Assembly: GCA_902772915.1 (NCBI GenBank)
Contig: CACYCE010000008.1
Location: 1 to 56,006, forward strand
Direction: 5' to 3'
Origin: an uncultured Erysipelotrichaceae bacterium
GTDB lineage: Bacteria > Bacillota_I > Bacilli_A > RFN20 > CAG-288
DNA: 56,006 nucleotides
The position numbers and the translations under genes are program-made. Under the pieces are notes generated by a model. It saw nothing but the letters and a program-made list of their open reading frames with translations, made no database searches and was not told where the DNA came from. This document shows positions 1-56,006 of this stretch, in pieces (the stretch's first letter is position 1; the number at the start of each line of letters is the position of its first letter).

Positions 1-879
1 AAATACGTCTCTTCTTCTTGTCATCAAGCTGGATCTTATGTCGATGATGAAGTTGTTAGATTCGACTTCACTTGTGATTCTAAACTTACTACTGAACAGA
101 GAAACGCTATCGAAAGGGAAGTTAATTTAGACATTTTAAAGCACATTCCTTGTACTACTCAGATTCTTCCTATTGAAGAAGCTAAGAAGACTGGAGCTAT
201 GCAACTATTTGGAGAAAAGTACGGTTCTGAAGTTAGAGTTGTCACATTCGGAGATGTCTCTAAAGAATTTTGTGCGGGAACTCACGTCAACAATACTTCA
301 GATATAGGAATATTTGTGATTACTGAAGAAACAGCTATTGCTGCTGGTATAAGAAGAATCACTGGTATGACTTCTTTAAAAGCTTACGAATATTTGAAGA
401 ATAAGGAAGAATCTTTAAACGATGTTGCTATATCTCTAGGTGTTAAATCAGCGAAAGAAATCCCCGCCAAATTGAAAGCTAACCAAAATGAGAAAGAAGA
501 ATTGAGCAAGAGAATTTCCTCTTTAGAAGGTGAATTAGTTTCTTTCAATAGAAATAACCTCATGAACTCTAAAATTGAATTAGGTGAATTCAATTTATAT
601 TATTCTGTAGTTGAAAATTTTACCCACGAACAAATGATTGATTTATTAAAATCCGTCAACGACGAAAATGGAGTAGTAATCTTGTTTAATAACTCTAAAG
701 ACAAAGGTCAGTTAGGTGTCTATTCTTCTTATTCTAAGAAGAAAGCAGGAGACTTAGTTAGACTTATTACCGCTAAATTAGATGGACATGGTGGAGGTAA
801 ACCCGACTTGGCTTTTGGTGGATACACCTCTATTAGTAAAGTTAATGATGTTGCATCTTGTTTAAAGGAAATAATCTAA
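1..879 (+). CDS. alaS: Alanine--tRNA ligase, C-terminal part (gene starts upstream of the window)
   Basis: Frame is open from base 1 (HQAGSYVDDEVVRFDF). Editing-domain motif EFCAGTHV, GIRRI and C-terminal DHHA1 motif GGGKPDLAFGG. Confidence 0.96.
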   Translation, partial: KYVSSSCHQAGSYVDDEVVRFDFTCDSKLTTEQRNAIEREVNLDILKHIPCTTQILPIEEAKKTGAMQLFGEKYGSEVRVVTFGDVSKEFCAGTHVNNTSDIGIFVITEETAIAAGIRRITGMTSLKAYEYLKNKEESLNDVAISLGVKSAKEIPAKLKANQNEKEELSKRISSLEGELVSFNRNNLMNSKIELGEFNLYYSVVENFTHEQMIDLLKSVNDENGVVILFNNSKDKGQLGVYSSYSKKKAGDLVRLITAKLDGHGGGKPDLAFGGYTSISKVNDVASCLKEII

Positions 880-1307
880 TGGATAATAAGAAACACATCT
901 ATTTAGGTTTAGATTTAGGTACTGTAACTTTAGGTGTATCTATATCTAGAACTGGTATTATCGCTTCAGGGTACGAAGAATTTAGATTTCCTTCTTGCGA
1001 GTGGCATATTCCTTTACAAGAGGTGGAGCGAATTGTTAAACTCGAAAAGGTGGATATCATTGTTCTTGGTCTACCTTTGAATATGGATGGAAGCGAATCC
1101 GAGATGAGTCAAAATGCTCGGAAATTTGGGAAGGAAATTAAAAACTTATTTCCTAAAATTAAAATCTATATGCAAGATGAAAGACTCTCATCTGTGGAAT
1201 CTAATTCTTACCTAATCGAAGGAGGAATCAGTCGTAAACACAGAAAGAAAGTCGTCGATAAGGTAGCCGCACAGGTGATATTAGAACGCTATTTAGAAAG
1301 AATGTAA
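879..1307 (+). CDS. ruvX: Holliday junction resolvase-like / pre-16S rRNA nuclease (YqgF/RuvX)
   Basis: Motifs LGLDLG, IVLGLPLNMDGS, DERLSS, VDKVAA. ATG at 879 overlaps the alaS TAA, with AAGGAA upstream. Confidence 0.95.
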   Translation: MDNKKHIYLGLDLGTVTLGVSISRTGIIASGYEEFRFPSCEWHIPLQEVERIVKLEKVDIIVLGLPLNMDGSESEMSQNARKFGKEIKNLFPKIKIYMQDERLSSVESNSYLIEGGISRKHRKKVVDKVAAQVILERYLERM

Positions 1308-1318
1308 GGAGTTAAAAA

Positions 1319-1741
1319 ATGGCTAATCAAGAAAAAAGAGAAAAACGATATATCATCTTAACTGATGAACAAGGAGTCGATACTAAAGTCGAATTATTAT
1401 TCTCCATCTTTGAAGAAAAATCTAACGATCAATTTATTTATGTCGTCGATCCTAAAGATGATGGAGCGGTCATAGTTTTCAAGAGCGATAAAGATGGTAA
1501 TTTAGAAATGGTTACCGAAGAGAATTCCTCTCCTGAAGTTATGACTTTCGTCAGAGAAACTTTCGAAGCTTATCAACACGGCGAATTAGAATTTGTCGGT
1601 GATGAGGAAGAAGAAGGCGAAGAATGCTCTTGCGGTTGTGGTCATCATCACCACCATCATCACCATGAAGGCGAATGTTGTTGTGGAGATGATGAATGCG
1701 AATGCAAAGACGGAGACTGCGATTGCAAAGAAGATAAATAA
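1319..1741 (+). CDS. DUF1292 (YrzB-like) acidic protein with a His/Cys-rich C-terminal tail
   Basis: YIILTDEQG motif, position after ruvX, RBS AAGGAG, tail CSCGCGHHHHHHHHEGECCCG. Confidence 0.75.
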   Translation: MANQEKREKRYIILTDEQGVDTKVELLFSIFEEKSNDQFIYVVDPKDDGAVIVFKSDKDGNLEMVTEENSSPEVMTFVRETFEAYQHGELEFVGDEEEEGEECSCGCGHHHHHHHHEGECCCGDDECECKDGDCDCKEDK

Positions 1742-1752
1742 ATTGTATTTAT

Positions 1753-1778
1753 AGCGAGATTTTATCTCGCTTTTTTTT
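1753..1778 (+). terminator. Intrinsic terminator
   Basis: AGCGAGAT-ttt-ATCTCGCT followed by a T-tract. Confidence 0.8.
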
Positions 1779-1790
1779 AGGGGAAAACAT

Positions 1791-2555
1791 ATGAAAATCA
1801 TCTCTTTTAACGTCAATGGTATCCGCGCGATACTTCAAAAGAATTTCATTGAAGATTTCAATAAGTTCGACGCTGATATCTTCTTTATTGAAGAAAGTAA
1901 ATACAGCGAAAATGAACATTTAAATTTTCCTTTTGAGCCGGAAGGATATTTCACTTACTGGACTGTCTCTAAATTGAGAAAAGGATATTCTGGAGTCACT
2001 TTATTTACTAAGAAAGAACCTATTTCTGTTCATTACGGCTTAAAAGAAGGCAAATACGATGAAGAAGGTAGACTCATCACTGCTGAATACGATAATTTCT
2101 TTTTTGTAGGGGCTTATGTACCTAATTCAGGTGAGGGATTGAAAAGATTAGATTTTCGTATGCAATTTGAAAATGATCTTCTTGAATATCTCAATGAATT
2201 GAAGAAGATTAAACCTGTTATTTACACTGGGGATTTAAATGTCGCTCACAATGAAATAGATATTAAGAATCCTCAAGCTAATATTCACAACGCAGGTTTT
2301 ACTAAAGAGGAAAGGGAAAAGTTTACTATTCTTTTATCTAATGGTTATATCGATACTTTTAGAAAACTCTATCCTCAAGAAGTTAAATATTCTTGGTGGT
2401 CTTATAGATTTAATGCTAGAGCTAATAATGCCGGATGGAGAATTGACTATTTCTTAGTTTCGGAAGATATTATTTCTAAAGTTAAAGATTCTAAGATTCA
2501 CAATGACATTTACGGCTCTGATCATTGTCCAATTGAATTAGATATTGATTTGTAA
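1791..2555 (+). CDS. exoA: Exodeoxyribonuclease III / AP endonuclease
   Basis: Motifs ISFNVNGIRA, GYSGV, YVPN, GDLNVAH, YSWWSYR, GWRIDYF, GSDHCP. Confidence 0.96.
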   Translation: MKIISFNVNGIRAILQKNFIEDFNKFDADIFFIEESKYSENEHLNFPFEPEGYFTYWTVSKLRKGYSGVTLFTKKEPISVHYGLKEGKYDEEGRLITAEYDNFFFVGAYVPNSGEGLKRLDFRMQFENDLLEYLNELKKIKPVIYTGDLNVAHNEIDIKNPQANIHNAGFTKEEREKFTILLSNGYIDTFRKLYPQEVKYSWWSYRFNARANNAGWRIDYFLVSEDIISKVKDSKIHNDIYGSDHCPIELDIDL

Positions 2556-2562
2556 AGTGTCA

Positions 2563-2591
2563 TTGATTTAGATTTTAATTATTTATATAAT
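2563..2591 (+). promoter_or_regulatory. Sigma-A promoter of the ileS leader
   Basis: TTGATT-17 bp-TATAAT directly before the T-box leader. Confidence 0.7.
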
Positions 2592-2599
2592 TAACGAGT

Positions 2600-2792
2600 A
2601 GCGATGATTAGACAAGTGCAATAGATTATCTTTATTTAAGCGAGCTGAGTATGGTGAAAGTCAGTTAAAGAAACTATAGATGCATATCACTAGGAGCGAA
2701 TATTATTAATTAAGTGCAAAGATTAAAGTTCTTTGAAGTGAGGTGGTACCGCGTTAAAAGCGTCCTCATAAAAGAGAACTTTTTTATTTTTT
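2600..2792 (+). ncRNA. T-box riboswitch (Ile, specifier AUC)
   Basis: Stem I motifs (GCGAG, GGTGAAA), likely specifier ATC at 2686-2688, T-box GGTGGTACCGCG, antiterminator 3' strand CGTCCTCA; lies upstream of ileS. Confidence 0.92.
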
Positions 2793-2807
2793 AGGAGAGG
2801 AATAAGT

Positions 2808-5522
2808 ATGGAACTAAAAAAATCGTTAAACATGTTTAAAGGTGACTTTCAAATGAAAGCTGATTTAGCTATTCACGAACCTGAATATGTTAAAAGATGG
2901 ACGAAAATGGATCTTTACAACAAGATGAGAATTAAAAGGGAAGGTTGTTTAGATTACTACCTTCACGATGGTCCTCCTTATGCTAATGGAGATATTCACT
3001 GCGGTCACGCATTAAATAAAATTGTCAAAGATGCTATTAATAGATATCAAGCTTTAAAAGGTTACCATATTACTTATATTCCTGGGTGGGATACTCACGG
3101 TCTTCCTATAGAAAACGCTTTAACTAAATCTGGAGTTAATAGGAAAGAAATTTCCGTGGCTGATTTTAGAAGACTCTGTATGAAATACGCCTATAAACAA
3201 GTCGATAAGCAAATGGCGCAATTTAAACGTTTAGGAGTCATCGGTGATTTTGATCACCCTTATATCACTTTAACTAAAGATTACGAAGCTGATGAAATTC
3301 ACGTTTTCTCTGAAATGGCTTTGAAAGGTTACATCTATAAGGGATTGAAACCTGTTGCTTGGTCACCTTCTTCAGAATGTGCTTTAGCTGAAGCTGAAAT
3401 TGAATATAAGGATGTTACCGCTAGAACAATCTATGTTAAATTCCAAGTAGAAGATGGGAAAGGTCTTTTAACTAAAGATGACTATTTCGTCATTTGGACT
3501 ACAACTCCTTGGACTATTCCCGCTGATACTTCTATCTGTTTAAATCCTAAGATGATTTACGGTTTGTATGAGACTGAAAAGGGAAGATTAATCTTCTTAG
3601 CGGATTTGAAAGACTCTTTAGTAAAAGAATTCGGCTTAGAAAGATGCGAATTAGTAAAAGAATTTACTGGTAAAGAATTAGAATACATCACTGTTAAGCA
3701 TCCTTTATATGAAAGAACTTCCTTAGTAATTAACGGCGACCACGTTACCGCTGATTCTGGTACTGGTTGTGTTCACACGGCTGGAGGTCACGGTTTAGAT
3801 GACTACAAAGTCTCTACTAAATATGGTTTACCTAATTTATGCCCTGTCGATGATAAAGGATATATGACTAAAGAAGCCGGTGAACAATTAGAAGGTTTAT
3901 TTTACGAAGAAGCTAATGATAAGGTTGTCGATATCTTAAACGAAGGTGGATATATCCTTTCTGAAAAGAAGATTGTTCACTCCTATCCTCACGATTGGAG
4001 AACTCATAAACCTGTTATTTTTAGAGCTACTCCTCAATGGTTCTGTTCAATTGCTAAATTTAGAAATGAAATTTTAGAAGAAATTGAAAAAATCTCCTTC
4101 AATCCTTCATGGGGTAAAGTTCGATTACATAACATGGTAGCTCAAAGAGAAGATTGGTGTATTTCTAGACAGAGAGCTTGGGGTGTACCTATTCCTATTA
4201 TCTACTGCGAAGATGGAACTCCTATTATTGAAAGAGAAGTCTTTGAACATATAGAAAAATTATTTAGAGAATTTGGATCCAATATTTGGTTTGAAAAAGA
4301 AGCTAGTGAATTGCTTCCTGAAGGATATAAGAACGAACATTCTCCTTCTAATAAGTTTACTAAAGAAAAAGATATTATGGATGTGTGGTTCGATTCAGGG
4401 TCTTCTTGGCTATCTTCAGATATCAATAGAAACGCACCTTATCCTGCTGATTTGTATTTTGAGGGAACTGACCAATATAGAGGTTGGTACAATTCTTCTT
4501 TAACTTTAGCGGTTGCTACTGGTCATAAATCTCCATTCAAAGCGATTTTAACTCATGGATTTATCGTTGATCAAAACGGTCAAAAATTCTCTAAATCCTT
4601 AGGAAATGGTATTGCTCCAGAAGATATTTACAATGTTTATGGTGCGGATATTTTAAGATTGTGGGCCGCTTCAATCGATTTCACTACTGCGGAAATTAAG
4701 ATTTCTGAAGATTTAATTAAGACTATTTCTGAATCTTATAGAAAGATTAGAAACACATTTAAATTCATGCTTTCTAACCTCTACGATTCTAGAGAAGATA
4801 AAGTTGATTTATCTAAACCTTATGAATATTCTCACCTCGATGAATTAGTCTTGGCTAAAGAAGCCGATATTATTAGACAAGTTGATGAAAAATTTGCTAA
4901 ACACGATCACATCGGTGCAGTCTCTTTAATTGAGAATTATATGATTAACGATCTATCTTCTTTCTATTTAGATTACGCTAAGGATATCTTGTATTGTGAT
5001 AGTATCGATTCATTAAGAAGAAAAGGTGTTCAACACGTTTTATATACTTTAGTTCACGATTTAGCTATCGTTTTATCTCCTGTACTTTGTTTTACTATGG
5101 AAGAAGTTTACGACCATATGCCTAACAAGAAAGAAGAATCTGTCGCTTTAGAGGATTTCCCTTCTAGAGAAGTTGATGAAAAGAAATTAGCGATGTACAA
5201 CTGTTTCATGGATATTAGATCTAAAGTCTTTAAGAAATTAGAAGAAGAGAGAGCTGATGGCTGTTTAGCTTCTAATACTGAAGCGGTAGTAAATTATTCT
5301 CCTTCTAAAGAAGAAAAAGAAACTTTAGATTACATCGGTGGTGAAATGGTCGCTAAAGCGTTAATTGTTTCTGAATTTAGTTATACTTCCAAGGAATTAG
5401 AAGTCACTAAATCTAACGGCGTTAAATGTGAAAGATGCTGGAATTATGTTACTTCTTATTCTCAAGATGATGAAGGTCACAACATTTGTCCTAGATGTAA
5501 GGAGGTTATTGAAGCAAAATAG
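2808..5522 (+). CDS. ileS: Isoleucine--tRNA ligase (type 1)
   Basis: DGPPYANG, HCGH, GWDTHGLPIE, WTTTPWT, WCISRQR, KFSKS and a C-terminal CERC..CPRC zinc finger. Confidence 0.98.
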   Translation: MELKKSLNMFKGDFQMKADLAIHEPEYVKRWTKMDLYNKMRIKREGCLDYYLHDGPPYANGDIHCGHALNKIVKDAINRYQALKGYHITYIPGWDTHGLPIENALTKSGVNRKEISVADFRRLCMKYAYKQVDKQMAQFKRLGVIGDFDHPYITLTKDYEADEIHVFSEMALKGYIYKGLKPVAWSPSSECALAEAEIEYKDVTARTIYVKFQVEDGKGLLTKDDYFVIWTTTPWTIPADTSICLNPKMIYGLYETEKGRLIFLADLKDSLVKEFGLERCELVKEFTGKELEYITVKHPLYERTSLVINGDHVTADSGTGCVHTAGGHGLDDYKVSTKYGLPNLCPVDDKGYMTKEAGEQLEGLFYEEANDKVVDILNEGGYILSEKKIVHSYPHDWRTHKPVIFRATPQWFCSIAKFRNEILEEIEKISFNPSWGKVRLHNMVAQREDWCISRQRAWGVPIPIIYCEDGTPIIEREVFEHIEKLFREFGSNIWFEKEASELLPEGYKNEHSPSNKFTKEKDIMDVWFDSGSSWLSSDINRNAPYPADLYFEGTDQYRGWYNSSLTLAVATGHKSPFKAILTHGFIVDQNGQKFSKSLGNGIAPEDIYNVYGADILRLWAASIDFTTAEIKISEDLIKTISESYRKIRNTFKFMLSNLYDSREDKVDLSKPYEYSHLDELVLAKEADIIRQVDEKFAKHDHIGAVSLIENYMINDLSSFYLDYAKDILYCDSIDSLRRKGVQHVLYTLVHDLAIVLSPVLCFTMEEVYDHMPNKKEESVALEDFPSREVDEKKLAMYNCFMDIRSKVFKKLEEERADGCLASNTEAVVNYSPSKEEKETLDYIGGEMVAKALIVSEFSYTSKELEVTKSNGVKCERCWNYVTSYSQDDEGHNICPRCKEVIEAK

Positions 5523-5526
5523 TCCT

Positions 5527-6510
5527 ATGAAAAATAGCAGTAAATTAAAAGAGTATTGTATTTGGTTTGGTAAATCCTTCCTTTGGCTGATGCCTGTCTT
5601 ACTCGCTTTTGATATCTGGTCAAAATTAGGCGTGGAAGTTTTCTTATTCCAACAAGGCAAAGTATTAACTCTAATTCCTAATTTCTTCTATATCAGAGTT
5701 GCACACAATACTGGTGCAGCCTGGTCATTTGGCTCGGGTTATACAGTTTTATTAGCTTGGGTCTCTTTAGTTGCGGCCGTATTATTGATTGCCTTCTTAA
5801 CTTGGAAATTTAAAAAATTAAATTGGTGGTATAGAATCGCTTTATATCTAATTATCACTGGTTGCGTAGGTAATTTAATCGACAGAGCTTTCTCAGTAAT
5901 GGCTCCTACTTCTTTATACGGAAATGGTGTTATAGATTTCTTAGATTTCCACTTTGGTAATTATGTATTTCCGACTTTCAACCTCGCTGATTCTTATTTA
6001 GTTATTGGTTGTATAGTATTAATTATTGGCCTTATTGTTACTGAAGCTGTTTCTAATAAGAAAAATAAAGAAGATAATATCGAAGCTGAAGTTCTTTCGT
6101 CAGCTCAAAATGAATCTGCTTCTAACACCGATTTATCTTCTCAGAAAGAAACTAGAAATGATGAAGTTATCATTCCTGCTCCTGTAGAAGAAATTAAAGA
6201 AGAAACTTCTCAAGATGAAAAGTCTGAAGATAATAAAGATGAACAAACTTCAATAGAAAATAATGAAGAACAAGCTCCTAATGAAGAAAAAGTTAGTAAG
6301 CCTATTCTCGAAGAAAAATCAGAAGAATCTAAATCTGTTGAGGAACCTGTTAAAGAAGAAACTCAAACTGTAAAAGAAAATAATAAAAAGCCTAAAGCTA
6401 AGAGCAAACCTAAAACTTCTTCTAAAAAAGAACCTGTAAAAAGAGAAGTTGTCGTTATTAAAACTACTAAGCCTAAAACTAAATCTTCTAAAAAAGGAAA
6501 GACTAAATAA
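5527..6510 (+). CDS. lspA: Lipoprotein signal peptidase II with a long low-complexity C-terminal extension
   Basis: NTGAAWS, GNLIDR, GVIDF, FNLAD motifs; canonical ileS-lspA-rluD order. Start taken as the first ATG after the ileS stop. Confidence 0.93.
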   Translation: MKNSSKLKEYCIWFGKSFLWLMPVLLAFDIWSKLGVEVFLFQQGKVLTLIPNFFYIRVAHNTGAAWSFGSGYTVLLAWVSLVAAVLLIAFLTWKFKKLNWWYRIALYLIITGCVGNLIDRAFSVMAPTSLYGNGVIDFLDFHFGNYVFPTFNLADSYLVIGCIVLIIGLIVTEAVSNKKNKEDNIEAEVLSSAQNESASNTDLSSQKETRNDEVIIPAPVEEIKEETSQDEKSEDNKDEQTSIENNEEQAPNEEKVSKPILEEKSEESKSVEEPVKEETQTVKENNKKPKAKSKPKTSSKKEPVKREVVVIKTTKPKTKSSKKGKTK

Positions 6511-7424
6511 TGAATAAATTCGTTTCTAAAGAAGAAGGTAGATTAGATGTTATTCTTTCTCAAGAATTGAACATTTCTCGTGCTCAAGCTCAAAAAATCA
6601 TTAAAAATGGTGTTAAAGTTAATTCTAAAATTGCTTCTAAATCTGGTTACGCTGTTTTTAATGGAGACGAAATTGAATATGAAGAAATTGAAATAGAAGA
6701 GAATAAATTCACTCCCAGCGATATTCAATTAGATATTATCTATGAAGATGAGGATATATTAGTAATCAATAAACCTCGTGGTTTAGTTGTTCATCCTGCT
6801 CCAGGTCATCATTGTGATACTTTAGCTAATGGTTTAGCTTATAAATTCAACAATGAAGAATTAGAAGAAGATGAAGAATTTAGAATGGGGATTGTTCATA
6901 GAATTGACAAGGATACTTCCGGTTTATTAGTCGTGGCTAAAAATAGTCAAAGTAAAGAATTCTTATCTAACCAAATTTCTCAACATTTAGTTAAAAGAGA
7001 ATATATCTGCTTAGCTACAGGAATATTTAAAGATCAAAAATTTAGAGTTGAAGCTCCTATTGCGAGAAATCCTTTTCAAAGAAAAATGATGTCAGTTGAT
7101 GTAAAAAATGGTAAAAGCGCTATAACTCACTTTGAGGTTATTAAGCAATTTTCTTCTTTAGCCTTATTAAAGTGCGATTTAGAAACCGGAAGAACTCATC
7201 AAATCAGAGTTCATCTTTCTTACATTAAGCATCCTATAGTAGGAGATAAAGTTTACGGTCTTAAAAATGATTTTGGATGTAAAAAAGGTCAACTTCTACA
7301 TGCCTATAAATTAACCTTAACTCATCCTCGCAGTTTAAAAGAGATGACATTCTTAGCCCCTCTAGATGATTATTTCAAAGAGAGTTTAGAGAGATTAGTA
7401 GGAACTAGTAATATCGATTATTAA
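6510..7424 (+). CDS. rluD: RluA/RluD-family pseudouridine synthase
   Basis: S4 domain, NKPRGLVVHP, HRIDKDTSGL, TGRTHQIRVH. Confidence 0.93.
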   Translation: MNKFVSKEEGRLDVILSQELNISRAQAQKIIKNGVKVNSKIASKSGYAVFNGDEIEYEEIEIEENKFTPSDIQLDIIYEDEDILVINKPRGLVVHPAPGHHCDTLANGLAYKFNNEELEEDEEFRMGIVHRIDKDTSGLLVVAKNSQSKEFLSNQISQHLVKREYICLATGIFKDQKFRVEAPIARNPFQRKMMSVDVKNGKSAITHFEVIKQFSSLALLKCDLETGRTHQIRVHLSYIKHPIVGDKVYGLKNDFGCKKGQLLHAYKLTLTHPRSLKEMTFLAPLDDYFKESLERLVGTSNIDY

Positions 7425-8341
7425 TTGATATCTTTATAATTTCTAAATAAATGTTTAACATACGGGTCGAGATATTCTTTCCCGTATTTTTTTATTAATT
7501 TATTGTAAACTAAATCGACTTTAGCCCCGGCTCCTTTAGGAATAGTCATTCCTAATTCCGCTTCCATCTGTCTCCAATCTTGGAGAAAGTAGAATCTCGC
7601 TAATATAGAGCTAGTTGCAACAGAAGGGTAGTACGATTCTCCTGAAGTGTGGAAAATCAAAGGAGAAGAGATAATTTGATCTTTACAATAACGCCTGTAT
7701 ATACCTTCCTTTTCAAATTGATCTATATATACGGGAACAGTATCTTTTATATGATATTTTTCAATTAGTTTCTTATGGGCGAAATTGTGAGCTGTAGCTA
7801 ACATCATGTGAGTAGAGTAGCCTAATTTATCTAATTCATCCATCTTTAGAGGAGTTATTTTAACTACGTGTTTTTTAATTTTATGATCCAATAATTTCTG
7901 ACCTATTTCTTCGATTTTAGAATCATTTAATTTTTTAGAATCTTTCACACCTAAACTTTCGACAAATTTAACATCATCAGGAGTCAAGAAAGTAGCGCAT
8001 ATGTACATACCTAAAAAGAAATCACCTACCCCTACTTCATCAGAGCCGATTTGATAAGATAAATCCTCCCATTTAGCGTTTACTTTATTTTGCTTAACAG
8101 GTTCAGGTATCTCTTTAAAGAATATCTTCGCTTCAATTTTAATCTTCTCTAAATTACCTGCAAAAACGACAGTAAAAAGATCCTTAGAGGAAGTCTTATA
8201 ACCATTAATTTTAATTTTATCGTGAGTTTCAGTAGCAAAAATATCGTAAGGTCTTTTCTCATCTTTAATCTCTTTAGCATCGTAGAAATCCATGATGAGT
8301 TTGATAGTAGATTCGTCAGTTTTAAATTTTAAATAATCCAT
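7421..8341 (-). CDS. rnhC: Ribonuclease HIII
   Basis: IGSDEVGVGDFF, GVKDSKKL, DQF, SVATSSILAR, PKGAG motifs; N-terminal extension; divergent from mutS2. Confidence 0.92.
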   Translation of the reverse strand: MDYLKFKTDESTIKLIMDFYDAKEIKDEKRPYDIFATETHDKIKINGYKTSSKDLFTVVFAGNLEKIKIEAKIFFKEIPEPVKQNKVNAKWEDLSYQIGSDEVGVGDFFLGMYICATFLTPDDVKFVESLGVKDSKKLNDSKIEEIGQKLLDHKIKKHVVKITPLKMDELDKLGYSTHMMLATAHNFAHKKLIEKYHIKDTVPVYIDQFEKEGIYRRYCKDQIISSPLIFHTSGESYYPSVATSSILARFYFLQDWRQMEAELGMTIPKGAGAKVDLVYNKLIKKYGKEYLDPYVKHLFRNYKDIN

Positions 8342-8401
8342 CTTTGCTGCTTTTATACTAAATATACATATTAATGATACAATATTTAGGGAAAATTTAT
8401 T

Positions 8402-10741
8402 ATGAAGAATTTAGAAGAATCCTTGGAATTTAACCGTATTGAAGAAGAATTATTCACTTACTTTGCTTTCGATGAAAGCAAGATATCTTTTTCCTCTTCA
8501 AAAATGATCACTTCTAAATTAGATTTAGAAGAAGAGCACGGCCACTTAAAAGAGACATCTAAATTCATATCTTCAGAAGAAATTAATCTCGAACACACTT
8601 GCGATTTATCTTCTGCGTTTTTATTGTCTTCTAAAGGAGGAATTCTTTCTATTCAAGAATTAGCTTCTTTCATACCTTTTTTAATAAATAATGAAATATT
8701 GAGAATCAAATTAAATCACCATCCAGAATATGAAAGATTGCATTATTTATCTCAAGATTTAAAAGACTTCAATTATATAAAAAATAGATTATCAGTCTCG
8801 ATTCTCCCTGATTTAACTTTATCTGATGATGCTTCACCTTTACTTCACGATATAAGAGTTAGATTAAACGCTCAATTAGTTAATCTATCTAACGCTATTA
8901 AAACAGTTCAAGGTAAGTATCAATCTTATTTAACTGATATTGGTCAAACTGTCAGAAATGGTCTACCTAGTTTAGCAGTGAAATCTGAATTTAAGAATAA
9001 AGTCAAAGGTATGGTCCAAGATATTTCTAATTCTGGCGGAACTATCTATATCGTCCCTATTGAAATTTTAGATATTCAAAATAAAATTTTCACTTTAAGA
9101 GAAGATGAAAGAGAAGAGATTCAAAGAATAATTAAAGATTTATCTTCTTTAATTGCTTCTAAATACGAAGATTTAAATAAAGCTTATTTAACTTGTGTAA
9201 GATTAGATTCATTAATCGGAAGAGTTAAATATGGAAATTCTTATTCAGGTAATATTGCGGAAATTTCTAAAGTAATATATCTATCTGATTTATCGCACCC
9301 TCTTTTAAATAGAAATACTGTAGTAAGAAGCACATTTTCTCTAGGCGATGCTTCTAGAAAGATCCTAGTTATTTCTGGCCCTAATGCTGGAGGTAAGACT
9401 GTTTTAATTAAAGCTGTAACTCTTGCCTGTTATATGAATCAGAAGGGCTTATTAGTCTCTTGCTTAGGAGAATGTAAACTCCCTATATTTAAAAATATTT
9501 TCTTCTTATCAGGAGATAGTCAATCTATCATGGATTCACTTTCGACTTTTTCAGGTCACGTTGAATCTTTAAAAGAAGGTCTAGAACAAGTCAATTCTTC
9601 TTCTTTATTTGTCGTGGATGAAATAGGTCAAGGTACTTCACCTAATGACGGGGAAGCAATAGGAGTTGCGACTATTGATTACCTAAAGAAAAAAGGTGGA
9701 TATGCGATATTGACTTCTCATTATGATGGAATTAAACAAAAAGCTTACGAGGATGAGAATTGTCTAGTCGGAGCGATGATTTTTGATGAAGAGACTATAA
9801 AACCTACTTTTAGATATCAAGAAGGAATGATTGGACGTTCTTACGCTTTAGAAGTCTCTGAAAATATGGGCTTAAATAAAGAGATAATTGATTCTGCTCG
9901 CCTCTATTTAAAGCGTAAAAACAAAATAGAAGGTAAAGATCAAATTGAGAAAGCTATCGCCCTTCAACAAGAAAACCTCAAGCAGATAGAAATCTACAAT
10001 AAGAAGATTGAAGAAGCTAATAAATTGTTAGAAAAGCGTCAAAAGGCTTTAGATGGCTTAACTAGAGAAAAAGAAGCTATAGCCTCTAAAGCTGAAGATA
10101 AATTGGAAGAGATGATTCTAGAAAAGAGAAAAGAAATAGATGCTCTATTTAAAGAACACAAGATTTCTTTAAAGGATTTAGCTGATATCAAAGGTAAATT
10201 AAACGAAGTTGATTTATCTAAAAATAAAAATTTAGGTAAATATAAAAAAGAAGAAAAGAATGTTAAGCCTCCTAGAGAATTCAAAATTGGAGATGTAGTT
10301 AAAGTCACTTCTTTAAATAATAGCGGCGAAGTAACTTCTATCAATAAATCCAAGAATCAAATAAGCGTGAAAATTGGTGGGATAGAATTTAAATTAAGCC
10401 CTTCTGATTTAGTTTATATGCATTCAAAGATGGATAAAGAGAATCCTCTTGAAAAGAAAGTAATGGTTGCAGATTCTTATATAAACAGAAAAACTGGCGT
10501 TCCTTTAGAATTGAATATCATCGGTTTAAGACAGGATGAAGCTAAAGCTAAATTAATTAAATATCTAGACGATTGTATTCTTTTACATTTCCACCAAGTT
10601 CGCATTATTCATGGGCACGGAACTGGAGCGCTAAGAAATATGGTTAGAACTTATCTTTCTAAGTGCGACAATGTCGAATCGTTCCGCTTTGGAGGAGAAG
10701 GAGAAGGAGGAGTCGGGGCAACCGTCGTTATTTTAAAATGA
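8402..10741 (+). CDS. mutS2: MutS2 endonuclease / ribosome-collision factor
   Basis: ISGPNAGGKT, SLSTFSGH, DEIGQGT, coiled coil, KOW-like region and Smr domain IIHGHGTGALR. Confidence 0.95.
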   Translation: MKNLEESLEFNRIEEELFTYFAFDESKISFSSSKMITSKLDLEEEHGHLKETSKFISSEEINLEHTCDLSSAFLLSSKGGILSIQELASFIPFLINNEILRIKLNHHPEYERLHYLSQDLKDFNYIKNRLSVSILPDLTLSDDASPLLHDIRVRLNAQLVNLSNAIKTVQGKYQSYLTDIGQTVRNGLPSLAVKSEFKNKVKGMVQDISNSGGTIYIVPIEILDIQNKIFTLREDEREEIQRIIKDLSSLIASKYEDLNKAYLTCVRLDSLIGRVKYGNSYSGNIAEISKVIYLSDLSHPLLNRNTVVRSTFSLGDASRKILVISGPNAGGKTVLIKAVTLACYMNQKGLLVSCLGECKLPIFKNIFFLSGDSQSIMDSLSTFSGHVESLKEGLEQVNSSSLFVVDEIGQGTSPNDGEAIGVATIDYLKKKGGYAILTSHYDGIKQKAYEDENCLVGAMIFDEETIKPTFRYQEGMIGRSYALEVSENMGLNKEIIDSARLYLKRKNKIEGKDQIEKAIALQQENLKQIEIYNKKIEEANKLLEKRQKALDGLTREKEAIASKAEDKLEEMILEKRKEIDALFKEHKISLKDLADIKGKLNEVDLSKNKNLGKYKKEEKNVKPPREFKIGDVVKVTSLNNSGEVTSINKSKNQISVKIGGIEFKLSPSDLVYMHSKMDKENPLEKKVMVADSYINRKTGVPLELNIIGLRQDEAKAKLIKYLDDCILLHFHQVRIIHGHGTGALRNMVRTYLSKCDNVESFRFGGEGEGGVGATVVILK

Positions 10742-12537
10742 AAATAATCACGCCTTTACTTCAATCGAAGATAGATTTACTTCCTGACCGTCCCGGTTCT
10801 TATCAGATGAAAGATAAGGATGGGACTATTATTTACGTAGGTAAAGCTAAATCTCTAATAAAAAGAGTTAAGCAATATTTCACTCGTCCTCAAGCTGGTA
10901 AAGTTATGAAGATGGTCGAAGAAATAGAGGATTTCGATATTATTGAAACCAATACTGAGAAAGAATCTCTACTTCTGGAAATTAATTTAATTCAAAAATA
11001 TTACCCTAAATACAATATCTTGTTGAAGGATGGCAAGATGTATCCTTACATCGCTTTAAAAAAGGGTAATGATCCTTATTTAAAGATATCTCATAACAAC
11101 AAAGAAAAATCCTATTACTACTTTGGACCTTTTCCTTCTTCATCCTCAGCTTACACCATGATTAAACTCATGAATAAAATTTTTCCTTTGCGCAAATGTA
11201 AGGCTATACCTTCTAAACCTTGCTTGTATTATTATTTAGGTCAGTGCTTAGCTCCTTGCATCAACAAAGTAAAAAAAGAAGATTACAAAGATATTCTCCT
11301 TCATATGAACAGATTGATGAACGGAGATACTTCCGAACTGATATCCGATATTAAAAAGAAGATGAAAGAATGCTCTGATAACTTGGATTTTGAAAGAGCT
11401 CAAGAATATAAAGAACAGATAGCTTCTATTAATCATATAGTTTCTCAACAGAAGATTATGTTTGAAGATCACATCGATAGGGATGTAGTAGGTTACTCGG
11501 AAAGAGAAGGTTACTTATCGGTTATATTCTTCCTTTATAGAAGAGGAATTTTATTAGGTAAAAACTTATTTGTTATTAACAAGATGGGGGATTTAGGAGA
11601 TCAATTAGAAGAAGTAATTATACAATTCTACCAGAATCATCCTAAACCCAAAGAATTGATAATATCTTATAAAGATATCTCTCAAATTATTTCAGAAGCT
11701 CTAGAATTGAAAGTTATAGTCCCTTCTAGAGGTTTTAAAAAAGATCTTCTTTTCATGGCTTTAGATAACGCTAAACAAGGCTTAGATCAACATTTCCAAA
11801 CTGCTAGATTGGAAGATGATAATTTAGCTTTATTAGAAGAATTAGGTAGTAAGCTAAGCTTAAAGAAGACACCTTTAGATATAGAGCTTTACGATAACTC
11901 CCATTTGCAAGGAGCTGATGCTATAGGGGCGATGGTTAAATATATCAATGGGGAAAAGGCTCCTTCTTTATATAGAAAATACAATTTGAGGGGAGAAAAT
12001 ACTAAAGACGATTTAGCTTCGATGAAAGAAGTCTTGACTAGGAGATTTTCTCATCTTCAAGATCCGAAGAATAGAAGACCTGATTTAATTATTCTCGATG
12101 GTGGAGAAAATCAAATTATGGCAGCTTTAGAAGTTGAAGAAAAAGAAAATGTCGATATTCCTTTATGTGGTCTAAAGAAAAACGATAGACACGAGACTAA
12201 CGCATTAATTACTTCTTATGGCGAAGAGATACCTTTAGATCGTACTTCTTCTTTATTCTTCTTGTTGATGAGAATGCAAGATGAAGTTCACAGATTCGCT
12301 ATTTCGACTTTCAGAGCTAGAAAATCCAAAGACTTCTATCAGACTATATACGATGATATTGAAGGTATTGGTAAAAAACGTAAAGCTATGTTAATAGATG
12401 CCTATCCTACTATTGATTCTATTAAAGATGCTTCTATAGAAGAATTAGAGCAATTGATACCTAAGCAAGCTGCGCTATTATTAAAAGAAAAGATTGCTAA
12501 GCAGGATAAAATAAATAACAAATTGAAAACTAAGTAA
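10738..12537 (+). CDS. uvrC: Excinuclease ABC subunit C
   Basis: GIY-YIG motif IYVGKAKSL, PKYNILLKD, DNSH, PDLIILDGG, DEVHRFAI, HhH. ATGA overlap with the mutS2 stop. Confidence 0.97.
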   Translation: MKIITPLLQSKIDLLPDRPGSYQMKDKDGTIIYVGKAKSLIKRVKQYFTRPQAGKVMKMVEEIEDFDIIETNTEKESLLLEINLIQKYYPKYNILLKDGKMYPYIALKKGNDPYLKISHNNKEKSYYYFGPFPSSSSAYTMIKLMNKIFPLRKCKAIPSKPCLYYYLGQCLAPCINKVKKEDYKDILLHMNRLMNGDTSELISDIKKKMKECSDNLDFERAQEYKEQIASINHIVSQQKIMFEDHIDRDVVGYSEREGYLSVIFFLYRRGILLGKNLFVINKMGDLGDQLEEVIIQFYQNHPKPKELIISYKDISQIISEALELKVIVPSRGFKKDLLFMALDNAKQGLDQHFQTARLEDDNLALLEELGSKLSLKKTPLDIELYDNSHLQGADAIGAMVKYINGEKAPSLYRKYNLRGENTKDDLASMKEVLTRRFSHLQDPKNRRPDLIILDGGENQIMAALEVEEKENVDIPLCGLKKNDRHETNALITSYGEEIPLDRTSSLFFLLMRMQDEVHRFAISTFRARKSKDFYQTIYDDIEGIGKKRKAMLIDAYPTIDSIKDASIEELEQLIPKQAALLLKEKIAKQDKINNKLKTK

Positions 12538-12570
12538 AAAAGGAATCTCATTTTTTGAAGATTCCTTTTT
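12536..12570. terminator. Bidirectional intrinsic terminator
   Basis: AAAAAGGAATCT ... AGATTCCTTTTT between convergent genes. Confidence 0.8.
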
Positions 12571-12573
12571 AAA

Positions 12574-14355
12574 TTATCCTCTAGGTTTAAATTCAACGTG
12601 AATTTCACTTATATCAGTTCCTAAAATATCAGAACCGTATTTGTAGAAACCGTTGATAGAAGTCAAGGTAATTTTATTAGATGATGAATCTATGTAATAG
12701 AAAGAAGGGAAGTAATGTTCGTCATTTTTAACAATGTCAGTTTCTTTACCGAAGATGACGAATTTATTGTTTTCGCTAATTGAAACTGGTTCTTTATTAA
12801 TTCTTTCACCAGTGAAACCATTTAAAGTTATAACGGTAGTAGAAGAGACATCTTCTTTGACATTTACACTAGCTGCACTTCCAACGATGGCTTTGATAGT
12901 TTTAGCTTCATTGATGGAATAAGGGAAAGTTATATTTTTATCTTCAGAGTCAGTGTAATTGATTACTTTCTTACCTGTACCAATCTTAGCAGAAGTAATC
13001 TCATCTACTTCAGCTTTAGATATAGAATAACTACCTTCAGAAGCATAAGTCGAATCTTGACTTAAACCTAAAGCACTTCCGAAAGGATCGTAATAAGTAA
13101 TATTTAATTTATTTAAAGAGACATACTCGATATTAATGGTAATATTCTCTTCAGTAACCGTATATTTACTGTTAAATATAGGAATTTCTTTAGAAGAAGC
13201 ATCTAGATATATAACTTTAGTTAATCTTAACGTTTCATCATTAAGGTAGTAGGGATTTAAATCAATAATTCCATTTGGAGCGATATTATTAATTATAGAA
13301 GTATTGTAATCTACTCCATCTTTTTTTACTTTGACAGTGATAATAGGATCGTTGACCCATAAAGCGTACAAAATAATATCTTCTTTAGGAATAGTTGTAA
13401 ATTCGTATTGTTTATCTACTCCATAAGTTGGATTTTCTTTAGTGTACCAACCGGCGAAATATTTGTTGTCAATTTTAAATTTCGTATAATCTAAAGTTCC
13501 ATCGTTTTTATTAGGAGCTTTGATTGGTGTACCTTCAAATTCGTAATAAGGATCGATATTATATCCTTCTACATTAGTGACAAAAGAGACTGAATGTTTT
13601 TTAACAAAATTGGCATATATAGTCGTTGAAGTCTTCGGCATTGATTCAAAATTGAATCTAGTTTTGAAAGTATCTTCTATATACCATCCTTCAAATTTAT
13701 AATCTTCACCTTTATCTAGAGAGACATCTTCTAAGAAGGAAGAAGGAATACTTGATTCAGGAGCAAACAATCCACTTTTTACTACCTTACCATCGATATT
13801 AACTGTCAAAGTAGGGTAAATCTTATAACTTGCCGTCAAAGTAATATCCGAAGAAGGGAAACCATTTTTAAAATCGAAATCTATTCCGTTATTTTGCCAG
13901 GAAGCAAAAGAATGGTTAGCTTTTGTGGGAATAGGAAAGGCGCTGTGAGGAATTACATCGCTAGGTAATCCGTAATAAGTTGTTACTGCACCAGACTCAA
14001 AGCTTCCTTCTCCTGCATCTAAATTAATGTGGACGTATTTAGCGTATTTACCATAGACGTCAATGCTTTCATTAGGGAAATAATTGAAATAAATTCTCTC
14101 GGTTGAAAAATCTTGACTTGTAAACCAACCCTTAAAGGCGTGGTCTGCTTTAATTTCTGCCGCATCTATTTGTTTATCTATAGCAGAGTCTTGTTCAATT
14201 TTAGTACCGCTAATTCCAGTTAAAGTTAAAACGTTGTTGCTTCCATCGAAAAACTTGATGGTAACTTCTTTGTTCGTACTAGGTGAACACGAAAAAAGTG
14301 AGGCTATAGTTAAAAATGATAATGGAGCAATGATTATCTTATGTATACGTTTCAT
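12574..14355 (-). CDS. Surface lipoprotein with InlB B-repeat (Listeria-Bacteroides repeat)-like domains
   Basis: Lipobox LFSC; about four repeats with F.GW(Y/F)...P..(D/T)I.(L/V)YA.(W/Y/F). Confidence 0.8.
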   Translation of the reverse strand: MKRIHKIIIAPLSFLTIASLFSCSPSTNKEVTIKFFDGSNNVLTLTGISGTKIEQDSAIDKQIDAAEIKADHAFKGWFTSQDFSTERIYFNYFPNESIDVYGKYAKYVHINLDAGEGSFESGAVTTYYGLPSDVIPHSAFPIPTKANHSFASWQNNGIDFDFKNGFPSSDITLTASYKIYPTLTVNIDGKVVKSGLFAPESSIPSSFLEDVSLDKGEDYKFEGWYIEDTFKTRFNFESMPKTSTTIYANFVKKHSVSFVTNVEGYNIDPYYEFEGTPIKAPNKNDGTLDYTKFKIDNKYFAGWYTKENPTYGVDKQYEFTTIPKEDIILYALWVNDPIITVKVKKDGVDYNTSIINNIAPNGIIDLNPYYLNDETLRLTKVIYLDASSKEIPIFNSKYTVTEENITINIEYVSLNKLNITYYDPFGSALGLSQDSTYASEGSYSISKAEVDEITSAKIGTGKKVINYTDSEDKNITFPYSINEAKTIKAIVGSAASVNVKEDVSSTTVITLNGFTGERINKEPVSISENNKFVIFGKETDIVKNDEHYFPSFYYIDSSSNKITLTSINGFYKYGSDILGTDISEIHVEFKPRG

Positions 14356-14480
14356 ATTTTACCTAATTTAATTATAAACATATTTTTTGAAAGTTTAGGT
14401 AGTTTTTATTAAGTTTGACATAAAAGTATCATTTATAATATATTTATATTTACTTATAAGGAGGTAATTAATCACAAAAA

Positions 14481-15527
14481 ATGGAAATCCCGCTGTTGGT
14501 ACTGTTCATTATCTGTGTTTTTTTATCAGGTTTCTTCTCAATGTCAGAAACCGCCTATACGTCCTTATCACACGTTAGAATTGAAAGATTAGCGAAAACT
14601 AGCAAAACCGCTAAGATTGCTTTATTTTTAGATGAACATTACGAAAGATTACTTTCGTCTATTTTGATTGGTAATAATATAGTTAATATTATTGCTTCTA
14701 CAGTTTTTACTTTGCTCGCTACAAGGTGGTTTGGCGAAAATGGCCCTGTTTTATCTACAGTTATTGTTACAGTCGCAATTTTAATTTTTGGTGAAGTTAC
14801 TCCTAAAGCTATTGCTAAATCTGCTTCTACTAAAACTTGCTTAGTGACAGCTTGGCCTTTGATAGTCTTGTATTATTTATTTTATGGCTTTGCCGTCTTC
14901 TTTGAATATTTCACTAAATTTATACTGTGGGCTTTCCATTTAAATAGAGGAGAGACTACCTTAACTGAAGATGAATTGAAGATGCTAGTTGAAGATATTC
15001 ACGAAGAAGGCGTCATTCCTCAGCAAGAGCACGACTTAATTCAAAAATCTATCATCTTTGATGATAAGACTGTTAAAGATATCATGATGCCTTGGGATAA
15101 AACGGTTAAAGCTTACAATAATGAATCTGATTTTGAAATTAAGGAAATGTTTGAAATCAATAACTATTCTAGAGTTCCTTATCTAGATTCTGATGATAAT
15201 AAAGTCTTAGGCTTACTCTTACAAAAAGATTTCTACGAAATGTTAATTGAGCAGAATAGATCTATTCAATCTATCATTATTGAACCTTTATTTTTCAACA
15301 TAGACACTCCTATATCTGAAGCATTTAGAACATTGCAAAAAGAGAAGATTCAATTAAGTATCATCATTGATGACGATAATAATCCCGTAGGTGTAGTTTC
15401 TATTGAAGATATAATTGAAGAATTAGTAGGTGAAATCGAAGATGAACACGATGCTGAGGATATAGAAGAAAATGAATATTACTCTTCAGCGATGAAAAAC
15501 AAGAAAAGTCGTAAAAAGGCTAAATAG
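14481..15527 (+). CDS. HlyC/CorC (CNNM/DUF21 + 2 CBS) membrane protein, probable Mg2+/Co2+ transporter
   Basis: FFSMSETAY, ILIGNNIVN, FGEVTPK, YSRVP, EDIIEELVGEIEDEHD. Confidence 0.9.
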   Translation: MEIPLLVLFIICVFLSGFFSMSETAYTSLSHVRIERLAKTSKTAKIALFLDEHYERLLSSILIGNNIVNIIASTVFTLLATRWFGENGPVLSTVIVTVAILIFGEVTPKAIAKSASTKTCLVTAWPLIVLYYLFYGFAVFFEYFTKFILWAFHLNRGETTLTEDELKMLVEDIHEEGVIPQQEHDLIQKSIIFDDKTVKDIMMPWDKTVKAYNNESDFEIKEMFEINNYSRVPYLDSDDNKVLGLLLQKDFYEMLIEQNRSIQSIIIEPLFFNIDTPISEAFRTLQKEKIQLSIIIDDDNNPVGVVSIEDIIEELVGEIEDEHDAEDIEENEYYSSAMKNKKSRKKAK

Positions 15528-16095
15528 GTTCTAAAACTCTCTCTAAACTAGGTAAGATAATTGAGGCTAAGGTTTCGACGGATTTTTTATTGTAATCTGT
15601 AAAATCAGAATCGATATACTCAGTGATAATTTTAGCTATTCCCGCCGAGTGATATTTAATAATTAAATCGAATTTTTCGGCATTGAATTTATAAAACTTA
15701 TTTAAAAAGACGAAAGAAGAATCTTTTAAGATTTTAAAAGCGAATAAATTTAAATGCTCATAATAAACTTGAGATTTGACTATCGCTGTTAAAAATTTCC
15801 TGTGTTCTTTGACATTATTAAGAAAATCTTCCATTAACAAAATTAAAATGGTTTCTTTGTCATCGCTCTTTTCTATATTATTTCTGGCTGCGCTATAGAA
15901 AAAAGAAGAAAAATCATTTAAGTAAGAAATAATAATATCATCGACGTAAGAATAATGAAGATAGAAAGTCTTTCTAGCGATATTAGCTTTTTCAGTTAAT
16001 TCAGTTACTGTAATTTTTCTATCGGGATTCTTATCTACTAAATCGATGAAGGTTTCCAAAATTAATAATTTGGTCTTTAATATTCTTTTATCCAT
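15520..16095 (-). CDS. TetR/AcrR-family transcriptional regulator
   Basis: MDKRILKTK ... ITVTELTEKANIARKTFYLHY helix-turn-helix. Confidence 0.9.
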   Translation of the reverse strand: MDKRILKTKLLILETFIDLVDKNPDRKITVTELTEKANIARKTFYLHYSYVDDIIISYLNDFSSFFYSAARNNIEKSDDKETILILLMEDFLNNVKEHRKFLTAIVKSQVYYEHLNLFAFKILKDSSFVFLNKFYKFNAEKFDLIIKYHSAGIAKIITEYIDSDFTDYNKKSVETLASIILPSLERVLEPI

Positions 16096-16214
16096 ATCTT
16101 GATTATACTCAAAAATATAAAATTTGTTACATATTTCACAATTGTAAAATAATGGTATTTATAATTTGTAAACTTATATGTATACTTTACACGAACATGA
16201 AGGAGTTTGTTAAT

Positions 16215-17081
16215 ATGCAAGATTATGTTATTGTCATGGACGCCTCTGGCGATTGCGATCCCAAAGTCATCGAATCTGAAAACATAGGTTTCTTACCTAT
16301 GGAATATACTTTAGGCGATGAATTTAGAATTTGTTCTACTATGGAACCTGAAGACATCATGAAGCAATTCTACAACGGACAAAGAGAATCCAGTTTAACT
16401 AAGACTACTCAAATCACCCCTTATAAATATGTGGAATTTTTCTCTAAATTTATGGAAGAAGGGAAATCGGTTCTATATTTATCTTTATCTTCCGGTTTAT
16501 CTAAGACTTATGAGTCTTCTTTAATTGCTAAAGATGAATTGAAAGAGAAGTATCCTGATGTTGATTTATATTCTATCGACTCATTAGCGGGTACTGGTGG
16601 AATCGGTGTTCTAGTTCAAGAAGCTGTAAGAAATAAGAAAGCGGGAATGAGCATAGAAGAAAACTTCGAGAAAGTTTCTGAAATGACTCACAGAATTTAC
16701 CACTGGTTTATGGTCGACGACTTAAATTATTTAAGAAGAGGTGGAAGAGTCTCCGCTACTACAGCTTTTGTTGGAACTTTATTAAATTTCAAACCCATCT
16801 TAAAAATCGATAAGGTCGGTAAATTAGAGACCATTGGTAAAGAGAGGGGAAGAAAAAAGGCTTATTCCACTTTGTTAGGTTATTTCGATCAATATTACGA
16901 TGAAAGTGTCACTAAAGATGTCTATATCTGCCACGCTGATAACCTCGAAGGTGCAGAATTCTTAAAGGCTGAATTGTTGAAGAAATATCCTTCCTTAAAT
17001 GTTACTATCACTTACTTATCACCTATTATTGGTGCACACACCGGACCTGATATGGTCTCTATAATTCACTTTGGTAAATAA
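16215..17081 (+). CDS. DegV-family fatty-acid-binding protein (FakB-like)
   Basis: TTQ, LSSGLSKTY, IDSL, DDLNYLRRGGR, KPIL, IGAHTGP. ATG at 16215 follows AGGAG. Confidence 0.93.
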   Translation: MQDYVIVMDASGDCDPKVIESENIGFLPMEYTLGDEFRICSTMEPEDIMKQFYNGQRESSLTKTTQITPYKYVEFFSKFMEEGKSVLYLSLSSGLSKTYESSLIAKDELKEKYPDVDLYSIDSLAGTGGIGVLVQEAVRNKKAGMSIEENFEKVSEMTHRIYHWFMVDDLNYLRRGGRVSATTAFVGTLLNFKPILKIDKVGKLETIGKERGRKKAYSTLLGYFDQYYDESVTKDVYICHADNLEGAEFLKAELLKKYPSLNVTITYLSPIIGAHTGPDMVSIIHFGK

Positions 17082-17086
17082 GCGAG

Positions 17087-17115
17087 AAAAAAGCCCAGAT
17101 TACTGGACTTTTTTT
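17087..17115. terminator. Bidirectional intrinsic terminator
   Basis: A-tract, GCCCAG-loop-CTGGAC (one mismatch), T-tract, between convergent genes. Confidence 0.7.
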
Positions 17116-17118
17116 GAT

Positions 17119-17562
17119 TTATTGAGCTTTTTCTAAAATCTTCTTATATTTAGCTACACCTTTAGCTAAATCTTTTTCAGAAGGACGACCTTTGCCAGTG
17201 TGAACACCTTTTAATTTCATTTCACCAGTGATGGCAAATTTACCTAAGAAATTGACGTTCTTCTTCTTTAAGATTTTTTTAGCTTTGCCAGCGAAGTTCT
17301 TACCGGAAGCAGAAGTGGAGAAGAGGAAGACTTTTTGATTAGGTTCTAATTTGATGTTTTGAATGTATTTGAGCATAGGAATAGGCCATTTAAAAGCGTA
17401 AGGAGCAGAGCCAAAACCGATGACATCATAACCTTTAATTTCTTCTTTAGGAGCGTCTAAAAGTAATTGTACTTCAGTTCCTTCGACATTTTTAGCCATT
17501 TCTTCAGCTAATTTTCTGGTGTTTCCTAAAACACCTCTATATGTAACTAATAAAATTTTCAT
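17119..17562 (-). CDS. Flavodoxin-family protein
   Basis: GNTRKLAEEM, YDVIGFGS, VFLFSTS, GRPSEKDL. Confidence 0.85.
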   Translation of the reverse strand: MKILLVTYRGVLGNTRKLAEEMAKNVEGTEVQLLLDAPKEEIKGYDVIGFGSAPYAFKWPIPMLKYIQNIKLEPNQKVFLFSTSASGKNFAGKAKKILKKKNVNFLGKFAITGEMKLKGVHTGKGRPSEKDLAKGVAKYKKILEKAQ

Positions 17563-17704
17563 ATTATTTTATGCCTTTCTTTTTTTAATTATATGGATAA
17601 TGTTTAATGTTATGAATAAATATGCTTGATTATTTATCAAAGTGACTAAGTATAAATACTGATTAGAACAAGAAAAAAGTAGATACCTAGTGAAGATATC
17701 TACT

Positions 17705-19030
17705 TTATTTTTTATCGTAATAATCAGAATTTCTTTTGACTTGTTCCCATTTAACGTTCTTTTTCATACCTCCAAACATCAATGAGAAGGCGTAGAAGAG
17801 AACGTAGATTATAAAGAAGAAGACTAAGCCGACAAACTGACTTTTTTTCTTAGCTCCGTATTTCTTGTATTCAGTAGCAGTCATAACTGTAGGAACTAAC
17901 ATACCAAATAGCAAATAGAAGGCTGCTACAGTTATAGCTATAGCTATTAAAGCAGTGAAGATTGCTGAAGAGAAGTATTGAGTATTGAACATGCTTAGAG
18001 GAATGAAATTATTCGCAGCAAGCCCTCCAAAGATAAAGAAGTAAGCGAAGAATAATAAGAACCAGGTGAAGAAGATTCCTCCTATAGAAACCCATATATA
18101 AGTAGTGTAAGTTTCTAAGTAAGTAAATTTGAAGGTCTTGAAGAACATCTTCAACATCTTACCCATTTTTTCTTTTAATAAGACTTTATTACCAGCGGCA
18201 ATTCTCTTATTTCTAATAGCAGTATCATGACCAGTAGAAGGGAGGTCTTCATAGACTATAGCATCTTCAACAAAGCGGATAGTTTTACCTTCTAACATTC
18301 TATTGAAAGTATATTCAGTATCTTCACAGATAGAAGTGACATCGTAACCGTTAGATTCTAGTAATAATTTTCTAGACATCGCTGCTCCAGGTCCGTTAGG
18401 ATGGGCGGATAATTTCATAACTTCTCTTGCTCTAGAACCGAATCTAGAATCGAAGCAATAAAAGAATGAACAAGCTTTTGTAAAGAAGTTTTGCGCTCCA
18501 TTAATTGCTCCTTCATAAGGGCGAGAGAATTCTGAACCGCTTTGATAAGCATCGTTCATCAAGGAAGTGAATTCATCGTTGATGTGGTTATCAGCATCTA
18601 ATCTAATGATGATTTCTGTGTCCTTATCATTTTCTAATATATAGTCGATCCCGTATTTAAGAGGGTAGAGAGCCATTCTGTGTTTAGGATCTGGGTCATC
18701 GTGAACTAGGACAATCGCTCCAGCTCTACTTGCTTCTTGAGCGGTGTTATCAGTGCAATTATTAGCAACGACGTAGACATTAAATAATTCTTTAGGATAT
18801 TTTTGATTATCTAGAACAGATTTAACTGTGTTGTAGATAACTGAAGATTCGTTTCTAGCCGGTATGATATAAGCGATTTTAGCTTTTTTATCAGATTTAG
18901 GGAAAGTTTTCTTCTTACATACTAAAGCTACTATAATCTCAATCAATTGGACCAGAAGAAGTAAGGCGAATAAACCGAGGACGACGTAATTAACTATTCT
19001 TAAAACTACGAATAAATATTCATACCACAT
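17705..19030 (-). CDS. Membrane GT2 glycosyltransferase (cellulose synthase/IcaA-like or glycolipid synthase)
   Basis: IPARNE, ANNCTDNT, LDADN (DxD), CEDTE; N- and C-terminal transmembrane helices. Confidence 0.88.
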   Translation of the reverse strand: MWYEYLFVVLRIVNYVVLGLFALLLLVQLIEIIVALVCKKKTFPKSDKKAKIAYIIPARNESSVIYNTVKSVLDNQKYPKELFNVYVVANNCTDNTAQEASRAGAIVLVHDDPDPKHRMALYPLKYGIDYILENDKDTEIIIRLDADNHINDEFTSLMNDAYQSGSEFSRPYEGAINGAQNFFTKACSFFYCFDSRFGSRAREVMKLSAHPNGPGAAMSRKLLLESNGYDVTSICEDTEYTFNRMLEGKTIRFVEDAIVYEDLPSTGHDTAIRNKRIAAGNKVLLKEKMGKMLKMFFKTFKFTYLETYTTYIWVSIGGIFFTWFLLFFAYFFIFGGLAANNFIPLSMFNTQYFSSAIFTALIAIAITVAAFYLLFGMLVPTVMTATEYKKYGAKKKSQFVGLVFFFIIYVLFYAFSLMFGGMKKNVKWEQVKRNSDYYDKK

Positions 19031-19114
19031 ACATAAAAATTATAACATCTATCACTACGATTTAAAAATATCTTTAGTTTAGGTTACGCCAATATAAATG
19101 AATAATTGGCAAGA

Positions 19115-19162
19115 AATAAAAAAGGATTGATTTTTAATTACCAATCCTGTTGTTTTTAAATG
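19115..19162. repeat. Direct repeat copy 1 (att-like; contains the tRNA terminator hairpin)
   Basis: AATAAAAAAGGATTGATTTTTAATTACCAATCCTGTTGTTTTTAAATG; identical to 20325-20373 except for a 1-nt indel. Confidence 0.93.
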
Positions 19163-19166
19163 TCTT

Positions 19167-19229
19167 TCTGTATATCAAATGATACCAATTTTAAGAACGA
19201 AAATTAACTCTGTATACTACATGATACCA
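19167..19229. repeat. Two 21-bp direct repeats, 42 bp apart
   Basis: TCTGTATAtcaaATGATACCA (19167-19187) and TCTGTATActacATGATACCA (19209-19229), 18/21 identical. Confidence 0.8.
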
Positions 19230-19253
19230 GTTTTTTGGCAAATGACGACATTT

Positions 19254-19856
19254 TTAATTGTGGCCAACACTCCTATTGTTTAAAAACGACTCAATTTTAA
19301 TAGCAACTTCTTTTACTGATTGCATGTCATTTGATTTGATTTTAATGGTTTCGCCATCTTTTATGTATTTGATAATTAACTTCCCGTAGGAATGCTTGTA
19401 GAAAATAAACACTTTACCAGCAGGAATCAAGCCCATATTTTCTATTTTTATTTTAACTATTTTATTAAGAGGAACAGAATGGTAAACTCTTCCAGATAGA
19501 ACCTTTAATACTTGAGTTGTTTCATCCAAAACAACAACATTATCTCCTTTTGAGAGTTGATTTTTGGAAATCATAAAAGGCACAAAAAATAAGAAGACTC
19601 CAGCGATTATTGCAGTAATCCAAATCAAGACATATTTCCAAATAGGCGAGGCTGGAGGAACGGGTTTATATGATGAGCGTCCGTTTTCATAATCCCGCAA
19701 GTCCATATTGTATAGCCATAGATCGTATTCATAGTTCGTATGAACCAACCAGAAAACAAAGCCTCCAATTCCTAATGCCAAAATCAAAAGGACGATGGCT
19801 AATGCCACCACCGATCCTTTTGAATCTACATATTTTTTCCCGAGTATTTTATTCAT
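19254..19856 (-). CDS. Hypothetical membrane protein (2 TM helices + beta-rich, possibly PH-like domain)
   Basis: 200-aa ORF with two hydrophobic segments; no family recognised. Confidence 0.7.
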   Translation of the reverse strand: MNKILGKKYVDSKGSVVALAIVLLILALGIGGFVFWLVHTNYEYDLWLYNMDLRDYENGRSSYKPVPPASPIWKYVLIWITAIIAGVFLFFVPFMISKNQLSKGDNVVVLDETTQVLKVLSGRVYHSVPLNKIVKIKIENMGLIPAGKVFIFYKHSYGKLIIKYIKDGETIKIKSNDMQSVKEVAIKIESFLNNRSVGHN

Positions 19857-20117
19857 CTATCCCAAATCACCCATAATAATTAGAGGATCAGTAGCTTGTT
19901 TGACAACCATGTGTCCAATTTCAATGTCTACGGTATTTTCCGAAGCTAATGTAGGGAGAACTCTGACAATGGAAACGCAATCTTTACTATTGCCTTTTTT
20001 TGAAACAAACGATCTCAGCGGTTCCTGAAGTTCATTAAAGTCAGTACCTTCAAGTTCGTTAAATTGATCGTGTCGTACATAGATAGTTGTTTTGATAAGG
20101 CGTAGTTTCTTACTCAT
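19857..20117 (-). CDS. Hypothetical protein
   Basis: 86-aa ORF with RBS GAGGA; its stop abuts the next ATG in frame. Confidence 0.6.
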   Translation of the reverse strand: MSKKLRLIKTTIYVRHDQFNELEGTDFNELQEPLRSFVSKKGNSKDCVSIVRVLPTLASENTVDIEIGHMVVKQATDPLIIMGDLG

Positions 20118-20202
20118 AAAGGTTCCTCAAAAATCCAATCAATTGGCTATGCTTTTATAAGTATTTTAAATTTACCACAAAAAAATGTAAAAAGTCACTA
20201 TG

Positions 20203-20225
20203 CCACGGGAAACACCACGGGAAAC
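20203..20225. repeat. Tandem 11-bp repeat, possible integrase arm-type sites
   Basis: CCACGGGAAAC-A-CCACGGGAAAC, about 100 bp from the att-like repeat. Confidence 0.7.
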
Positions 20226-20324
20226 TTAAAAGGACTAATTTTCATTTCTTTATATATGTCTTTTGCAATTGGGTGATGTCTCCTTTTATGGATAATCAAA
20301 TCTATCAAAAAAGCCCCTAAATAT

Positions 20325-20373
20325 AATAAAAAAGGATTGATATTTTAATTACCAATCCTGTTGTTTTTAAATG
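20325..20373. repeat. Direct repeat copy 2 (tRNA-proximal; terminator of the tRNA operon)
   Basis: Minus strand reads CA-TTTAAAAACAAC-AGGATTGGTA...TATCAATCCT-TTTTT. Confidence 0.93.
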
Positions 20374-20445
20374 GAGCAGGTGACGGGAATCGAACCCGCG
20401 TAATCAGCTTGGAAGGCTGAAATTCTACCATTGAACTACACCTGC
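20372..20445 (-). tRNA. tRNA-Gly (TCC)
   Basis: GCAGGTGTAGTTCAATGGTAGAATTTCAGCCTTCCAAGCTGA...GGTTCGATTCCCGTCACCTGCTCCA; cloverleaf with encoded CCA. Confidence 0.97.
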
Positions 20446-20449
20446 TTAG

Positions 20450-20525
20450 TGGCGGATCATACGAGAATCGAACTCGTGATCTTCTCCGTGACAGGGAGAC
20501 ATGTTAACCGCTACACCAATGATCC
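20450..20525 (-). tRNA. tRNA-Asp (GTC)
   Basis: GGATCATTGGTGTAGCGGTTAACATGTCTCCCTGTCACGGAGA...GTTCGATTCTCGTATGATCCGCCA. Confidence 0.97.
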
Positions 20526-20575
20526 GTGCTTGAATATAATTACATATTGAAAATTATTTTTCAAGTATTAAGAAT

Positions 20576-20614
20576 AAAAAAATGAGGGGAAACTAACATA
20601 CTTCCTCTCATTTT
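20576..20614 (-). terminator. Terminator of trxA
   Basis: AAAATGAGGGGAA ... TTCCTCTCATTTT inverted repeat with a T-tract on the minus strand. Confidence 0.7.
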
Positions 20615-20630
20615 GATAATTAATTTAAAA

Positions 20631-20945
20631 TTATTCGCCGAAAGATTCTTTGATTACTTTTTCGACATCGCCTTTGTAGCGGAAGCCGACAAAGCCACCA
20701 ACTTCTTTGCCATCTTTGAAGAAATGGACGTTAGGAATATTGAATACACCATATTCTTGAGCTAAAGAAGGGAGTTCATCAACGTTAACTTTAATTAATT
20801 TGATAGAAGCATCATTAGCTTCAATTTCTTCTAAGACAGGACCTAATTGTCTGCAAGGTCCACACCAGTCAGCGAAGAAGTCGACGACGGCTTTTCCAGA
20901 AGCGATTTCATCTTTAAATTCTTTGACAGATTGTACAATTTTCAT
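20631..20945 (-). CDS. trxA: Thioredoxin
   Basis: VDFFADWCGPCR, KVNVDE, IP. Confidence 0.96.
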   Translation of the reverse strand: MKIVQSVKEFKDEIASGKAVVDFFADWCGPCRQLGPVLEEIEANDASIKLIKVNVDELPSLAQEYGVFNIPNVHFFKDGKEVGGFVGFRYKGDVEKVIKESFGE

Positions 20946-20989
20946 AATTTAATACCTCGTATGTTTATATATTAACCTCATTTGTAATT

Positions 20990-21889
20990 TTAGAAAAGTA
21001 AAACGCTTACTATTCCACCCATACCAAAGTAAAAGATGAGGTAGAATATGACTACATGTAAAGGGTAATAGAGATAAAAAGTGCAAGTTAAGAATTTATT
21101 AGATATACCTTTTCTCCCTGAATAAAAAATTAAAATCAAACCTGCTAAAGCTGAGTATTGCATATAGGCAAAAGGTATAGAGAAGTTAGCAAATAAAGGA
21201 TTAGTTACTCCGTATAATTTGTAGAAAACTAACATGATCATATTGACTATTAATAACATGCCTGCAGAGTAGATATTTTGAATAAGTCTTCCGTTTATTG
21301 AATAGACAACATCAGGATCTAATCCGCTGTTTTCTGCTAATCTTTTTTCGTGGAATAAGGTTAAATATCTCGCAACCATGAATCCGATGTACATCAATAA
21401 TCCATAAGTTCCATATTCACAATAGAAAGGGAAGAAAGGGAAATCAGAAAGAATGATGATAGTCGCAGGAATAATAGCTAAGAAAGAAAATTTATTTTGT
21501 TGATTTACTAAAGATGAAATCAAAGCACATAAGCCTAAAGTCAATAATGCGTTAGAGATATTTTGCTTAGTAATTAAAAATACTACTAGGTACATAATTC
21601 CACCTAGAACCATCAATTTTAATGAATATAGATAGGAATTTTTTGATCTTAATGTACCTTCGTAAGTTAAAAAAGCAAATAGAGGGAAGGCCAATCTTCC
21701 TAAAATTCTGAACACTTCATATAAAGGCCAACCTTGAGGGATAAAAAATAGACCAATGTGGTCGATAGTCATCACTATACAAGCGATGATTTTTAAAATA
21801 AAGTGGTCGATAAAAAGGTATTTTTGACTAGGTTGATCTTCACCTAAATGAAGTGAGAAGAAATCTTTTTTTTCTAAATATTCTTGCAT
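20990..21889 (-). CDS. TraX-family membrane protein (putative acyltransferase)
   Basis: LKIIACIVMTIDHIG, GRLAFPLFAF, YSGRKG, FYLYYPLH. Confidence 0.88.
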   Translation of the reverse strand: MQEYLEKKDFFSLHLGEDQPSQKYLFIDHFILKIIACIVMTIDHIGLFFIPQGWPLYEVFRILGRLAFPLFAFLTYEGTLRSKNSYLYSLKLMVLGGIMYLVVFLITKQNISNALLTLGLCALISSLVNQQNKFSFLAIIPATIIILSDFPFFPFYCEYGTYGLLMYIGFMVARYLTLFHEKRLAENSGLDPDVVYSINGRLIQNIYSAGMLLIVNMIMLVFYKLYGVTNPLFANFSIPFAYMQYSALAGLILIFYSGRKGISNKFLTCTFYLYYPLHVVIFYLIFYFGMGGIVSVLLF

Positions 21890-21890
21890 G

Positions 21891-22799
21891 TTATCTTATG
21901 AATCCTGGAATTAAATATGAGATGGTAGAAATTATAGATGAACTATTCCCACTTCTATTGTTAATGGCAATAGAAATGTAGAGCATTACTACTGAGAGTA
22001 AATTGTTAAAACAGTGAACTAGGAAAGAGTGAGTAGGATTTCTATATTTATCGTAAGCGTAGGATAAGAATAGCCCTCCAATCATGTAAGTAGGGATGGA
22101 CAGTAATTCAATATAAAGGTCATTTCTCGAGGATGATTGAATAGAACTAATGATACCTTCTAGAACGTGAATTGAAGCGAAGACTACAACTACAGCAATA
22201 TAAGCCCATACTCGAGAGTAACGTCTTATAGCTTCAAATAAACCTAATCTATATGTGATTTCTTCAGTGATAGGAGCAAATAAAACCGTGAAAGGAATAA
22301 CTAAATAACCATAAGAGAGAAGTTGTTGATTTAATCCTGCTTGATTGGCGTTAGTGCCGGTAATATTTATAGCGCTCATAATGGCGTTTTCCACTTGGCT
22401 ATAGAGAATATTTAAGCCTAGCATTGCAAGAAAGACAAATAAGGCAAAAAGATAAGTTCCACCTTTAGTGAAAGCTTTAAGTTTGCTAAGCGTACCTTTT
22501 TTATCGAAAGCAAAGAGGAGACCTACTAAAATTCCCAATAGTAATAAATAAGTAAAAAAGTTAGTGAACGCTCCTATTTTTATGTTCAATAAATTCTTTT
22601 GTGCTTGAGTTAATTCCGCTATTTTTACATTGTCTACAGAGACGATGATATTAGTGCAAATTGTGCTTAGTACTGTACCTAGCAATTGAAACCCTGCAAA
22701 GCCTATGACAAAAAGAATGATGCAATGGGTGACTTTCAGACTGCTTACAGCCTTTTCTGATTCGTTTAATTCTTTTTTAGAATCTTGGTAGATAATCAT
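21891..22799 (-). CDS. CPBP (CAAX/Abi) intramembrane metalloprotease
   Basis: APITEEITYR, FASIH, HCFNN motifs. Confidence 0.9.
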   Translation of the reverse strand: MIIYQDSKKELNESEKAVSSLKVTHCIILFVIGFAGFQLLGTVLSTICTNIIVSVDNVKIAELTQAQKNLLNIKIGAFTNFFTYLLLLGILVGLLFAFDKKGTLSKLKAFTKGGTYLFALFVFLAMLGLNILYSQVENAIMSAINITGTNANQAGLNQQLLSYGYLVIPFTVLFAPITEEITYRLGLFEAIRRYSRVWAYIAVVVVFASIHVLEGIISSIQSSSRNDLYIELLSIPTYMIGGLFLSYAYDKYRNPTHSFLVHCFNNLLSVVMLYISIAINNRSGNSSSIISTISYLIPGFIR

Positions 22800-22866
22800 T
22801 TTACTTTGAGAATTCTTTGCAGTATTGCAAGCTTTATTATATTATAATAACAAAGAGAAAGATATT

Positions 22867-25800
22867 ATGAATTTTGCACCTATTTTTGCAGATATCAACC
22901 AAATTTTGTCTTATATCAAGTGGGATTACTTTTTTATAATTCTCGCTGTTTTTGCTTTGATAGGAGCTTTAGCTTGTCTAATTAGAGGCATCTATCGCTC
23001 GACGACTAGGTATATCGCTGAAGGTATTTTAATAATCGTCTTGATTTTCACTATGAATCCTCTGGTCAATTTAGTTTCAGGTATCGATATAGGAGGTATG
23101 TTCCATATCGGCAGTATCAATATAAGTGGAACTGCAATTCAAGTGACGACAGTCGATGTAACTTTACAAAAGATATTAGCGGCATATTTTAATCTATCTA
23201 CGGCGACCTCACCTCAATTGAACAATTCGGTTATGGCTCTTTCTCACGCTGTTATCGGTTTAGCTCTATTTATCGTTGGAATGCTTTTGATAATTTTGAT
23301 TCTTGCACCTTTGTTAGGCTTAGCGTTCTACGCTTTATCTTTCTGCCTATTCCTTCCTAAAGAAACTAGAAAGACAAAAAAGCATCGTTTGGTATCTTTC
23401 TTTGTCGGCTTAGTTTGTTCAATAGTTATAGGTACAATCTTTATCTCACCTTTATCTAGCGTTGTTAATTCTGCATCTAATGTCGCAGTTGCGGTCAATA
23501 AAGCTGATGCTAAGACAAAGGAGAATTTGAAGAATTATCAAGCTTACATCGATTTATTAGCTTCCTATCAAGATTCCGCTTTCTTTAAAACTATGACTTT
23601 CGGTTCAGGTAACCCCGATAATGCTTTAGATTCAAAAATTATGGGTCAAGTTAGTACCTCTACAATAAATGGAGTTACTTTCGCATTTAACGATTTTGTC
23701 AAGGCTGTAGGAGATATCATAAATGTAGCTTTACCTGCAGTATCAATAGGGGAGACTACTACAATCGATTTTTCGATACTTTTACAAAAAGAAACATTCA
23801 ATACTATTTTTTCTAAAATCTCTCAATGGCAATTTTTAACTGCGATTTTGCCCGCTTTAGCTCAATATGGAATTAATTCTGCTGATCCTAACGGTGATTT
23901 AGGTATCAATATCGCTGGAGCGGATTTTGAAGGTGCTATTAACAACATCGATGATGTTTTCAATTATATGTACGATGGTATTATCTCTCCTACTGTCAAA
24001 GCTAACGAAGGAAAAGATTTTAGTAATTTTCAAGATTTAGTTATCACTTATGATTACAAATACAAAGAAAATGTAAAAAGTGGTATTAAAATCTTAAAAG
24101 ATAGTTCTGTCCTCGCTTCTATTTCTCCTTTATTAATCAAGAGTTTAGTTAAATCTAACGAAACTGGATTCTTCAAATTTGATCAGAAAACATTTGATAT
24201 ATCTCACTTCTTAGGCGATTTAGATAACTTAGTAGAATTCATATTCGATTCTTTAAGAGCTATGGGTAAATCTACTTTGAAGATTTCTGAGATGCCTAGT
24301 CTTATCGATGATATTTTACAATTCACCACTACCTCAACTGAAAATTACAATAAAGTTATTAGACCTTTAATCGTAGGGGGTAATATTGAACTACCTGCTG
24401 ATTCTAAGTTAGGTTTACCTGCTGAGACAATAACTAATTTCAGCGGTATGTTAGGTTTGAATTTACTATCTACAGATTATGTTGATTATTCAGCTTTAGT
24501 AACTACTTTAACTTCTTCTTCTGAAACTTCTGGAGCCATAGGTCAATATATAACTAACGAGACTATGGATAAAGTTGGTGCTAAACTCAATACATTAGAT
24601 GCCGATGGCAGAAAGTTAGAGTTTGGCAAGGTTTTAGATGCTTATTATGAAATGGCTAAGTTGAAAGAATCCGGCGTCGATTTAAATCATTTAGATTTAG
24701 AAAATCCTACTCACGTCAATGCTATTAAGTCTATGATTTCTAAATTGGATGGTTCATCTTTTGCGGAGATGATCATACCTGATGTCGCTAGAAAGATCTT
24801 CGCTGATGCTGGCGCTAGTGATATGTTATACGGCTTATCAATCGATGATTTTAATTTACATCCTGTCGACGCTGCAGGTAAATCTATCTTGATTCCTGAA
24901 TTAGTTAAAGTTTTCGATTTGACTAGCGATGCTTATGCAGTTTCTAAAGTCTTGTCGAAGACTGGTCAAACTACTAAGCAAATTCTCGATAGTTTAGATG
25001 AGTCTACTAGAAATGGAATTAAGAAGGTTCTTAACGGCATCTACGACTCTAAGATTTTAAATCCTGAACGAAAAATCAATGGCAAAGAAGGCGATGATAG
25101 TTTAGCTAAAAACGTCAACTTTAATTTCATCGTCACAAATTTATTCAAACTAGAATCGCTGCAAGATTTAGGGTTTGTGGTTCCTTCTGATTTATCTTCT
25201 ATCGATTGGAAAGATGAAGTTAACTATAATGGAGTAGTCACCAAGAAAGGTGAGATTTCTCGAATTGTCGATGGTTTAAAGATCTTCAATGAAAATTCTG
25301 AAATACTCGCTAGTGATTCTATATCTCTAGATAGTTTAGCCCAAGGTGATTTAGTTTCTAATTTATTTGCTACTTTAGGCTCATCTAAGTTGTTCCAACC
25401 TAGTTTAGGACCAATTCTTGATGCTAAAGTCGCTGCAAATTTGAAGACTCAATTTGGTATCAATGTTTCTTTTGCTCACATTGTTGATTGGGAACAAGAA
25501 GGCATCAATTTCCAAAAGGTCGTTAAGAATATTTCTGCGGCTTCCTCTGCTGGTCAAATTCAATGGGATTCTTTAACTAACGATCAAATTAATTCATTGT
25601 TAGTAAGCTTAGCCAAAACTGATATGCTTTCTGTTCAAGTTGACGACAATGGCTTATACGTCGATAAATTTGGCGAAATGGTCTTCAATTTATTGGACAA
25701 AGCCGGTTTATCTGCTGAAGTCCTAGGTAATTCTTTAAGCAAATCTGATTTCAGCATCGTCGAAAATAATCAAACTGGTAGCTTAAAACCTTCTTTCAAT

Positions 25801-27909
25801 TGTTGGTATGGAACTTTATCTGATGCTGGCTTAGATACTAATGGAGAAATATACAGTTTTGCTAACGCCTTTGATAATGCTGTCGCTTTAAAGGATATGG
25901 ATGGCGGACAAATCGATACTGTTAAACTCAAGCCTCTATTGATCGATATCAATAATTCTAATGTTTTAAGAAAATCTATTTCTTCAGTCTTATCACACTT
26001 CTTTGGAAAGATGGATCCTGTTTCTTTACCTGGTGGTAATCAAGTTTCTTTCACTAAGATTAATACTTCTTATTTCGACACTTTTACTAAAGCAGAAGCG
26101 GAAGAAGAGATTACAGATATTTGCAATTTAGTAGATTTAATAACTAACAAAGATGAAAATGGAAAGACTATTTTAGATAGATTGGGAGATCTTTCCACTG
26201 GTAAATTACCTTACGGGTTCTCCTCTGAAATCGCTCAATTGTTAAATTCTATTAGGGAAGTTCAAATGATGATTGTTCCTAAAGGTAGCGAAGTAACTTC
26301 TTTCTTTACTGATGTCTTATCTGGGATTTATAACTTCATCACTTTAGACAATATGATTTACAATTCTCCTGATGCTAAAATTCAAATGTCTGCTTTCATC
26401 CAAAAGATGAGCGATTCTTCTTGGAGTGGAACTGAAGGAGAAGTAAATAGAATTTGCTCTATGATTCAAGTCTTAGAGCCTACTTCTATAGATGCTGATG
26501 ATGGTATTAAAGTCTCCGATTTAACTGATGGTGATAAATTGAAAGATATCGACAAGACAAGATTAAAGGCTTTATTAAATAGTATTAATTCTTGCCGCAC
26601 TATTCACGGTGCTGTTCCTTCTTTGATGGATAAATTATTCACTCAGATGGATATTAATTCTTTGACTTCACCTAGAAATATCAATTGCAAAGTCTACACT
26701 GATTCTAGCGATGAATCTATCTTATGGTGGGAAAATGAAATCAATCAATTTATAACCTTATATCAAAATTTAGAAGATTTAGGTTTAGGAACTGATATAT
26801 CTTCTTTAGATTTAACTGCATCTAACGATTCTTTATCCAAGATTATTGTTCCTATTGATAAGATGAATCTATTCAATGATACTAAGGCTTATTTAGTTGC
26901 CCACTTTATAGATTCTAATAATGGTTCGAGTGTAACTTTATCTGATTACATCAGAGATTTAAATACTTCTTCTTATCAAACAACTAACCCTAAAGCTGAA
27001 AGAATATCACAGATCTTGTTTACTCCTGGTCATACTGAAGAAGAATTGACTGAACAACTTAATTTAGTGCAGAAATTCATTGCTACTATGACTAACGCTA
27101 CTAGTATTGATTTCTCAACTGGTGGAAGCGGAGTAACAGAAGTAGCCTTCAACCTCATCATGAAGACTATGGATATCACTTATAACCAAACTACTTCTAA
27201 AGCTGAATATGTCCGTTCATATTTAGCGAGTGAATTGATTAGTAATCTTTTAGTTATAAAATTACAGGAAGGTGCTACTACTTCTGCTTCTAAAGCTAAG
27301 ATTGAAGCAAGTATCAAAGAGATTATGTTCTCATCCACTGGAGCGGATTATTACGGTTTAAATATCTTGGAAGCTAGAGGTTTGCAAGGGGTTCCTACTT
27401 TAACTACTTTACCTGTTTACGATAAAGATGATCACGCTGAATTTGATACAATCGTCATCAACGCTTTCACTTTGATGGGTAGAAATACTACTGGAGTTGA
27501 TGCTTATTCTTCTTCTGTAGAGAATTATCAAGCATACAATTACATGGTCAATAATTTAGAAACTCAATATAAAGCTGCTTCAGTCTATAACATTAATAAT
27601 TCAGTTATCGCTTCCACTTTATTTGATATCTATGGTAAACAAGCAGAAATCTACGAAGATAATCTAGGAAATAAGCATAACGTCATTGAAACTATTGCTT
27701 TATACAATTCTTGGATTGATACTTATCAATCTTTACCTGATTATGCAAAGATTGCAATAGATGCTCAATTATCAACTCTAGGTATCACTTCTATCACTTC
27801 TGAAGATAAGATTAAATACGATTCTACTAACGGTGCTTACGAGTCGTTCGAAAGTATAGGTAACAAAGTGGTTAAAGCTTTAACGGTCTTATCTAATATC
27901 ACTATCTAA
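22867..27909 (+). CDS. Very large hypothetical membrane-anchored protein (CvpA-like N-terminus, degenerate helical repeats)
   Basis: About 1680-aa ORF with host-like codon usage, 4-5 N-terminal TM helices and recurring W..(G)E(I/V) motifs. Start could alternatively be TTG at 22825. Confidence 0.8.
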   Translation: MNFAPIFADINQILSYIKWDYFFIILAVFALIGALACLIRGIYRSTTRYIAEGILIIVLIFTMNPLVNLVSGIDIGGMFHIGSINISGTAIQVTTVDVTLQKILAAYFNLSTATSPQLNNSVMALSHAVIGLALFIVGMLLIILILAPLLGLAFYALSFCLFLPKETRKTKKHRLVSFFVGLVCSIVIGTIFISPLSSVVNSASNVAVAVNKADAKTKENLKNYQAYIDLLASYQDSAFFKTMTFGSGNPDNALDSKIMGQVSTSTINGVTFAFNDFVKAVGDIINVALPAVSIGETTTIDFSILLQKETFNTIFSKISQWQFLTAILPALAQYGINSADPNGDLGINIAGADFEGAINNIDDVFNYMYDGIISPTVKANEGKDFSNFQDLVITYDYKYKENVKSGIKILKDSSVLASISPLLIKSLVKSNETGFFKFDQKTFDISHFLGDLDNLVEFIFDSLRAMGKSTLKISEMPSLIDDILQFTTTSTENYNKVIRPLIVGGNIELPADSKLGLPAETITNFSGMLGLNLLSTDYVDYSALVTTLTSSSETSGAIGQYITNETMDKVGAKLNTLDADGRKLEFGKVLDAYYEMAKLKESGVDLNHLDLENPTHVNAIKSMISKLDGSSFAEMIIPDVARKIFADAGASDMLYGLSIDDFNLHPVDAAGKSILIPELVKVFDLTSDAYAVSKVLSKTGQTTKQILDSLDESTRNGIKKVLNGIYDSKILNPERKINGKEGDDSLAKNVNFNFIVTNLFKLESLQDLGFVVPSDLSSIDWKDEVNYNGVVTKKGEISRIVDGLKIFNENSEILASDSISLDSLAQGDLVSNLFATLGSSKLFQPSLGPILDAKVAANLKTQFGINVSFAHIVDWEQEGINFQKVVKNISAASSAGQIQWDSLTNDQINSLLVSLAKTDMLSVQVDDNGLYVDKFGEMVFNLLDKAGLSAEVLGNSLSKSDFSIVENNQTGSLKPSFNCWYGTLSDAGLDTNGEIYSFANAFDNAVALKDMDGGQIDTVKLKPLLIDINNSNVLRKSISSVLSHFFGKMDPVSLPGGNQVSFTKINTSYFDTFTKAEAEEEITDICNLVDLITNKDENGKTILDRLGDLSTGKLPYGFSSEIAQLLNSIREVQMMIVPKGSEVTSFFTDVLSGIYNFITLDNMIYNSPDAKIQMSAFIQKMSDSSWSGTEGEVNRICSMIQVLEPTSIDADDGIKVSDLTDGDKLKDIDKTRLKALLNSINSCRTIHGAVPSLMDKLFTQMDINSLTSPRNINCKVYTDSSDESILWWENEINQFITLYQNLEDLGLGTDISSLDLTASNDSLSKIIVPIDKMNLFNDTKAYLVAHFIDSNNGSSVTLSDYIRDLNTSSYQTTNPKAERISQILFTPGHTEEELTEQLNLVQKFIATMTNATSIDFSTGGSGVTEVAFNLIMKTMDITYNQTTSKAEYVRSYLASELISNLLVIKLQEGATTSASKAKIEASIKEIMFSSTGADYYGLNILEARGLQGVPTLTTLPVYDKDDHAEFDTIVINAFTLMGRNTTGVDAYSSSVENYQAYNYMVNNLETQYKAASVYNINNSVIASTLFDIYGKQAEIYEDNLGNKHNVIETIALYNSWIDTYQSLPDYAKIAIDAQLSTLGITSITSEDKIKYDSTNGAYESFESIGNKVVKALTVLSNITI

Positions 27910-28460
27910 TGTCCAAGACGATAAATAATAATTTACAAATCGAATATGAGGAAAAGGGAAGCAAGTTTCTTTGCTTTGCTTTTCCTTTTGATAATGAGAA
28001 AGATATCTCTGATAAAATTAAGCAAATTGGTGAACAACATTCTAAAGCGAAGCACGTTCTCTATGTTTTTAGAACGTCTTCTGGTAAAGAAGGCGCTTGT
28101 GAAGATAGAGAACCTATAACTTCTTGTCATCGCGCTTTAGCTATTCTAAAAGCCAAGAATATAGAAGATGTTTTAGTGGTGATGGTCAGGTATTTTGGAG
28201 GAACTTTATTAGGGGCATCTCACCTTGATAAATTGTATTTTTCTCTGATTTTTAAACTTTTAGATGATTCCAATTTAGAAGAGAAGAAACAATATTATTT
28301 CTTCGAGGGTAAAATAAAGAATATATTCTTGAAAAAGCTCGAAAAAGCTGTTTTGGATGAAGGTGGATTCATACTTGATAAAGAGTTTGAAGGGCCGTAT
28401 GTCAAGGTTAAATTTAAATCTCTAAAGGAAGAATCTGAAGCTTATAAACTTCTTATCTAA
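27909..28460 (+). CDS. YigZ/IMPACT-family protein
   Basis: EEKGSKF, AKH, EDREP, RYFGGTLLG. Confidence 0.88.
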   Translation: MSKTINNNLQIEYEEKGSKFLCFAFPFDNEKDISDKIKQIGEQHSKAKHVLYVFRTSSGKEGACEDREPITSCHRALAILKAKNIEDVLVVMVRYFGGTLLGASHLDKLYFSLIFKLLDDSNLEEKKQYYFFEGKIKNIFLKKLEKAVLDEGGFILDKEFEGPYVKVKFKSLKEESEAYKLLI

Positions 28461-28576
28461 AAGGGGATTTCTGCTCTTTTTAGACCGTTTTGTTAGTATG
28501 CTAATTAATTTTGTTTGATATTGATAATTTATGATATAATCTAACAGGGCATGGTTGCACCAAAGAGGAACACAAC

Positions 28577-30058
28577 ATGGCAAATAGTTTTGATCAATTA
28601 AATTTTTTTAAAAAGAGAGCCTTAGAAGAAGTTGCAAAAAGGACTTACGAAGGTACTCTTAGAAAAGAGGATGTCAATGACATTGCCCTTTCTTTTCACC
28701 CTTATGGAAAAAGCCAATATCGTTGCTGCATTTACAAAGAGAGGGAAATCACTAGAGAGAGATTGTATCTAGCGATGGGTTATACTCCTGAAGGAAAGGA
28801 ACAAATTCCTGGCCAATTTATCTATGTTCTAGAAGCGGCTTGTGACGATTGTTCTATCCACAGAGTTAGAATTACTGATAACTGTCGTAAATGTTTGTTT
28901 AAAGCTTGTGTTAACGCTTGTAAATTCGGTGCTATCAGGGAAGGTAATTCCAAGATGCATATCGAATATGACAAATGTAAAGCTTGTACGATGTGCGCTA
29001 AAGCTTGTCCCTATGGTTCTATCTTATTATCGGATAGACCTTGTCATAAAGCTTGCCCTACTGGTGCTTTAAAATACATCGAAGGTCAAATCGCTCAAAT
29101 CAAAGATGAAGAGTGCGTCAACTGTGGTCAATGCGCTGCTAGTTGTCCTTTCGGTGGTATTTCTGAGATTTCTTTTGTTAGACCTGTTATCGAAGAGATG
29201 AAAAAAGGTAAGAAAGTTATCGCTATGGTTGCTCCAGCTATTGTCGGTCAATGGGAAAATTCATCTTTGCAACAAGTTTATCAAGCCTTAAATGAAATTG
29301 GCTTTACTGATATTATGGAAGTTGCTGTCGGTGCGGATTTAACTACTAAAAATGAAGCTGAAGAGGCTTTAGAAGCTAAAAAGAAGGGCTTAAAGATCAC
29401 TACTTCTTGTTGTCCTGCCTTCGTCTCTTTTTTACAATTGAAGTTCCCTAAAGTTTATGAAAATCACACATCTAACGTTTTATCTCCTATGGCTATTACC
29501 GCTAGATTAGCTAGAGAAAAATACGGCGAAGATGCTGTAACTGTCTTTATTGGTCCTTGCGTTGCGAAGAAAGCAGAAAGACTTTTACCTAAGAATTTGA
29601 AGAATATCGATTACGTTTTAACTTTCGAAGAAGTTCACGCTATGATGGCCGCTAAAGGCGTGGTTCCTAAAGATTTAGAAGGTAATTCTGCTATTGAAGC
29701 CGGCTCTTATTCGGGTCGTAATTTCTGTAACACTGGCGGGGTTGCTAAATCCTTAAATGATTATTTAGCGGAAGTTGGAGAAGAGGAAAGGTTAACCTTG
29801 AAAGCTGCTTCTGGTCCTAAATTAGTCGTTCAATACGTCAAAGAACTTTCTCAAGGTAAACAAACTGAAGACGTCTTAGAAGGTATGATGTGCGAAGGTG
29901 GATGTATGGGAGGAGTTGATTCTCGCGCTTCTAATTTAATTTTGGCTAAATCTCACGCTGAAAAGCAGAACATTTCTGTCAAGTCAATTAAGATTGGAAC
30001 AGCAGCCGAAAAATATAAAAACGTCAACTGCCATTTCAACAAAGCTACCAATGAATAA
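28577..30058 (+). CDS. Monomeric [FeFe] hydrogenase, group B-like, with ferredoxin domains
   Basis: RCCIYKER, several CxxCxxCxxxCP motifs; H-cluster motifs TSCCPAF, GPCVAKKAE, EGMMCEGGCMGG. Confidence 0.9.
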   Translation: MANSFDQLNFFKKRALEEVAKRTYEGTLRKEDVNDIALSFHPYGKSQYRCCIYKEREITRERLYLAMGYTPEGKEQIPGQFIYVLEAACDDCSIHRVRITDNCRKCLFKACVNACKFGAIREGNSKMHIEYDKCKACTMCAKACPYGSILLSDRPCHKACPTGALKYIEGQIAQIKDEECVNCGQCAASCPFGGISEISFVRPVIEEMKKGKKVIAMVAPAIVGQWENSSLQQVYQALNEIGFTDIMEVAVGADLTTKNEAEEALEAKKKGLKITTSCCPAFVSFLQLKFPKVYENHTSNVLSPMAITARLAREKYGEDAVTVFIGPCVAKKAERLLPKNLKNIDYVLTFEEVHAMMAAKGVVPKDLEGNSAIEAGSYSGRNFCNTGGVAKSLNDYLAEVGEEERLTLKAASGPKLVVQYVKELSQGKQTEDVLEGMMCEGGCMGGVDSRASNLILAKSHAEKQNISVKSIKIGTAAEKYKNVNCHFNKATNE

Positions 30059-30066
30059 TTTAATAG

Positions 30067-30096
30067 AACTCGCGTTGTAAAAAGCGCGAGTTTTTT
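30067..30096 (+). terminator. Intrinsic terminator
   Basis: AACTCGCG ... CGCGAGTT followed by TTTT. Confidence 0.85.
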
Positions 30097-30130
30097 AATC
30101 TTGCTATTTTTTAAAAAAGTCTCTATTTAT

Positions 30131-30148
30131 AGTTAGATTTAACTAACT
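30131..30148. promoter_or_regulatory. Palindromic operator candidate upstream of hydC
   Basis: AGTTAG-ATTTAA-CTAACT with perfect 6-bp arms. Confidence 0.45.
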
Positions 30149-30270
30149 TAAAATTTGAAAATTTTTGGAAACTTAAGGTCAAAAAAATATAAATAGTTAT
30201 TTATTTATATATCGTTAAACTATATAATAAAATAGAATTTGATTAGAAAGAAATTAGGAGGTTATCTACT

Positions 30271-30756
30271 ATGGGGAAAGAGCAAATGTCACCTGAAACC
30301 CAAGCCAAATATGATGAACTTGAACAATTCATCGCTTCTAAAGGGAACAAGGAACACGAACTTATTGCAATCTTGCACAAAGCGCAAGGTATTTTTGGGT
30401 ATTTACCCGAGGATGTTCAACGTTTTATAGCTAAGAGACTAAACGTACCTGTCTCCAAAGTTTTCGGCGTTGTCTCATTCTATTCGTTCTTCACGATGAA
30501 GAAAACTGGAAAATATGTTATCAGAGTCTGCTTAGGTACTGCTTGCTTTGTCAGAGGTTCAGAAAAGATTTTAAATGAATTCTCTGAGAAATTAGGTATT
30601 CAACCTGGTAATACTACCGCTGATGGTTTGTATACTTTAGAAACTGTTAGATGCGTAGGTGCTTGCGGTTTAGCTCCAGTTATTCAAGTTAACGGTAAAA
30701 CTTACGGAAACGCTACTGTTCAATCTGTAGGTCAAATCCTTGAGGAATACAAATAA
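30271..30756 (+). CDS. hydC: Bifurcating [FeFe] hydrogenase 2Fe-2S subunit (NuoE-like)
   Basis: LHKAQGIFGYL, GVVSFYSFF, CLGTAC, CVGACGLAP. Confidence 0.92.
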   Translation: MGKEQMSPETQAKYDELEQFIASKGNKEHELIAILHKAQGIFGYLPEDVQRFIAKRLNVPVSKVFGVVSFYSFFTMKKTGKYVIRVCLGTACFVRGSEKILNEFSEKLGIQPGNTTADGLYTLETVRCVGACGLAPVIQVNGKTYGNATVQSVGQILEEYK

Positions 30757-30776
30757 GAGGTAAGGAGGAACTATTT

Positions 30777-32681
30777 ATGGCTTTAGAAAAAATTAATTCT
30801 TACGAAGAATTTCTCGCTTACTGTAAGGAACATTCTCATTCTTTAGATATTAAAAAAGGAGTGAAGGGAATAGGAGAAGAAACGCATTTAATTTCTATTT
30901 GCTCCTCTTCAGGATGTCACGCTTCTTTATCTCAAGAAGTCTACGATGAATTTGATAAATATATCAAAGAAAACAAATTGGAAAAGAAAATTAAATTATC
31001 TATCACCGGTTGTTTCGGCTTCTGTGAAAAAGGACCTATTGTCAAGATTTTCCCTGAAGATACATTTTACATCCAAGTAAAACCTGAAGACGCTCCTAGA
31101 ATCGTCGATAATTTAGTTAAAGGAGATAAACCTCTTCTCGATAAATTGTATGTTAACCCCGCTGACAACAAACCTATAGTCAAGCAGGATGATATTCCTT
31201 TCTATAAGAAGCAAAAGAGAATCGCTTTAAGAGATTGCGGATTAATCAATCCTGAATCTTTAGAAGAATATGTCGCTAACAAGGGCTTTGCTGGTTTAGC
31301 TAATGTCTTATTTAAATATTCTTCTGATGAAGCAATTGAAATTTTAAAGAATTCCGGTTTAAGGGGAAGAGGTGGAGCTGGTTTCCCGACTTGGAAAAAG
31401 TGGGATATCGCTAGAAAAGTCCCTGGAGATGAGAAATATGTCGTTTGTAACGCTGATGAAGGTGATCCTGGAGCCTTCATGGATCGTTCCATCATGGAAG
31501 GTGATCCTTTCTCAGTCTTAGAAGGTATGATTATCGCTGCTAAGATTATTCAAGCTAACAAAGGTGTTATTTATATTAGAGCTGAATATCCTCTAGCGGT
31601 TGAAAGATTAGAAAAAGCCATTTATATATTACGTGAACACGGCTTGTTAGGTGACAATATCATGGGCTCAGGTATGTCTTTTGATATTGAAATCAAATAC
31701 GGTGCTGGCGCCTTCGTCTGCGGTGAAGAAACTGCTTTGATTGCTTCTGTTGAAGGTGGCAGAGGTGAGCCTACAGTCAAACCTCCATTCCCGGCTCAAT
31801 CTGGTTTATTTAAGAAACCTACTAACGTCAATAACGTTGAAACTTACGATAATGTTCCTTTTATCTTTGCTAATGGGGCAGAAGCTTTCAATTGCATCGG
31901 TACTGAGAAATCTAAAGGTACTAAGGTCTTCGCTCTAGCTGGTAAAATTAATAACGTCGGTTTAGTCGAAGTTCCTATGGGAACGACTTTAAGAGAAATT
32001 ATTTACGATATCGGTGGAGGAATTAAAAATGGGAAAGCCTTCAAGGCCGTTCAAACCGGTGGTCCTTCTGGAGGATGTATCCCCGCTTCCTTTATCGATA
32101 CCCCTATCGATTACGATAACTTAGTCTCTATCGGTTCGATGATGGGCTCAGGTGGAATGATCGTCATGGACGAAGATAACTGCATGGTAAATATTGCTAA
32201 GTTCTACCTCTCGTTCACTGTCGATGAATCTTGCGGTAAATGTACTCCTTGCCGTGTAGGAAATAAGAGATTATATGAAATTTTAGAGAAAATTACTAAC
32301 GGCGAAGGTACTTTAGAAGATTTAGATCAATTAGAATCTCTAGGAACTATCATCAAAGATACCGCTCTATGCGGTTTAGGACAATCTTCTCCTAATCCTG
32401 TCTTATCGACTTTGAAATATTTCAGAGAAGAATATATCGCTCACGTCACTGAAAAATTGTGTCCTGCTAAAGAATGTAAAGCTCTAGCTAGATACTCAAT
32501 TGATCCTAAAATATGTATTGGATGTGATATCTGCGCTAAGAAATGTCCTGTTGAAGCTATCTCCAAGACTGATCAACAAGCGAAGAATCCTAAATTATTC
32601 ATTCACGTTATCGATGATCACAAATGTATTAGATGTGGAACATGCGCTATGCATTGTCCTGTCAAGGCAATTAGTTTATAG
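30777..32681 (+). CDS. hydB: Bifurcating [FeFe] hydrogenase FMN/NADH subunit (NuoF-like)
   Basis: GRGGAGFP, NADEGDPGAFMD, CGEETAL, CGKCTPC and C-terminal 2x[4Fe-4S]. Confidence 0.94.
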   Translation: MALEKINSYEEFLAYCKEHSHSLDIKKGVKGIGEETHLISICSSSGCHASLSQEVYDEFDKYIKENKLEKKIKLSITGCFGFCEKGPIVKIFPEDTFYIQVKPEDAPRIVDNLVKGDKPLLDKLYVNPADNKPIVKQDDIPFYKKQKRIALRDCGLINPESLEEYVANKGFAGLANVLFKYSSDEAIEILKNSGLRGRGGAGFPTWKKWDIARKVPGDEKYVVCNADEGDPGAFMDRSIMEGDPFSVLEGMIIAAKIIQANKGVIYIRAEYPLAVERLEKAIYILREHGLLGDNIMGSGMSFDIEIKYGAGAFVCGEETALIASVEGGRGEPTVKPPFPAQSGLFKKPTNVNNVETYDNVPFIFANGAEAFNCIGTEKSKGTKVFALAGKINNVGLVEVPMGTTLREIIYDIGGGIKNGKAFKAVQTGGPSGGCIPASFIDTPIDYDNLVSIGSMMGSGGMIVMDEDNCMVNIAKFYLSFTVDESCGKCTPCRVGNKRLYEILEKITNGEGTLEDLDQLESLGTIIKDTALCGLGQSSPNPVLSTLKYFREEYIAHVTEKLCPAKECKALARYSIDPKICIGCDICAKKCPVEAISKTDQQAKNPKLFIHVIDDHKCIRCGTCAMHCPVKAISL

Positions 32682-32693
32682 GAGGAAGGAACA

Positions 32694-34448
32694 ATGGCTT
32701 TAATCAATATTAAAATCAACAACGTCCCTTTACAGGTTGAAGAGGGAACTTCCATTCTAGCCGCTGCTAGATTGTTGAAAATCGAAATTCCTACACTTTG
32801 TTACACTCCTATGCACCTAGTTCATCAACACAACAATCGCGCTTCTTGCCGTGTTTGTGTAGTTGAAATTAAAGGCAGAAGAAATTTAGCTCCGGCTTGT
32901 CACACTGAATGTACTGAAGGTATGGAAATCTTCACCAACACTCAAAGAGTCGTCATTGCTAGAAGAACCGTCATCGAATTATTGTTGTCTGATCACCCTC
33001 TAGATTGTCCTACTTGTTCGAAAAATATGAATTGTAGACTTCAAGCTGTCGCTGATCAAATGGGTATTAGAAAGATGCCTTTTAAAGGCGAATATTCTAA
33101 ACCTAACGTCTATTCAGATCCTACTTTCCCTATTAGAAGAAATTCCGCAAAATGTATTTTATGCGGTAACTGCGTCACCGTTTGTAACGAAGTTCAAACT
33201 TGCGGTGTCTTAGCTACTTATAAGCGTGGCTTCCACACTGAAGTCGGTGGAGAATTCGGCTTAGATTTATCTAAAACTAACTGTGTCGCTTGTGGGCAAT
33301 GTGTCAATGTTTGTCCTACTGGGGCTTTAGCTCAAGAATCAGTTTCTGATCAAGTCTGGAAAGTCTTAGGTGATGAAACTAAGAAAGTCGTCGTCCAAGT
33401 TGCTCCTTCAGTTAGAGCAGCTTTAGGTGAAGAATTCAAATATAACATTGGAACTTCCGTCACTGGCAAGATTCCTACCGCCTTAAGACAAATGGGCTTT
33501 GATGCTGTTTACGATACTAACTTCGGCGCGGATTTGACCATTGTTGAAGAAGCTAATGAATTAGTTAAGAGATTGCAAAATAACGGACCTTTACCTTTAA
33601 TTACTTCTTGCTGTCCCGGTTGGATTAATTTCATCGAAAAGAATTATCCTGAGATGTTGAAATATCCTTCTTCTTGCAAGTCTCCTATGTCTATGCAAGG
33701 GGCAACTATCAAGGCTTATTTGGCTGAAAAGAAAGGATGGAATCCTAAAGATGTCATCATTGTTTCTGTCATGCCTTGTACTGCTAAGTTGGATGAAATT
33801 AATCGTCAACAATTGGGTGAAGATCAACTTAAAGATAACGATTACGTCTTAACCACGAGAGATTTCGCCTCTATGATTAAGCAAGCTGGTATCAATTTCG
33901 ATACTTTAGATGTCTCTTCTTTCGATGACCCTATGGGTGAATCTACTGGTGGCGCTGATATCTTCGGTGCTTCTGGAGGTGTTATGGAAGCGGCTATCAG
34001 ATGCGCTAGATTCTGGTTAGAAGGAAAGACTGATAACTTAGAAATTCCTGAATTGAGAGGCTACGCTCCTGTTAAGAAGGGTAAAGTAACTATCAACGGC
34101 ATTGAATTAAGCTTATGCTGTGTCTCAGGTTTAGGTAATGCAAGACAAGTTCTCGAAGATATTAAATCTGGGAAAGAACATTACGATTTTGTCGAAGTAA
34201 TGGCTTGCCCTGGAGGATGTGTTAACGGCGGTGGTCAACCTTTCTATCACTCTAAAGAATCTGTAACTTTAGTTAAAGCTAGACAAAGTGTCTTGTATTC
34301 TGAAGATAGATTAAAGATTCATAGAATTTCCGCTCAAAATAATTCTATTATCAAACTCTATCAAGAATTTTATGGTGAATATGGTTCTGAGAAAGCTGAA
34401 GAGCATCTCCACACTCATTTTACCGATAGACAATACAAACAATTCTAA
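32694..34448 (+). CDS. hydA: [FeFe] hydrogenase catalytic subunit, group A3
   Basis: 2Fe-2S, HxxxCxxC and 2x[4Fe-4S] domains; H-cluster motifs TSCCPGW, MPCTAKLDE, EVMACPGGCVNGGGQP. Confidence 0.95.
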   Translation: MALINIKINNVPLQVEEGTSILAAARLLKIEIPTLCYTPMHLVHQHNNRASCRVCVVEIKGRRNLAPACHTECTEGMEIFTNTQRVVIARRTVIELLLSDHPLDCPTCSKNMNCRLQAVADQMGIRKMPFKGEYSKPNVYSDPTFPIRRNSAKCILCGNCVTVCNEVQTCGVLATYKRGFHTEVGGEFGLDLSKTNCVACGQCVNVCPTGALAQESVSDQVWKVLGDETKKVVVQVAPSVRAALGEEFKYNIGTSVTGKIPTALRQMGFDAVYDTNFGADLTIVEEANELVKRLQNNGPLPLITSCCPGWINFIEKNYPEMLKYPSSCKSPMSMQGATIKAYLAEKKGWNPKDVIIVSVMPCTAKLDEINRQQLGEDQLKDNDYVLTTRDFASMIKQAGINFDTLDVSSFDDPMGESTGGADIFGASGGVMEAAIRCARFWLEGKTDNLEIPELRGYAPVKKGKVTINGIELSLCCVSGLGNARQVLEDIKSGKEHYDFVEVMACPGGCVNGGGQPFYHSKESVTLVKARQSVLYSEDRLKIHRISAQNNSIIKLYQEFYGEYGSEKAEEHLHTHFTDRQYKQF

Positions 34449-34473
34449 ACTTGTATCTTTAATTAGATGAATT

Positions 34474-34511
34474 AAACCCTTACTTTGTGTAAAATACTAG
34501 TAAGGGTTTTT
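34474..34511 (+). terminator. Intrinsic terminator after hydA
   Basis: AAACCCTTACT ... AGTAAGGGTTT followed by TT. Confidence 0.75.
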
Positions 34512-34524
34512 GGAAGGAATTTAT

Positions 34525-35349
34525 ATGAAAAGTAGTGAAGAAGAATTTCAAAAGAAAGTTGAAGAAAAATTCGGCGGTATTAAGCAAGCTGAGCTAGGTA
34601 AAGGTGCCTCAGTTAAGCATGTAATTGGTATCGTCTCGGGTAAAGGTGGGGTTGGTAAATCCTTTGTTTCCTCTTACTTAGCGGTTTTATTGGCTAGAAG
34701 AGGGTATAGAGTCGGTATTATGGACGCCGATATCACCGGTCCTTCTATTCCTTACGCTTTCGGAATTAAAACTAAAATTTACGGTAACCAAGAAAATATG
34801 ATGTTACCTGGATTAACTGCTAAAGAGCACATTCAAGTCATATCTTCGAATATGCTTTTAGATAACGATACTGATCCAATCGTGTGGAGAGGCCCTATGA
34901 TTGCTGGTATGGTTTCTCAATTCTATACTCAAACTTTGTGGGAATACCTAGATTTCTTATTAATCGATATGCCTCCTGGAACCGGGGATGTACCTTTAAC
35001 TATCTTCCAGACAATAAAAATGGATGGCATAGTCATCACTACTTCACCTCAAGGTTTAGTCAGTATGGTCGTTGAAAAAGCCGCTAATATGGCAAAAATG
35101 ATGAATATTCCTATCTTAGGTTTAGTCTCTAATATGTCTTATGTTAAGTGCCCTCATTGCGGAGAAGAAATCTATCTCTACGGAAAAGATCACTTAGATG
35201 AATTAATGGCTACTCACGATATTAAAACTGGAGTGAGAGTTCCTTTTGATTCTCTTATCGCTTCTTATATCGATAAGGGCGCTGTCGAAGAATTAGACGT
35301 TCCTTATTTAGATAAATTAGCAGATTCTGTAAGTGAATTAGAAAAATAA
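34525..35349 (+). CDS. mrp: Mrp/NBP35 (ApbC) Fe-S cluster carrier ATPase
   Basis: SGKGGVGKS, DADITGPSIP, WRGP, DMPPGTGD, CPHC. Confidence 0.93.
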   Translation: MKSSEEEFQKKVEEKFGGIKQAELGKGASVKHVIGIVSGKGGVGKSFVSSYLAVLLARRGYRVGIMDADITGPSIPYAFGIKTKIYGNQENMMLPGLTAKEHIQVISSNMLLDNDTDPIVWRGPMIAGMVSQFYTQTLWEYLDFLLIDMPPGTGDVPLTIFQTIKMDGIVITTSPQGLVSMVVEKAANMAKMMNIPILGLVSNMSYVKCPHCGEEIYLYGKDHLDELMATHDIKTGVRVPFDSLIASYIDKGAVEELDVPYLDKLADSVSELEK

Positions 35350-35351
35350 TT

Positions 35352-36098
35352 ATGACAGAAGAAATTAAGAGAGAAAGCAATAAGTTAACTCAGGAGTTTC
35401 TTTCTGCTTTTAAAGATATTGAAACTTTTATAGTTGATTTAGCACGCACTAAAACTCACGATGATTACATTACTTTTTCTCGAGCTTTGACTTACGTGTT
35501 TAAATTCAAATTAAATTACGCAATATCTAAGCCTTACATCTATAATTTCTTAAAAACTTGTGCCGATATAAGAAATATCTTGTCCCACAATAACGATTTT
35601 GTCGTTCCTAGTGAAGAAGTAGTTAAAAATATAAAAATAATTGCTGCAGAATTAAATCATCCTGTTTTAATTAAAGATATCGCGACTAAGGGAAGTGATT
35701 TATTAGTTTGCGGACCTAATTCTAATATTAGGAATGTCGTTGAAAAAATGGCGGAAAAAGGTCTTTCTCACGTACCTATATTAGTCAATAATAAAGTCGT
35801 AGGTATTTTCTCTAATACTTCGTTCTTTCAAAAATATCACGAATCTAAGAATTTAGTTGTCGAAGATGATATGCGCGTCTTAGATTTTGAAGATATCTCT
35901 TCTTCTCACAAACATTTAAGCGAAGAATTCATCTTTGTTTCTAACGACACAAAAGTTGAAGATATCATTGGAGTCTTCTCTAAGAAAAGAGGGGAAAAGA
36001 GAGTCGCTTGTATATTCGTAACTACTACTGGAGATAGTTTTGGAGACTTACTAGGTATAGTTACTGAAACTGATTTATTGAAGATTGCTGATATGTAA
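35352..36098 (+). CDS. CBS-pair protein with an N-terminal HEPN/Abi-like helical domain
   Basis: RNILSH (Rx4H) in a helical N-terminal domain; CBS motifs SHVPIL and GIVTETDL. Confidence 0.8.
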   Translation: MTEEIKRESNKLTQEFLSAFKDIETFIVDLARTKTHDDYITFSRALTYVFKFKLNYAISKPYIYNFLKTCADIRNILSHNNDFVVPSEEVVKNIKIIAAELNHPVLIKDIATKGSDLLVCGPNSNIRNVVEKMAEKGLSHVPILVNNKVVGIFSNTSFFQKYHESKNLVVEDDMRVLDFEDISSSHKHLSEEFIFVSNDTKVEDIIGVFSKKRGEKRVACIFVTTTGDSFGDLLGIVTETDLLKIADM

Positions 36099-36124
36099 AA
36101 AAGTCCGATTAAATCGGACTTTTT
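36097..36124. terminator. Bidirectional terminator
   Basis: AAAAAGTCCGAT-TAA-ATCGGACTTTTT. Confidence 0.88.
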
Positions 36125-36129
36125 GTTTC

Positions 36130-36504
36130 CTAGATTTCAGCTTTCCAAAAGCCGTGTAAATTGCACATTTCGTAGGCCGCTATAGGTTTTTCTCCACCTA
36201 AATCAAATTGAGCTTCAGGTTTATCACTAGCAGTCAAGGATTGAATTTTGAATCCTTTATCAGTTTCTAAGATGATGTACTCAATTAAATGAGGTACACT
36301 CATCGGATGAGGGACTGATCCAACTTGAACACAAACCTTGTCCCCTTCAATTTTAACAACAGGAACGTGCTTTTCTAGAGCGCCATCAGTGGTGTTAGGA
36401 TTGAGTTTTACCATAGGTTGACCGCAGCAGATGGGAGTTTCGGTTTGTTCTTCTTTAAAGGCTAATAAGTTATGACAAAGCTTGCAATAATAAAAAGTAG
36501 ACAT
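36130..36504 (-). CDS. Desulfoferrodoxin / 2Fe superoxide reductase
   Basis: CxxC...CCG, EKHVP, HPM...H, CNLHG. Confidence 0.95.
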   Translation of the reverse strand: MSTFYYCKLCHNLLAFKEEQTETPICCGQPMVKLNPNTTDGALEKHVPVVKIEGDKVCVQVGSVPHPMSVPHLIEYIILETDKGFKIQSLTASDKPEAQFDLGGEKPIAAYEMCNLHGFWKAEI

Positions 36505-36687
36505 ATTGTTCCTCCAATTCTTACTAATATTATGAAGTAAAACTGTTAAAAGATAAAGTAAATTTATATTTTGAAATTATAAAACAGGTTATAGTATTTA
36601 ATTTAAGTTTAAATTTTAAAAAATCGTTTTTAACTCTTGATAAATAATTTAAATTCATCTATTATAACTAAGCGAGGAAATTCAACT

Positions 36688-36764
36688 GGCCCTGTAGCTC
36701 AGCTGGATAGAGCAACAGCCTTCTAAGCTGTGGGCCGAACGTTCGAATCGTTTCAGGGTCACCA
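36688..36764 (+). tRNA. tRNA-Arg (TCT)
   Basis: GGCCCTGTAGCTCAGCTGGATAGAGCAACAGCCTTCTAAGCTGT...GTTCGAATCGTTTCAGGGTCACCA. Confidence 0.97.
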
Positions 36765-36808
36765 TTATCGTATATACTTAATTAAAGTTAAATATGCGAA
36801 CAAAACGC

Positions 36809-36832
36809 AAAGAGGAGTAATCCTCTTTTTTT
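36809..36832 (+). terminator. Terminator after tRNA-Arg
   Basis: AAAGAGGA-GTAA-TCCTCTTT followed by TTTT. Confidence 0.85.
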
Positions 36833-37040
36833 ATTTAATGTCTACGCTCATATACTAGTTAGGTGAATATGGCGATGGAGATTTAAATAATTGAACTATA
36901 ATAAAAAACTTTTTTAACTTTAATAAAGGAGAAGTTGACTATATAAATTTATTTGAATTAAAAGTGTTTATCTCAATTATTTTAAATTATATAAAGCAAC
37001 ATATATTTTTATGGTAAAATGAATACTCCAGGAGGTTATT

Positions 37041-38051
37041 ATGCAATCTATAGAATATTTCAAACAACTTAAGACTGAATTCAAAGCGATTTTAAAAGCT
37101 ATTAAAGATAGTGATAGGATCGTCATTTTCAGACATAAAGTTCCTGACTATGATGCTTTTGGCACACAGATGGGCTTATATACTTGGATTAAAGAAAACT
37201 ATCCTGAAAAAGAAGTTCATTACGTGGGAGAATCTCATCATGCTTTCGTTCCTCGTTTATTCCCTCAACCTGAAGTTCTAGGTGAAGAATTTTATTCTAA
37301 ACCTTACTTAGCTATCATCGTTGATACTGGTAATTTAGATCGCGTATCCGAGCTTAATTTATCTAATGCTACTCAAGTAATTAGAATCGATCATCATCCT
37401 GAAGTCGCTCCTGAAAATTGGGGAGATATTAAATGCATCCACCCTGAAATGGCCGCTGCTAGTGAATTAGTTGCGTTGATGCTTCAATCTATAGGTACTA
37501 GTTTTTCTTATAGAGGAGAAATGAGTTCTAAAGCTGCAGAATATTTCTTCATTGGAATTGTTGGAGATTCTGGTAGGTTTAAATATCCTGAAGTCTCTTC
37601 TATGACTTTTAGAGTCACCGCTGATTTAATCGACTGTGGAATTGATAAAGATGCTATCTACAGAAAGATGTATCTGACTCCTATTAAAGAATTAGAATTC
37701 AAGAAATTAATCTTAAATTCTTATAAAGTAACAGAAAAAGGCACTTTATATTACATCATGACTGATGAGATGCTTAAACAATTTAATTTTATTCCTGGAG
37801 AAGGTAAATTAGGCTTAGATAATTTCAGAGATATCGAAGGAATCTACGCTGAAGTTAGTATCACCGAGGATGTTAAAGAAGGTAATTATAGATTATCCTT
37901 TAGATCTTCTTGCAAACACGTATCTAAAGTCGCTCAACTATTTGAAGGAGGCGGACACGCTTTTGCTGCCGGTGGTAAATTAAAAAGTCTAGATGAATTA
38001 CCTAGACTATTAGAGGAATTGGATAATTTAGAGATTGTTGTTAAAGATTAG
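37041..38051 (+). CDS. nrnA: DHH/DHHA1 phosphoesterase (nanoRNase / pAp phosphatase)
   Basis: HKVPDYDA, IIVDT, IDHH, GIVGDSGRF, GGGHAFAAG. Confidence 0.92.
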   Translation: MQSIEYFKQLKTEFKAILKAIKDSDRIVIFRHKVPDYDAFGTQMGLYTWIKENYPEKEVHYVGESHHAFVPRLFPQPEVLGEEFYSKPYLAIIVDTGNLDRVSELNLSNATQVIRIDHHPEVAPENWGDIKCIHPEMAAASELVALMLQSIGTSFSYRGEMSSKAAEYFFIGIVGDSGRFKYPEVSSMTFRVTADLIDCGIDKDAIYRKMYLTPIKELEFKKLILNSYKVTEKGTLYYIMTDEMLKQFNFIPGEGKLGLDNFRDIEGIYAEVSITEDVKEGNYRLSFRSSCKHVSKVAQLFEGGGHAFAAGGKLKSLDELPRLLEELDNLEIVVKD

Positions 38052-39063
38052 CAATCATCTTGTTAAATTCAATTTCTTCAGATTGTTTTCTAAGTTCTTC
38101 TTTTGAAGAACTTTTTAAATTTCTAACTTCTTCTAATTGGGCCGAAGAGTAAGAATAACTATTATCAGAATTCTCAATTATTTCACCTTCGTTATGATAA
38201 ACAATTAAAGAAGAGTAAACTCCATTTTTGTAGGTTACTAAAGAAGGAACATAACCAGATAAATAATTAGTCAACCCATATTTTTCTTTAAAAGCTTTCC
38301 AAATAATTTCATATTCGTTACCAGGTTCGACTTTATCTCTAATTTCACTTACATCGTAAATATAAATTAACTTTTCAGGATTAGAATAAGAATAGGGAAT
38401 TAAATAATTCTTCATTAAACTCTGACAGTCTGAACAACTATTCCATAGGTAGAAAATAGAGACTTGATTTTTATTAGCTATATCTAAATCTAAAGAAAAA
38501 GTTGTTTCATTATTTTCTATTTGGTAATTGTAGTTTTCCGATTCTAAATATTTGTTTTCTAAATCGTTTAAACAGATGATGTTAGATTTCTTAAAATAGG
38601 TATCTAGAGTGTATTTAAATTTTGAATAAGTCGGGGCGCCAATTAAAGAATCTACGACTTTACCTTTGGAATAAAAATACAAAGTTGGAGTGGAAGTTAC
38701 CAAAGGGTAAGTAGAACTATCTTCATTAGATAATTCGTTGAAAGTTGTCGAAGAAATAGTGTAAAAGACCACGGAATTTTCTTTAGTGTATTCCACTATT
38801 AGATTTCTCATATCTGCGCAACCTTGGCATTGAAATTTAGTAACGAATAAGACAAAATCAAAATCCGTAGTCTTAGACATACTAACTTTAGTTTTTAGAT
38901 CTAAAGCTGATTTCAACATGACTATCGAAGCGGAAGATTCATTTTTATAAGGCCTAATTTTATTTATTTCAACAGGAATAGAATAAATTGATTCAACAGG
39001 GGAATTATTACACGCTGTTAAAGCAAACAAAGATATACCTAGTAATAAAATACTTTTCTTCAT
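38041..39063 (-). CDS. Lipoprotein with two thioredoxin-like domains
   Basis: Lipobox LTAC; CQGC ... TPTLYFY and CSDC ... VPSLVTY. Confidence 0.75.
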   Translation of the reverse strand: MKKSILLLGISLFALTACNNSPVESIYSIPVEINKIRPYKNESSASIVMLKSALDLKTKVSMSKTTDFDFVLFVTKFQCQGCADMRNLIVEYTKENSVVFYTISSTTFNELSNEDSSTYPLVTSTPTLYFYSKGKVVDSLIGAPTYSKFKYTLDTYFKKSNIICLNDLENKYLESENYNYQIENNETTFSLDLDIANKNQVSIFYLWNSCSDCQSLMKNYLIPYSYSNPEKLIYIYDVSEIRDKVEPGNEYEIIWKAFKEKYGLTNYLSGYVPSLVTYKNGVYSSLIVYHNEGEIIENSDNSYSYSSAQLEEVRNLKSSSKEELRKQSEEIEFNKMIANL

Positions 39064-39164
39064 GTAATAAATTATAAATCATTATTTCTTTAGTGAAAAA
39101 GAAAAAAGGGAAGAATCTATTTAGATTCAACCCTTATATAGTATCAAATTAAATTTCTAGTAAA

Positions 39165-40370
39165 CTATTTTAAGCCTAAGATTCTAACGATATCTCTAGC
39201 AATCATCAATTCTTCATCGGTAGGAATGACGACCATAGGAATGGAAGAATCAGGAGCGGAAATAATACCTTCTTTACCTAAAGCGATTTCTTCGTTGAGC
39301 TTATCATCTAACTTTAAGCCCATGAATTCAGAGCATTCATCGATGACTGCTTTTCTATAATAAGGAGCATTTTCACCAATACCTGCTGACCAGACGATTA
39401 AATCGACTCTACCTAATCTGCAAGCGTAAGCAGCGATGAATTGAGCTAATTTTCTCGCCCACATAGTGATAGCCAATTTAGCTTTAGGATCACCTTTTTC
39501 TGCCGCAGCTTGGATATCTCTAGTATCGTTAGAAACTTCCGAGACACCTAATAAACCAGATTGTTTATTGAATTCTTGATAGAGATCTTCACAGCTTCTA
39601 TTAGTGCAGTTTACTAAATAATTGAGAACGGAAGGATCTAAATCACCAGTTCTAGTACCCATCATGATTCCTCCTAAAGGAGTTAAGCCCATGGAAGTTA
39701 GGACACATTTATTATCTTTAACCGCACATAAGGAAGCACCTGAACCGATGTGGAGAGTTAATATACGAGCATCTTTTTTATTGTGTAAATATTTCTTAGT
39801 AGCTATTTCCGCTAAATATTTGTGAGAAGTACCGTGAGCTCCGTATCTTCTGCATTTATATTTATCGTAATATTCACGCTTGATAGGGAAGAGGTAATCA
39901 GCTTCGTCCATAGATTGATGGAAAGCGGTATCGAAAACGGCGATTTGACCGACTTTAGGTAAAGCTGCTTTGAAAGCTCTAAAGCCGATTAAATGAGGTT
40001 TATTGTGCAAAGGAGCAAGAGGAATCAAAGATTCGATCTTATCTTCAGTGTCTTTATCGAAGACGTGGGAATCCGCAAAGTAAGGACCACCTTGAACGAT
40101 ACGGTGACCAATACCTTGTATTTCATCAAAAGAAGCGATGATTTGATGTTCGATTAATCCATTCATAATCAACTTAACGGCGACACCGTGATCAGCTACA
40201 GGCAAGACTTTAGTAATTTTTTTGCCTTCCTTATTTTTAATTGAGAAAATCGCATCATCGTGACCGATTCTCTCGACGATTCCATTGGTAAGAACCTTTT
40301 CTTCCGGCATTTCGTAAAGTTTGAACTTCATTGAAGATGAACCGGCATTGACAGCCATAACTTTAAACAT
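39165..40370 (-). CDS. ackA: Acetate kinase
   Basis: NAGSSSMK, GHRIVQGG, APLHN, FDTAFH, YGAHGTSH, PTDEELMIA. Confidence 0.97.
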   Translation of the reverse strand: MFKVMAVNAGSSSMKFKLYEMPEEKVLTNGIVERIGHDDAIFSIKNKEGKKITKVLPVADHGVAVKLIMNGLIEHQIIASFDEIQGIGHRIVQGGPYFADSHVFDKDTEDKIESLIPLAPLHNKPHLIGFRAFKAALPKVGQIAVFDTAFHQSMDEADYLFPIKREYYDKYKCRRYGAHGTSHKYLAEIATKKYLHNKKDARILTLHIGSGASLCAVKDNKCVLTSMGLTPLGGIMMGTRTGDLDPSVLNYLVNCTNRSCEDLYQEFNKQSGLLGVSEVSNDTRDIQAAAEKGDPKAKLAITMWARKLAQFIAAYACRLGRVDLIVWSAGIGENAPYYRKAVIDECSEFMGLKLDDKLNEEIALGKEGIISAPDSSIPMVVIPTDEELMIARDIVRILGLK

Positions 40371-40526
40371 TTAAATAATCTCCTTGTTATACAATTAGTA
40401 TTTTAATTCCTAGGTACAAAGTTTTCAATTTAATATTAATGACTTTTAAACTAGCAAAAGAACGTAAGTATATATTTAAAAAAATATATAAATAATTTAT
40501 AATAAAGCGAATAAGGAGTTTTTATT

Positions 40527-42479
40527 ATGGATCTTTCTTGGTTCGATGAATACTTAAGCGGTAATTCTCACACTGCATACAAACACTTTGGAGCTCATTT
40601 AGTTACTTTAGAAGATGGTAGAAAAGGTTGGGAATTTCTCCTTTACGCCCCTGAAGCTCAAAGCGTAGATTTACTCGGTGATTTCAATTCTTGGTCAGTT
40701 ATGAATAACGCAGCTATGGAAAAGATTGATTACCGAGGATTGTTTTACAAATTTATAGATAACGGCTGGGAATATCAGTCGTATAAATATCACATTTTAG
40801 GAAAAGATGGTCTCTACAGAGAAAAAGCTGATCCATTCGCTTTCTTCGCTGAGCTACCTCCTGCTTCCGCATCGAGATTGTTCGATATAGAAGGAATGAT
40901 TTTTCACGATGATAAATTCATGAAGAACAGAACTAGAATGTTCGATCAACCTATGTCCATCTACGAGATGCATTTAGGCTCTTGGCTAGGTCAACAATAC
41001 GGGCGCAATCTCTCTTATGAAGAAATCGCTCAACCTCTTATTGATCACGTTAAAGGCAATGGCTTTACCACTGTAGAAATCATGCCTATTACTCAATATC
41101 CTTTCGATGGTTCTTGGGGATATCAAGCTACTGGATATTTCGCTGTTGATTCTAGATATGGCAACCCTAAGCAATTGATGTCGTTTGTCGATAGGTTGCA
41201 TCAAGCTGGTTTAAATGTCATCTTAGATTTCGTCGCTGTACATTTTGCTGTTGATACTTACGGTTTAGAGAGATTTGATGGCTCTTGCATGTATGAATAT
41301 CAAGGCGAAAATGAATGGTCACAATGGGGAACTAAGAACTTCGATTTAGGTAAAGATCCTGTTCGTTCATTCTTGATTTCTTCCATGTGTTATTTCTTGG
41401 ACTATTTCCATTTTGATGGTATAAGGATGGATGCGGTCTCTAATATCATTTACTTTGGTGGCAATGTCAATAGAGGCATCAATCAAGGCGGCGTCGATTT
41501 TGTTAAACGCGCCAACTGGACTGTTCATAACTTCTATCCTAACGTGATGATGATCGCTGAAGACTCTTCCGCTTACGGTCAAGTTACTAAAGGCTTTAAT
41601 TCCGATGGTTTAGGGTTTGATTACAAGTGGGATTTAGGTTGGATGAACGACACTCTAAAATATTACAAGTTAGATCCTATCTATAAGAAGTTCCACCCTA
41701 ATTTATTTAATTTCTCTATGGCTTATTTCTATTCGGAGAATTTCTTACTACCTCTATCTCACGATGAAGTGGTTCATATGAAAGGAACTATCGTCAATAA
41801 GATGTACGGTGATTATTACACCAAGTTCGCTCTAGCTAGAAATCTCTACGGTTATCAATTCGCCCACCCTGGCAAGAAACTCAATTTTATGGGTAATGAA
41901 TTAGGAACATTCGATGAATGGAATGAAAAGAAGGGCTTAGCGTGGAATTTAAGAAGCTATCCTATTCACGATTCCTTCACTAGAATGATTAGAGATTTGA
42001 ATTTGATTTATTCTTCTCATCCTGCGATGTATGTAGAAGAATACAACCCTAATAGATTTAAGTGGATTATGGTTGATAATTCAGATCAATCTGTTTATGC
42101 GTTCTACAGACAAGCTAGAGGGGAAGTAATGGTCTTCATATTTAATATGACTCCTAATTACTATGAGAATTACTCTATCGGTGTTCCATATGCAGGTGAA
42201 TATGAAGAAATCTTCAATTCCGATAAGGATATCTACAGTGGTGGTAACCAATACAATGGTCAACAAATCTTCACTTCAGATAATTGGATGCACGGATTTA
42301 CTCAATCTGTAACTATCAAATTAACTTCTTACGCTTGTATCTATCTTCGACTTAAAGAAGACGTTGGATTAGCTGAAGATGAAAAAGAAAGGTTAGCTAA
42401 AGAAGCTCCTATTTCTGCTCCTAAATCACCCAAAAGCAGAAAGAGAAGCGTGAAGAAAATATTAAAAAGTGCCAAATAG
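40527..42479 (+). CDS. glgB: 1,4-alpha-glucan branching enzyme
   Basis: IYEMHLGSW, SWGYQ, FDGIRMDAV, AEDS, LSHDEVVH, HPGKKLNFMG. Confidence 0.96.
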   Translation: MDLSWFDEYLSGNSHTAYKHFGAHLVTLEDGRKGWEFLLYAPEAQSVDLLGDFNSWSVMNNAAMEKIDYRGLFYKFIDNGWEYQSYKYHILGKDGLYREKADPFAFFAELPPASASRLFDIEGMIFHDDKFMKNRTRMFDQPMSIYEMHLGSWLGQQYGRNLSYEEIAQPLIDHVKGNGFTTVEIMPITQYPFDGSWGYQATGYFAVDSRYGNPKQLMSFVDRLHQAGLNVILDFVAVHFAVDTYGLERFDGSCMYEYQGENEWSQWGTKNFDLGKDPVRSFLISSMCYFLDYFHFDGIRMDAVSNIIYFGGNVNRGINQGGVDFVKRANWTVHNFYPNVMMIAEDSSAYGQVTKGFNSDGLGFDYKWDLGWMNDTLKYYKLDPIYKKFHPNLFNFSMAYFYSENFLLPLSHDEVVHMKGTIVNKMYGDYYTKFALARNLYGYQFAHPGKKLNFMGNELGTFDEWNEKKGLAWNLRSYPIHDSFTRMIRDLNLIYSSHPAMYVEEYNPNRFKWIMVDNSDQSVYAFYRQARGEVMVFIFNMTPNYYENYSIGVPYAGEYEEIFNSDKDIYSGGNQYNGQQIFTSDNWMHGFTQSVTIKLTSYACIYLRLKEDVGLAEDEKERLAKEAPISAPKSPKSRKRSVKKILKSAK

Positions 42480-42496
42480 AAAAGGAGTTTATGTAA

Positions 42497-44911
42497 ATGT
42501 TATTTGATAATAAAGAAACTTTCATCTTGGATTTCAGACAAAGATGTGTCGAAAAATACGGTCGTGATGCTAAAGAAATCGATATAACTGAAGTTTATGA
42601 CATCTTAGGTACGATGGTTAGAGACTTCATGACTATCAAAGCTAAGGAAACTAAAGAATTAATTAAGAAAAAGAAATGCAAGCAAATGATTTATTTTTCT
42701 ATGGAATTCTTAATTGGTAAGATGCTAGAAGCTAACATGGTTAATTTAGGCATTGAAGAAATCGTCCAAGAAGGCTTCAAAGACATGGGCTTAGATTACA
42801 AAGCTTGTTTAGATCAAGAATCTGATGCTGGTCTAGGAAATGGTGGTTTAGGTAGATTAGCCGCCTGTTTTATGGATTCTGTAGCTTCTTTAGGTTATCC
42901 TGGCAACGGCAATACCATTAGATATGACTACGGTTTCTTCAAACAAAAAATTAGAAATGGCAGACAAGAAGAAATACCTGATCAATGGTTATTAAATGGC
43001 AATGTTTGGGAAGTTAGAAAACCTAAGCATGCTGTCATTGTTAAAATGTATGGTGATGCGGAAACTTACCAAGATGAAAAAGGTCAATACAAGTGGAGAA
43101 CTGTCAACGCCTTAAACGTCATCGCTATTCCTTGTGATATGGGTTTAATCGGTTATAAGAACAATGTTTGTAACACGTTGAGATTATGGACTGCTGAACC
43201 TTCCGCTGAAGAGATCCCTCAAAATACTTCATTTAGCGATTATCTAAAATTCGTTAAAGATTTAACTCACGGTTTGTATCCTGATGATACTACTGAACAA
43301 GGTAAATTATTGAGATTGAGACAGCAATATTTCTTAGTATCCGCTGGTTTGCAATCAATGTTAAGATCCTTCCGCAGAATTTCTAACAAAGCTGATTTAT
43401 CTAAATTACCTGAATATTATTGCGTTCAATTAAACGATACTCATCCTATTCTCGCTATTCCTGAATTGATGAGATTATTGATGGATGAACACGGTCTTGA
43501 TTGGGATGAAGCTATAAATATTTGTCAGAAAGTATTCTCCTTTACTAATCACACTGTTATGCCTGAGGCTTTGGAGAAGTGGCCTGTTCAATATGTCGCT
43601 TCCATCTGTCCTCGTGTCTATATGATTATCGAAGAAATCAACAGAAGATTGTTAATTAAATATCGTCAAGATGGTGTCCCTCAACATGAAATTGATAATG
43701 ACATCATTATTAAAGATGGCATGGTTAGAATGTGTCAATTAGCTATTAATATCTGTCACTCCGTCAATGGTGTTGCAGGGTTACACACTGATATTTTAAA
43801 GGCTCAGACTTTCGCTGACCTCTATAAGATGTACCCTGAAAAATTCAATAACAAGACTAATGGTATCACTCATAGAAGATGGTTCTTAGTCGCTAACAAA
43901 AATTTGTCATCTTACGTCACTTCTTTAATTGGAGATAAGTGGTTAGATAAACCTGAAGAAGGCTTAAAGAAGTTACTTAAATACAAAGATAACGTCAAAG
44001 TCGCTAGGGAATTCAACCGCATCAAGAAAGAAAATAAGCTGGCTTTAATCGAATTATTAAAGAAGCAAAACAACATTGAAATCACTCCTGATTTCATCGT
44101 CGATTCTCAAATTAAGCGTCTTCACGCATATAAGAGACAGATGTTGAATATCTTCAGAATCATCTACCTCTACAAGAGAATGAAGAGCGATCCTTCTTTT
44201 AGAATTAAACCTCACATCTACATCTTCGGTGCTAAAGCCGCTCCTTCTTACGTCTACGCTAAGAAGATTATCGAATTGATTTTAGCTGTTTCAAATACAG
44301 TCAATAATGATCCTGAAGTCAATAAATTTATGAAGGTCGCCTTTATTGAAAATTATTCTGTCTCGACTGCTCAAATCATCATTCCTGCTTCTGATATTTC
44401 CGAGCAAATTTCTACCGCTGGTAAGGAGGCTTCAGGAACTTCTAACATGAAATTTATGATGAATGGTGCGGTGACTTTAGGAACTTTGGATGGCGCTAAT
44501 GTTGAAATTGCTTCCTTAGTCGGAGATGAAAATATCGTCATCTTTGGTATGAATGCTCAAGAAGCTGATGAATTGAGAAATTCTGGTACTTATTCACCTT
44601 GGGATATCTACAATTCTTACGAGCCTGCTAGAATTGTAATTGATTCTTTGTTAGATGGTTCTTTCGATCCAGATGGCGAGAGATTCAGAATGATCCACTC
44701 TGAGATTATGAATAGGGGAGATGAATATTTTATCCTTAAAGATTTCGAGTCTTACTTACAAGCTAGTGAAAAGATCGACAACCTCTATTTAGATCAAGAT
44801 AAGTGGGGCAAGATGTGCATTGTTAACACTGCTATGTCTGGTTATTTCTCTTCGGATAGAACTATTGAAGAATACAATAAAGATATTTGGCATCTTAAGA
44901 AAGTTTCTTAA
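42497..44911 (+). CDS. glgP: Glycogen/alpha-glucan phosphorylase
   Basis: GNGGLGRLAACF, LNDTHP, KRLHAYKRQ, EASGTSNMK (PLP lysine). Confidence 0.97.
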   Translation: MLFDNKETFILDFRQRCVEKYGRDAKEIDITEVYDILGTMVRDFMTIKAKETKELIKKKKCKQMIYFSMEFLIGKMLEANMVNLGIEEIVQEGFKDMGLDYKACLDQESDAGLGNGGLGRLAACFMDSVASLGYPGNGNTIRYDYGFFKQKIRNGRQEEIPDQWLLNGNVWEVRKPKHAVIVKMYGDAETYQDEKGQYKWRTVNALNVIAIPCDMGLIGYKNNVCNTLRLWTAEPSAEEIPQNTSFSDYLKFVKDLTHGLYPDDTTEQGKLLRLRQQYFLVSAGLQSMLRSFRRISNKADLSKLPEYYCVQLNDTHPILAIPELMRLLMDEHGLDWDEAINICQKVFSFTNHTVMPEALEKWPVQYVASICPRVYMIIEEINRRLLIKYRQDGVPQHEIDNDIIIKDGMVRMCQLAINICHSVNGVAGLHTDILKAQTFADLYKMYPEKFNNKTNGITHRRWFLVANKNLSSYVTSLIGDKWLDKPEEGLKKLLKYKDNVKVAREFNRIKKENKLALIELLKKQNNIEITPDFIVDSQIKRLHAYKRQMLNIFRIIYLYKRMKSDPSFRIKPHIYIFGAKAAPSYVYAKKIIELILAVSNTVNNDPEVNKFMKVAFIENYSVSTAQIIIPASDISEQISTAGKEASGTSNMKFMMNGAVTLGTLDGANVEIASLVGDENIVIFGMNAQEADELRNSGTYSPWDIYNSYEPARIVIDSLLDGSFDPDGERFRMIHSEIMNRGDEYFILKDFESYLQASEKIDNLYLDQDKWGKMCIVNTAMSGYFSSDRTIEEYNKDIWHLKKVS

Positions 44912-45018
44912 TTTTAAAAATTCAAAAAAAATAGTAGTTTTCTTTTGACTATACTATTCACTTGGGTATAAAATTAATTGGTATTTATTAAAGATTGCTA
45001 AATTGATAAGGAGTATAT

Positions 45019-46323
45019 ATGGAAAAAGTATTTCATGATAACAACGATGGTACCTTGAATGTATCGGTCACTTATTTACCTGCCGATTACAATCCTATCG
45101 TTACTAAAGTTATGGATAATTTAGTTAAAAATGTCACTGTTAGTGGCTTTAGAAAAGGTAAGGCCCCTAAAGATGTCGCCATGCGTTATGTCAAGAGTGA
45201 AGATGTCTACAACGGCATGATTAACAAATTAATCGACAAGGATTTCGCCACTCTTTTAGACGGATATGAAAACGCTTCTGATGTCGCTAATGTTCAACCT
45301 AGTTTATCTGTCTCTTCAGATGAGAAGAAAAACGCTTATAATTTAATTTACACTTTCGTTTTCTTACCTAAAGCTGAAATTGAAAAATTCTCTGGCTTAG
45401 GAATTGAAGTCAAAGCTAAATCGGTAACTGCTAAAGATGTCGATGAAGAAATTAAGAAATTAGCTACTGATGCTGCTGAATTAGTTCCTTCTTCTGAGGG
45501 AGCTGAACAAGGAGATCATGTCATTATTGATTTTACCGGCTATGTCGATGGTAAGGAATTCGATGGCGGTTCTGCTAAAGATTATGAATTGACCTTAGGT
45601 TCTCACGCTTTCGTACCTGGTTTTGAAGAAAAATTAATTGGTGTTAAAGAAGGAGAGAAGAGAACTATCGAATTGACTTTCCCTAAAGATTATTTAGCTT
45701 CTTTAGCTTCTAAAGACGCCAAATTCTCCGTCTCTGTCAAGGCTGTTAAGAAAGTCGTCTTACCTGAGGTGAACGATGAATTTGCTTCTTCTGTTCCTTC
45801 TTATAAAGTTAAGACTTTAGAAGAATTGAAAAAAGAAGTTAAAGCTAAGTTAACTAAAAACGCTAAAGATACCGCTAGAAATGAAAAGATTTCTAAAGTT
45901 TTCTCTGAAATTGAAAAGAAAGCTAAAATTGTCGTCTCTGACAAATATTTAGAAGTCTTATCTAAACAAGTTGAAGAAAATACTTTAGGTCAAGTTAGAC
46001 AATACGGCATGAACTTAAATGAATATTTATCTGTCGTCGGTTTAACTCAAAAGCAATTCCACGAAAACGCTTTAACTCAAGCTAAGGCTGAAGCAACTAG
46101 ATTCGCATTAGTTAGAGCTATCACTAAAGGAGCTTCTTTAGAAGTTAGCGAAGATGATTTAGCTAATGCTTTCGGCGGTAAAGAAAAATATGAATCTTTA
46201 ATTAAAGCCGGTAAAGAACAAGAAAAGAAGAATTCTAATTTCTCGATGAACGCTTATTTAGATAATATGCGTAACAACTTATTAGAGCAAAAAGTTAACG
46301 ATTATCTCTTCGAAAACAATTAA
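45019..46323 (+). CDS. tig: Trigger factor
   Basis: GFRKGKAP and FKBP domain IDFTGYVDGKEFDGG ... FVPGFEE. Confidence 0.96.
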   Translation: MEKVFHDNNDGTLNVSVTYLPADYNPIVTKVMDNLVKNVTVSGFRKGKAPKDVAMRYVKSEDVYNGMINKLIDKDFATLLDGYENASDVANVQPSLSVSSDEKKNAYNLIYTFVFLPKAEIEKFSGLGIEVKAKSVTAKDVDEEIKKLATDAAELVPSSEGAEQGDHVIIDFTGYVDGKEFDGGSAKDYELTLGSHAFVPGFEEKLIGVKEGEKRTIELTFPKDYLASLASKDAKFSVSVKAVKKVVLPEVNDEFASSVPSYKVKTLEELKKEVKAKLTKNAKDTARNEKISKVFSEIEKKAKIVVSDKYLEVLSKQVEENTLGQVRQYGMNLNEYLSVVGLTQKQFHENALTQAKAEATRFALVRAITKGASLEVSEDDLANAFGGKEKYESLIKAGKEQEKKNSNFSMNAYLDNMRNNLLEQKVNDYLFENN

Positions 46324-46344
46324 AATATTTCTTTGAAAATTGAT

Positions 46345-46370
46345 AAAAAGCCCGTGTTTAACGGGCTTTT
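46345..46370 (+). terminator. Terminator after tig
   Basis: AAAAGCCCGT-GTTTA-ACGGGCTTTT. Confidence 0.85.
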
Positions 46371-46411
46371 ATGATTTTTTGAAAAAAAGTTAAAAATAAT
46401 TGTGCAAAAAA

Positions 46412-46438
46412 CTAGCACTCTAAGGCTAAGAGTGCTAT
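46412..46438 (+). promoter_or_regulatory. CIRCE element (HrcA operator) upstream of lon
   Basis: cTAGCACTC-N9-GAGTGCTAt versus consensus TTAGCACTC-N9-GAGTGCTAA. Confidence 0.92.
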
Positions 46439-46518
46439 ATTATCACTAGAAAGTGTGTGGCAAGATCGTGTGATTTGCTACATCACAATCCTAGTCTACC
46501 TGAAAGGAGGTTATAATT

Positions 46519-48924
46519 ATGGATCAAAGTTTCGTTCTCCCTATCTACCCTGATTCTCAAGATGTACCCTTACCATCTTTGGAATATAAAATTAGAGTAT
46601 ACGACGCATATGGCAAAGAACTTTTTGATTATTTAAAAGAAGGTGAATATTTTATTATCAATTCAACTCACGTTGATTTCGCATTCTTAGCTAAAGATAT
46701 CAAGTCCGCTCTTTCCTATATAGAGCCTTTTGCTACTATTTGTGAAATCGTTTCTATTGTCAAAAACACCGCTTCTTATACTATTACATTTAAAGGTAAA
46801 TCTGTCGCTAATATCTCTTCAGCACGAATTATGGAGAATTCTTCTATAGTTCTCGGCTCTGGAAAATTAGTTTCCGACTTAGACACCGATAAATTCATGC
46901 TCATGCCTTTTATTGATGATATCAATAAGAGATACGATGCTATTTCTAAAAAGGTTCCTGGATTCCCGCCTTTTCCTAAACAAGAGGAAATTGAACAATA
47001 CGAACCCAGCTTCTATTTAGCCTACTTCTTAAATCTTCCTAGAAATATGAAGTTGACTCTTTTGAAGAACAACGATCCTATGAATAGATTACAAATCATT
47101 TTAAAATCTATGGATTCTTTAGCTGCGGATCCTCAAATTGAGAACGCCATTAACGCTAGAGTTGAAAAAGCGATTGAAAACAATCAAAAGGAATTTGTCT
47201 TAAGAGAGAAGATGAAGGCTATTAAAGAAGAATTGAAACCTTTCGATGGACCTTCTGAAGACGATAAATACCAAGCTGTCATCAACGATGAAACTGGCAA
47301 ATATCCTCAATCAGTTAAGGATAAAGTCAAATTAGAAGTTCAAAGATTATCTTTGATGCCTGGAGCCAGCCAAGAAGGTGCGGTTATTCGTACTTATTTA
47401 GATACTTTAATCAATATGCCTTGGTCTACTTCGACTCAAGATAATGAGGATATGGTCGCTGTTAAGAAGGTTTTAGATGAAGATCACTATGGTTTAAAGA
47501 AACAAAAAGATAGAATCTTAGAATATCTCGCTGTTAAATCTTTAACTAAATCTTTGAGATCTCCTATCTTATGCTTGTATGGACCCCCGGGAACTGGTAA
47601 GACCTCTTTAGCTATTTCTATCGCTCGTGCTTTAGGAAGAAAATTCTGCAAGATTTCTTTAGGCGGTGTTTCTGATGAAGCTGAATTAAGAGGACATAGA
47701 AAAACTTATGTCGGCGCCATGCCTGGGCGTATTATTTCCAATATTAAAAGAGTTGGAGTTAACAATCCTGTTATCTTGTTAGATGAGGTGGACAAAGTTA
47801 CTTCTGGAGGTTACCACGGTGACCCTGCCGCGGCCTTATTAGAAGTCTTAGATCCTGAACAAAATGTTCATTTCCAAGATAATTATTTAGAAGAATCCTT
47901 CGATTTATCTAATGTTTTATTCATCTGCACAGCTAATAATGTAAGGGAAATTCCCGCACCTTTAATCGACAGATTAGAAATGATCGAATTAAATACTTAT
48001 ACCAAGATGGAGAAGTATCATATTGCTACTGATCATTTGATTCCTATTGAATTAGAAGCCAATGGTTTAGATAAAGAAAATATTGAATTTACTCAAGAGG
48101 CTTTAGAATTCATTATCGAGCACTACACTATGGAAGCAGGTGTTAGAGAATTGAGAAGAAAGATTGCCACTATCATGAGAAAGTTCGCAGTTGAATTCTT
48201 AACAGAAGGTAAAACTAAAGAAAATGCTCATTTAGTTGTCACTAAAGAAGTGGTTGAAAAATATTTAGGTAAGCCTATATTCGAACACACTAGAAAAGGT
48301 AAAGCTGATCAAGTCGGTATTGTCAATGGTCTAGCTTACACTGATTTTGGTGGAGAAATATTACCTATTGAAATCAATAATTACCCTGGTTCTGGTCAAT
48401 TAATTTTGACAGGTAACTTAGGTAAAGTTATGGAAGAATCTGCTCGTACCGCATTCTCTTATGTCAAATCTATTTCTAATAAAATTGGCGTAGATGAAGA
48501 ATTCTGGAAGAAGAATGATTTCCACATTCACGCCCCTGAAGGTGCGACTCCTAAGGATGGACCTTCCGCTGGTGTCGCTTTAGCTACAGCTATCATCTCT
48601 TGTGCCACTTCGATTCCTTTAAGAAATGATGTCGGTATGACTGGTGAAACAGACTTAAGAGGTAATTCTATGCCTATAGGCGGTTTAAGAGAGAAGTCTT
48701 TGGCAGCTTTAAGAGAACATTTGAAATTGATCTTAGTTCCTAAAGAAAACCACAAAGATGTCGAGGAATTGCCTGAAGAAGTCAAGAAAGGGTTGGAAAT
48801 TGTTGAAGTAACTTCGGTTATGGATGTCCTTCCTTACGCTTTTGATAAAAATCCTTTAGTCAATCAAAAAGTTAGCCCGAAAGTAATAAATAATGATAAA
48901 CCTTCAAAAGACGAGCTTCGTTAA
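46519..48924 (+). CDS. lon: ATP-dependent Lon protease
   Basis: GPPGTGKTS, LLDEVDK, PKDGPSAG, PIGGLREK. Confidence 0.97.
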   Translation: MDQSFVLPIYPDSQDVPLPSLEYKIRVYDAYGKELFDYLKEGEYFIINSTHVDFAFLAKDIKSALSYIEPFATICEIVSIVKNTASYTITFKGKSVANISSARIMENSSIVLGSGKLVSDLDTDKFMLMPFIDDINKRYDAISKKVPGFPPFPKQEEIEQYEPSFYLAYFLNLPRNMKLTLLKNNDPMNRLQIILKSMDSLAADPQIENAINARVEKAIENNQKEFVLREKMKAIKEELKPFDGPSEDDKYQAVINDETGKYPQSVKDKVKLEVQRLSLMPGASQEGAVIRTYLDTLINMPWSTSTQDNEDMVAVKKVLDEDHYGLKKQKDRILEYLAVKSLTKSLRSPILCLYGPPGTGKTSLAISIARALGRKFCKISLGGVSDEAELRGHRKTYVGAMPGRIISNIKRVGVNNPVILLDEVDKVTSGGYHGDPAAALLEVLDPEQNVHFQDNYLEESFDLSNVLFICTANNVREIPAPLIDRLEMIELNTYTKMEKYHIATDHLIPIELEANGLDKENIEFTQEALEFIIEHYTMEAGVRELRRKIATIMRKFAVEFLTEGKTKENAHLVVTKEVVEKYLGKPIFEHTRKGKADQVGIVNGLAYTDFGGEILPIEINNYPGSGQLILTGNLGKVMEESARTAFSYVKSISNKIGVDEEFWKKNDFHIHAPEGATPKDGPSAGVALATAIISCATSIPLRNDVGMTGETDLRGNSMPIGGLREKSLAALREHLKLILVPKENHKDVEELPEEVKKGLEIVEVTSVMDVLPYAFDKNPLVNQKVSPKVINNDKPSKDELR

Positions 48925-49462
48925 ATCTTCTCCTACTAAAAAAGATTTCTTGATCGATAAGAAACAAGTGGTCTTTTTAGGAAAATCTAACGTCGGAAAA
49001 TCTTCTTTAATTAACGCTTTAACTAATCAAAAAACTCTAGCGGTCGTCTCTTCGACTCCTGGACGTACTCAGATGTTAAATTACTTTTCTTTGGAAGATA
49101 AGTATTATCTAGTCGACGCTCCTGGTTACGGTTATTATAAAGATTCCAAATTAGATTTTACTCCGATGATGGATGACTATTCATCTTTAGGTAACAAGAT
49201 TATTAAAAGAGCTTATATCCTTTTAGACCCTCGTCGTAAGATAACTGTCGAAGATAAGGTCTGTATAAATATCTTCTATAACGCTGGTATTTCTATTAGA
49301 CCTGTATTTACTAAAGTCGACAAATTAACTCAAAAAGAAAAAGCCGCTGCAGAAAAAGATTTCAATCAAGTCTTACCTAATACGAAAATCTTCTGGGTTT
49401 CCGCTTTAAAAAAGACGGGGTTAGATTTCTTAAAGGCTGACATTTCTCAAGCTTTAGAATAA
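48893..49462 (+). CDS. engB: Ribosome biogenesis GTPase YihA/YsxC
   Basis: GKSNVGKSSLIN, SSTPGRT, DAPGYG, TKVDK; follows lon. Confidence 0.94.
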   Translation: MINLQKTSFVKSSPTKKDFLIDKKQVVFLGKSNVGKSSLINALTNQKTLAVVSSTPGRTQMLNYFSLEDKYYLVDAPGYGYYKDSKLDFTPMMDDYSSLGNKIIKRAYILLDPRRKITVEDKVCINIFYNAGISIRPVFTKVDKLTQKEKAAAEKDFNQVLPNTKIFWVSALKKTGLDFLKADISQALE

Positions 49463-49464
49463 TT

Positions 49465-49494
49465 AATAGGGAGATTGTTTTCTCCCTATTTTTT
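49465..49494 (+). terminator. Intrinsic terminator
   Basis: AATAGGGAGA-loop-TCTCCCTATT followed by TTTT. Confidence 0.88.
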
Positions 49495-49504
49495 AGTTTT
49501 TTAT

Positions 49505-49518
49505 TGTAAGCGCTTTAG
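49505..49518 (+). promoter_or_regulatory. cre-like / LacI-family operator candidate upstream of pepC
   Basis: TGTAAGCGCTTTAG resembles TGWAARCGYTWNCA. Confidence 0.4.
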
Positions 49519-49597
49519 TAAGTAGGAAAGTAGATTAATAACTCAATTAAGAAATATACTTTAAATATAAATTAATACGGAAAGGCAAAATTATATC

Positions 49598-50938
49598 ATG
49601 ACAAAAAAAGCAATATCTTATGAAGATTTATCTTCATATTCTAAATTCTATTCTTCCGATAAGAGAAGCGCAGTTTTAAGACACGCTTTATCTAAGAGTG
49701 AATTGAACAATGTCATTTCTTCTTTGGATGCTCCTTCTAATTTGAATTTTAATTTTTCAATCGAAGTTAAGACTATGCCTGTTACTAGTCAAAAAAGAAG
49801 CGGGCGCTGCTGGATATTCTCTGCTTGTAATGTCTTAAGAGAATCTATTGCTAAGAAATTAGGTATCAAAGATATGTTCGAGATTTCTCAAAACTACATT
49901 TCATATTATGACAAATTTGAAAAAATTAATTTTGTCATGGAAGGGGTTATCTCTTTGTTAGATGAAGAAATCTCCTCTAGAAAGAACCAATTCTTATTAT
50001 CTTCTGGGGTAGGAGATGGCGGACAGTGGGGAATGTTTGTCGATTTAGTTAAGAAGTACGGAATCGTTCCTAAATCAGTTTTCCCTGAAACCGCGCAATC
50101 TGAAATGACTTTCCCTTCAAATAAGATTATCAATGCATCAATTAGAAAATTCGCTTACGAAGCTAGAAAGATTTATAACGAATCTCACAATATTGATTCT
50201 ATTTATGAATTGAAAGGGGAATATTTACAAAAATTCTATTCTTTATTAACCTCTTGCTTTGGAGTTCCTCCTGCGAAATTCGATTTTGAATATACTGACT
50301 CTCAAGGTAAATATCACATTGAAAAAGATATCACTCCTAAACAATTCTTCGATAAATATGTCGGAGATGAAATCGATGAATATGTCTCTTTAATTAACGC
50401 TCCGACTTCCGATAAAGATTATTATCAAACTTACCAAATTGAGCTATTAGGTAATGTGATAGGAGGTAAAGGAGTCACCCATTTAAATATCCCTATGGAG
50501 AGAATGAAAGAATTAATTATTTCTCAATTGCAAAACGGGGAAATTGTCTGGTTCGGCTCTGATGTTTCTAATTATGGAGATAGAGTTGGTGGAGTCTGGG
50601 ATGATAAAGCCTTAGATTATTCTTCCGCTTTTGATTTAGATGTTAAATTTGATAAATCTGCAATGTTAGATTTCTATCATTCTTCGATGAACCACGCCAT
50701 GGTTATTACTGGAGTAGATATAATCGAAGGTAAACCTACTAGATGGAAGATTGAAAATTCTTGGGGTAGTGAAGCGGGCAACAAAGGTTATTACATTATG
50801 TCCGATTCCTTCTTCGATTTATTCGTCTATCAAGCTGCGATTAAAGAAAAATATCTTTCTGATGATGAAAAGAAAGCCCTCAAAGGTGATTCAATATTGT
50901 TAGCCCCTTGGGATCCTTTCGGAACTTTAGCAGATTAA
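49598..50938 (+). CDS. pepC: Aminopeptidase C (bleomycin hydrolase, C1B family)
   Basis: QKRSGRCW, DGGQW, MNHAM, ENSWG, PWDPFGTLA. Confidence 0.96.
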   Translation: MTKKAISYEDLSSYSKFYSSDKRSAVLRHALSKSELNNVISSLDAPSNLNFNFSIEVKTMPVTSQKRSGRCWIFSACNVLRESIAKKLGIKDMFEISQNYISYYDKFEKINFVMEGVISLLDEEISSRKNQFLLSSGVGDGGQWGMFVDLVKKYGIVPKSVFPETAQSEMTFPSNKIINASIRKFAYEARKIYNESHNIDSIYELKGEYLQKFYSLLTSCFGVPPAKFDFEYTDSQGKYHIEKDITPKQFFDKYVGDEIDEYVSLINAPTSDKDYYQTYQIELLGNVIGGKGVTHLNIPMERMKELIISQLQNGEIVWFGSDVSNYGDRVGGVWDDKALDYSSAFDLDVKFDKSAMLDFYHSSMNHAMVITGVDIIEGKPTRWKIENSWGSEAGNKGYYIMSDSFFDLFVYQAAIKEKYLSDDEKKALKGDSILLAPWDPFGTLAD

Positions 50939-50940
50939 GA

Positions 50941-50969
50941 TTGAAAAATAATTTTATTAAGTGTAATAT
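50941..50969 (+). promoter_or_regulatory. Sigma-A promoter of the valS leader
   Basis: TTGAAA-17 bp-TAATAT. Confidence 0.6.
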
Positions 50970-50974
50970 TTATG

Positions 50975-51168
50975 TATCTTGAGGTGATTAATAGCCTTTT
51001 TTGATAGAGAGTTCCTTCCTAGCTGCAAGAGGAATAAAAAAGAATTGATCTGGTCGCAAGATGAAGTTATTAAACAAATTTATTAAGAGCATAGAGAAAG
51101 TCTATCTATGAAGCAAGGTGGTACCGCGTGGAAGCGTCCTTGTAAAGATAGGCTTTTTTATTGTTTTT
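50975..51168 (+). ncRNA. T-box riboswitch (Val, likely specifier GUC)
   Basis: Stem I base ATCTTG/CAAGAT, AGAGAG and GCTGCAA motifs, GTC at 51053-51055, T-box AAGGTGGTACCGCG, 3' strand CGTCCTTG. Confidence 0.9.
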
Positions 51169-51182
51169 AAGGAGGTAAGAAT

Positions 51183-53759
51183 ATGGAATTAAAGATGGAA
51201 AAAAACTACGATCACTTCAAAGTGGAAGAAGGCAAATTCGATTTTTGGAATGAGTCAGGCTATTTTAAAGCTAACCCTAGTTCTTCTAATAAAGGCTTTT
51301 CGATGATTATTCCTCCTCCTAACGTCACAGGTGTTTTACATATCGGTCACGCTTTAGATGCTACTTTACACGATATCATCGGACGTTATAAAAAATTATC
51401 TGGTTACGATGTTTGTTTTGTTCCTGGAACTGATCACGCCGGTATCGCAACTCAAGCTAGGGTGGAAAAGAATTTACGTGAAAAAGGTATCTCTCGTTAC
51501 GATTTAGGAAGAGAGAAGTTTTTAGAAGAAACTTATAAATGGACTTATCAATCTCAAAAGACTATTCACGAACAGTGGAAAGCTTTAGCCATAGGTATGG
51601 ACTATTCTCGCGAATTCTTCACGATGAATGAGCAAACTAACAAAGCTGTTTTGAAAGTGTTTAAACAACTTTATGATGAAGGTTTGATTTATAAAGGAAG
51701 AAGAATAATTAACTGGGATGTCACTTTACAAACTGCCTTATCTGATATTGAAGTTGAACATGAAGATATCCCTGGTATCTTTTATTATTTCAAATATAGA
51801 TTAGTTGATGATAAAGACAAATATTTTGTCGTTGCTACTACTAGACCTGAAACTATGTTTGGCGATGTCTGCCTAGTTTACAATCCTAAAGATGAAAGAT
51901 TCGCTTCTTTAGAGGGCAAGTACGCTATCAATCCTGCCAATGGAGAAAAGTTACCTTTTATCGCTGATTATTACGTCGATAAAGACTTTGGTACCGGCTT
52001 AATGAAATGTACTCCCGCTCACGATCCTAATGATTTCGCTATCGCTAAACGTCACAATTTAGAAATGCCTATTTGTATGAATTTAGATGGCACTATGAAT
52101 GAATTAGCAGGTGAGTACAAAGGTTTAGATAGATTTATCTGCCGTGATAAATTAGTTGAAAGAATTAAAGAAAACGGCGATTTAGTTAAAGAAGAGAAGA
52201 TTGTTCACTCTGTAGGTCACTCTTCTAGATCTCACACCATAGTAGAACCCACCTTATCTGATCAATGGTATGTAAAGATGGAACCTTTAGCTAAGAAGGT
52301 ACTCGAATTAGAAAAAGGTGAACAGAGAATTAAATATTTCCCTTCCAGATTCGAAAAAGTCTTTTTGAATTGGTTGAAAGACACTCAAGATTGGTGCATC
52401 TCTAGACAATTGTGGTGGGGTCATAGAATCCCTGTTTATACCAATAAGAAAACTGGAGAGGTGGTTTGTTCTATCGAGCAGCTTCCTGAAAGTGAATGGG
52501 AACAAGATAACGATGTCCTCGATACTTGGTTCTCTTCAGGTTTATCCCCTCTAGTTTTAACTAATTGGCCTAATCTCGAGGATCCCTACTTCAAGAAATA
52601 TTTCCCTCTAGATGTCATGATAACCGGTTACGACATCATCTTTTTCTGGGTGGCTAGAATGGCCTTTGATTCTGCGCATTTTACTGGCAAATTACCTTTT
52701 AAAAATGTCTTTATTCACGGTTTAGTTAGAGATGAATTAGGAAGGAAGATGTCTAAGTCTTTAGGTAATGGAGTCGATCCTTTGAAAGTTATTGACGAAT
52801 TTGGGGTAGATTCCTTGCGTTACGCTTTAGCTACTTCGACCACTCCGGGTTTAGATATGTCTTTTGGTACATCTAATATCAAAGAAGCTCACGTCTTTTT
52901 AAATAAGGTGTGGAACGCTTCTAGATTCGTCTTGATGTATTTCCCTGAAAATTACCAACCTAAGGATGTCTCTGAATTGAAGTTGTCTTTCATTGAGGAA
53001 TATCTCTATTCTCATTTAAATGAAACAATTAAAAATGTCACTAAGAATATGGAGAAATACGAAGTTGGACAAGCTGGTCAATATCTCTATTCTTTCATTT
53101 ATGACATTTACTGTTCTAATTACATCGAACAAGCCAAGATTGATTTAAATGGAAATGATGAAAATAGAAAAGAAGTTGTACTTTCAGTTTTGTATGACGT
53201 CTTAAAGAAAGTATTAATTATGCTTTTTCCTTTCTCTCCTTGTATCTCTGAAGAAATCTATTCTTTCTTACCTATGCATAAGAAATCTCTCTACGAAGAA
53301 TCTTATCCTTTACCTGTAAAGAAATCTTTAAAGAAATCTGAATTAGGAGAAGAATTAGTCAACATTGTTAAATACATCAGACAATTCAAAGCTGAAAATA
53401 AGATTAGTCCTTCTAGCAAAATCAACTTATTTGTCAAAGGGGAAGAGAAAGAAATAAATTTATTGAAACCTTATTTAATTAAATTAGGTAATATCGATAA
53501 ATTTAATATTACTTCTTCTGAGGATGAAAGCTTCAGATTCTTCTCTGAATTTGGCGTAAAGTGCGAAAAAGAAGAAGTGGCAGTTTCTCCGGAAGTTATC
53601 AAGAAGAGAATTGAAGAATTAGAAGGAGAATTAAATAGAAGTAAGAAGATGTTATCTAATCCTAACTTTTTAGCTAAAGCTCCTAAAGAGAAGATTGAAC
53701 AAGAAAAGCAAAAATTTGCTAAATATCAAGCTGAATACGATAAATACACTAAAAAATAG
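51183..53759 (+). CDS. valS: Valine--tRNA ligase
   Basis: PPPNVTG.LHIGHA, DHAGIATQ, TTRPET, WCISRQLWWGH, KMSKS and C-terminal coiled coil. Confidence 0.98.
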   Translation: MELKMEKNYDHFKVEEGKFDFWNESGYFKANPSSSNKGFSMIIPPPNVTGVLHIGHALDATLHDIIGRYKKLSGYDVCFVPGTDHAGIATQARVEKNLREKGISRYDLGREKFLEETYKWTYQSQKTIHEQWKALAIGMDYSREFFTMNEQTNKAVLKVFKQLYDEGLIYKGRRIINWDVTLQTALSDIEVEHEDIPGIFYYFKYRLVDDKDKYFVVATTRPETMFGDVCLVYNPKDERFASLEGKYAINPANGEKLPFIADYYVDKDFGTGLMKCTPAHDPNDFAIAKRHNLEMPICMNLDGTMNELAGEYKGLDRFICRDKLVERIKENGDLVKEEKIVHSVGHSSRSHTIVEPTLSDQWYVKMEPLAKKVLELEKGEQRIKYFPSRFEKVFLNWLKDTQDWCISRQLWWGHRIPVYTNKKTGEVVCSIEQLPESEWEQDNDVLDTWFSSGLSPLVLTNWPNLEDPYFKKYFPLDVMITGYDIIFFWVARMAFDSAHFTGKLPFKNVFIHGLVRDELGRKMSKSLGNGVDPLKVIDEFGVDSLRYALATSTTPGLDMSFGTSNIKEAHVFLNKVWNASRFVLMYFPENYQPKDVSELKLSFIEEYLYSHLNETIKNVTKNMEKYEVGQAGQYLYSFIYDIYCSNYIEQAKIDLNGNDENRKEVVLSVLYDVLKKVLIMLFPFSPCISEEIYSFLPMHKKSLYEESYPLPVKKSLKKSELGEELVNIVKYIRQFKAENKISPSSKINLFVKGEEKEINLLKPYLIKLGNIDKFNITSSEDESFRFFSEFGVKCEKEEVAVSPEVIKKRIEELEGELNRSKKMLSNPNFLAKAPKEKIEQEKQKFAKYQAEYDKYTKK

Positions 53760-53775
53760 CAAACAATGCAAAAAT

Positions 53776-53813
53776 AAGCTCCTTAATCCTTTATGGATAT
53801 AAAGGAGCTTTTT
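53776..53813 (+). terminator. valS terminator-like hairpin containing the RBS of the next gene
   Basis: AAGCTCCTT ... AAGGAGCTT followed by TTT; the AAGGAG lies 9 nt before ATG 53817. Confidence 0.7.
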
Positions 53814-53816
53814 ATT

Positions 53817-54005
53817 ATGAATAATTTAAGAAAGTTATCTGATCGAGAAATGGAGAAAGTTATAGGAGGAGAAGCTATTACTCTAGCGGGAGTAATGGCG
53901 ATATTAGTAATATCAATTGTCGTAGTAATGTGCTACAGATTTTTTATCTCTCCTAAAGGCAAAGTTTCTCTACCAGGAGGGTTTGAATTCGAATGGAAAA
54001 ATTAA
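53817..54005 (+). CDS. Double-glycine-leader peptide (class II bacteriocin / pheromone-like precursor)
   Basis: Leader MNNLRKLSDREMEKVIGG matches LSxxE(L/M)xx(I/V)xGG; 44-aa hydrophobic core; good RBS. Confidence 0.75.
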   Translation: MNNLRKLSDREMEKVIGGEAITLAGVMAILVISIVVVMCYRFFISPKGKVSLPGGFEFEWKN

Positions 54006-54692
54006 ATGAATTTTAAAAGTTTACCTTTAGAATTCCGCCCTAGGGAAAAAGCTAAAAGAGAAGGTATTGAATCTTTATCAAACGTCGAACTGTTAGCTAT
54101 ACTTCTACAAACTGGTATTAAAGGTAAAGATGTCATAACTCTAGCTAGTGAAATTCTAGATTCGGAAGGAGGCTTATATAGTCTATCCAATTCTACATAT
54201 AAACAATTAGATTACAAAGGCCTAGGAGAAGTAAAAAAGCTTAAGCTTCTAGCTTGTTTTGAACTATCAAGACGCGCTAAAGAAGAAGGAATGTATTCTA
54301 TCAAAGTCGAATCTAGTAAAAAATGCGTCGATCTTTTTGGCAAAGATATTTCCTTTTTAAAAGAGGAGAGGTTGATAGCAGTCTATTTAGATGGGAATGA
54401 ACGTTTAATTAAAAAAGAAGTAATTAATTACGGAAACGCATACTCATGCAACATAGATTTTAAAAAGATTCTTCAAAAGTGTTTAGCCAATTCTTCTTAT
54501 TATCTTTATTTAATACATAACCATCCTTCCGGCAGTTCAATTCCTTCAAAGAAGGATGAAGATTTTACTAAAGCTCTAGCTTATTCGCTTAGTTCGATAG
54601 GTGTGATACTTTTAGATCATTTAATAGTCAGTGGAAATGAATATTCTTCCATAAGAAAATTTCTCGATAAAAGACAAAATAATAATAAATAG
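54006..54692 (+). CDS. radC: RadC (JAB domain, UPF0758) protein
   Basis: RPREK, LSNVELLAILL.TG, HNHPSG, D and LLDHLI motifs. Confidence 0.93.
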   Translation: MNFKSLPLEFRPREKAKREGIESLSNVELLAILLQTGIKGKDVITLASEILDSEGGLYSLSNSTYKQLDYKGLGEVKKLKLLACFELSRRAKEEGMYSIKVESSKKCVDLFGKDISFLKEERLIAVYLDGNERLIKKEVINYGNAYSCNIDFKKILQKCLANSSYYLYLIHNHPSGSSIPSKKDEDFTKALAYSLSSIGVILLDHLIVSGNEYSSIRKFLDKRQNNNK

Positions 54693-54733
54693 ATATTAAA
54701 ATTATGATATTATATCACTAGGAAATATTTTGT

Positions 54734-55693
54734 ATGGGAAAGAATAGAGAATTAGAAGCTGAGAAATTATTCCAAGAGGGATATTCTTTATTGGAAAGAG
54801 AAGATGATGATGCTTTAACTTCTTCACGCATCTTCGTTAAACCTTTACAAAAAGCCGCGAAAATGAAGAATGCTAAAGCGCAATTCATGATCGGCTACCT
54901 TCTTTATGTTGGCTATAAGGATATTCCTGTCAATAGGAAAAAAGGGAATAGAATCTTAAAGAAGACTTACCCTCGTTTAGAGGAACTCTCCAACAAGAAC
55001 CACGATTTTCAAGCTACTAAATTCTTATCTGAATATTACCGTGTTCCTTTAGCAAACTACGTTAAAGATGTCGATAAAGTTAATTCATTATTATCTTTAT
55101 CTGACACTTATCTCGATATGAGATTACATAATGCGGATAATACTTCCGACTATAGTAAAGATGTTGAGAGTGTCAATCCTCTGTCTAAAAAAACTGATAC
55201 CACTTCTTACGATCAATTAGTTAAAGCTATATCGGAATTAGATGAATCAGTGGACAATACAGAGAGATTGAAAATTATATCTGATGCGGCGGATAACGGA
55301 AATATCCGCGCCTGCTTATTCTTAGGAGAAGCTTATATGGAAGGGAAATTAGTTCCTTTCGATAAAGACCGCGCCAAACTCTACTTTGTTGAAGCGGAGA
55401 AAGGTGGTTCTGTAAAAGCTAAATATTTATTAGGGAAAGAAGAACTTGAAGCAAACTTTTCTAAAAGAGAAGCTATCAACGGCTTGAATAGAATCTATCA
55501 AGCTGCTAAAGATGGCTTAAAAGATGCTCAATTCTATCTTGGAAAAGTCTATTACGAAGGTGTCTACGTCCAAAAAGATTACAAGAAAGCTTACGTCTAT
55601 TTTCAAGCTAGTTTAGCTAGAGGTGAAGGTAAAGCTGAAAAGTATATGCAAGAGATAGAATCTAAAACCGGAGATAGAGTCCTATTTAATTAG
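54734..55693 (+). CDS. Sel1-like repeat (TPR) protein
   Basis: AQFMIGYLLYVG, ACLFLGEAYMEG, AQFYLGKVYYEG..V.KDYKKA repeats. Confidence 0.88.
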   Translation: MGKNRELEAEKLFQEGYSLLEREDDDALTSSRIFVKPLQKAAKMKNAKAQFMIGYLLYVGYKDIPVNRKKGNRILKKTYPRLEELSNKNHDFQATKFLSEYYRVPLANYVKDVDKVNSLLSLSDTYLDMRLHNADNTSDYSKDVESVNPLSKKTDTTSYDQLVKAISELDESVDNTERLKIISDAADNGNIRACLFLGEAYMEGKLVPFDKDRAKLYFVEAEKGGSVKAKYLLGKEELEANFSKREAINGLNRIYQAAKDGLKDAQFYLGKVYYEGVYVQKDYKKAYVYFQASLARGEGKAEKYMQEIESKTGDRVLFN

Positions 55694-55725
55694 ACTTAGG
55701 CTAAGAGTATAAAAATGTAAGAATG

Positions 55726-55751
55726 AAGCAGGGGAAGTTAACCCCTGCTTT
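55726..55751 (+). terminator. Intrinsic terminator
   Basis: AAGCAGGGG-loop-CCCCTGCTT followed by T. Confidence 0.75.
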
Positions 55752-55819
55752 AATTTTTATAAAAAATCTATCAAGTTCGCATTTATTAATGAATATATAT
55801 AAGTTAAGTATTAAAAGAA

Positions 55820-56006
55820 TATATAAAAAAATAATAAAAAAATTATTAAAAAATTGTTGACACACCTTTTTATAAATGGTAGTCTATATAAGCGCTGGGA
55901 AAAAAGAGCGTCCACAATACAGCTGGTCTTTGAAAACTGAATAGACAAATAATCATCAAAGTAAGAGAAATCTTACTTTCAATGGTAAGTAAAACTAGTC
56001 AATTCT
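55820..56006 (+). promoter_or_regulatory. rRNA operon promoter and 5' leader (16S gene expected just past the window)
   Basis: A-tract UP element, TTGACA (55857)-17 bp-TAGTCT with extended TG, then the conserved rrn leader TCTTTGAAAACTGAA. Confidence 0.8.

Follow-up and report, generated by a model that had tools for sequence, protein, structure and literature searches.

The leader of valS in an uncultured Erysipelotrichaceae bacterium is probably a transcriptional T-box for tRNA-Val(GAC) with a non-canonical expression platform, in which Stem III is the exchanged helix and the antiterminator is present in both states. We analyzed a window of 56,006 nucleotides, comprising positions 1-56,006 of contig CACYCE010000008.1 from the host assembly GCA_902772915.1 (G000; 1.27 Mb in 58 contigs). 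As far as sequence can tell, the arrangement is a real and new variant of the T-box expression platform, for which we infer the mechanism. Anatomy, energetics and conservation point to termination at the U-tract, to its prevention by tRNA and to an action through Stem III.

The features of the valS leader and of a second T-box upstream of ileS are summarized in Table 1. The RF00230 score of the valS leader remained below the curated gathering score of 93, and 5 of the 6 T-boxes of G000 fell under this cutoff. Because both T-boxes of the window score below gathering, a default Rfam scan of the window yielded only three tRNAs. These tRNA genes, two of them adjacent, are located at 20375-20525 (-) and 36688-36761 (+) and were found with RF00005 at 66-72 bits. 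The sub-threshold score aside, the valS leader carries the hallmarks of a T-box. It shares with canonical T-boxes (Bacillus subtilis tyrS and glyQS type; RF00230) the Stem I specifier, the order RRRxG-Stem III-AA (here AAGAG, Stem III at 51090-51110, AA and then A1/A2), the 7-nt UGGNACC bulge between A1 and A2, a G-U pair at the base of A2 (G51126-U51137), a matching tRNA and a U-tract terminator in front of an aminoacyl-tRNA synthetase gene. The GUC specifier agrees with the valS gene downstream and with the tRNA-Val(GAC) encoded in the same genome (C11:10459-10534). Bulge nucleotides 51119-51122 (UGGU) are complementary to the 3' end of this tRNA, and since it ends in ACCA, the bulge U pairs with A73. 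A GUU triplet at 51066-68 was ruled out as specifier, since both the Rfam alignment and the conserved GTCG of the relatives place the codon GUC further upstream. An open reading frame of 446 aa (49598-50938, +) lies directly 5' of the leader and gave no NCBIfam match at E <= 1e-20. In a metatranscriptome contig of a related strain, which covers 50855-51477, a T>C exchange at 51137 would convert the G-U wobble at the A2 base into G-C. The contig spans the terminator; assembled contigs cannot show 3' ends, strand or termination frequency.

Table 1. Features of the valS and ileS T-box leaders in the analyzed window
Feature	Position	Strand	Details
Promoter-like TTGAAA-17 nt-TAATAT	50941..50969	+	consensus scan, weak (2 sites versus 1.4 expected)
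valS T-box leader, Stem I to antiterminator end	50963..51144	+	Rfam RF00230, 56 bits, E 1.1e-11, full model 1-219
Specifier codon GUC (Val)	51053..51055	+	Rfam alignment position; GTCG conserved there in valS leaders of relatives
Purine string AAGAG (RRRxG motif), 5' of Stem III	51085..51089	+	sequence; motif as defined in the accessible part of PMC7583486
Stem III, CATAGA 51090-51095 / 9-nt loop / TCTATG 51105-51110	51090..51110	+	-5.1 kcal/mol; MFE before the terminator strand
Antiterminator, A1 GCAAGG 51113-18/CCTTGT 51138-43 and A2 GCG 51126-28/CGT 51135-37	51113..51143	+	
T-box bulge UGGUACC (DNA TGGTACC) between A1 and A2	51119..51125	+	
Putative terminator (outer helix), 5' strand AAAGTCTATCT	51097..51107	+	Stem III loop plus first 3 nt of Stem III 3' strand; to 51094 in MFE
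Putative terminator (outer helix), 3' strand AGATAGGCTTT	51146..51156	+	to 51159 in MFE; duplex -13.2 kcal/mol
U-tract TTTTTTATTGTTTTT	51154..51168	+	T6 at 51154-59, T5 at 51164-68
Shine-Dalgarno AAGGAGG	51169..51175	+	sequence
valS, valine--tRNA ligase, 858 aa	51183..53759	+	NCBIfam NF004349, 1001.8 bits (cut-off 704)
ileS T-box leader	2595..2770	+	RF00230, 75.8 bits; below gathering
ileS Stem III	2717-22/2730-35	+	within the leader at 2595-2770
ileS outer helix	2725-2734/2773-2782	+	10 bp, one G-U; T6 from 2780
ileS ORF	2808-5522	+	TIGR00392, 889 bits

Canonical T-boxes of the transcriptional class build the 5' half of the terminator from the A1 and A2 3' strands, and antiterminator and terminator are therefore mutually exclusive; in their accessible parts, both reviews give this competition of A1/A2 with the terminator as the single logic of the transcriptional class (PMC7583486, PMC10907184). 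In the valS leader, in contrast, the A1/A2 3' strands do not provide the 5' strand of the terminator. This strand consists of the loop and the 3' strand of Stem III, and the antiterminator survives inside the predicted terminator. Re-reading of the sequence confirmed every coordinate that the preliminary description had given for Stem III, antiterminator and outer helix, and the 11-bp helix with one G-U pair between 51097-51107 and 51146-51156 was verified from the pair list. The claimed absence of a canonical strand was found as well, with no complement of 51130-51143 in front of the U-tract, and a consensus scan of 50800-51300 detected no ordinary short-loop terminator. Within the leader (50963-51143) the best partner of the strand preceding the U-tract was 51097-51108 with -13.2 kcal/mol. 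Among 5,000 shuffles of the 13 nt at 51144-51156, 3 paired equally well with 51085-51112, and the same was found for 5 of 5,000 random 13-mers from the window. The minimum free energy (MFE) structure of 51085-51170 (-31.5 kcal/mol, z -5.2) was not reached in stability by any of 200 shuffles. It consists of the outer helix, extended to 14 bp by U-tract pairs, wrapped around the intact antiterminator. As in intrinsic terminators, this stem of 11-14 bp runs into T6 at 51154-59. It does not close the usual short loop of 3-8 nt. Instead it surrounds 38 nt that fold into the antiterminator hairpin, a difference from ordinary terminators that was counted against the proposed mechanism.

The alternative structures of the valS leader were evaluated on 51085-51160. 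Stem III only yielded -5.1 kcal/mol and the antiterminator only -6.9 kcal/mol, and both together, representing the ON state, yielded -12.0 kcal/mol. The OFF state, with outer helix and antiterminator, reached -18.2 kcal/mol for the 11-bp and -21.7 kcal/mol for the 14-bp version of the helix. These calculated energies fit a default-off switch. Predicted MFE structures before the last strand contained Stem III and antiterminator, and those after it outer helix and antiterminator, for the valS leaders of G000, G029 and G164 and the pheS leader of G157 (genomes described below).

According to the proposed mechanism, Stem III would fold first during transcription, followed by the antiterminator hairpin, which would bring the two outer strands together. 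The emerging strand 51146-51156 would then extend the base of A1 outwards and displace the 5' strand of Stem III. The long irregular hairpin formed in this way (outer helix, internal loop, A1, bulge and A2) would end at the U-tract, and transcription would stop. Uncharged tRNA-Val would pair its ACCA end with the UGGU bulge, and the downstream strand would invade Stem III unless the uncharged tRNA had docked Stem III. The switching helix would be Stem III, with the antiterminator hairpin present in the ON as well as in the OFF state. For T-boxes in general, the accessible part of one review states that the antiterminator shows no appreciable tRNA binding without Stem III (PMC7583486).

The ileS leader of the window had been reported with the same geometry, and its 10-bp outer helix indeed occupies the equivalent place. 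For a comparison across the host family, the IleS N-terminus was searched in 61 family genomes and the best 30 loci were read. A T-box was carried by 13 of these 30 loci, from four genera, and the selection was independent of the terminator feature. The outer helix was part of the MFE structure in 12 of the 13 leaders, with G029 as exception. In an alignment guided by a covariance model, which is fitted to the tested structure and favours it in covariation counts, 7 of the 10 outer-helix pairs changed on both sides among the 13 leaders, and all 22 modelled pairs reached 91.5% paired cells and a covariation score of 0.516, compared to at most 0.135 for slid partners and with 0 of 500 shuffles attaining it. 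The model was seeded from one ileS leader entered twice and used to align the remaining leaders; MAFFT alignments shifted the register of the downstream strand and were not used for pair counts. With positions numbered from the Stem III 3' end, position -6 was occupied by U-A in 4, G-C in 7 and G-U in 1 leader, position -7 by G-C in 2, A-U in 6, U-A in 1 and G-U in 1, and position -8 by A-U in 5, U-A in 1 and G-U in 1. In an alignment-free test, the Stem III 3' region of each of the 13 ileS leaders and of the valS leaders of G000 and G029 was paired with its own and with foreign strands preceding the U-tract. Cognate strands gave -7.9 and non-cognate strands -5.3 kcal/mol, and 0 of 20,000 permutations was as low, with kin among the leaders not being independent.

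It is extremely improbable that the two strands match by coincidence, in an AT-rich leader that has lost a canonical terminator by decay. The sequence is indeed of low complexity and rich in AT, and canonical valS leaders occur in the same genus. Nevertheless, we regard chance as excluded because of the shuffles and the covariation. The same geometry is found in the ileS leader of the window and, with compensatory changes, in 12 of the 13 family ileS leaders, always followed by a U-tract. The earlier claim of a recurring, non-chance pairing stands on these leaders and on the valS leaders of G125, G029 and G164.

Among order-level valS loci, 25 of 30 read carried a T-box, and inspection by eye recognized a Stem III-type terminator in 2 of these 25, those of the window and of G029. 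For the family, 15 valS leaders were obtained from all T-boxes of 16 genomes and assigned by an automatic MFE classifier. Ten were canonical, one of them with doubt, 4 belonged to the Stem III-region type (G000, G125, G029, G130) and 1 paired the strand before the U-tract with the bulge and the A2 5' strand (G002). Six of the canonical leaders are from the same genus as G000 (G053, G096, G010, G127, G128, G129), and the others are from G023, G121, G075 and, as the doubtful case, G047 (L253). The leader of G125, by IleS (80%) among the two nearest relatives, has a similar Stem III (CATAG/CTATG) and a different outer helix (AGTTCCG/CGGAATT). The G029 leader repeats its Stem III 5' strand CGTAAGT exactly in the downstream strand; the competing helices are nearly identical in sequence, and this was counted against the mechanism. 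The leader of G164, a member of another family, forms the helix at the same place via a TATAGAT copy. The outer helices of G125, G029 and G164 share their location with the window and are unrelated in sequence. As most orthologous valS leaders are canonical, the valS design appears young and untried by long conservation; by these sequence comparisons it is patchy and of more than one origin.

Several further valS and ileS leaders differed in other respects. No obvious U-tract terminator follows the valS T-boxes of G047 (L034/L253) and G108 (L055). A CCTCCGT in the 3' side of the G047 antiterminator is complementary to ACGGAGG at the ribosome-binding site, and control may be translational by sequestering of the Shine-Dalgarno (SD) sequence. 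Loci L035, L038, L045, L046 and L057 for valS and L100 and L104-L116 for ileS, from genus g6 and several other genera of the family and order, have no upstream T-box, and some of these genes directly follow another gene.

All 74 T-boxes found at E <= 1e-3 in the 16 family genomes were assigned with the MFE-based classifier. A Stem III-region terminator was called for 30 (ileS 12, alaS 12, valS 4, serS 2), a canonical terminator for 25 (serS 10, valS 10 including L073, ABC transporter 4, one lipoprotein gene) and a pairing with the T-box 5' side for 15 (thrS 14, valS 1); 1 had an independent downstream hairpin and 3 remained without call. Sorted by gene, 12 of 13 ileS and 12 of 12 alaS leaders were of the Stem III-region type, 14 of 14 thrS leaders of the bulge type, and serS and ABC-transporter leaders canonical for the most part. 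For serS, neither of the two Stem III-region calls (G000 and G125) is unequivocal, with L002 having a 5-bp canonical alternative and the MFE structure of L231 being without the helix. In the alaS leaders, which gained Rfam scores of just 30-47 bits, GTGCTTTT precedes the U-run and as a rule has its partner in the purine string and the 5' strand of Stem III (GAGCAC), as in L006 (G000:C34:1840-1964 and downstream) and 11 further leaders. Here the exchange is predicted on the other Stem III strand than in ileS, and the alaS leader of G002 shows covariation of the two strands, with AAGTGCTT/AAGGCGCTT. In 3 of the 12 alaS leaders the classifier assigned the 5' strand to other positions, and one of these three, from G075 (L260), was weak or canonical-like by eye. 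The thrS leaders carry GGTGC or CCAC ahead of the U-run, and this strand pairs with the T-box bulge and the A1 5' strand, and not with the antiterminator 3' strand (L003 at G000:C20:64059-64266 and downstream, L083, L072, L067, L229, L234; 14 in all). Judged by these predicted pairings, the thrS terminator is a second non-canonical wiring.

Terminator types sort by gene, a pattern that speaks for inheritance and selection of these structures. A T-box subclass spanning the whole lineage, as proposed in the preliminary description, was not borne out, since 10 of the 15 family valS leaders, six of them from the same genus, are canonical and since the mostly canonical serS and ABC-transporter leaders and the bulge-type thrS leaders contradict it too. 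The counter-evidence which that description itself had named was found in part: canonical terminators do occur elsewhere in the lineage and the valS orthologues mostly lack the outer helix, but ileS conserves it. On the comparative evidence, the architecture is tied to the gene (ileS, alaS) within one family and arose repeatedly in valS, and is not a property of the whole lineage. We regard a more far-reaching reading as evenly balanced between right and wrong. It takes the antiterminator as a constitutive scaffold, with the charge signal passing solely via docking of Stem III and purine string, and assumes four per-gene wirings in one family, with valS switching. The terminator 5' strand would be taken from the 3' side of Stem III for ileS, from its 5' side and the purine string for alaS and from the bulge for thrS, and would be the canonical one for most serS and ABC-transporter leaders.

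The antiterminator is compatible with the outer helix in every MFE structure, and therefore secondary structure alone forces no role for Stem III. The outer helix might be a real terminator that the tRNA blocks directly, for instance by steric hindrance of the A1 extension through the bound acceptor arm or the A1 stack, or a leaky constitutive attenuator, and Stem III would then not be the transducer. The valS leader of G130 suggests such a direct block, as its outer 5' strand is located 5' of the purine string and clear of Stem III. We nevertheless consider this explanation unlikely. Overlap of the 5' strand with the Stem III loop or 3' strand is consistently seen in 12 of the 13 ileS leaders and in the valS leaders of G000, G125, G029 and G164. 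In alaS the overlap is as a rule with the purine string and the 5' strand of Stem III, apart from the 3 of 12 leaders for which the classifier placed it elsewhere. This overlap would otherwise be unnecessary and for that reason counts against a direct block. Moreover, Stem III itself is backed by differing complementary sequences across the valS leaders.

Translational control was considered as a further explanation. The stretch 51134-51142, which comprises the 3' strands of A2 and A1, would sequester the SD region at 51168-51176 in a manner comparable to actinobacterial ileS T-boxes, and the outer helix would be incidental. The preliminary description had named SD pairing as a possible explanation of the regulation. 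Such a pairing is possible in the valS leader, with -8.7 to -10.1 kcal/mol for the duplex of antiterminator 3' strand and SD region, but it is no stronger than in canonical leaders. Mean SD complementarity amounted to -5.9 kcal/mol for 27 Stem III-type, -6.5 kcal/mol for 24 canonical and -4.4 kcal/mol for 15 bulge-type leaders, and to just -3.5 kcal/mol for the Stem III-type valS leader of G029. It is generic across the leader types because CU-rich A1 3' strands face GGAGG. The two family valS leaders mentioned above (L034 of G047 and L055 of G108) may be translational and lend this explanation some weight. However, the sequestrator helix would have to close a loop of approximately 25 nt, and the covarying outer helix, with a U-tract right after it in every such leader, would be left unexplained. 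Taken as the main mode of control for the valS leader, SD sequestration is very unlikely, and the transcriptional reading with an exchanged Stem III is retained.

Outside the family, the Stem III-type terminator is rare in the genomes sampled by sequence. For the order, ten genomes from six other families were used, and 58 of 87 matches had loci. The calls comprised 48 canonical terminators, 8 with the T-box 5' side (at least 3 of them artefacts), 1 Stem III-region and 1 none. The lone Stem III-region call concerns a 5-bp helix far upstream and is probably an artefact, leaving 0-1 of 58 T-boxes with this type. For the class, 24 genomes gave 107 T-boxes among the matches listed (27 of 30 loci and 80 of 122 further rows, with 75 beyond the list). 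The classifier sorted these 107 into 90 canonical, 9 T-box 5' side and 7 Stem III-region terminators, with 1 other. Of the 7 Stem III-region calls, 4 hold by eye, corresponding to 4 of the 107 listed T-boxes: the valS leader of G164, the leaders of pheS and of an ileS-type gene in G157, and the leuS leader of G158, where the helix is an extension of A1. Genomes below 1 Mb supplied 3 of these 4 cases. The other Stem III-region calls did not hold up, L149 and L195 being canonical by eye and L206 equivocal. Several bulge-type calls of the classifier with a U-run 5-7 nt after A1 were artefacts and were corrected by eye.

Known systems resemble the valS leader in some respects. In metabolite riboswitches with P1 exchange, the terminator uses one strand of an aptamer helix that the ligand stabilises, and strand invasion is prevented by the ligand. 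The shared helix of the valS leader differs in that it would be an accessory hairpin, predicted to touch the ligand via the flanking purines only. In T-boxes the role in strand exchange is assigned to A1/A2 and not to Stem III. Class II translational T-boxes such as Mycobacterium tuberculosis ileS have, like the valS leader, a discriminator of Stem III and an antiterminator-like hairpin. According to the accessible part of one review, this hairpin is pre-formed and the charged tRNA dislodges the linker/Stem III region (PMC10907184). Some anti-SD complementarity in the valS leader is a further common trait. However, translational T-boxes act by occluding the ribosome-binding site and lack a terminator with U-tract, whereas the valS leader has a hairpin and a U-tract 15 nt before the SD sequence. 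The staphylococcal glyS T-box likewise departs from the usual terminator/antiterminator domain in a lineage-specific way, through its stem Sa. This stem is inserted into antiterminator and terminator, and as the abstracts describe it, the choice of the strand that forms the terminator is not re-wired (PMC9177973, PMC4574755). The literature searched, which in part was accessible in sections and did not extend to older comparative papers and the TBDB terminator tables, contained no account of a terminator formed with Stem III.

Leaders of this kind will be mis-annotated by pipelines that presuppose a canonical terminator or apply the Rfam gathering score. If the more far-reaching reading with four wirings is true, the T-box decision would be readable from any strand of the discriminator. 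Leaders with an exchanged Stem III would also offer compact switches of approximately 75 nt for engineering. A structural proposal of 2019 regards Stem III and its purines as a latch that reports the charge of the tRNA; leaders that keep A1/A2 in the off state would constitute an independent test of this proposal. The gene-by-gene distribution of terminator types within the host family represents a natural series for the evolutionary rewiring of riboswitch expression platforms.
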